Virus record (IMG/VR): IMGVR_UViG_3300043416_000086
Location: 1 to 36,924 of that record
Strand: one strand, 5' to 3'
Source: a virus
Lineage: Duplodnaviria > Caudoviricetes
DNA: 36,924 nucleotides
The notes under the pieces were generated by a model that saw only the letters and a list, made by a program, of their open reading frames with translations, had not been told where the DNA came from and made no database searches. Positions within the stretch are counted from its first letter, which is position 1. Each line of letters opens with the position of its first letter. Of this stretch, positions 1 to 36,924 are shown one piece after another. The position numbers were made by a program, and so were the translations under genes.

Positions 1-300
1 GGTTTGTTATTTGCCATGATTAAAACTCCTTTATTATTTCCAAAAAAAGTTAATCCCGCCCCAAGGGGCGGGTATTACGTTAACCAGCTACGCGGTAAAA
101 TACATACGTTGCATCAGCAGTCTTACGAACACGCCAAGTACAAGATGTAACCGCAAGAACTGCTGCAACGCCGACCAAAGTACAACCTGTGTTAGCAGTT
201 AGAGTTGCGGTGTCGGTTGAGTCTAAATTAATAATATTAAACTCAAAAGAACTGTTAACTTTCATACTCGGAAATGCTGTATCTAATGCGGTTCCAAGAG
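1..300. repeat. Terminal direct repeat, left copy (circular assembly overlap)
   Basis: 1-300 matches 36625-36924 except for transitions at positions 79, 95, 107, 116 and 173. Confidence 0.97.
42..77 (-). terminator. Intrinsic terminator after the 131-aa gene
   Basis: Minus strand reads CCCGCCC-CTTG-GGGCGGG, then ATTAAC and T7, directly after the stop at 80. Confidence 0.7.
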
Positions 301-475
301 GAACAGTTAATGCGCCTGCTGTTCCGTCAAAAGTAACAATCCCTGTTGCTAATTCAGCGGCTGTTAAAGTTGCTGCTGCTGTTTTAGCCGTTGGGGCTGT
401 TTGTGTACTCATGTTAATTTCGGTTAAGTTACCGTCGCCTAGCTGATAACCACCTGCACCATTAGGTAATGCCAT
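80..475 (-). CDS. Probable capsid decoration / minor virion protein (131 aa)
   Basis: Directly downstream of the coat gene, AAGGAG RBS, rich in Thr/Ala/Gly and beta-strand-like sequence. Function inferred from position. Confidence 0.6.
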   Translation of the reverse strand: MALPNGAGGYQLGDGNLTEINMSTQTAPTAKTAAATLTAAELATGIVTFDGTAGALTVPLGTALDTAFPSMKVNSSFEFNIINLDSTDTATLTANTGCTLVGVAAVLAVTSCTWRVRKTADATYVFYRVAG

Positions 476-495
476 AATAATTCTCCTTAAATATT

Positions 496-521
496 AAAAA
501 AGCCCCCGTTTACACGGGAGC
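496..521 (-). terminator. Intrinsic terminator after the major capsid gene
   Basis: Minus strand reads GCTCCCGT-GTAA-ACGGGGGC-TTTTTT (GNRA loop, U tail). Confidence 0.8.
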
Positions 522-529
522 ATTTAGGT

Positions 530-1738
530 TTAACCCCACAGACGGCAAGCCATTTGTGGTCGGATTGCGCTGAAACCGTATAGAACGTCAATACGGCAAG
601 GTAAACGGTCATTGTTGATGTCGTACTGACGTACTATACGCATCGAAATACCGTTGTGAACTTGACGTGAAGCCATGTCTACACCTTGTGGTAATAGCAA
701 GTCAGCAGTCGCAAAAGTGATCGCATCTTTGTGATAGATCAAGTTTTGTGGGTAAGCTGTTGCAGATCCACCTAAGAAAGTTAAAGCAGCGCCCGAAACA
801 GGGAACGCATTGATAGTAGCCAATGCGTTAGCAGAGGTGTACATCGCTGGCGATACTGTTAGGGTACCAGTTGTGGTTGAAGAAATGTTCAGATCAGCAG
901 TTACAACAAATTGCTGTAAGGAGCCTGTTGACTGACGAGTTTGTGGGTTAACAGCATAGACGTTAGCAACAGTAAACACATCACCAATTCTGAAAGTTGG
1001 TGAACCTGAGCTAAAGCTAATTGCTAATGATGTAGAACCTTCAGCAGTTACAGTAGCAGCTACGATTGGTGCAGTTGGAGTTGTACCAGTTGTATGCTGA
1101 CTGATAGATTGGCTCATGTTGATTTCTTCAAACCCTAATACGCCTTCACCCATCATACCGTTTTTAAATTGGCGGCTGATAGTGTCAGTTGGGTTGAATA
1201 AGCCTTTCATACCTTCAACCAAACCAGCGTTAGCGGCAGGGTTTACAGTAGCGTACCGTGGAGACATTACAGCAGCAGCTTCGTTCAATTTCTGTTGAGC
1301 TTGTAACAAGACCAAAGAAGTTGATGGAACTGTGCCTGGTGTACCAACAGACTGATAAATGCTCTTGAAAGAAGTAGCTACGTCAGCATCAATACTTGAG
1401 GCTAACTGGCTAATACGCGGTTTTAGAACACGCTCAGCGAAGTCATCTAACTGCATAGTTAATTCAGCAGATGTAAAGTTGACACCGATGTGCTTTTGAC
1501 TAGCAACAGTCAAAGTTGTAAACTGTTCGTTGTCGTCTTGAACTTGCAAGGCGGCGCCGTCAGTTACCAAGGCACGATCTGGTAGACGAATACGGAGTGT
1601 TGATCCAATTTTGGCACCTTCAACGGCGAAAGAATCGTCGTATTGGCGGTTTACGTTACGAGTAATTACAAGGTTGTTCTCAAGAATTTCGAGAGCTTTT
1701 CTTGTAATCATATCAATCGTTAAGATCGAATTTGACAT
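530..1738 (-). CDS. Major capsid protein, P22 coat-protein family
   Basis: 402 aa. N-terminal MSNSILTIDMITRKAL..LENNL, KIGSTLRIRLP and C-terminal R.DVLYG motifs. Follows the scaffold gene. Confidence 0.92.
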   Translation of the reverse strand: MSNSILTIDMITRKALEILENNLVITRNVNRQYDDSFAVEGAKIGSTLRIRLPDRALVTDGAALQVQDDNEQFTTLTVASQKHIGVNFTSAELTMQLDDFAERVLKPRISQLASSIDADVATSFKSIYQSVGTPGTVPSTSLVLLQAQQKLNEAAAVMSPRYATVNPAANAGLVEGMKGLFNPTDTISRQFKNGMMGEGVLGFEEINMSQSISQHTTGTTPTAPIVAATVTAEGSTSLAISFSSGSPTFRIGDVFTVANVYAVNPQTRQSTGSLQQFVVTADLNISSTTTGTLTVSPAMYTSANALATINAFPVSGAALTFLGGSATAYPQNLIYHKDAITFATADLLLPQGVDMASRQVHNGISMRIVRQYDINNDRLPCRIDVLYGFSAIRPQMACRLWG

Positions 1739-1761
1739 AATAAAGTCCTTTTATAAAATAG

Positions 1762-2547
1762 TTAGCGGTTTCTCAATGCTTCGTACTTCTTGATCTGTCG
1801 GTTTCGTTCAGCTTCAATCCATTCTGACGTACTCATGTTCTTAATCGAACGAGGATCAGTTGTATCGTATGCTGGCGAGCCAGAACCTCTAGCTGTGACA
1901 GGTGCAATCGGTGCAGGAGCGTTTGAAGTCTTTTTTACAGGCGGGTTGTCGCTTAACTTCGCTTCAATCCTCCCTATTTCTTTGGCCTGCATGAAAGGTG
2001 ATAAGCGAGATATACGTTCAGCTTCTTTTGGATTAGACCCTAGGTAATAAGCCATATCGGGGCCAACATCAGAAGATTGAATCGTTTGAGCCATCACGTC
2101 AGTAATTGGTAGCTTGGGGTTATATGCGACTTGTTCAAAGTCATCATACTTCGTCCGCGCTTCTTCTTCTCTGTCGTGGTAAGACTCTAAAAGATCAGAC
2201 TGCGCTCTAGCTTGTTCACGTTTAACGAGTAGTTCTTCTGCCTTACGTTCTGCTAATACTTCAGCATATTCTTCGGGCGAGTTAAACGAATCGACTGACG
2301 GAATTTCGGCTGGAATCGCCCTTGTTTGCATTTCTGCTCGCTTGGCGTTCTGTTCTCTTTCCCACTTACGTTGTTCTCTTGCAAGTCGTTTTCCAATTGC
2401 GGCGTCTAATTCTTCTTGTGTGAAGGTTTTAGATGCTTCAACAGGCTTTTCTTCCAGCGATGTTACTTCAGTATCAGGAGCTGCTGTTGCTACCTGCTCT
2501 GGCGCGGCAGTTGAGTCCGCTAAGACTACTTCTTGTTCCTCTGACAT
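1762..2547 (-). CDS. Scaffolding protein
   Basis: Acidic N-terminus, FTQEELDAAIGKRLARE, coiled coil, GPD.AYYLG.NP.EA and C-terminal MS.SEW. Immediately upstream of the coat gene. Confidence 0.85.
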   Translation of the reverse strand: MSEEQEVVLADSTAAPEQVATAAPDTEVTSLEEKPVEASKTFTQEELDAAIGKRLAREQRKWEREQNAKRAEMQTRAIPAEIPSVDSFNSPEEYAEVLAERKAEELLVKREQARAQSDLLESYHDREEEARTKYDDFEQVAYNPKLPITDVMAQTIQSSDVGPDMAYYLGSNPKEAERISRLSPFMQAKEIGRIEAKLSDNPPVKKTSNAPAPIAPVTARGSGSPAYDTTDPRSIKNMSTSEWIEAERNRQIKKYEALRNR

Positions 2548-2593
2548 CTTGACTCCTAAGAATCCCTAGCTAACGGCTAGTACGTTTACGGTA

Positions 2594-2623
2594 ATTCTAT
2601 ACTAAAAAACTTATCTATGTCAC
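2594..2623 (-). promoter_or_regulatory. Candidate sigma70-type promoter for scaffold/coat genes
   Basis: Minus strand GTGACA-N18-TAGAAT with an A-rich upstream tract, in the intergenic gap. Confidence 0.5.
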
Positions 2624-2687
2624 TTTTTTATTACTTTTTACGCCCATCAACAACTATTAAGGTATTTAATGACGTAAATATTTTATT

Positions 2688-4418
2688 TTATAAAGCCCCA
2701 TACGCATACGACTTATCCGTAGCGTAAATGTTAAAATCAGCAACTAATAACAATGTAGCCGCAGCGCCTGCTGGTCTAGTAAAACGAATTAATAATGAAG
2801 ATGCAAACTCATCATCAAAACCACCCGCACCTGTACCTGACGATGGAAGTACGTTAATTGGCACAAAATAAAACTTTCTACGCCAAGTTAAAGTAGCTCC
2901 ATCAGCAGGGTTTATTAAAGGAAGCACAGCAAGTCTAGAGTTCATTACATCGTTTGCAGTAAGACTTGGCTCAAGCGCATTTGGGAATAAACTTACAAAG
3001 CAATCGGCAGTATTTGCAGCAACCATAAAACTGATCATTATGACTTTGTTTCTGTATTGGGAAACATCTAACGTATAGGCAAAAGTTAATTCGCCTGTTG
3101 CTGAAGAATCGCCTAGTTGAGGGCCTGAATAACCAAGATAGGAAAAAGCTTGGGTTGTTAATTTTTTAACCCCAGATCCGCTTGCAGTCCATCCAGTAGG
3201 CGACCAAGGGTTTGCATCTGCCGTACTTTTCCATATATCATTAGCCGAATAAACTAAACGACTAAATTCAGGGTATACGCGGTTAGGTGAAGTGTATACT
3301 CCACCGTACCCGCCAATAGGCCAATTATCCCTAACTATGTTGTTGTAGCCTAAATCGGGATTTTCATTAAGCCATGCAGGATATAAAGCTGTTGCAGAAT
3401 AATTTAACGTATTTTGAACAACTTGTATGTACCCAACTTTTCCTGTTCCAATGCCGTTAAATCCAGCTTGAACTAATTTGGTTGTGTCTAACGATATGGT
3501 AGCAAATATGTTGTTTGAGATAATTATCCCATAGACGTTACGAGCGTCATTGCTTTGAATTTCAATGATTCCATAGCCTGCCGCAGAATCACTTTCAAAC
3601 CAACAATCTTGAACTGTAATTGCAGCAGAATCATCGGTAATGCCAGGGCCACCCCCACTACTATCAATTAAAATAGCACTTCTTGTATAAGGACTAAAGT
3701 AGCAGCGTTTTGTGTCTGCACCTTCACAATGATTCAAGGTTAAAGAATTTAGGTGATATCCAAGCCAGCAATTTTGAATTGTAAAATCTTCGCAAAATCC
3801 TTTTGCCAAAGGAATTATAGTTCCATAAGGTGCTGGGTTTTGACTGCCGTTATTATATATACCGCTACCATTACTTAAACCATAAATATTGCAATTATTT
3901 ACATAATACTCACTTGACCCAATAAAATAAATACCATGAGTACAAGCATTGATTAATAAGTTGTCAAAATAACATCGCCATATTTTTTGGCAATAAATAC
4001 CTATGGTTGCAATGCTGTTACCAGAAATAGCCAAGTCACGAATAAATACTTGTAAAACACGACCATCATTGCTATTAAGTGTAGTGGTATCACCTTCTAA
4101 AGTTATTACTGCTGTTGCACTTCCTGCTTTTTTACTAAGAACAGAACTTGGCCCTGTACCTGCTAAAACAATGTTTAAATATCCCTCTGGCAAAGTAATT
4201 CCAGAAACAAGAAAAGTTCCCGCAGGAAAAAATACTGTGCCTGGAATTGTTTGTTGCCCCATACCTTGAGCATTTGTAGTCCTTGCTGCAAGGGCTGCAG
4301 TAATTGTAGCTTGAATTGCACTTGTGTCATCAGTAACGCCATCTCCAATAGCACCATAATCCAGCACGTTAAAAACCGCACCGCTAATCATTGAATAAGT
4401 TGCTTTTGTTAATGCCAT
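2688..4418 (-). CDS. Tailspike / polysaccharide depolymerase (pectate-lyase-like beta-helix)
   Basis: 576 aa. VFNVLDYGAIGDGVTDDTSAIQ and VFFPAGTF motifs, Asn/Cys ladder repeats, short MALTKATYSMI anchor. Confidence 0.85.
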   Translation of the reverse strand: MALTKATYSMISGAVFNVLDYGAIGDGVTDDTSAIQATITAALAARTTNAQGMGQQTIPGTVFFPAGTFLVSGITLPEGYLNIVLAGTGPSSVLSKKAGSATAVITLEGDTTTLNSNDGRVLQVFIRDLAISGNSIATIGIYCQKIWRCYFDNLLINACTHGIYFIGSSEYYVNNCNIYGLSNGSGIYNNGSQNPAPYGTIIPLAKGFCEDFTIQNCWLGYHLNSLTLNHCEGADTKRCYFSPYTRSAILIDSSGGGPGITDDSAAITVQDCWFESDSAAGYGIIEIQSNDARNVYGIIISNNIFATISLDTTKLVQAGFNGIGTGKVGYIQVVQNTLNYSATALYPAWLNENPDLGYNNIVRDNWPIGGYGGVYTSPNRVYPEFSRLVYSANDIWKSTADANPWSPTGWTASGSGVKKLTTQAFSYLGYSGPQLGDSSATGELTFAYTLDVSQYRNKVIMISFMVAANTADCFVSLFPNALEPSLTANDVMNSRLAVLPLINPADGATLTWRRKFYFVPINVLPSSGTGAGGFDDEFASSLLIRFTRPAGAAATLLLVADFNIYATDKSYAYGAL

Positions 4419-4427
4419 GATTTTTCC

Positions 4428-5672
4428 TTAAATGACTTTTACAATGATTTTTGCTCTGCCATCATTTTCAATAGCAATAACTTTACCTATAGCAATCTTG
4501 TATTGATCAAAGGTTGGATTACTTATTGCTTCGCCTTTGATTAAGCCATTATTGTTCACAGGAATAATGTACTGCCCTGCTATTGCTCCAGTAACATTTA
4601 CTGGAACTTGACCTGAAAAAGAAATTCGGTCAACAAGCTGACGGGCGGCTTCTAGCGCGGCATTGAACGTGTCTTTTTCTTCTTGGGTTGCATCATCATT
4701 AAGTTTTGCTAAACCTAAAGACTCTTCATTTCCCCAAGTATCACCACCAACATAAGACGGGTCTGTTGACTTAACAACGAATGTCACCGAATCAGCAAAT
4801 ACATTGGTCAGTTTTCCATTTGCATCAATGCCAACCACATCACCTTTGGCGATAGTAAAATCACCCGCTTTGGTCATATATTCAGCGTAGTCAGCGCCAG
4901 ATGCGTTTACAGTACCGCCAGCATTTATGCTTCTGGCATTTGCGGCGGCTCGACCAACCCACAGAGCCGCAACTGCCCCGTTATAGCTTTCTGTAGATAC
5001 TGAGTTAACAACAAGAGAATTAACTTTTGTCCCGTTGTTGTTTCTCATAATGCAATAAACAACACCTTCAGCACCTACTGCTAGTTCAACATCCAATACA
5101 CCAGCAGCAGAAGAAGCTAAATTAATGCCTAAGTTTCCATCCCATGTTAAAGCCGAGCTATCAGTTAATAATCCACTAGCCCCTGCATAAGTTATTCGAC
5201 CACTTGTTAACCCTGCATTTGTAATTGATGTTGTTGCATTAACAGTAGTAAAACGCCCTGTTGCCGCCGTCGTAGCCCCAACAGAAGTGTTGTTGATAGT
5301 GCTGGCTGCTGTAGGATTAATGGTCAAAGCCCCCGCAGGGCTAATTGCTACGGTACCTGTGCCTGTAGGGCTAATTGCTACGGCAGCATTGGCAGGAGTA
5401 ATATTGGTGGCTACAGAAAGGGTAATGTTATCGCCGCCGCCTGCACCTAAAGAAAGTTGCGTTGTGCCACTAGAATTTTTAAGTGTTAACCCACCTGAGT
5501 TTGTTGCCTGTACCGCCGCAGTAGTTAAACTTGTTGCCGCTATATCACGACCAGCAGTCAAATTCGCAACGGACACTTGTTTGGTAGTGCTGCTTTGAAC
5601 AATAGGTAAAACTTCGGTTCCCGCAAGCGGGACGGTAGACGCTGGTAAAGCGCTAATTTTTGAGTCGGCCAT
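4428..5672 (-). CDS. Tail fibre with C-terminal intramolecular chaperone (Peptidase G2-like)
   Basis: 414 aa. Gly/Thr/Ala-rich shaft, GADYAEY...GDVVG...FSGQVPVNV autocleavage-domain motifs, N-terminal KISALP...LPIVQ. Confidence 0.8.
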   Translation of the reverse strand: MADSKISALPASTVPLAGTEVLPIVQSSTTKQVSVANLTAGRDIAATSLTTAAVQATNSGGLTLKNSSGTTQLSLGAGGGDNITLSVATNITPANAAVAISPTGTGTVAISPAGALTINPTAASTINNTSVGATTAATGRFTTVNATTSITNAGLTSGRITYAGASGLLTDSSALTWDGNLGINLASSAAGVLDVELAVGAEGVVYCIMRNNNGTKVNSLVVNSVSTESYNGAVAALWVGRAAANARSINAGGTVNASGADYAEYMTKAGDFTIAKGDVVGIDANGKLTNVFADSVTFVVKSTDPSYVGGDTWGNEESLGLAKLNDDATQEEKDTFNAALEAARQLVDRISFSGQVPVNVTGAIAGQYIIPVNNNGLIKGEAISNPTFDQYKIAIGKVIAIENDGRAKIIVKVI

Positions 5673-5683
5673 AATATTTCCTG

Positions 5684-6178
5684 TTAGTTATACATTACTT
5701 CAATTTTAGAAGTTACGGGAGGCGCTTCAGAAAAAGTAATTGATGCGTTTGTTACTGAATAAGTATCTTTATTTTGATATACGCCATTAATATAAATTTG
5801 AGTGCTATTTTCACTTAAAGGCGAAACAGGTAAGGTAAAAATAGTTTGCGTGCCGTTGCCCGTAAAATTAAATATTAAATCCGTATTACCTACTGCAAAA
5901 ACATTGTCATAGGTTGCTATAGTTACATTAGTAGAAGTAGCAAGTATAAATTTATACGTTCCTGACGTTAACCAAATTTCACCGCCTGGTACGCGCCCTG
6001 CAGAATTTAAAATAATTGGGTTAGGATGAGCAACAGTACCTAAGCTACTTGTGTAAGTTGTTTTAGGCGTAGTTGTTCCTGCTGCGTAACTGTAGATTAG
6101 CCCGCCTGCTAATGGCACACCATCGTCAGTAAAAAACTGCGCTCCGACCCCCGCAAATAACGATATACTAACCGCCAT
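5684..6178 (-). CDS. Tailspike head-binding-like adaptor protein (164 aa)
   Basis: QFFTDDGVPLAGG.IYSYAAGT...NPIILNSAGR resembles podovirus particle-binding domains. C-terminal FTGNG...INGVYQ...FSEAPP module, no catalytic domain. Confidence 0.65.
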   Translation of the reverse strand: MAVSISLFAGVGAQFFTDDGVPLAGGLIYSYAAGTTTPKTTYTSSLGTVAHPNPIILNSAGRVPGGEIWLTSGTYKFILATSTNVTIATYDNVFAVGNTDLIFNFTGNGTQTIFTLPVSPLSENSTQIYINGVYQNKDTYSVTNASITFSEAPPVTSKIEVMYN

Positions 6179-6181
6179 AAA

Positions 6182-6346
6182 TTACTCCAACAAAATAAGC
6201 CCGTTATCTTCTTGTACAAGATTATTACTGGCTTCAGTTAAAAGGTTTGATACGGATCCGCCACTATCACGAGTGCCTGAAAATAACGTAATTACACTAC
6301 CTAAACCGATAGCTACTCCATTACGTAGGGCAACTCCCCAACTCAT
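6182..6346 (-). CDS. Small virion-associated protein with LLTE motif (54 aa, not in ORF track)
   Basis: MSWGVALRNGVAIGLGSVITLFSGTRDSGGSVSNLLTEASNNLVQEDNGLILLE*. ATGA overlap with the upstream stop, fills the gap exactly. Confidence 0.8.
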   Translation of the reverse strand: MSWGVALRNGVAIGLGSVITLFSGTRDSGGSVSNLLTEASNNLVQEDNGLILLE

Positions 6347-6645
6347 CGAATATTAATTGGTTTGCAATACACGTCGCCGCTATCCGTAACGCGGATTGCA
6401 CTTACTCGCCACGGGGCGCCTGTGCCTGGCGGTACTGTAAACGGGATTGGGGTAAAAGCTGGTATTGGTGTGCTAGCAGTAGTAGCTGTAACGCCTTCAC
6501 CCACTAAAATGTATGCTGGTGTAGTTGACCATACAACCACACCTTGTGGGCCTGCGCCCCAAGTAGCTGTAGAACCTGCGGTGCCAGTATATGCCGCAGT
6601 ACGACCAGGGTAATTGTCATCGGCTAACGGTCTAAGTAACTCCAT
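6343..6645 (-). CDS. Hypothetical small beta-rich virion protein (100 aa)
   Basis: AAGGAG RBS, in the structural operon, rich in Thr/Ala/Gly/Pro. Confidence 0.7.
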   Translation of the reverse strand: MELLRPLADDNYPGRTAAYTGTAGSTATWGAGPQGVVVWSTTPAYILVGEGVTATTASTPIPAFTPIPFTVPPGTGAPWRVSAIRVTDSGDVYCKPINIR

Positions 6646-6656
6646 TACATTTCTCC

Positions 6657-7019
6657 TTATGCTAAGAACCTTAGCTTGTACAATGTCGATAAATATAACT
6701 CGATAATACCATCAATTAAGTTCTGCAACGGTGCATCGTCTTTATCGCATACATCGTAACGCACAGATTCAATTTCGGCAAGTTGATTTTCTAAAAATTC
6801 AACCACATTTGATGTTTTTTTGGCGGACATCAGGCTGATTGGCCCTACTAGACCATGCCTGCCTTGATAAGCCTCGGCAAAACTATCAGCTAAATCAATG
6901 ATATTTTCATAAAATTTCTGTAAAGCCTTGTGTTTTGCGTAACTTCTAGTGTTTAAATGCACACTATGCGTTACATCACGGGCTAAAAAGAATAATCCGA
7001 TAAAATCTGCGGCTTTCAT
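6657..7019 (-). CDS. Dps/ferritin-like four-helix protein (DUF5856-like)
   Basis: H18/H21...H30-x14-D45-x3-E49 spacing resembles Dps ferroxidase ligands. Helical, ATGA-coupled to the portal gene. Confidence 0.65.
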   Translation of the reverse strand: MKAADFIGLFFLARDVTHSVHLNTRSYAKHKALQKFYENIIDLADSFAEAYQGRHGLVGPISLMSAKKTSNVVEFLENQLAEIESVRYDVCDKDDAPLQNLIDGIIELYLSTLYKLRFLA

Positions 7020-9283
7020 TGTTGCATCCCTTCAGGTGGTAATCCCATTGGTTGTTGTGGGGGTGCCATGCCCATTTGTTCAGGTGGCATTTGCCCTTGC
7101 ATCATTTCAGGTGGCATTTGTTCAGGCATTGGCGCGTTCATTTCGGGCATTTCTCGCCCAGGCATCTCATTAACCAAATCACCGCTAGTAATCATGCCAC
7201 TAATCGTACCCATAACAATATCTTGAATCTGTTCAGGTGTCATGGACGCTTGAACGGCAGTAAGTCTCTTAGTTTCTGCATCAAACGCTTTAATAGTGGC
7301 TTCAAATTCTTTACGTTGGAGATCTTGAGCTTCCATTGATTTATTAACATTTTGTAGCATCCCTTGTAATTGGTCGAGTTCTTGGCCCATTGCTTGAATC
7401 TGTTGTTCAGCTGCCTGCAGCTCAGGGGGTTTATCGTCGTCTTGCATTAATTTTGGATCAATTGTCTTAGCAAAGCGTTTTGCCATTTCTTGCGCGCCAG
7501 GCCAATCCATATTCTTAACAAACAGATCGCCAGCTACCGACCAAAGTTGCGGGTTGCCTTGCAACAGTTGGCTCATTGCATCTAATGACTCTTGACGCTT
7601 AGTCATGTAACTTGGGCCAGTAGTAACAACTACATCGTATGTACCAACGCTAGGGTTATAGACTTTTTCTATGACCATGCCCTGTTCGTCAATAATTTTC
7701 TTGACGGCTTCAGGTTGCATTGGGTTAATCTTCACCATATCGACTTCACCATCTAAGCCTACAATCCTTGCAATGCGCTCGGTATCATAGATTTTAGGAA
7801 TCATATCGACTAGTTGTCGAGTTACATGACGAATAGCACGGGATAGATTATCAACGTAGTGATAAGTACCTGTATCGCCTTGTTTCTCTCTTGCCAGGAT
7901 AGCCCGACCTGAGCGTTCGTTGCTTGTGGCACCTAAGCTCGAATCGTATTGGCCTGTGGTAGATTTAATGTCATCGGATGCGCCAGCTTTTGCTTGCAAT
8001 AGCCCACTTGATGCCATTGGCGGTTGGGCGCGTTGCGGTAAAGGCAGTACGCTACCTGCGCCGTCCGTTACATCTGGATTAACTTCTAAATAAGGCCAGT
8101 TGGTTGTATTAGCCGTTTTCCAATTCTGCTCATACCCTTCAAACTGACCGCCGTAACCGATAAATGGTGCTTTTGGTGCCAATGCTAGCATTTCAGCTTC
8201 TTGGCTAACCCAATAGTTATACATTCTTTGGGCATCTTTAGCATTTCGGACTAAGCCTGACACATACAGACGACCATCGACTTCAAATTCGTTACCAACT
8301 ACCCGAACGACAGGGATCCATTTGCCTGCCCATTCTCTTTCTTCTAACACTTCAAAGCCGTTGGTTTTCATCCACATAACTTTTTTAACATCAACCATTC
8401 GACTCTTGATTGGCTTTAAGCCCATCATTTTCATCTGCTTATCTTCAGGTGAGCCATCAAAATGACTCATATTGCCTGGGTACAGATTGAGTTTAGTCGG
8501 GGTATGTTTGTAGTAAAAGTATTCAGCAATACGAATTGTATTTTCGTTTATCCATTGGCTAAGTGAGGAATCACCTACACCTTGCGCTAGCATGGATGAA
8601 ATGGGCGCAGCGTCTGGGAACTCCCTTTCGTACTCGTCTTTTTGTATATCTTCGGTAATAAAACAATACTCAGCATCTGACCCGCATGGGTCTTGAATTA
8701 ATGGATCCATGTATACGCTAAAAGCGTTGCGGATTCTGCCAATACGGATGTCTTGATCGAAGGTTTCATCGGTACAATATTCGGTCAAAATACGGATATA
8801 GCCTTCACCATAGGTGACTTGATTGTCGCAAGCCGTGTCGTATGCTACATCTGCATCTGAGATGTATTCAATATGACGCACCATGCCATCAAAGATTTCA
8901 GCAACTTCGACGTCGCCTTTATCGTCAGCAGGGATTACCTTCCCAGAGGGTCGATTTTGACGTTGTTCGTTAGTAACTTGCCTGACGTGTTGAGGCAGTT
9001 TGTTAATAGTAAGGCAAGGTCTAGCGTTGATGGTCTGTCCTTGAACAGATCCTCTAGTTGCCAATACGTCAGCAGGCCATTGCCATTGATTATCTGGAGA
9101 ACCAGCCATAAATCGAAGGTCATCTAATTCATCTTCGCGGGATTCGCTATACGCTGACAACGCTGCTGTAAAGCGTGAGCGCATCGTAGATAACTTATCC
9201 TTTGGATCTTCATTAGTTGTTGGGTTGCTACCGACGTCGGCTACTTTACCGACAAGGTTCATGTTTGACTGGTCGTATGCCAT
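7016..9283 (-). CDS. Portal protein, P22-like
   Basis: 755 aa. QW..., RPCLTINKL, GLVRNAKDAQRMYNY, SG.AI..R..QG and YDVVVTTGPSY.TKRQE motifs, C-terminal coiled coil, downstream of the terminase. Confidence 0.93.
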   Translation of the reverse strand: MAYDQSNMNLVGKVADVGSNPTTNEDPKDKLSTMRSRFTAALSAYSESREDELDDLRFMAGSPDNQWQWPADVLATRGSVQGQTINARPCLTINKLPQHVRQVTNEQRQNRPSGKVIPADDKGDVEVAEIFDGMVRHIEYISDADVAYDTACDNQVTYGEGYIRILTEYCTDETFDQDIRIGRIRNAFSVYMDPLIQDPCGSDAEYCFITEDIQKDEYEREFPDAAPISSMLAQGVGDSSLSQWINENTIRIAEYFYYKHTPTKLNLYPGNMSHFDGSPEDKQMKMMGLKPIKSRMVDVKKVMWMKTNGFEVLEEREWAGKWIPVVRVVGNEFEVDGRLYVSGLVRNAKDAQRMYNYWVSQEAEMLALAPKAPFIGYGGQFEGYEQNWKTANTTNWPYLEVNPDVTDGAGSVLPLPQRAQPPMASSGLLQAKAGASDDIKSTTGQYDSSLGATSNERSGRAILAREKQGDTGTYHYVDNLSRAIRHVTRQLVDMIPKIYDTERIARIVGLDGEVDMVKINPMQPEAVKKIIDEQGMVIEKVYNPSVGTYDVVVTTGPSYMTKRQESLDAMSQLLQGNPQLWSVAGDLFVKNMDWPGAQEMAKRFAKTIDPKLMQDDDKPPELQAAEQQIQAMGQELDQLQGMLQNVNKSMEAQDLQRKEFEATIKAFDAETKRLTAVQASMTPEQIQDIVMGTISGMITSGDLVNEMPGREMPEMNAPMPEQMPPEMMQGQMPPEQMGMAPPQQPMGLPPEGMQQ

Positions 9284-9432
9284 TATTTTTTCATTTTGCC
9301 TGCTGGTTTAGCTGCGCTGCGTTTCGTAGCGTAGGCAATTGCCAACGCTTGTTTAACAGGTTTGCCTGCTTTTACTTCAGCGCGGACATTTTCTCGAAAT
9401 GCTTTAGGACTAGCTGATTTTTTTAACGGCAT
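9283..9432 (-). CDS. Small basic protein (49 aa, not in ORF track)
   Basis: MPLKKSASPKAFRENVRAEVKAGKPVKQALAIAYATKRSAAKPAGKMKK*. TAATG-coupled to the portal gene. Confidence 0.8.
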   Translation of the reverse strand: MPLKKSASPKAFRENVRAEVKAGKPVKQALAIAYATKRSAAKPAGKMKK

Positions 9433-9434
9433 GA

Positions 9435-9587
9435 TTATTTCTTCTTTGCTGTTTTAGCTGAATCTTTAAAATCTTTGGCAGTTGGCGCACCTTTTGCCCC
9501 CACTTTGCGCATCTTTTCTTTTGATCCTGCTTCTATTCTTGCACGTTTAGCTAGAATATTAGCATAAAGTCCAGGTTTAGTTGCCAT
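9435..9587 (-). CDS. Small basic protein (50 aa, not in ORF track)
   Basis: MATKPGLYANILAKRARIEAGSKEKMRKVGAKGAPTAKDFKDSAKTAKKK*. AAGGAG RBS. Confidence 0.8.
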   Translation of the reverse strand: MATKPGLYANILAKRARIEAGSKEKMRKVGAKGAPTAKDFKDSAKTAKKK

Positions 9588-9598
9588 TTAATTCTCCT

Positions 9599-9874
9599 TT
9601 AGCAGTTCCAATTTTTAAGTGCGGCTTTAGCGCGAGGGGCGTCGCCTTTAGCGTTTTTAACAACTCCTGACATTCTCGCACAAAACGATGCTTTTCTACC
9701 AGCATCTGCTTTTGTTTTCGGATTCGGTGCAGGTGCTTTCAAATTACTGTTGTTTTTTGCATTGTACTCGGCTCGCCCTTTGGCGGTCATCCCCGCACCC
9801 TTATCAGTTGGGTTATAGTTCTTACCCTTACCCGTGGTCGTGCGTGGTATCGGTTTGCTTTGTTTAGTAGCCAT
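9599..9874 (-). CDS. Small basic protein, DUF6321-like (RKASFCARM...W.C)
   Basis: Start at 9874 gives TAATG coupling with the terminase stop. Lys/Arg-rich, SFCARM motif recalled from phage proteins. Confidence 0.7.
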   Translation of the reverse strand: MATKQSKPIPRTTTGKGKNYNPTDKGAGMTAKGRAEYNAKNNSNLKAPAPNPKTKADAGRKASFCARMSGVVKNAKGDAPRAKAALKNWNC

Positions 9875-11400
9875 TATGACCCCATCCAAGAATTAGAGAC
9901 TGCACCTTGATTCTGGTACGTATTCTTTCGGATTATACCCTTATATTCCCGATGTGCAACAGGAAAAGCGAAAGTCAATGCAATAGCGTCAGCTGCGTCA
10001 GGTGACGCTAGTCCTCTTGATCTCATGTCTTTCTTCGATTCCAAGAATATGCTCCCCTTGCTATCAGGCTTCATCATGGGCGAGATCAGATCACTTTTCA
10101 AGTACCGATCCGTAGGCACGCTGGCTGACTTGAGCCATTCGCGCATATCGCCCCACATTTCCGCCCGTTTGTTACCATACATCATACTGTTTTTTGCTTT
10201 GTTTCCGAAGTTAACACCTTTGATCTTATAGCGTTGCTCTTTCAGCCTATCCACTACACCAGCTCCTAGTCCACCTTCGTCGATGTTGACTAGCGTTGGC
10301 TGATATTCCTCGATAGCCTCAATCACCCGCCCAACTGTTTCCATTGTATCGTCACCCTTGTGCCGCTTGATGGCTATGACATCCCGCCCTTGTCTGACAG
10401 CGATGACGGTTGAGTCCGAACCAAACCGTGCAGGGTCAACCCCTATGATGATGGGCGCAGTATTATCCTTGTACTTTTCCCGTTGCATGGCTTCTTCAAC
10501 TGTGTTCACGCTAATGAACTGATCATCGGACGCGTTCGGGAACATACCGTACACTTCGACGTGGGCTTGCACCGAGTCCGAGCCGTACTCAGCGATGATC
10601 TGCTCATAGACGTTCTTGTCTGTACCTTCGACTTGGCGTGAGTCGATGTTGCGGTTTTTCCAAAACTCCCGCTTGGAGTGGAACGCCTCATAGAAATACC
10701 CGCTATTCCGTCGTGGGTTGCTAAACGCCATCCAAAACCTGTTGGGCGTATTCTCCGTGAAAAACCCAGACGTCACCGCCCAGATAGAATCATCAATACC
10801 CGACGCTTCATCAAATATAACCATTACCCCGTCGTAGTTGTGAACCCCTGCGTAAGCATCAGGATTCTCCGCCGACCAAAGCCGTCCTTCAACACCCCAA
10901 TACCGTGTGCCTTTTTTCAAATCACGTTCGACTAGTTCAGTTAACCATTTGGCTGGCATCACTCTGGTTGCGCTCACTTCGAACCAATGGCTGTTGATTG
11001 ACATGGATAGCCACTTAGTGATCTCCGCCCAGGTGACTGAGCGCAGCTGGCTTTCCGAGTTAGCCGACACGATGACGGTTGCGCCTATTCTGGTGGATAA
11101 CATCCAATGTTCTAGCCATGACACTAGCGCTGACTTACCAATTCCACGCCCAGACGCTACCGCTTCTCGCAGTACATCAAAGTCCAGCTTGCCTTGATTC
11201 TGCTTAATATGTTCAGCGATGTCCAGTAAGATCTCACGTTGCCACTTGCGTGGCCCTGTGAAATTCTCCAGCGGCGTACCCTGTTGCGACCAAGGATAGC
11301 AATACATCACAAACGCTAGCGGATTGTCCTTAATCGCAGGACTCCACAGGCGTGACATTAACTCTTGTTCGTCTTGCGCTGAGTAGATGGTGGATTGCAT
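9874..11400 (-). CDS. terL: Terminase large subunit
   Basis: Walker A ASGRGIGKS, Walker B VIFDEA, FSNP coupling motif, RNase-H-like IGVDPARFGSD and SPD.ADA. Confidence 0.95.
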   Translation of the reverse strand: MQSTIYSAQDEQELMSRLWSPAIKDNPLAFVMYCYPWSQQGTPLENFTGPRKWQREILLDIAEHIKQNQGKLDFDVLREAVASGRGIGKSALVSWLEHWMLSTRIGATVIVSANSESQLRSVTWAEITKWLSMSINSHWFEVSATRVMPAKWLTELVERDLKKGTRYWGVEGRLWSAENPDAYAGVHNYDGVMVIFDEASGIDDSIWAVTSGFFTENTPNRFWMAFSNPRRNSGYFYEAFHSKREFWKNRNIDSRQVEGTDKNVYEQIIAEYGSDSVQAHVEVYGMFPNASDDQFISVNTVEEAMQREKYKDNTAPIIIGVDPARFGSDSTVIAVRQGRDVIAIKRHKGDDTMETVGRVIEAIEEYQPTLVNIDEGGLGAGVVDRLKEQRYKIKGVNFGNKAKNSMMYGNKRAEMWGDMREWLKSASVPTDRYLKSDLISPMMKPDSKGSIFLESKKDMRSRGLASPDAADAIALTFAFPVAHREYKGIIRKNTYQNQGAVSNSWMGS

Positions 11401-11883
11401 TTATGCGACTTTTTGTTTGCGTTCGGTGTTAAGCGTAGGTTTTACGTGGAACGCTTCGGCGTCGGTTGGTTGGCTTTCCACTTGTTTGAACACGCCTTCG
11501 ATGACGCGGTGTTGCGCTTGTTCGAGTGCGGCTGTGATCGAGATGCGCTGCTCAACATCTATCGACAGTTGTTGTTTAGCTACCCAGCCATGCTGGTGCT
11601 TGAGGATTTCTAGCGCAGCTTTAGCGTCGCCATCAGCGGCGGCTTTGTGCAGTATCGCTGATAATTCCATCTCGCCATCGGCTTTGCCTTTTTGTTCAGC
11701 GTACTCGGCAATGGGGTCTAATTGCGTAAGCTGTCGGTATTCGGTAGGGCGCATCCCAGCCGCTAAGGCTAAGGTGTCGCCTTTGAGTCCTAACTTGGCC
11801 GCATCGTAGATGCGTTGCAATCTAGCCTCGGTAGCTTCTAGCTTGCGTGGCTCATACACATAGGAATGAAAGTTATCAAACAT
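11401..11883 (-). CDS. terS: Probable terminase small subunit
   Basis: 160 aa abutting terL. HTH-like N-terminus, GD.KAA..ILK motif typical of TerS. Confidence 0.7.
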   Translation of the reverse strand: MFDNFHSYVYEPRKLEATEARLQRIYDAAKLGLKGDTLALAAGMRPTEYRQLTQLDPIAEYAEQKGKADGEMELSAILHKAAADGDAKAALEILKHQHGWVAKQQLSIDVEQRISITAALEQAQHRVIEGVFKQVESQPTDAEAFHVKPTLNTERKQKVA

Positions 11884-11889
11884 GGTGGA

Positions 11890-11898
11890 ATCTTATCA
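11890..11898 (-). promoter_or_regulatory. Candidate extended -10 promoter giving a leaderless terS mRNA
   Basis: Minus strand TGaTAAGAT ends 6 nt before the ATG, with no SD sequence. Confidence 0.45.
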
Positions 11899-12090
11899 TA
11901 GATTTTTTATAAAAAAATAAAAAGTTTGCGCAAACGCTCCGCCGCCATAGGGCCGTTCGGCTTGGCCCTACCCCCCCCATGCAAAAAGTTTTTGGCCGCA
12001 AAATTGCAGGCAAAATCTGCAAGCCAGCAAGTATAAGGCTTTGCGGGTAACGCAAGCCTGCAAGCCTGTAAGTATAAGGGTTTGCGGGGA

Positions 12091-12453
12091 GTGGACAACA
12101 TGGACAACATGGACAATCTCTTTTTAGCTGGTATTAATACGCGTTATTAATGGCGGGTAGTGTGGACAATGTGGACTAATACTTTTTAATAGTCCACACT
12201 ATCCACAGAATGGAGCGGGGAAAAAGCCAGGGACAAAAGGCGCGGGGTAAACGTGGACAACATGGGCCATATGGACAAGTACTTTTTAAGAGCTACAATA
12301 GTAACTATCAATATACTTATATGTATACTATTAGTTAATTAGAATTAGTTAAATATACTTATCCACAATATCCACATCAAAGCCCGTCATAACTTTAAAC
12401 GGGATAATCGTTATCCACATCATTGTCCACATGGACAACGCAAATTATCCACA
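12091..12453. repeat. Array of 9-bp DnaA-box-like repeats around an AT-rich core (origin- or packaging-site-like)
   Basis: TTATCCACA at 12359, 12411 and 12445. Variants at 12190, 12199, 12368 and 12423. Opposite-strand TGGACAA units at 12091-12116, 12161-12178 and 12253-12279. AT-rich stretch at about 12295-12358. Confidence 0.8.
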
Positions 12454-12486
12454 GTTAAATTATTTGCATAAATGTAACGAAATTAG

Positions 12487-12514
12487 TTGCACTATTAATT
12501 AGTTTGTGTATAAT
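12487..12514 (+). promoter_or_regulatory. Strong sigma70-type early promoter
   Basis: TTGCAC-N16-TATAAT upstream of the first plus-strand gene. Confidence 0.7.
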
Positions 12515-12560
12515 TGATACTAGCAGCACAATAAACTAATCTAAACTAAAGGAAACTAAA

Positions 12561-12740
12561 ATGTTAAACAAACTACACAAAATAGCTTTTAGGGAAGCAC
12601 TAAGAAACGATGTACCCTTCTCATATTTTGCGCCGCATGATCGTAAGGTAATCCGTCACAACAGCGCCATTGTGGAAGCTATCGCATCCCGCCGCCAATT
12701 CTCATATGCGGATACTAAGTATCACATTAAATTTAACTAA
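12561..12740 (+). CDS. Hypothetical early protein (59 aa, not in ORF track)
   Basis: MLNKLHKIAFREALRNDVPFSYFAPHDRKVIRHNSAIVEAIASRRQFSYADTKYHIKFN*. AAAGGAAA RBS. Confidence 0.75.
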   Translation: MLNKLHKIAFREALRNDVPFSYFAPHDRKVIRHNSAIVEAIASRRQFSYADTKYHIKFN

Positions 12741-12797
12741 TAGCAGCTCCAAGGCGGGAAGGCCCCGCCTTGATACTAATCTAAAGGAAAACATAGT

Positions 12798-13094
12798 ATG
12801 AATGCACTAACTAATATTCAACATATGAGCGTTGATACGCTTGGAGCGCTGTTAGCCCAGATAGCAGCGCTAACAAAAGAAGCGGATATGATTAAAGATA
12901 CTTTAAAAGATCACGCTTCACTAACTGATAATAAAGTATTCGAAGGCGCGCTATTTAAAGCTACTGTAAGCGCTACTAATAGGCAAGTAATAGACTATAA
13001 AACCCTGGTAACTGATTTAGCTATACCAGCGGATACACTCGCGAAGTATACGAAGATTACAGCTGTATATTGTGTTAAAACCACATCAAAATAA
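12798..13094 (+). CDS. Hypothetical early protein (98 aa)
   Basis: AAAGGAAA RBS. N-terminal coiled coil followed by beta strands. Confidence 0.8.
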   Translation: MNALTNIQHMSVDTLGALLAQIAALTKEADMIKDTLKDHASLTDNKVFEGALFKATVSATNRQVIDYKTLVTDLAIPADTLAKYTKITAVYCVKTTSK

Positions 13095-13112
13095 ACTAAA
13101 GGAAAACATAAA

Positions 13113-13373
13113 ATGAAGCTAGACTTTATTCAAGATCCAGGCCATGGTTGGCTTAAAGTAAAAAAAGATCTATTAATTAAGTTAGATATTGCCAATAAAA
13201 TAAGCTCATATTCTTATATGCGCGGCGCCTATGCTTACCTAGAGGAGGATTGTGATTATTCTACCTTCCAGGCGGCCATGAATAACGCGGGCTTAAATTT
13301 TACTTGCCGCGATTGTGTAAGCCGTATGCGGCCTTCAAAAATTCGATCGTATGCACAATATAGACTAATCTAA
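13113..13373 (+). CDS. Hypothetical early protein (DPGHGW...YLEEDCD family)
   Basis: AAAGGAAA RBS. Motif set recalled from phage early regions, function unknown. Confidence 0.8.
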   Translation: MKLDFIQDPGHGWLKVKKDLLIKLDIANKISSYSYMRGAYAYLEEDCDYSTFQAAMNNAGLNFTCRDCVSRMRPSKIRSYAQYRLI

Positions 13374-13391
13374 AATAAAGGAAATTAAACC

Positions 13392-14090
13392 ATGCAAGTA
13401 CATTTAACATTAAAAAGCGCTAACGTGAAAACGGGAGCTATTCCAGTATCTACTACTGAAAAGAAGAGCTGCCCGCCAGATTGTCCACATAAAAAGACGT
13501 GCTATGCTAAACAAGGCCCGCTAGCGCTTCATTGGAATAAAGTTAGTAATAAGGAGCGCGGCGGCGCTTGGACTGAATTTTTAAACCAGATCAAACAATT
13601 CGAGAATGGCCAATTATGGCGCCATAATCAAGCGGGGGATCTGCCAGGGGCGGGTAATAAAATAGATAAAAATAAGCTGCTATCATTAGTAGCTGCTAAT
13701 TCTAGCAGCAAGGCCGCGGGTTTTACTTATACTCATAAGCCCGTTATTGGAAATGATGCTATAGCGAAGGAAAATAAAGCGCTAGTAAAATTGGCCAATA
13801 AGAGCGGTTTTACAATTAATTTAAGCGCGGATAATTTAAGCCAGGCCGATAAACTAATGAAGCTTAAAATTGGCCCCGTGGTTACTTTATTACCAGAAGA
13901 TTATCAAGACAAAAGTATCACGCCAGCTGGTAATACTGTAATTGTCTGCCCTGCACAAACCCGCGACAATGTAAGCTGCAGCACTTGTAAATTATGTGCT
14001 AACGTGGCCCGCGCTGTGATTATAGGTTTTAAGGCCCATGGCAGCGCCAAAAAAGCCGCTAGCAAGATCTTTTATTTGAAGGCGGCGTAA
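13392..14090 (+). CDS. Cys-rich putative Fe-S protein (GP88/DUF7227-like, radical-SAM-like)
   Basis: N.KTG, C27-x3-C31-x5-C37Y, AGD, YTH, and C-terminal CPAQ...CxxCxxC...HG. Confidence 0.6.
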   Translation: MQVHLTLKSANVKTGAIPVSTTEKKSCPPDCPHKKTCYAKQGPLALHWNKVSNKERGGAWTEFLNQIKQFENGQLWRHNQAGDLPGAGNKIDKNKLLSLVAANSSSKAAGFTYTHKPVIGNDAIAKENKALVKLANKSGFTINLSADNLSQADKLMKLKIGPVVTLLPEDYQDKSITPAGNTVIVCPAQTRDNVSCSTCKLCANVARAVIIGFKAHGSAKKAASKIFYLKAA

Positions 14091-14091
14091 T

Positions 14092-14163
14092 ATGTTAAAT
14101 TTTGCGCTTCCCGTTTTATACGGTGTAATCATAGGGCTTTTTTTGAGTCAGTACATTAATTAA
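14092..14163 (+). CDS. Putative membrane micropeptide (23 aa)
   Basis: MLNFALPVLYGVIIGLFLSQYIN*. Starts 1 nt after the upstream stop. Confidence 0.5.
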   Translation: MLNFALPVLYGVIIGLFLSQYIN

Positions 14164-14172
14164 GGATAAATT

Positions 14173-14412
14173 ATGCTAACAATGAGCAAGAAGGAATACT
14201 ATAAAAACCACGTTGATTTTCGTACTAAGATTAACGGTAAACCGTATATTTTAACAATCGATAAATCAACGGGCGGGACAATACTCGCGCCCGTATCATT
14301 TAAAACCGTTGACACGTTTACATTTTATAACCAGGGTAAAGCTTCGCATGAAGTAAGAAACACGCGCGGCCGCTGCGAAGACGCGCCGTGCTGTGGCTGC
14401 TGTACATTTTAA
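14173..14412 (+). CDS. Hypothetical protein with C-terminal CEDAPCCGCC motif
   Basis: AAGGA RBS. Five Cys in the last 12 residues. Confidence 0.8.
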   Translation: MLTMSKKEYYKNHVDFRTKINGKPYILTIDKSTGGTILAPVSFKTVDTFTFYNQGKASHEVRNTRGRCEDAPCCGCCTF

Positions 14413-14425
14413 TTTAGGGGAAAAC

Positions 14426-14524
14426 ATGAAGACATTTATTGATTATTTACTCGGCGGCCTATTTGCGGCTGCCATGGGCTTCGGCCTTGCTCTTATTTAT
14501 ATCTATAAAACGGGGGGCTTTTAA
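14426..14524 (+). CDS. Putative membrane micropeptide (32 aa)
   Basis: MKTFIDYLLGGLFAAAMGFGLALIYIYKTGGF*. AGGGG RBS. Confidence 0.65.
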   Translation: MKTFIDYLLGGLFAAAMGFGLALIYIYKTGGF

Positions 14525-14634
14525 TGTATATCGTACGTTACAAAATACAAGGCGAAGACTATAGTATTCGGTTTACTAATAAAACAAGCGCGCAGCTATT
14601 CGCGCGCAAATATAACGGGGTAATATCATGTTAA
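14524..14634 (+). CDS. Hypothetical micro-protein (36 aa)
   Basis: MYIVRYKIQGEDYSIRFTNKTSAQLFARKYNGVISC*. TAATG coupling and GGGGGG RBS. Confidence 0.65.
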   Translation: MYIVRYKIQGEDYSIRFTNKTSAQLFARKYNGVISC

Positions 14635-14690
14635 TAGCTATTATTGCAAGCTCTATAGTCTTATTACTGGTTGCTGTATTCGATCTTTAA
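14628..14690 (+). CDS. Putative membrane micropeptide (20 aa)
   Basis: MLIAIIASSIVLLLVAVFDL*. GGGGT RBS, last ORF before the terminator. Confidence 0.5.
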   Translation: MLIAIIASSIVLLLVAVFDL

Positions 14691-14712
14691 ACCAGTAATC
14701 ATATAAACCATG

Positions 14713-14736
14713 GCCCGCCTACAGCGGGCTTTTTTT
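14713..14736 (+). terminator. Intrinsic terminator of the early operon
   Basis: GCCCGC-CTACA-GCGGGC-T7. Confidence 0.85.
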
Positions 14737-14740
14737 ACGC

Positions 14741-14863
14741 CTAGAGCTAGAGCTAGAGCTAGAGCTGGAGCTAGAGCTGGAGCTAGAGCTGGAGCTAGAG
14801 CTGGAGCTAGAGCTGGAGCTAGAGCTGGAGCTAGAGCTGGAGCTAGAGCTGGAGCTAGAGCTG
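14741..14863. repeat. Tandem array, 20 x CT(A/G)GAG with a 12-bp higher-order period
   Basis: (CTAGAG)3(CTAGAGCTGGAG)8CTAGAG CTG, read directly from the sequence. Confidence 0.95.
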
Positions 14864-15010
14864 CTAACTATGGCCGCGCGCTATAAACGGCCTTTTTTGG
14901 CCTTATTTTTTTTGGAATTTTTTCGGTTTTTTTTGACTTTTTTTGGTTTTTTTACGCCTGCGCCCGTGGGTGACGGGCGTGGGCTATACACATTTCTATA
15001 TTTTTAAGGG

Positions 15011-15076
15011 GACGCTTTTTTCGATTATGTTTGGGGACGCTATTTTCGATTAGTTTTAAAGACGCTTTTTTCGATT
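15011..15076. repeat. Three 16-bp direct repeats at 25-bp period (iteron-like)
   Basis: GACGCT(T/A)TTTTCGATT at 15011, 15036 and 15061. Confidence 0.9.
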
Positions 15077-17388
15077 CATTTTGTATTGACTTTCTGAGGC
15101 ATAGGCAAGTCCTCAACCGCACGCCTCAGCTCAGATTTACTCAGCGTACTAGCTACTTCTGGCGCTGCGTAGATATGCTTCTTCGTGTCAAACTCACGCG
15201 ACTTCAAGCGGCCACAGTCCACCCACCCTGCCTCTTTGAGCGCGTGTAACAAAGCTGCTTGCGGTACTTTCACATTACTAGGCGCTAACCCTGTCAATCT
15301 ATCGCATAGCGCGTGCATCGGTGAACCTATCACACCGCGCGCAAATTCACCCTTACGGGCGCGTAGCATCTCCACGAGGAACGACTCAGCCATACTCATG
15401 CCATGCTCGACTAGATTAGCCTTAAACTCAGTCATCATCGGCGCTGCTGCTGGGTTAAACTTAGTCACGTCACGGGCGTGTAACCACGCAGCAATAGATT
15501 CAAACCCGCCCTTGCGATACCACGCCCACAACGCCTGCGCTACTTTAGCGTCCATCCTAGCTGCTGCTGACCAGACGCAAAACCAACGCCTGTCCTGCGA
15601 CGCTAACGAAATAGGCACAGGATCGTTTGAGAACGCTAGAACGAACACACGATTAGCCATCTGGTACGGGTGCAAACCCTTACGGTTGATCGGTAACATC
15701 TCAGGCGGCGCGGCTATGATGGGCTTGAGTTGATTGGCCAACTGCCTACGGGAAGCAGCGTCAGGCTCTTTTAGTTCGTTAATCAATAAAATTTCAGACT
15801 CAAGCTGATAACCCCATTGTGAGTTGATGGAGTTGTTGTCCATAATCCCACGGTTCTTCAGGTGACTGCCACAGACTGCCCAAATAAACGGCGCCCACAT
15901 CGTATCCTTACCGCTGCCCTCATCGCCGCCATGCAACACGGCATGATTGATCTTAACTTGCGGGTGCTGCACCTTGCAGGCCATGATGTCAAGCAGGTGT
16001 TCTAACTCGGCAGGCTCAGGCACCAGCTCACGGCAATGATTCAGCCAGGGCGCTATTGTCGATTCGGACACGGCTACGCCTGACACGTCAGGTCTAGCGT
16101 CACGCCATCTGTTACCGTATAGATCGCCGTCACGGGCGACAAGCACAGTCTCACCCGCAGCGTATGTGATACCAACTAATGCTTTGGCGCCCATCGTTTG
16201 TCTGTTCTGATCAAAACAAATAGACGCCTCAACTTTAGTGGTAGGCGCATGGATTGACATACATTTGATGTGACGGAACAAAGCGTTAAAAGTCTGCCTT
16301 GACACTTCGCGTCTGTCTTGCATATCAAAGTAGGACTCATCGTCCTGCACGTAAGCGAAACGCTCGTACCACTTGGACTTCTCGACACGCCCTAACTCTT
16401 TACGCTCGACCTCGGCAATCTTAGCGTCAGCGTCATCGGTAAACATATCGCTAGGGGTAATCTTAGCAAGCGCTACAGTCATCGCCTCAGCGATCAACTG
16501 ATCACGCAGGCCATGCGTAACTTTAGGGCCACCGTTAGCGGCAACCCAATCGAGAAAAGTTTGGCTGCCGAAATCAACACAATGCGAGTGTAAACAACAG
16601 TAAGAACGATCTAAGGGTTTATACCGACCTTCGGGGTTACCATCGGTGTGTTCGGCATTGTTAGGGCAAGTGACTGATAACCACCCTTCGCCGTTGATCT
16701 TCGACAAAACCATGCCTTGATCATTCATCCATGCTAACACATCATCGCCACCATTGTCGGCTAATCTGATTGGCGCGTAGTGGTTCGTATCAGCAGGCGC
16801 AGGCGTAACATTCAATGCCGTGCAGATATCGTCTAGCGTGTAATCACGCTCAGGATGGAACTCGACTAGCCGTGCTTTGAAATTATCACGCCCAGGCTTT
16901 AAATTAATCGAATCAGGCAGACGCACATTACGGACTGCATTAGTAGCGCCTGCGTCGGTGTAACCTGCCGCAGCAATGGCTTTGACTGCTGCCGTGAACT
17001 CACCCTTGGTGGGTTGTTCAGAGAAAGCGTAGCCGTACTGAAAATTATCAGGGCTAGTCTCAAGAATCCATGTCGGTGCAAGAGGCGGTATTTTCGACTT
17101 GGTGCCGATGTCATCTAACATCATAAATAGCACAAACTCGCAGTTGGTTGCGCTCGCTGATATGCGCCCATCTTCGAAGCGGTCTATGATAAATGACGCC
17201 GTATTGATGTACCACGCCTCACCGTCCTTCATTCTGTGACTAGGCAGATAAGCAGGCCATGTGCATTTGATAGCGCCGTCAGCGTGCAGTTGCAGCTCAC
17301 CGTCCTTCAACTGTGGCTTTTGGCGCACAATGAGGGCAGTCTCGCCCTCTGGCGCTAAATTCGTGATAAACTCTAAAAAGTTGTGCAT
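15076..17388 (-). CDS. Primase-helicase fusion (RepB-like primase, Zn finger, SF3/DUF5906 helicase)
   Basis: MLDDIG, ETSPDNFQYGY and R.VRLP..N.K (RepB primase). CP...H...C.H.HC (Zn). GDEGSGKD Walker A, INEL, AFSN and DRRW (helicase). Confidence 0.88.
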   Translation of the reverse strand: MHNFLEFITNLAPEGETALIVRQKPQLKDGELQLHADGAIKCTWPAYLPSHRMKDGEAWYINTASFIIDRFEDGRISASATNCEFVLFMMLDDIGTKSKIPPLAPTWILETSPDNFQYGYAFSEQPTKGEFTAAVKAIAAAGYTDAGATNAVRNVRLPDSINLKPGRDNFKARLVEFHPERDYTLDDICTALNVTPAPADTNHYAPIRLADNGGDDVLAWMNDQGMVLSKINGEGWLSVTCPNNAEHTDGNPEGRYKPLDRSYCCLHSHCVDFGSQTFLDWVAANGGPKVTHGLRDQLIAEAMTVALAKITPSDMFTDDADAKIAEVERKELGRVEKSKWYERFAYVQDDESYFDMQDRREVSRQTFNALFRHIKCMSIHAPTTKVEASICFDQNRQTMGAKALVGITYAAGETVLVARDGDLYGNRWRDARPDVSGVAVSESTIAPWLNHCRELVPEPAELEHLLDIMACKVQHPQVKINHAVLHGGDEGSGKDTMWAPFIWAVCGSHLKNRGIMDNNSINSQWGYQLESEILLINELKEPDAASRRQLANQLKPIIAAPPEMLPINRKGLHPYQMANRVFVLAFSNDPVPISLASQDRRWFCVWSAAARMDAKVAQALWAWYRKGGFESIAAWLHARDVTKFNPAAAPMMTEFKANLVEHGMSMAESFLVEMLRARKGEFARGVIGSPMHALCDRLTGLAPSNVKVPQAALLHALKEAGWVDCGRLKSREFDTKKHIYAAPEVASTLSKSELRRAVEDLPMPQKVNTK

Positions 17389-17414
17389 TTTGTGTTTCCT
17401 TCCGTGAATTAATT

Positions 17415-17445
17415 ACCCCTAGCCCAAAACTAGGGGTTTTTTTTT
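17415..17445 (+). terminator. Terminator-like hairpin between polymerase and primase genes
   Basis: ACCCCTAG-CCCAAAA-CTAGGGGT followed by a T run on the plus strand. Confidence 0.6.
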
Positions 17446-19414
17446 ACTTACCATACCTTGTCATAGCGCTTGCCTCTACGTCTAATGGTAACCCCTCTGC
17501 CCATGCGGGTGGGGTACACATAACGTCTTTGATTATTTGTACTGCTATTTCGGGTGTTGCTGACTCGACCACGATTTCATCATGGATGTGCAAAACCACA
17601 TCATCCAAGCCTCGCAAAGCGTGTCGCAATAAGTCATTGGCGACTGCTTGGGTGATGTTTTCACAGGCGAGTCCTTTCCATAGTCTAGCTCTTGGCCACT
17701 CTTTAGCGTCTGCTGCTGGCTTCCACGATGCTTTGGCATAACTAACTCCATCTGTATCTAATCGGGCGAATGGATAGCATAACACACGACCAGACGGTAG
17801 TGCATACCACAAGTGTTGCCCATCAAATAAATAGGTTACACGGCCTGCTCTAAACTCATGTCCTTTGTTACGCATCGCCCTTGTGTAAGCATTTTCAAGG
17901 TCTTGCCAGTACGGTACTGACCACGGATTCGCTAAACGCCACGCATTGACCATGCGCTTGGCTTCAGGTTCAGGTAACAAAATACCATACGCTCTACCCA
18001 TTGCAGCGAACGCTCCCACGCCACCTGCGAATCCGCACGCTAACTCTTGTACCTTACCAATCTGCCTCTGCTCGCTAGTGATCTGATCAACTGGTACATG
18101 GAACGTCGCACTAGCGTTGACCTTGTAAACATCCTCACCAGTACGGAACAAGTCTAGTTTTTTGATACCTGCTGGACAGTTAGACAACCACGGATTAACC
18201 CGTGCTTCAACGGCTGCCCAATCTGCAACAACTAATGATTTTCCCCGTTGGGGTATAAGGGCAGGTCTGAGCATTGACTTGAGTACATCTGTGATCCGCC
18301 GTCCAAAGGTAGGGACAATTGAGTGGCCTCTAACCATAGCGGATCTAACGGCATCAGGCTCCTTGGCACACTTTCGGGTAAAGTTGTGGACTTGCGCTCC
18401 GTAACTACTTGCCCGACCTGTGGCTGCGCCACCAGCAAAGACAAATGCTCCACGAACTCGGTTATCTTCTTCATCTGCTAACTCCTTTAGTCTTTTAAAT
18501 TTTGCGACACTAGACGCCCATAGGTCGTCCGCGCATTGGACAACATCTGCAACTTGCGGCGGTACCTCATCGGGATTTTCTTCAGCACACACAAGTAGAT
18601 TAGCTCGAACTGTCTTGTCGATTGAGTATTTTTTGTCACCATCTTTATAATTTTCCATCAATTTCTTGGCTTGATCGCCAACTCTTGCAAGTACCCACTC
18701 ACGCATCCGTGGACTTCTCACGCTTAATATTTCACCATCTGTTAATTCTGCTACTAAATTCTCTATTTCTATTAACTCTGCACTAGCGTACTTGATCGCT
18801 GACTCGGCTAGGGGTTTATCCAACAATACGCCACGATCATTAATCTTTTCATTAACATGATAGTCTAACAGCTCATCATCTGACAGTTGGCGCATAGCTT
18901 GACTAATCGCACGCATTGCTCGAACATCCTGCTCGCAGTAGGCGACCATCTCAGCCATGAGCGTCACATCGTTGTTAAATGTACCGTCGGCTTTAGGAAT
19001 AGATAACAGGCGAATCAGTTGATTGCCTCTATGGTCTTTACGCATATTAACACTTGCGAATCGGCCAACATCATCCAACGAGCCTGGCGCACAGTTGGCA
19101 CGCGCCTGAGTAGCTGTACAATAGAACTGTTCCGTAGTCGGTTCTGGGATTCCTTTGTCTGGACACAAGACGTACCACATAATCAAGCGCTCGAACGCAG
19201 CGTTATGCGCCCGTATTTGACCGCCTGATACGATATGGTCAACAATCTGCCAAGGAAATTCTTGATCAGGCAACCACGATTGCACTTCCTCATCATCAAA
19301 CGCATAAGAGAGACAAAGCACAGACGTGCTGGCATCCCTCGCGTAATTGTAAACGCCACGGCTGGGTAGATCACAGCGTGAGCGTGTCTCGAAATCAATA
19401 TATAGGATTGTCAT
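17444..19414 (-). CDS. polA: DNA polymerase, family A, with 3'-5' exonuclease
   Basis: IDFETRS (ExoI), AHNAAFE (ExoII), YCEQDV (ExoIII), motif A DWAAVEAR, motif B RQIGKVQELACGF, motif C HIHDE. Confidence 0.95.
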   Translation of the reverse strand: MTILYIDFETRSRCDLPSRGVYNYARDASTSVLCLSYAFDDEEVQSWLPDQEFPWQIVDHIVSGGQIRAHNAAFERLIMWYVLCPDKGIPEPTTEQFYCTATQARANCAPGSLDDVGRFASVNMRKDHRGNQLIRLLSIPKADGTFNNDVTLMAEMVAYCEQDVRAMRAISQAMRQLSDDELLDYHVNEKINDRGVLLDKPLAESAIKYASAELIEIENLVAELTDGEILSVRSPRMREWVLARVGDQAKKLMENYKDGDKKYSIDKTVRANLLVCAEENPDEVPPQVADVVQCADDLWASSVAKFKRLKELADEEDNRVRGAFVFAGGAATGRASSYGAQVHNFTRKCAKEPDAVRSAMVRGHSIVPTFGRRITDVLKSMLRPALIPQRGKSLVVADWAAVEARVNPWLSNCPAGIKKLDLFRTGEDVYKVNASATFHVPVDQITSEQRQIGKVQELACGFAGGVGAFAAMGRAYGILLPEPEAKRMVNAWRLANPWSVPYWQDLENAYTRAMRNKGHEFRAGRVTYLFDGQHLWYALPSGRVLCYPFARLDTDGVSYAKASWKPAADAKEWPRARLWKGLACENITQAVANDLLRHALRGLDDVVLHIHDEIVVESATPEIAVQIIKDVMCTPPAWAEGLPLDVEASAMTRYGK

Positions 19415-19495
19415 AGGTAGGTGGGGCTAGTCGGTTTTCTTAGTTCTTCGACTTGTGTGTACTAGACTGAATAATCACAGACTAGCCCCATTTCT

Positions 19496-20155
19496 TTAGC
19501 TGCGACGTCTACGCGCTGTTGCTACAGGCGCTGCTGCTTCTGTTTCTACTGCGACTGCGGTTTCTTCGGCTGGCGTACCAGCTTCATCAGTCATGCTCAT
19601 CCAACTAGCAATTTTAAAAATTGGTGTGTAGATGCGGCCATAAGACTTGTGACTGTAATGCTCTTTTTCAAGCGTAACAATCGGTACAGGCAACTTCGGG
19701 TCTGTGTCTACTTGCGTGGCAATAGCAACTGCAAGGGCTTGTACAGAACGCTTACCACCAACGCTAGTTGTGGTGTAGCGCACTTCCATGCCCTTATCTT
19801 CGCCAGACAAGCACTTCATAGACATACCCACCTGAGTCTCCCAACCTTTACGAGCCATTGGTGGCGCTGCTTCTAACTCAGGCAATGGCTGAGAGACTGA
19901 TACCATCTTCTCGCCAAGCACTTCACCGTCGCCCCATGCAATAAAACCATGCACGAATGAGAATGGATTGACTGCCCATGTTGAGTCATCTTCGACTTCG
20001 GTTTGGTCTGCACCGAACACCCAATGACCTGTCTTGTCCATCTTAAGAATGACAACACCTGCTGCGCCAACATCGGTTTCTAAAGCACGAAGTGCTGTCG
20101 ATAATGAAGTTACAGAGGGTAAATTTGCTGCTGAAAACGTGGTTATGTTTGACAT
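19496..20155 (-). CDS. Putative single-stranded DNA-binding protein
   Basis: Lies between the exonuclease and polymerase genes. Aromatic beta-rich core (YSHKSYGRIYTP.F) and flexible C-terminal tail. Confidence 0.6.
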   Translation of the reverse strand: MSNITTFSAANLPSVTSLSTALRALETDVGAAGVVILKMDKTGHWVFGADQTEVEDDSTWAVNPFSFVHGFIAWGDGEVLGEKMVSVSQPLPELEAAPPMARKGWETQVGMSMKCLSGEDKGMEVRYTTTSVGGKRSVQALAVAIATQVDTDPKLPVPIVTLEKEHYSHKSYGRIYTPIFKIASWMSMTDEAGTPAEETAVAVETEAAAPVATARRRRS

Positions 20156-20166
20156 TAGTTTAGTTC

Positions 20167-21294
20167 CTATTGGATTTTAGAAAGGGCTGCAACAAGTTGC
20201 TTCCCGATTTGTACTACGGCTGGGCGTGGATCTTCTTCACGTGCCAACGTACTGCCACTACTTACTGCTACTACTAAGTCATTAGGCAGTTGAGTGCCTA
20301 ACTTCTTGAGTACCTTTTCCGCTACTGCTGGTGTAATGAGTTTAGTCACATACAACTCAGCTTCGGGAATTACTTTTGCTAACACGTCTGCTGCCTGATC
20401 ATCGTTTGCCCATTGACGGATTGCACGCTTATTGACTAACTTCCAACCTGGCACAGGCTTGTCTGCTTCTAACATCTGATGCGCTAACGCTCGCAGATCA
20501 GTAATCCATTGTTCTAACAGATCACAATTCTTTAAATAGCCACCTATCATATCAGCATCGAGGCTCATCAGTTGATCCTGTAGCGCTCGGTCTACCGCAC
20601 CTGTCATCTTAGGACAAATTGGTTTTGCAGCGCACCATCGGCAATGCTCACCCGCGCTGAGGCCTGCGTTTTTCTTCTGTGATTCTTTGACGGATGCAAC
20701 TAAATTATTTTCAAAAATTTTGACACGTTCAACGGTTGTCACCCAGCGCTTGACACTTGGTGGTTGCACAATGACGCACTCGATTTCTGTTGCGCCATCA
20801 AACACCCACTTGACGGATTCAGTACGCATAGCGGCTGCTGCGTAGAATAACAACTGTTCGTTTTCCTCTACACCTACGGCTACACCATCGCCAAACTTCC
20901 AATCCAATACAATGGCTCGATTACCGATACGGCCTAATAAGTCACATGAGCCAAACACGTTGGGTAAGAAGTCACCGAAGCCAACTTCAGTCTCAACGGC
21001 GTATTCCATTTCTAGCTTAGGATCTATCTCGCCAAGTAAATTTAAAGCAACGTGGAGTTTGTTGTCAATATGGTCTTGCGTCAGCACTTGGTCTTGATAC
21101 TTCATACCGATTAAAGAATCAGGCGTTACGCCTTGGTCTAAAACTTGTGAGATAGCTGTATGTAGTAATGTACCTAAATCAGCGTAGACGCTACTTGGTC
21201 TTGGTGGCATCTTAGCGCATAAAGCAACAGAGCCTGGGCAACCCATAACGCGTTTCGCAGTCGAGCCACCGACGATATTTGAATGTTGAGCCAT
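20167..21294 (-). CDS. PD-(D/E)xK Cas4-like exonuclease (DUF2800 family)
   Basis: R...CPGS, GTLLH, FGSCD, DWKFG, QL..YA and C-terminal CRWC.....C Fe-S-type motif. Confidence 0.88.
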   Translation of the reverse strand: MAQHSNIVGGSTAKRVMGCPGSVALCAKMPPRPSSVYADLGTLLHTAISQVLDQGVTPDSLIGMKYQDQVLTQDHIDNKLHVALNLLGEIDPKLEMEYAVETEVGFGDFLPNVFGSCDLLGRIGNRAIVLDWKFGDGVAVGVEENEQLLFYAAAAMRTESVKWVFDGATEIECVIVQPPSVKRWVTTVERVKIFENNLVASVKESQKKNAGLSAGEHCRWCAAKPICPKMTGAVDRALQDQLMSLDADMIGGYLKNCDLLEQWITDLRALAHQMLEADKPVPGWKLVNKRAIRQWANDDQAADVLAKVIPEAELYVTKLITPAVAEKVLKKLGTQLPNDLVVAVSSGSTLAREEDPRPAVVQIGKQLVAALSKIQ

Positions 21295-21488
21295 TATGCA
21301 GCCCTCGCTTTCATCATAATGTCAGCCAGTTTGTAAGACGTTTTAAATGTTTCTAACGCATCAAACTGCTCATCTTTTATTAAATTAATTTGTGACTGTG
21401 CAAAGTGGATAGCAAAGTAATCCCGTAAGTCCATGCCTGATTGATGCGAATCAAAATACTCCATTGGAAACGCTTTTATTACTTTCAT
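21294..21488 (-). CDS. Hypothetical protein (AFP...GM.LRDYFA family)
   Basis: AAAGGAAA RBS, TAATG coupling, motif common in proteobacterial phages. Confidence 0.8.
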   Translation of the reverse strand: MKVIKAFPMEYFDSHQSGMDLRDYFAIHFAQSQINLIKDEQFDALETFKTSYKLADIMMKARAA

Positions 21489-21524
21489 CTTTATTTTCCT
21501 TTACTTTAGTTGATTTGAGATTCT

Positions 21525-21557
21525 ACTTTACCACACTTTTAAATTATGTGTTAAACT
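21525..21557. promoter_or_regulatory. Overlapping divergent promoters
   Basis: Plus strand TGtTAAACT (21549-21557) and minus strand TGgTAAAGT (21533-21525), at the strand switch. Confidence 0.55.
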
Positions 21558-21564
21558 TTTTTAC

Positions 21565-21852
21565 ATGAATGAAAAAGAAATTGAATCTTATTTTAAATGG
21601 GCAGTAATGTCAATAGGCGGAAAGACTTATAAGTTTAGGTCAATCAACCAGCGTGGCGTGTCAGATCAGATTGCGTGTCTGCCCAATGGCGATACGTGGT
21701 TTGTAGAATTAAAAACAAAAGGTGGGAAGGTATCTGCCCTACAGAAATTTTTTATGGAAGAAGTAACGGGGTTATCCCAACAATATGCGTGTTTATGGAC
21801 TAAGGAGCAGATAGATGAGTGGGTTAAAGATACTAATTGCGTGCGAGTTTAG
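21565..21852 (+). CDS. VRR-NUC domain nuclease
   Basis: E.EIE...GVSD...FVELK...S.LQ motifs. Confidence 0.9.
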   Translation: MNEKEIESYFKWAVMSIGGKTYKFRSINQRGVSDQIACLPNGDTWFVELKTKGGKVSALQKFFMEEVTGLSQQYACLWTKEQIDEWVKDTNCVRV

Positions 21853-22411
21853 CGGTACAGTCCGCGACGCATTTATACGGGAAGGACATAGCGCTATGAG
21901 CTGTGATTTATTACCTACAGATGCTCCAGGGCCTCACTACCAAGGCAATGTAATGGATATTATTAACAATGGGTGGGATATGATGATAGCGCATCCGCCA
22001 TGTACTTATCTTAGCGTTAGCGGTATGCATTGGACAACGCGGGGGTTACGCGACCCTAAACTAACTGAGGACGCGCTAGAATTTGTGCAAGCGTTAATGA
22101 ACGCGTCGATTAAACGTATTGCTATAGAAAACCCCGTAAGTATTATTAGTAGCCGCGTACGCAAGCCAGATCAAATTGTGCAGCCTTGGTGGTTTGGCGA
22201 CGATGCAAGTAAAAAAACTTGTTTGTGGTTAAAAAATCTAGCGCTTCTTACCCCAACTAATAAATTAGATGGTGACAATAAGACACGCCGAGGCAATCAA
22301 ACAACTAGTGGGCAAAACAAACTACCCCCGTCTAAAGATCGTTGGAAAATTCGCAGTAAAACTTATCAAGGCATAGCGGATGCTATGGCAACACAATGGG
22401 GCGTGTTATGA
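21815..22411 (+). CDS. Short DNA (cytosine-5) methyltransferase-like protein
   Basis: Catalytic-type HPPC, IENP, Q..FG and K.T.LW motifs. Motif I degenerate (ACEFSG). Only 198 aa. Confidence 0.7.
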   Translation: MSGLKILIACEFSGTVRDAFIREGHSAMSCDLLPTDAPGPHYQGNVMDIINNGWDMMIAHPPCTYLSVSGMHWTTRGLRDPKLTEDALEFVQALMNASIKRIAIENPVSIISSRVRKPDQIVQPWWFGDDASKKTCLWLKNLALLTPTNKLDGDNKTRRGNQTTSGQNKLPPSKDRWKIRSKTYQGIADAMATQWGVL

Positions 22412-23739
22412 GACTAAGAGATTATCAAGAAATAGCCGCTGATTTTTTGTACGAGCATGACCGTGCAATGATTCTTGCGCCTGTTGGTGCAGGTAAGACG
22501 GCTATCACGCTACGCGCCATGTACGATTGTCTGTACAACGGCGTTGTGACTAGATGGCTAGTCATAGCACCGAAGCGTGTCTGCACGGATGTGTGGCCTG
22601 TTGAGCAGCCGAAGTGGGCGCCTTTTATGAAGTTAGCTGTAGCCGTAGGCACACCAAAGCAACGCAAAAAAGCGTTTGAGTCCAAGGCGCTAGTGGTTGT
22701 GACCAACTACGACAATCTGCAATCGTTGCCAGACGACATGGACTTCGACGGTATTGTGTTTGATGAGCTGACTAGGTTAAAAAATCCGTCAGGCGCACGC
22801 TTCAAAGCCCTTAATAAAGTTATTGACTCCATCAAAATACGTTGGGGTTTGACAGGATCGTTTACTAGCAATGGCCTTGAGGATGTGTTTGGACAATGTA
22901 AGATCATTGACCAACAGTTGTTAGGGCGGTCTAAGGGGGCTTTTATGCAAAAATATTTTATCCTAATGAACAAAGACTTTGGCGAGTGGGCGCCACGCAA
23001 AGGTGCGCTGCCTGAAGTCATGCACACAATCAAACCTGCGACGTTTGTGCTAGACGCTGGCGAGTACGCTGACCAGTTGCCACCGCTACATATTGTGGAG
23101 ATGCGTTGCGATATGGCTGACCGCAGCCATTATGAGAAGATGAAGAAGGACTTTGTTGTTCAGTTTGGTAAAGAAAAAATTACGGCAGTTAGTGCAGCCG
23201 TAGTCACACAGAAGTTACAACAGATGTCGTCAGGGTTTGTTTACAGTACCGAAACAACCGCGTCCAATACACCTGGGCGCATGAACGTCACCCAGACGCC
23301 TATTTGGTTTAGCACCCATAAGTTTGATATGTTAGATGAGCTGTTAAGTGAAAACCAACGGGCGAATACCATCATCGTTTACAACTACGTCGAGGAGCTG
23401 GCAGAACTCAAGCGTAGGTACCCTAGCGCACAGACAATCAATGACCCACAGTCGATTGCCCGTTGGAACGCAGGCGAAATAGAACTGTTGTTAATTCACC
23501 CGTTATCGGCAGGGCATGGGTTAAACCTACAGCATGGCGGGTGCAAGATGGTGTTTGTGTCTCTGCCGTGGTCGTTAGAGTATTACGAACAAACCATCGG
23601 CAGACTGCATAGGAGTGGTCAAAAGCATGATGTGTGGGTTTACATCCTCATCACAACGAAAACGATTGAGGAACGCATTTTGGGTGCCTTGAAGGATAAA
23701 AAAGCGTTATCAGAGATTGCTATGGAGGAACTAACATGA
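22408..23739 (+). CDS. SNF2-like superfamily 2 helicase
   Basis: LRDYQ, GAGKT, DELT, LTGS, GHGLNLQ and Q.IGRLHR.GQ motifs. Start at 22408 gives ATGA coupling. Confidence 0.92.
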   Translation: MRLRDYQEIAADFLYEHDRAMILAPVGAGKTAITLRAMYDCLYNGVVTRWLVIAPKRVCTDVWPVEQPKWAPFMKLAVAVGTPKQRKKAFESKALVVVTNYDNLQSLPDDMDFDGIVFDELTRLKNPSGARFKALNKVIDSIKIRWGLTGSFTSNGLEDVFGQCKIIDQQLLGRSKGAFMQKYFILMNKDFGEWAPRKGALPEVMHTIKPATFVLDAGEYADQLPPLHIVEMRCDMADRSHYEKMKKDFVVQFGKEKITAVSAAVVTQKLQQMSSGFVYSTETTASNTPGRMNVTQTPIWFSTHKFDMLDELLSENQRANTIIVYNYVEELAELKRRYPSAQTINDPQSIARWNAGEIELLLIHPLSAGHGLNLQHGGCKMVFVSLPWSLEYYEQTIGRLHRSGQKHDVWVYILITTKTIEERILGALKDKKALSEIAMEELT

Positions 23740-23954
23740 ACGAACAACAGTTGATTACTTTGCTTGAGAGTGCCGAGGGTACGATTGCACGGTTGATGCT
23801 AGAAGTTAATCGGCTATCTAAAGAAGTTGAGTTGCGTGAGTTAACGGAAGATGAAATAAAAGAAGTGTACGACCAGTATTTTGATGTAGAGAATTTTGGA
23901 TGGTTACAACTTGAATGTATTAGAGAAATTTTACAGAAAGCGAGTGAGAAATGA
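23736..23954 (+). CDS. Hypothetical protein (ELTEDEI motif)
   Basis: GGAGG RBS and ATGA coupling. Confidence 0.75.
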   Translation: MNEQQLITLLESAEGTIARLMLEVNRLSKEVELRELTEDEIKEVYDQYFDVENFGWLQLECIREILQKASEK

Positions 23955-24160
23955 ACCAAAATATTTTTTGTAGCAAATGCCACAGAATACCTAGTCAATG
24001 TTGTTGTTTGTCAGCAAAAGAACTAACCGATGAGGAAATAGATAAAGTTTGGGCTGAAACTTGTTCAGATTTTAAGTTAATTGAAAACGGCAAAACAAAA
24101 GGAATTATTAATATCTATGATGTGTCGAGAGCAATATTAAAGAAAGCGAGAGAGAAGTGA
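23951..24160 (+). CDS. Hypothetical protein (CxxC...CCC, ELTDEEI motif)
   Basis: ATGA coupling. C-terminal half similar to the preceding gene. Confidence 0.7.
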   Translation: MNQNIFCSKCHRIPSQCCCLSAKELTDEEIDKVWAETCSDFKLIENGKTKGIINIYDVSRAILKKAREK

Positions 24161-24351
24161 AAAGGCTATTACAATACAAAGCCAAGTTGAAAGCGGCGAT
24201 GGCTGAGGAAACAATTAGGGCGAGGCAGTACAACGCTGCGCTTAGATCATTAAAAAAAATTACTGCTGAAACAATTGAACTACAAAGAAAGGTCGAACAT
24301 GAAACCGTTAAGCTGGCGCAAGCTGCAAGCCGTACTGAATCAGCTCAATGA
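24157..24351 (+). CDS. Hypothetical coiled-coil protein
   Basis: GTGA coupling to the upstream stop. Confidence 0.6.
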   Translation: MKRLLQYKAKLKAAMAEETIRARQYNAALRSLKKITAETIELQRKVEHETVKLAQAASRTESAQ

Positions 24352-24493
24352 GTCTGAAGTATTAATTATGCTGATTGAGGAGCGACGTGGCCTCAAGCGA
24401 GCATCCATCATGGAGAGATTGCACATGAGGTATAACACTTTACGGGTTAGCCGTGAACGTATCGAGATTATGAAGGAAGCTATAGCACCATGA
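24299..24493 (+). CDS. Hypothetical protein (MKPLSWRKL...)
   Basis: ATG at 24299 with AAGG RBS. Helical and basic. Confidence 0.7.
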   Translation: MKPLSWRKLQAVLNQLNESEVLIMLIEERRGLKRASIMERLHMRYNTLRVSRERIEIMKEAIAP

Positions 24494-24660
24494 CCGAACC
24501 TGATTTCTATGCTTGGTCACACGCCAATTTAGTTGAATTTGCAACAGAAGCGTATTCTCGGATTTTAGAGGATACTTATGAGATAGAATTATTAAAACAA
24601 GACTTGCGAATGGCTATCCAAGCCTATCGACAAATCAATACAAGGAGCAAATATGAATAA
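24490..24660 (+). CDS. Hypothetical protein (56 aa, not in ORF track)
   Basis: MTEPDFYAWSHANLVEFATEAY...RSKYE*. ATGA coupling. Confidence 0.7.
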   Translation: MTEPDFYAWSHANLVEFATEAYSRILEDTYEIELLKQDLRMAIQAYRQINTRSKYE

Positions 24661-24829
24661 TACCGACAAGAATATGATCACGCAAATGATTCGGGCAGGG
24701 CGATTTAACCCTGAGATATGCGAGTTATTACGCCAAAAGCAAGTTGAAGATTCTAAAAAGATGATTAAGCAGATGGGCGAGAGATATTGCTGCCACGCCA
24801 ATAACGCACCGAAGAAAGGTGCTTATTAA
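24653..24829 (+). CDS. Hypothetical protein (58 aa, not in ORF track)
   Basis: MNNTDKNMITQMIRAG...MGERYCCHANNAPKKGAY*. AAGGAG RBS, TAATG coupling downstream. Confidence 0.7.
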   Translation: MNNTDKNMITQMIRAGRFNPEICELLRQKQVEDSKKMIKQMGERYCCHANNAPKKGAY

Positions 24830-25020
24830 TGGACGACGACTACGACAATTATGTGCCTGAGCCACAAAACAACGAAAATTATATGAGCCAGCAAGAGGTT
24901 GCAGATGAGTTAGGGATTTCCCGTAGTCGAGTTAGTGAGATTGAAAATATGGCTTTACGGAAGTTTCAGCTCCGTTTACTAAGCCGTTATTCAGTAGGAT
25001 TATTAGGAGACGTGATATGA
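24829..25020 (+). CDS. Stand-alone sigma70 region-4-like HTH protein
   Basis: MSQQEVADELGISRSRVSEIENMALRKF closely matches the sigma 4.2 consensus. Confidence 0.8.
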   Translation: MDDDYDNYVPEPQNNENYMSQQEVADELGISRSRVSEIENMALRKFQLRLLSRYSVGLLGDVI

Positions 25021-25226
25021 AAACAGACGGCGTAGTTATTTTAGTAGCGTTATTTGGCATTATTGTCTGCACTTACTTGGTCGGCATGACCGAGCTAACG
25101 CGTAGAGAAGATCGAGCCAAAGTTAATTGTGACGTATTGATGGGCGGATGGCACCCTGATACATCTAAAAAATACGCTGAGTTATGCTTGCAAGCGCGTG
25201 AGATGGCTAGGCAGCAGTCACGCTAA
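25017..25226 (+). CDS. Hypothetical protein with N-terminal TM helix
   Basis: AGGAG RBS and hydrophobic VVILVALFGIIVCTYLV. Confidence 0.65.
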   Translation: MKTDGVVILVALFGIIVCTYLVGMTELTRREDRAKVNCDVLMGGWHPDTSKKYAELCLQAREMARQQSR

Positions 25227-25754
25227 CATAGTTGAGGCGGATGTTTGTACATCAGCAACACGCTTGAGCCATCCTTTGCCGTATGTCTGGAAGGTCGGCA
25301 ACGACTTATAAAACGCTTCTTTGCTATTGCTGAACTTGTCTAGCAAGTCTTTACCCTCTGCTTCTTGGATTGCTTTTAGCGTAGCAGGGCCAATAGAGCC
25401 ATCAGCAGTCACGCCAAGCGCCTTCTGTATCATCTTACGAGCAGCGGCTGGCCCAGCATTAATAGCAAAATCAAACACGGCGTAATCCACGCCAGCAGGT
25501 AAATCATCACCGCGAACGGCATCCCAATAATCTCTTTTGTATAACGGTTTAACATCTTCTTTTTTTAACGCTTTCATATCATCTTGAGTTACTTCATGTC
25601 CTACATATTTTTCCCAATTGGCTTGAGTACATCCCAACATGGTAGAGCCTTTACGCCCGTTTGGTAACTTATTGCCAGGATCACGCTCATCATTAGTGAA
25701 CCCGCCCTCATGGGCGATGACCATATCGAAAGACTTATCCCAGTTGCTAATCAT
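25218..25754 (-). CDS. Endolysin, glycoside hydrolase family 108
   Basis: HEGGF.ND..DPG, YW, FD.AIN.G, DG.IGP.T and GW..R motifs. Confidence 0.92.
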   Translation of the reverse strand: MISNWDKSFDMVIAHEGGFTNDERDPGNKLPNGRKGSTMLGCTQANWEKYVGHEVTQDDMKALKKEDVKPLYKRDYWDAVRGDDLPAGVDYAVFDFAINAGPAAARKMIQKALGVTADGSIGPATLKAIQEAEGKDLLDKFSNSKEAFYKSLPTFQTYGKGWLKRVADVQTSASTMLA

Positions 25755-26161
25755 TTCTTAGCCCTCATATCTGCTAGTTTCTCCACCGTTCTGCCTCCAA
25801 AATATGCAAGGAAGCAAATTTGCCCCCATTGCCCTAGGAGATTGACGAAGCCCTCTTGTGGGCTATGACCAAAGGCTGACATCATAGTAAACACAAAATA
25901 AGCTACAAAAATAGCAATTAACGCCATTGGTCTAATATTTTTAGATAACCACGAATCTGAACCCATGTCAGACTTCCATCGGTCACTAATGTTAGTCTGT
26001 TCTATTTCATACAATTTGGTATCGTTTGCCATCTGCGCAAGTTCACCATTTTGGGCTAATGTTGCTAACTCTAATTGTGCTTTAGCTTTAGCCTCTGGAT
26101 CAGGGATTAGCTTATCAATTAACTTACCGCCTATGTTTAGTATTGCGTCAAGTCCTAACAT
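25751..26161 (-). CDS. Holin (GTA 3-TM holin-like)
   Basis: IDKLIPDP..K..A, DSWLSKNIRP and YFGGRT.EK motifs, TM segments, adjacent to the endolysin. Confidence 0.8.
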   Translation of the reverse strand: MLGLDAILNIGGKLIDKLIPDPEAKAKAQLELATLAQNGELAQMANDTKLYEIEQTNISDRWKSDMGSDSWLSKNIRPMALIAIFVAYFVFTMMSAFGHSPQEGFVNLLGQWGQICFLAYFGGRTVEKLADMRAKK

Positions 26162-26430
26162 TATTTTTTCCCATATTTTTCACGTTCTTCAAGTAACTGC
26201 ACCTTAACCTGTAGTTGGTGTATGTCTGTGTAAATTTCATTTCTCAGTTTGTGTCTTGCTTCAGCAGACAAAGGCGAGTCAGTCGGCACATTTTCTTTAG
26301 TTATTAGGGCAGGCATTTGTCCCTCAATTTTAGTCAGCCGTGTAGAAAAGTCTGATACTTGACCTAGTAGCCACGCTAAACACGCTACAACAATCGGCAG
26401 TACCGCTTTTAGAACGTCTTGTATATTCAT
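26161..26430 (-). CDS. Small membrane-anchored coiled-coil protein (lysis region)
   Basis: N-terminal TM helix followed by heptad repeats. Confidence 0.7.
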   Translation of the reverse strand: MNIQDVLKAVLPIVVACLAWLLGQVSDFSTRLTKIEGQMPALITKENVPTDSPLSAEARHKLRNEIYTDIHQLQVKVQLLEEREKYGKK

Positions 26431-26573
26431 TTTTTATTCCATAATTCAAACAATGTTTTTACTTTTTCTTCAAGGACGGACACTTTATTATCCATTTTGG
26501 CAAGCACAATAACAAGCGTTACAAACCCCACTAACAGAGGCCATATTTTTGCTAGGATATCTACGGTATCCAT
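26427..26573 (-). CDS. Small membrane protein (48 aa, not in ORF track)
   Basis: MDTVDILAKIWPLLVGFVTLVIVLAKMDNKVSVLEEKVKTLFELWNKK*. Translationally coupled at both ends. Confidence 0.8.
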   Translation of the reverse strand: MDTVDILAKIWPLLVGFVTLVIVLAKMDNKVSVLEEKVKTLFELWNKK

Positions 26574-26770
26574 TATTTAATTACTACAGCTTGTAATAAC
26601 TCCATAAAAGTGTCTTTACCAAAAAACGTAACGACCATTAATGCGTACAACATATACTCAATGCGAGCCATGCGCTTAGATCCGCGCTCAAACGATTCTT
26701 CGATGCGCTTATATCGTTCTGCGCATACTGCCTCATGCACGCTAATTCGTGTATTGTTCTCGGCTTCCAT
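26573..26770 (-). CDS. Small coiled-coil plus TM protein (HEAVCAERY motif, XhlA-like architecture)
   Basis: Coiled coil followed by a hydrophobic C-terminus. First gene of the lysis cluster. Confidence 0.7.
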   Translation of the reverse strand: MEAENNTRISVHEAVCAERYKRIEESFERGSKRMARIEYMLYALMVVTFFGKDTFMELLQAVVIK

Positions 26771-26772
26771 AT

Positions 26773-29103
26773 TTACCTTGCAAGTGCGTTTTGGTTTTGT
26801 TGTTCAGGAGCTAATGCGTTAACTGGCGGGGTAGTAAGACTCGCCACGCCTGCGCGTGTACCCGAAAGATTAGCCGCATTTTTAAGCGCTTTTAATACTT
26901 GAATACGGTCATCGGCAGGTAAAGTATTTAAGATTTCGTTCATACTTTTACCTGACTTAGCCGCGTTTGCTAATATATCTATTGTTTTATCGCTAACTTT
27001 ATTTTCTAAAGTTCGTATGACTTGTTTAACTATAGCGGTTTTATAGCCTACAAAGCCTGGTATCTTTTTAGCAAGGCTTTCATCTTCAAACCCTAATGCT
27101 TTAGCGCCTGCTTTAGCTTGTTCGGCTATCTTAATATCACGCGTTAGTTCGTCAGCAATTTGTTGCATAGGCTTAATATCAGCGCCCATCTCTTTAAAAA
27201 TATTAAAACTGCCTGGGCCAAAGACTTTTTCTACTGCGTCAGGATTGTTGCCCCTAACTAGTCTAATAAATTCGTCAGGCGACGATTCAAACATGGACAA
27301 CGCTTTACCCGCTAATTTACGTCGGTCAATTAGTTGAGCGTTAGCTGCGTAATCACGCAAGTATTGTCCATAGCCCGTGCCACCCGCTTCTTCTATGGCG
27401 TTAATTATTGGAGTTTTAAGGTCAGCCATTACTTTTGCGGCTAAGTTCTTTTTAGCCGTTTGATCTAGTCCTGGGCGTAATTTTTCAATGGCAGCGTTAA
27501 CAGAATTTTTGCGTAGACTGTCTAACGCAAACGCATCTATTACGCCATTATTGTCTGTCCATTTAACAACATCATCACCAAAACTTTTAACTGCGCCTTC
27601 AATAACATCATTACCTGCAAATTCAGGATTACGCAAAATACCGTTTATGCGACTTATGACAGATTTAGCTGTTAAAGGTTTTAATCCATTTGCGGCTAAA
27701 CTATCAAAAGCGGCTTGTTTAAATTGTGCCGCTTGACCAAAGATTAATGACCCTTCCGCCGCCTTTGATGCTACTTCATCGGCTTTATCTGCTAACTCAC
27801 CTACATAGGTATAGCGTGCGGTGCTAGTTGGCAAACCTCTTTCAACTACTTGTTGCGTTGCAAGATCACTTGCGCGGTCACCCGCCGCAACAAAACGGCG
27901 AACATCTTGAACTTTATCTGTTGCAGCCTGTCCTAATATAGTTACTTCACCTTGTAATTTGGGGCCTAGCGTACCTGCAATATTAGCGGCGCCTAACTCG
28001 GTTTCACGGATCGGCGTCATTAAATTGTTTAACGCATTTTTAAATTCGCTTACAGATGTTAGGTTTTCAGTTATGGATGGCCCACCAGCTAGACGCGCTA
28101 ATTGATTTAATTGCTCTGCTTTTTGTTTATCTTTAAGAACACGGTAATAGCTAGATTTATCCTTACCAGACACAAACCCTAAAAATGCTTGGTAGACGTC
28201 ATTGTCGATTCCGTAAGCAGCTTGTGCGGCAGTAATGTCTATTGGTGCTGCACCGTTAGCTGCACGGATCTGATTAATTTGATCACCAGCTGCTTGACGG
28301 GCAATCTTACCTGCCTCAACATTAGCAAGTTTGCCTGTAGCTGCATCAATAAATTTACCTGCGCCTATGGCTAAAAATTTAACTGCAGGCGGTACAACAA
28401 AAGGTGCAACGGCGCCAATACTAGCGCCTGTTTCAGTTTCTTCAGGATTAACTAAAGCTGATGATATGCCACCAACAGTAGCGCCGCCAACCAATCTTGC
28501 TAACGCATTACCAGTTCTACCAGTTAAAGTTGTAGGTGTTAACCCTGTTTGAAATCCACCTGATCTAAGCGATTGTGCTAACGGTGTAGTTACTTTAGCT
28601 ATGCTAGGTATAGCTTTGCCTGCCGCTTGTATGGGTTTAGAAAGAAAACCCCCCACAGGCAACGTAGCTACAACTTCACCTGCAAACTCACCCGCGCCTG
28701 CATAGCCAGGTGCTACGTCTTTATACGGCTGAATAAACTGTTTTTGCAATTCTTGGCGACGTATGGCATCTTCAGTCAAGAATTGCCCTGTGTCTGTAGC
28801 GCCTAACGCTGTTAAACCTTTACCAAGCAATTTTTGACCACCAAGTACAATGTTACCTACACCTGTATATGCGCCTGCAAACGGTGCAATAGCAGTAGTT
28901 AACTCGCGCTGTACCATTTCTCTGCGAGCATCCGCAGGTTCAGCAGCAACATTTTGACGCGCATCGGGAGCGTTTACTATTGTTGGCGCTTGTGTTTCGC
29001 CACGCATACGCTTAATTTCCATTGCTAATGCTTTTGCGTCGTCAACATTGCCTGCCGCATCAGCTTTAACAAGCGCAGAACTTAACTGTTCAAGAGTAGC
29101 CAT
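26773..29103 (-). CDS. Large internal virion / ejection protein (776 aa)
   Basis: Ala/Gly-rich and helical. Third gene of the post-hub trio, as P22 gp16 is. Confidence 0.7.
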   Translation of the reverse strand: MATLEQLSSALVKADAAGNVDDAKALAMEIKRMRGETQAPTIVNAPDARQNVAAEPADARREMVQRELTTAIAPFAGAYTGVGNIVLGGQKLLGKGLTALGATDTGQFLTEDAIRRQELQKQFIQPYKDVAPGYAGAGEFAGEVVATLPVGGFLSKPIQAAGKAIPSIAKVTTPLAQSLRSGGFQTGLTPTTLTGRTGNALARLVGGATVGGISSALVNPEETETGASIGAVAPFVVPPAVKFLAIGAGKFIDAATGKLANVEAGKIARQAAGDQINQIRAANGAAPIDITAAQAAYGIDNDVYQAFLGFVSGKDKSSYYRVLKDKQKAEQLNQLARLAGGPSITENLTSVSEFKNALNNLMTPIRETELGAANIAGTLGPKLQGEVTILGQAATDKVQDVRRFVAAGDRASDLATQQVVERGLPTSTARYTYVGELADKADEVASKAAEGSLIFGQAAQFKQAAFDSLAANGLKPLTAKSVISRINGILRNPEFAGNDVIEGAVKSFGDDVVKWTDNNGVIDAFALDSLRKNSVNAAIEKLRPGLDQTAKKNLAAKVMADLKTPIINAIEEAGGTGYGQYLRDYAANAQLIDRRKLAGKALSMFESSPDEFIRLVRGNNPDAVEKVFGPGSFNIFKEMGADIKPMQQIADELTRDIKIAEQAKAGAKALGFEDESLAKKIPGFVGYKTAIVKQVIRTLENKVSDKTIDILANAAKSGKSMNEILNTLPADDRIQVLKALKNAANLSGTRAGVASLTTPPVNALAPEQQNQNALAR

Positions 29104-29104
29104 A

Positions 29105-30382
29105 TTATTGAGCGTATTTATTTACTAAAGCGTCAATATTAACGCCGCCTGATGGCGCTTCACCTGCTTTTTTCCTAGCCCTTTCAATACCTGTTTTAAC
29201 AATAGCTTTGTATTCGTTAGCAGCGGCAAGAAATTCTTTTTCGCTTTGCGCTAAACTCATCCTTGTTTTAGCCGCCGTTGCTTTTTTACCCTCTGTTTCA
29301 GTAATAGCGCCGCCGCCTTTAAGAGTCTCAAACGCTTCTAAGAACGCGCCACCCATAATTTCATCAAAACGTGCTTTAAAGTCAGCCGCAGGAGTGCCAG
29401 GTATAAGTTGTTCAACGCCAGGTATACCTAAAGTTTGAAGTCTACCCATACCTACTGCACCTGTAAAGCCTGGGTGAGGTGCTGTGCCTGCGTTAATAAC
29501 TTTACCACTTTTATCTTTAACTGCAGGTGTTCCAACCATAGCATCAATTTTACTAAGTAAACTTTCACTTGTTGCAATAGCATTTGGCAACGCTATGGCA
29601 GCTGCGGCTTGCGCTTTACCTGCTGTTGTACCAGCTGCTTTAGAAGCGGCAATTTTTGCTTGTACGGTAGGATCTAAGTCCGCAGCTAATCGTCGTTCTG
29701 CTAAGTTTAATTGACCGCCTGATATATCTGTTTGACGCTTTGCATTTTGTTCTCGTGCTAAATTGGCGCGTGCAGTTTCTTCAGTTACAAGTCGATCTTT
29801 AGCATCTAAAATATTAACTAGAGTAGATTTTTGCCAAGCCCTAAAATTAGGTGCCGTTGTAATAGAATTTCTAAGCATATCGGCTTTAGCTTGGTCAATG
29901 TCGCCTGAGGCTAAATGTCTATCAATACCTGCAAGCGCTTCTTGTGGCGTATCTAATGCAGAAATATCCGCTAATGCTTTATTAGCTTTATCAAGTTTTT
30001 GTTTATACTGAAGCCCTGTTGTTTCAGTTAATGTTTTTTGTTCAGTAGCTTGTTGTGTTTTTAGTTGTTGTTCCGTTAACGCAGCTTTTTTTTGCGCTTC
30101 AATAACACCAGGAATAGCTGTTCCAGCACCGCGTTCGGCTAATTGTTTAGTTAAAAGGTTGTAGTCTAAAGCACCTGTGTTTGGGTTAAACGCACCTTTA
30201 TATGCTTCAGCTAACGCATTTTGCGTATCAAAATCTTGTTGCGCTTGACGCATTTTTAGCGCATTAAGTTGTTGACCTTGTTGCGCGCCTTGAATTTGCG
30301 AATATGCCGCCAACTGATTTAAAGGATTTTCAATTTGAACGGGCTTATAACCCATTGCAATACTTGGATCAATAGTTGCCAT
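29105..30382 (-). CDS. Internal virion / ejection protein (425 aa)
   Basis: Gln/Ala-rich and helical, LKG.G.ITE.EG motif, position of P22 gp20. Confidence 0.7.
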   Translation of the reverse strand: MATIDPSIAMGYKPVQIENPLNQLAAYSQIQGAQQGQQLNALKMRQAQQDFDTQNALAEAYKGAFNPNTGALDYNLLTKQLAERGAGTAIPGVIEAQKKAALTEQQLKTQQATEQKTLTETTGLQYKQKLDKANKALADISALDTPQEALAGIDRHLASGDIDQAKADMLRNSITTAPNFRAWQKSTLVNILDAKDRLVTEETARANLAREQNAKRQTDISGGQLNLAERRLAADLDPTVQAKIAASKAAGTTAGKAQAAAAIALPNAIATSESLLSKIDAMVGTPAVKDKSGKVINAGTAPHPGFTGAVGMGRLQTLGIPGVEQLIPGTPAADFKARFDEIMGGAFLEAFETLKGGGAITETEGKKATAAKTRMSLAQSEKEFLAAANEYKAIVKTGIERARKKAGEAPSGGVNIDALVNKYAQ

Positions 30383-30391
30383 AGTTAGTCC

Positions 30392-31306
30392 TTAAAATTC
30401 AATTCCAGTAGTAGCATAGCTAGGCGCGCTAGCACCCCCGCCGCCAGGCATATATACATTACCCGCGCCGTATTGATTAGATAAATTGTTATACCGTAGT
30501 TGGTTTGCTAAGTTCTGATTTTGATAAAAATTTAACCCTTGGCCTACTCCGCTACTTAATGCGTTAGCCGCGCCCATATAACCAGATGCTCTTGCATTAC
30601 CTGCGCCAATAATGTTACCACCTTGGGCAGCGCCAAATGCCCCTAATGTATTAGCGCCGCCTGTAGCGTAATTTTGTGATGCTTGTTGCGCTTGTTGCGT
30701 AGCTGATTGTCCTACACCTGCAAGACTTTGTAACGGTGCAAGCGTATTACTTCTTTCAGTTTGGAAACGATTAAACGCGTTACCGTATTCTTGCGCTTGT
30801 TGCGCGCGATTAGCTTGATAACGATTAAAAGCATTTTGATATTCTTGTGACGCTAGATCAGACCCGTAGCGTTGCGCTCCTTTAAGAGTAGCGCCTGATA
30901 ATAAACCACCCCTTGACGCTGCGGTGCGGTCAAGAGCTTTTATGCCTTCAGATAGACGGAACGCATAGCCTGGATCGGCTTGGAAATCAGACGCACCAAA
31001 GTTTTTCATAACAGATGCTGGATCGTAACCTGCAACGCCACCAAACTTAGCTGACGCGTATGGGCCGCCTTGCAACTGTGCTAACAACATATTCTGACCA
31101 GTAAGGCCAGCTTGTCTAAACGGTTCGTTTAACTCAAGTTGTTTTAAATATTGTTCACGCTGAAGCGCTGTTTGTTCATTAGCAATATCGCGTTGCGCTT
31201 GCGTAGCTTCGCCTGCCGCTTGTGATTGCGCGCTAGACGCTCGGCTGGCTGAATACGCGCCTACTAAAGTGCTAGCTGCTACTGATCCTGCTACCCAAAA
31301 AGTCAT
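30392..31306 (-). CDS. DNA transfer (ejection) protein, P22 gp7-like
   Basis: Hydrophobic Gly/Ala N-terminus and DPGY.FRL.EG..A...AA..GGLLSGATLK motif. Confidence 0.8.
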   Translation of the reverse strand: MTFWVAGSVAASTLVGAYSASRASSAQSQAAGEATQAQRDIANEQTALQREQYLKQLELNEPFRQAGLTGQNMLLAQLQGGPYASAKFGGVAGYDPASVMKNFGASDFQADPGYAFRLSEGIKALDRTAASRGGLLSGATLKGAQRYGSDLASQEYQNAFNRYQANRAQQAQEYGNAFNRFQTERSNTLAPLQSLAGVGQSATQQAQQASQNYATGGANTLGAFGAAQGGNIIGAGNARASGYMGAANALSSGVGQGLNFYQNQNLANQLRYNNLSNQYGAGNVYMPGGGGASAPSYATTGIEF

Positions 31307-31779
31307 AATGTCACCCCTACTTGTTTGTCTTTAACTACATTTCCGACAGCGTACATATCATTCGGATCGGATTCAACTAATTCAATTTCGGCATCTTCAA
31401 CAGTTTTAGCGTCTACAACATGAAAAGTCATACATAAAGCATCCGTTTCGGCATAAACAGCGCGTTTCGTGCCAGGCGTACTACATAGCAATTGAGGGCC
31501 TGTGATTAATTGTACTCCATCATCCGTTGTTATGGCTACTGTACCCGATACAATTAGGTAAAAATGTTCTTTTTTATGAACTTTTCCCACAACTAACACA
31601 CCTGCTTGACGCCATACTTCACGGCAATACATCCCTGCGTGGAACGTATGCTTTGTTTCAGGCTCATACTGAGGCAACTTACATAACTCAGCTTGCAATG
31701 CCTCTACCCTATTGCGTAAGTCAAAAGGCGCGCTAGGTAAAAACCCTTGTCCGTAAGTGACGTTCATCTCAATTTGCAT
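31303..31779 (-). CDS. Cupin-fold protein in the tail/ejection operon
   Basis: H.F..GMY.RE, G..H...H....SG and PG.KR...A..D beta-barrel pattern. Confidence 0.65.
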   Translation of the reverse strand: MQIEMNVTYGQGFLPSAPFDLRNRVEALQAELCKLPQYEPETKHTFHAGMYCREVWRQAGVLVVGKVHKKEHFYLIVSGTVAITTDDGVQLITGPQLLCSTPGTKRAVYAETDALCMTFHVVDAKTVEDAEIELVESDPNDMYAVGNVVKDKQVGVTL

Positions 31780-31780
31780 A

Positions 31781-32683
31781 TTATTCTAGCAATAAGTTGT
31801 TATATGTTGCTGCTTGCGTTGTAATCCAGCTTGTGCCATCTGACACAATGGTTGCCCAATTACCTGCTACGTTATCTAATATGGCTGTACCCGCAGCCCC
31901 ACCTGCCCTTGATACAACATTACTAGACGCTGACACTAACGATTGATTCTGATAGTTAATAAAATATAAAACCCGCCCTGTGTTGGCCGATGGCGACGGT
32001 AGCGTAACCGTGCAAGTAGAGCCTGTCTTATTGTTTATTAACCATGTATCTGTAGATGCTACACTAAAATCAGCCGTTTTGGTAACTGGTGCGTTTGTTG
32101 TTACGGTGCCACTTGTGCTTAACGTGCCAGCTGCAAAGGTTAACCCTGTGCCTACGGTAACATTACTAAACCCACCCGCACCGTTGCCGTACAAAATAGA
32201 CGTGCCACTTGTAGCTGGTGCGTAATCTGTACCGCTTACAGCTGCGCTGATTGCTGTACCGTTGCCTTTAAGAATACCTGTAATGGTTGTGGTTAGCGTA
32301 ATAGCAGGTGTAGTAGTGCTTGTAGCTACCGTACCCGCAAAGCCGTTAGCTGATACAACAGACACGCTAGTAACCGTACCGCCTGTACCCGTAATAGTTA
32401 TGCTACCCGCGCCGTTGGCTATAGTTATACCTGCGCCTGCGGTCAAAGTTTTTAAATCATATCTTTGCCCCGCTGTATTACCAATTAATAATTGACCATT
32501 TAAAGGGTAACTACTTAATCCTGTACCGCCATTCGGGATTTGAACAATGCCTAAATTAGCGCCTACAATTGAATAGATGTTGTTAAAGAACCTAAACCAT
32601 TCCCGTGACATTAAACCTGTGCGTGGATCTATTAATTCAACTCTAGGCGCAGGAATCTGCGTAATGTTAATTGGATCAGGCAT
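31781..32683 (-). CDS. Tail needle / fibre-like protein
   Basis: Likely start MPDPINI at 32683. G.MSREW.RFF N-terminus, Gly/Thr-rich fibre modules, position of P22 gp26. Confidence 0.7.
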   Translation of the reverse strand: MPDPINITQIPAPRVELIDPRTGLMSREWFRFFNNIYSIVGANLGIVQIPNGGTGLSSYPLNGQLLIGNTAGQRYDLKTLTAGAGITIANGAGSITITGTGGTVTSVSVVSANGFAGTVATSTTTPAITLTTTITGILKGNGTAISAAVSGTDYAPATSGTSILYGNGAGGFSNVTVGTGLTFAAGTLSTSGTVTTNAPVTKTADFSVASTDTWLINNKTGSTCTVTLPSPSANTGRVLYFINYQNQSLVSASSNVVSRAGGAAGTAILDNVAGNWATIVSDGTSWITTQAATYNNLLLE

Positions 32684-34313
32684 TAGTTGGTGACAACAGT
32701 ATTTCAGCGTTGGTAATTGCAATCTTTACTGGATCGGTACCTGATACTTCATATACACGATCACGTAACTTTTGTGTCATGCCAAGCCGACGCCAAAATG
32801 TACGAAAGCCATACTGCCCAATTTTGCCCATTGACGACCAATGTTCGTTTGACCAAGTATGACCAGCATCGTCTGACCAACGCAACATGGCTTGAGGATT
32901 ATACCCAGGCGAGGCAGGATAGCCAATAGTCTCTAAAATATACCCGTTAATATCATCAGAACTTGTATTAGTGCCTAAAAGTTCAAACCCATCATTGGAT
33001 TCAGTAGTTAATTCAAGTCCAGCTTGTGTAACTAAATTAGTTTGCACATACTCAGCAATAATTTCTTTGCCATCTTCTGTTGCTATATCTTCAGATTCAT
33101 ACGCGGGGTATAGTTCTAACCCAACGCCTGTTTCAGCGTTAAGTTGCAAAGTATGTTGTGCTGTACGTTTAAAGTTATTTTGTCCTGGCATTAATGCGCG
33201 CCATGATCGTAACCATTTTTGGGGTTGCCCCTTATCTGCGTAAGTATTTAAGTCAAGTTGATAAATATCACCATTTGCATAATCACCAACAATAATCGTA
33301 CCGCCAAAGTTACATTGGTTATTGCTACGGTGTCTTGTAAAGTTGCCATCAATAAAACCTGCACGTTCATGCCATGCTTGCGTAGCTACGTCATAAACCC
33401 ATGTGGCGTTGCCTGTTGGAAAACTAAGCACATAAAACGCGTGGCCGTCTTGTTGGTATGTATACGCCACCGCATCGGATATATTGCCGTACTGTTGTAT
33501 TTGCCATTCAATTGCATGGGTAGAAACCCGAACACCTGTGTAGCCGTTAGCACGGTAGACTATACCTTGACCACGGGCATCTGTACCTAGCCAAAATAAA
33601 CCGTTATCTAACTTAGCAACTGAAAATGCTGCAACGCAACCAATTTCATTAAAAGCACCTTGAATACGCGTTAAAGGAAAATCGGTTGCACCTGAGTCAT
33701 ACCAAACTTCTACAGAATCTGTACCAAACACCCATAACTCACGGTGATCTGATATAAGAGCAACCACGCCGTCAGGTGAGCCTTCAGCGCTAGCAAAGTC
33801 TAACGGATCAACCGATGTGCCATCTAGTAGCTGGGAAACCCATATCTTTTGACTATTTGGCTCGTTAAACACAAAATAGCCGTCTAAATACGATACGGTT
33901 ACAGCGCCTGCAAAATCAGGATCCGTAATTTTAGCAAATACATTAGTTACTTCGTTATAGATAAAACCGTCAGGATTACACGCTAAAAATATTTGTGTGC
34001 CGTTGTCGGCAATAGATACGGGGCCTGTGCCTGTTACATTACCTAAAAGTATTGGTGTGTTTCCAATACCTGTTAGTTTATAAAACTCTTGCCCCGATAC
34101 TACATAGAAATCTGAACCATTTGTTTGATGCGCCCACAATGCTCGAATAGGGCCAGTACCTACAGTCTGTAAAAACTTTAACCCAGGCGCGCGTTGTAAA
34201 AACCCTGTTTCTTCTCCTTCAGTTACAACTTCAGGGAAAAGGTTAACCATACGGGCATCCGCTGCATTAACGCTACGTGCAACATACGACTGACCTAAAA
34301 TCGGGGTTTTCAT
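32676..34313 (-). CDS. Tail hub / packaged-DNA stabilisation protein, P22 gp10-like
   Basis: Beta-propeller-like. DFASAEGSPD, GH.FYVL.FP....W.YD and LRWSDD.G.TWS motifs. Confidence 0.88.
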   Translation of the reverse strand: MKTPILGQSYVARSVNAADARMVNLFPEVVTEGEETGFLQRAPGLKFLQTVGTGPIRALWAHQTNGSDFYVVSGQEFYKLTGIGNTPILLGNVTGTGPVSIADNGTQIFLACNPDGFIYNEVTNVFAKITDPDFAGAVTVSYLDGYFVFNEPNSQKIWVSQLLDGTSVDPLDFASAEGSPDGVVALISDHRELWVFGTDSVEVWYDSGATDFPLTRIQGAFNEIGCVAAFSVAKLDNGLFWLGTDARGQGIVYRANGYTGVRVSTHAIEWQIQQYGNISDAVAYTYQQDGHAFYVLSFPTGNATWVYDVATQAWHERAGFIDGNFTRHRSNNQCNFGGTIIVGDYANGDIYQLDLNTYADKGQPQKWLRSWRALMPGQNNFKRTAQHTLQLNAETGVGLELYPAYESEDIATEDGKEIIAEYVQTNLVTQAGLELTTESNDGFELLGTNTSSDDINGYILETIGYPASPGYNPQAMLRWSDDAGHTWSNEHWSSMGKIGQYGFRTFWRRLGMTQKLRDRVYEVSGTDPVKIAITNAEILLSPTNA

Positions 34314-34316
34314 TAT

Positions 34317-34958
34317 TTAGGCAGCTACACCTTTAATTACTGCAAAATTAAACACGGGCGTTTCTGTAGTCGTTCCGCCTGTAGTTCTAAAAGTAATATT
34401 AAAACTACCCGCAGCAACAGCAGTAACCATTAAATCATAAAGATCAGTACCTGATTTTTGGTTAAGGATAATTACATCAGTTGCAGCCACGGTGCTGTTT
34501 GTTACCGTAAAAGTTGCTGCGGTACCAGAGCCTGCCGCGCTTACTAACGTAATTGAACCAGTTGTTTTGTTTAGTGTTACGCCTGTAGTTCGGCTAGTTG
34601 CTTGCGTAACTGTACCACCAGCTCCAGTTGCATAGCCTACGCCTGCTGTACCCGCTGAAACAATTGCGCCAGTTGCAGTTAAGCTAGTTAATGTTGGACT
34701 ACCTGTGCAATTAGATATATTGCCCGATGTTGGCGTACCTAATACTGGCGTAACCATTACCATGCTAGTGCTAGTACAAGCAGAAATATTGCCTGAAGCT
34801 ACGGTGCCGAGCGCAGGTGTTATAAGCGTAGGGCTTGTAAACAACGCATTTATAGATAATTGTTTAGTCGTGCTGCTAGCTGCTTGCACAATTGGCAATA
34901 CATCAGCCCCAGCTTGGGAAGTTGCAACGGGTAAAGCTGAAATAGCAATCGTAGCCAT
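34317..34958 (-). CDS. Short fibre-like virion protein (213 aa)
   Basis: N-terminal ISALP...LPIVQ, TP.LGT repeats and GGTVTQATSRTTGVTLNK C-terminal knob. Confidence 0.75.
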   Translation of the reverse strand: MATIAISALPVATSQAGADVLPIVQAASSTTKQLSINALFTSPTLITPALGTVASGNISACTSTSMVMVTPVLGTPTSGNISNCTGSPTLTSLTATGAIVSAGTAGVGYATGAGGTVTQATSRTTGVTLNKTTGSITLVSAAGSGTAATFTVTNSTVAATDVIILNQKSGTDLYDLMVTAVAAGSFNITFRTTGGTTTETPVFNFAVIKGVAA

Positions 34959-34967
34959 GATTTATCC

Positions 34968-35684
34968 TTAATAATTTCCTGCAAATATATTGTAACGCTG
35001 GCGTGTGCCAACGATACTGTACGGTAATGACATAATATCGTCTGGGTTGTTAATACGTTTTAGGTTGCGTTTAGAGGCCATTGCAATTCGTGATACCTGT
35101 GGGCTTGGCTCAACACCAAACTCGGCAGCAAACTCACAAGCCAAGTTATATCTAAAAGCTCTTAAATAGCCTGGTGGAAACAATATATTTGTTGCAAGCG
35201 TAGCTGGTTGTGTTAACTCCTGAACCGAAATAAAATGCCATTGCAACACTTTAGTTGGTTTAGGGTATATGTACATCTCAATGTTAGGGTACGTCATATT
35301 GGTAAATATGACTTGCGGGTAAGTGCTAGTGACTGTTTTAACGGCAATACCATTGTATTGCTGTTGATTAATCATCTTAATACCAAACGAAATACCGTTG
35401 GCAGGATCAATGAAGTAAGTCGAATCGTCTAATAGAACAGGTCGATTACCTACGAAGTCACCTGTAGGCCCTAGCGTTCTACTGAGTACATTAGGTGGCC
35501 AGTTAAATACTTGGTCTTGCGTAGAAAATACCGATAGACGCTCAGTATTCCATGAATCAATCATTTGATTTAAAGCAGCTAAAGCATCTTGCGATGTGGC
35601 GGCAGACGGCGTTTCACCTTCAGCCAATACTCCTAATAGACGTAGCGCCCCATTAATTTGATCGTTGGCGGTATAAATTGCCAT
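34968..35684 (-). CDS. Head-tail adaptor, P22 gp4-like
   Basis: TAND.I..ALR.LGV...GE......DAL..LN.M..SW and Y..A..YNLA..A..FG motifs. Confidence 0.85.
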   Translation of the reverse strand: MAIYTANDQINGALRLLGVLAEGETPSAATSQDALAALNQMIDSWNTERLSVFSTQDQVFNWPPNVLSRTLGPTGDFVGNRPVLLDDSTYFIDPANGISFGIKMINQQQYNGIAVKTVTSTYPQVIFTNMTYPNIEMYIYPKPTKVLQWHFISVQELTQPATLATNILFPPGYLRAFRYNLACEFAAEFGVEPSPQVSRIAMASKRNLKRINNPDDIMSLPYSIVGTRQRYNIFAGNY

Positions 35685-35694
35685 AACTCACCCT

Positions 35695-35877
35695 TTACTC
35701 GATAGTTTTACGACGTCTTTTTACTTCCAACGTATTGACTGGAGCCGCAATCACTTCTTCTTCAGATGGCGTATCGTTAGTATAACGCACCCAGCCATTT
35801 TGTTCATCATATTCTGCTTCTTGTTCCATCGTAGCAACTTTACTACCGTGGTCAGGATGTCTTAGATATATAGTCAT
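35695..35877 (-). CDS. Hypothetical protein (60 aa)
   Basis: In the structural operon, in line with its neighbours, with a basic tail. Confidence 0.7.
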   Translation of the reverse strand: MTIYLRHPDHGSKVATMEQEAEYDEQNGWVRYTNDTPSEEEVIAAPVNTLEVKRRRKTIE

Positions 35878-35880
35878 AAT

Positions 35881-36039
35881 TTATTCGGCTACAGAACTTT
35901 CAGGTTCGTCTATTTTATTAATAAGCATCTTATACGCAGAAATAGTGGCTTGAGCTTGAATCAAGAAGGTTTGCGCCTTCTGTGATTCATTCTCAAGTTC
36001 AAAGATTTCAGACAACAAAAACTCTTTACTAATTTGCAT
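35881..36039 (-). CDS. Small coiled-coil protein (52 aa, not in ORF track), possible fibre chaperone
   Basis: MQISKEFLLSEIFELENESQKAQTFLIQAQATISAYKMLINKIDEPESSVAE*. TAATG coupling. Confidence 0.7.
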   Translation of the reverse strand: MQISKEFLLSEIFELENESQKAQTFLIQAQATISAYKMLINKIDEPESSVAE

Positions 36040-36641
36040 TACACGGCGTCCGAAACCATAATGTAGTACGGTGTGCCGTTGTCAGCCACAATTTTGATAA
36101 CGTGAGTAACAGCAGCTGCTGCTTTGGCACGGAAAATTGTGTTTGACGCTGGCGCTGGCATATTAAGCAACGAACCAACTTTTACGGTGTTGCTATCAGT
36201 TACACGCATAAATGCAGTAACGCCAGGCAGAGTTACGCCAGCAGCAAAATTGGAGTCCAACTGAATGGCTGCCAAAGTACCGCCAGGAGTAGCATCGTTA
36301 CCACCTAAAGTAGCACGGATTGCGTTAGCTGCGCCAGAAATGCTTGCGCTGTTACCGTTAATCTCGCAAGAAATGTGGGCGCCATTGATTGTGCCTGCAG
36401 TAGCCGCATTAGTACCTGTGACTACAGAAAAAGCACGTAAAGTTTCGCCTGAACCTGTAGAGGTAAAGGTTAACTTTTCGTAATTTAAACGGGTATCGCC
36501 AGAAGTAGCTGAAGTAGTAGCATAGCTACCATTTAAAACGCCTGCTGAAGTAATAGAGATAGGATCGTTAGAACTACCAACTTGATACGAATCTAATTGT
36601 GGATCGGCGTATGCAACGCCAATAGGTTTGTTATTTGCCAT
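36039..36641 (-). CDS. Putative capsid-associated fibre / decoration protein (200 aa)
   Basis: AAGGAG RBS, Gly/Ala/Thr/Ser-rich, C-terminal IKI...GT.YYI fibre-tip-like motif. Confidence 0.65.
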   Translation of the reverse strand: MANNKPIGVAYADPQLDSYQVGSSNDPISITSAGVLNGSYATTSATSGDTRLNYEKLTFTSTGSGETLRAFSVVTGTNAATAGTINGAHISCEINGNSASISGAANAIRATLGGNDATPGGTLAAIQLDSNFAAGVTLPGVTAFMRVTDSNTVKVGSLLNMPAPASNTIFRAKAAAAVTHVIKIVADNGTPYYIMVSDAV

Positions 36642-36924
36642 GATTAAAACTCCTTTATTATTTCCAAAAAAAGTTAATCCCGCCCCAAGGGGCGGGTATT
36701 ACATTAACCAGCTACGCGATAAAATACATATGTTGCATCGGCAGTCTTACGAACACGCCAAGTACAAGATGTAACCGCAAGAACTGCTGCAACGCCAACC
36801 AAAGTACAACCTGTGTTAGCAGTTAGAGTTGCGGTGTCGGTTGAGTCTAAATTAATAATATTAAACTCAAAAGAACTGTTAACTTTCATACTCGGAAATG
36901 CTGTATCTAATGCGGTTCCAAGAG
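36625..36924. repeat. Terminal direct repeat, right copy (includes the 3' part of the 131-aa gene)
   Basis: Matches 1-300 at 295 of 300 positions. Confidence 0.97.

Follow-up and report, generated by a model that had tools for sequence, protein, structure and literature searches.

The 36,924-base stretch of DNA analysed here (the window) encodes two otherwise unrelated fibres that begin alike, which raises the question of how each of them is held on the virus particle. A sequence-only reading had proposed that acidic LxTE repeats near the fibre genes are sockets, perhaps Ca2+-dependent beta-hairpins, and that the common fibre N-terminus is the plug. We consider that the two motifs probably form a real and widespread docking pair, itself probably unnamed, whose binding is predicted by modelling. 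If true, host-recognition fibres would be attached to virus particles by a widespread and portable means.

The fibre domain and the acidic motif in the window

The window is the genome of a P22/Pam1-like podovirus and encodes a P22-type coat and portal, a gp10-like hub, an adaptor and ejection proteins. Its closest entry in the phage collection is DSL-LC05, described as a metagenome assembly (PMC10611076). The same genes stand at both ends of the record (1-300 and 36625-36924), which fits the assembly overlap of a circular genome. All of the ORFs and peptides quoted in the sequence-only reading were found in place on the minus strand, which also carries the fibres, hub, needle and small proteins with coordinates below.

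Fibre 1 (414 aa; 4428-5672) bears the docking domain in residues 1-38 (5559-5672), and its C-terminal part matches phrog_34132. Fibre 2 (213 aa; 34317-34958) bears a variant of the domain without Lys5 (about 34842-34958). That the two share an N-terminus of about 38 aa was borne out, with 51% identity in the alignment and a whole-protein BLASTP E-value of 1e-4. Alignments give the consensus M-A-[DN]-x-K-I-[ST]-x-L ... [DE]-h-h-P-h-V ... T-K-K, and the profile of this domain (about 38 aa) is referred to here as the plug profile. The monomer is modelled (pLDDT 81) as a hairpin of residues 21-26 and 29-34 followed by a helix at 35-38. Pfam and PHROG scans gave no consistent family for either motif, and neither database contains a family dedicated to the fibre domain.

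The acidic motif consists in the alignments of eight-residue units, h-h-[TQ]-E-x-G-x-x, two full and one short. The repeats described earlier are present in both the 54-aa ORF and the hub insertion, with the period corrected to eight residues and the number to at most three units. They were scored with a matrix trained on other phages (set A, below), which replaced a strict regular expression that undercounted (17/116). The 54-aa ORF (6182-6346) has a hydrophobic N-terminal half and a triple motif at its C-terminus (6185-6244) that scores 36.4, where 99% of control C-termini score below about 4. The gp10-like tail hub (545 aa; 32676-34313; phrog_578; homologous to 9vyg_M and Pam1 7eeq_1) has an acidic insertion of about 65 aa (about 32898-33110), in which two double units (33051-33086 and 33000-33035) score 11.3 and 5.9 by the same matrix. 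A gene with the acidic motif does lie near each fibre, with an adjustment: the hub adjoins fibre 2, and the 54-aa ORF lies two genes upstream of fibre 1. Between the latter two sits the gene of a 164-aa protein (5684-6178) with a Pam1-type tailspike head-binding domain (7eeq_A, E 1.3e-8), which is outside the motif pair.

The protein in the needle position, after the hub (31781-32683; phrog_31660), most likely starts at the ATG at 32683 (300 aa) and has no PDB sequence match. It ends, as had been pointed out, in one hydrophobic-Glu unit (31784-31801), but its membership is uncertain and the idea of a third fibre site gained no support: among 47 needles classed, the 13 that end in the unit all have one type of terminal domain and occur in all hub classes, so that the unit follows the terminal domain and not fibre 2. 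This C-terminus scores below -10 by the matrix because it has one unit and no tandem, and a single terminal unit could act as three in a trimer. Short needles with a different terminal domain (L306, L310, L315, L325) also end in a hydrophobic-Glu unit, possibly an independent gain.

Linkage of the two motifs across phages

The linkage was followed from both sides. Set A, the training set, comprises 122 loci chosen by a DNA pattern of the plug only, and an upstream motif was found in 44 of the 121 loci with enough upstream DNA, compared with 1 of 492 control ends. Set B was held out and comprises 120 loci chosen by a second plug pattern, near-identical loci being retained in both sets, so that p-values for the linkage are inflated by loci that are not independent. 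Here the C-terminus of the upstream gene carries the motif in 28 of 116 loci against 5 of 521 control ends, two of these five lying 93-94 bases before a plug; the remaining 88 of the 116 plug genes have no motif in the gene directly upstream. Single-linkage clustering of 69 motif carriers gave 33 groups (12 in set B), which is an upper bound as some carriers are short fragments. Set C comprises 46 loci chosen by the motif alone. A plug match lies downstream of 19 of its 28 C-terminal motifs, 13 of them in the next gene, although 12 of these 28 loci come from the window's own family; two further next genes resemble divergent plugs by eye, and the opposite strand gave 0 plug matches. By contrast, 17 of 18 internal motifs have no plug within 5 kb and one has. 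Of the checks named by the sequence-only reading (co-occurrence, adjacency and fusion, the last treated below), the linkage across these phages supports the pairing.

Searches by tblastn with the plug alone found the pair in the named phages Erythrobacter phage R6L, pEa_SNUABM_37, S-TIM54 and cyanophage KBS-S-2A, while Moabite, BUCT-ZZ01 and mumin9-1 have a plug but no motif within the genome stretch examined. Among 25 plug records hand-picked for length and for having no adjacent motif, 13 carry the motif elsewhere (7 of the 11 complete ones) and 12 carry it nowhere (4 of the 11). The motif was found in 0 of 22 control records, 5 of which match the plug profile. Because plug records without the motif exist, the pair is strongly linked yet non-obligatory, or some tags are too divergent to detect. 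An S74-selected control set of 79 loci (set E) held 1 locus with both, 1 with the plug only, 3 with the motif only and 74 with neither (p 0.1), and is too poor in either motif to test co-occurrence. From gene context, the three motif-only cases are T4-like neck-protein homologues. In apparent T4-like gp14 neck homologues of aquatic myoviruses (L470 11429, L480 9446, L517 2968), the motif lies about 60 residues before the C-terminus, which suggests that neck fibres may be docked by the tag in these viruses.

The hub of Brucella phage Iz (L573 8662-11046) has a strong motif copy as an insertion near residue 115, unlike the site in the window hub, and its fibre falls below the plug profile threshold. 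A GTDB scan points to no host: of its 8 loci, which lie in metagenome bins whose labels are mixed, 2 have the motif.

Within the window's family, hubs were compared across 80 relatives, the window and DSL-LC05, with 10 loci lacking the adaptor. A plug gene stands between adaptor and hub in 40 of 41 loci with a long insertion, 4 of 21 with a mid-length insertion, 0 of 8 with no insertion and 0 of 2 with unclassed hubs. On a quick tree of 81 hub cores, from which the insertion was left out and in which 75 rows bore both traits, the long insertion and the fibre-2 gene each change 18 times. Among 11 independent pairs on starred branches, the two switch the same way in about 9 and in opposite ways in 0 (p 0.004); the comparison of any insertion with none gave only 3 pairs and was non-significant. 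The insertion and the fibre-2 gene are 1.2 kb apart. Across 24 whole family records, all 17 that bear a plug have the motif. The complete genome G011 bears a single plug, close to the portal, and a single motif, in the hub, with 8.7 kb between them. Fibre 2 and the long insertion are the sole pair in G006, also complete, and fibre 1 with the small ORF is the sole pair in DSL-LC05. Fibre 2, which lacks Lys5, likely docks on the hub insertion.

The 54-aa ORF belongs to Atlas clusters of 105-425 members with no Pfam family. It overlaps the gene of a 100-aa protein (6343-6645) that is, from a model and a fold search, a predicted single jelly roll and a candidate anchor. The 100-aa gene is followed by the acidic ORF in 58 of 59 homologues, and each of the 57 small ORFs occurs at a locus that contains this gene. 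The best of five models of the 100-aa protein reached a pLDDT of 73.5 (the others 44-54); its fold search gave generic matches and no specific one (best Z 8.5), with feature-level leads to DUF7243 and PRD1 spike-N clusters. Placing the pair at the capsid or a vertex is a guess that leans towards the doubtful. At three loci (L029, L081, L082), a different 101-aa gene replaces the 100-aa gene and the small ORF is absent.

Predicted docking and competing explanations

The complex was modelled from three fibre-1 domains (residues 1-56) and one peptide (residues 21-54 of the 54-aa ORF) with no ion, in keeping with the earlier proposal to model a trimer of the domain with the acidic peptide. The model scored 0.92 against 0.02 for the best control, although it may in part owe this to the method's prior exposure to the crAss001 hub described below. 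In calibration, 116 of 157 solved complexes and 2 of 215 mismatched pairs passed the mark, rates that apply only approximately to this job, which used its own alignments and 3+1 chains. Runs agree in at least 95% of contacts, with a partner pLDDT of at least 79. Residues 1-7, 23, 25 and 28-30 are predicted to contact the peptide, the same in all three subunits. In the model, each of the three units is paired with residues 4-6 in a different subunit and also with Thr30, Pro23 and Val25 in a neighbouring one. As one peptide is modelled across all three subunits, the fibre trimer is likely the socket and the triple-repeat peptide the plug, one peptide filling three equivalent sites. The docking of the two motifs proposed from the sequence is therefore supported by linkage, correlated gain and loss and the complex model, with the roles of its partners likely reversed.

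The reading that we prefer, and hold with good though not full confidence, is that the acidic motif is a portable docking tag that binds the fibre trimer. One chain of three tandem eight-residue units would wrap round the three-fold tip of the trimer, with every unit paired to residues 4-6 in one subunit and to the hairpin in the neighbouring one. In this way fibre 2 would be mounted on the six hub insertions and fibre 1 on the 54-aa ORF product, for which the 100-aa jelly-roll protein would be the anchor on the particle.

A possible origin of the pair is indicated by internal copies of the fibre domain. The plug profile matches 36,504 protein clusters at 50% identity, a count that includes internal bead repeats, of which many clusters have up to 22. 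Lys5 is retained in 83% of 95 N-terminal copies against 18% of 126 internal ones. Fusion of the motifs was also found: a single h-h-x-E-S-G unit is joined directly before 11 of 28 internal Lys5 copies, compared with 4 of 243 other copies, the fused form being known from five proteins that are probably one family. A single fused unit per chain gives three units in a trimer, the number found in the tag. Because of this fusion, we infer that fibre domain and tag are a split bead, the fibre domain being the N-terminal copy of a trimeric shaft repeat for which the tag would supply the preceding strand in trans.

Three other explanations have to be weighed against the docking tag. Sockets of acidic, Ca2+-dependent hairpins that receive the fibre N-terminus are now unlikely. 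Among 80 motif rows, only Glu or Gln at unit position 4 is nearly fixed (Glu in 91% and 94%, Gln in the remaining rows) and the turns are rich in Asp, Asn and Gly, as such a site might be, but the pattern Dx[DN]x[DNS]G occurs in 0 of the 80, DxDxDG being the calcium-loop pattern. Moreover, the first unit in the window has no Asp, Gln can replace Glu, the complex model passes without Ca2+, and the Lys5 kept in N-terminal copies puts a protein counter-charge on offer. The calcium part of the sequence-only reading is accordingly unsupported. It is less probable again that the peptide binds the fibre tip during assembly only, as a trimerisation template or chaperone. Many motif carriers are tiny proteins, which speaks for this reading, yet central components of the virion contain the motif as well, namely the hub of the podovirus, T4-like neck-protein homologues, tip proteins of siphoviruses and crAss001 tail hub B.

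The two motifs might also travel together with no binding between the proteins, either as a recombination joint at the DNA level or as two parts of a gene that has been split. Motif and plug are often parted only by a stop and a start codon, and the fibre domain is found as an internal repeat too, both of which fit such a joint. In the window's family, however, the motif is two genes distant from the plug, 1.2 kb into the next gene or 8.7 kb off, and the first 30 bases of the two plug genes are 53% identical. Nucleotide variation by codon position is 0.27, 0.15 and 0.53, highest at the third, among 35 sequences whose selection by the motif pattern favours this result. We regard this explanation as very improbable, the least probable of the three.

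Beyond the docking tag itself, a broader reading is put forward tentatively and falls slightly short of an even chance. It holds that a 20-residue pseudo-trimeric tag derived from a split bead is a general mount in podo-, sipho-, myo-, jumbo- and crAss-like phages, with matched sub-types sorting fibres to different virion sites. The sub-types would be Lys5 fibres with plain triple tags, fibre 2 without that Lys together with the long split insertion in the hub, and Arg-type tags in crassviruses. Should binding follow the model, 20 residues of sequence would reveal the mounting site of a fibre in an uncultured phage, explain how one chain matches a three-fold fibre, and show phages gaining new fibre sites through a small insertion. 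It would also offer a compact trimer-binding tag for protein assembly.

Known fibre anchors and the crAss001 docking hub

The closest solved counterpart was found in crAss001, where two THA (gp38) molecules and a single THB (gp39) hold the gp22 trimer (PDB 7QOJ/7QOL/8CKB), residues 67-107 of gp39 and 1-26 of gp22 lying in the fibre docking hub (PMC10172136). gp39 ends in tandem Arg-x-Thr-Glu-Asp units (residues 95-114) with a motif score of 9.4; 6 of 1013 control ends but 0 of 1000 shuffles score as high, and hhalign aligns it with the motif at E 0.0034 (probability 9.5). Residues 28-58 of gp22 weakly match the plug profile, at E 0.047 with a deeper alignment (A3) against the PDB and an hhalign probability of 24; a single plug and alignments A1, A2 and A5 gave no match in PDB sequence searches. 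All five THB sequences (gp39 and four Steigviridae homologues) have tandem R-x-[TS]-E-[DN] units at the C-terminus, with scores of 3.3-10.2, and among four further crassviruses the fibre matches the plug profile in two and resembles it by eye in a third. In crAss001, tandem acidic units and a fibre domain with a weak likeness to the plug belong to one fibre-docking sub-assembly, but this would be a divergent variant, in which gp22 has an extra N-terminal segment held by the A2B hub. The main-text passages on the docking hub in PMC10172136 name neither motif nor a 3:1 contact. The sequence-only statement that the pairing was uncharacterised needs a caveat: no description of the motif pair was found in the literature covered (mainly open-access main texts), but a probable divergent pair lies within this solved hub. 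Unit position 1 is Arg in gp39, and Asp stands in gp22 where the plug has Ile6 (L586 23106-23450 and 2770-5268). Ile6 touches unit position 1 in the model, so that Arg and Asp are a possible compensatory swap; Arg-type tags occur with ordinary plugs too.

By analogy, the pair may work like known anchors in which a peptide enters a fibre. In the sections of the JBD30 report that treat its anchor (PMC11445458), the baseplate hub's C-terminal end inserts into the gp54 receptor-binding trimer, likewise one chain end at a three-fold axis, although this anchor is a helical bundle with a T7/CBA120-type anchor domain and a tandem repeat goes unreported there. The nozzle-rope of podophage A1002 and its chain-like GP4/VP1 fibres resemble the tag in that an extended nozzle segment binds the fibres by beta-sheet augmentation, but dimers are bound in series along a long rope (PMC13730344). 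Beads of the Milano gp31 and 7-7-1 short tail fibres (8FQC, 9RKV) are trimeric, with a beta-hairpin and a short helix; they are internal, and the Milano fibre attaches through a helical N-terminal domain and disulfides (PMC10811340). Among phage proteins they ranked best in fold searches with the plug monomer, at TM values of 0.54 and 0.50 with rmsd of 1.3 and 1.7 over 35 aligned columns, an E-value of about 5 and a Z of 2.7. These matches are non-significant, and the searches gave no specific match. Further analogues compared were 7-7-1 (PMC12796354), the T4 neck (PMC12929629), PhiXacm4-11 (10.64898/2026.02.16.706137) and PhiGT1 (PMC10386132).

Three other identities for the fibre N-terminus gained no support by sequence. 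A likeness to the T4 fibritin N-terminus was dropped as PDB sequence and fold searches gave no match. The Mtd_N cap matched 0 of 75 plug members with its Pfam model at E 0.1 and was absent from the fold-search results of the 56-aa monomer model. The canonical P22/Pam1 tailspike head-binding domain, a folded domain of about 100 aa that binds a protein surface, is unrelated to the plug and gave no sequence match with it.

That domain is instead present in the 164-aa protein, which probably occupies the canonical tailspike site. The protein combines the head-binding domain with a DUF4183-like domain, and the 576-aa beta-helix spike (2688-4418) begins with a short leader only. The tailspike looks divided between these two proteins, which may form a second, unrelated docking pair. 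A DUF5856 or starvation-inducible ferritin-like gene (6657-7019) lies between the portal and the fibre cluster and is conserved in relatives.
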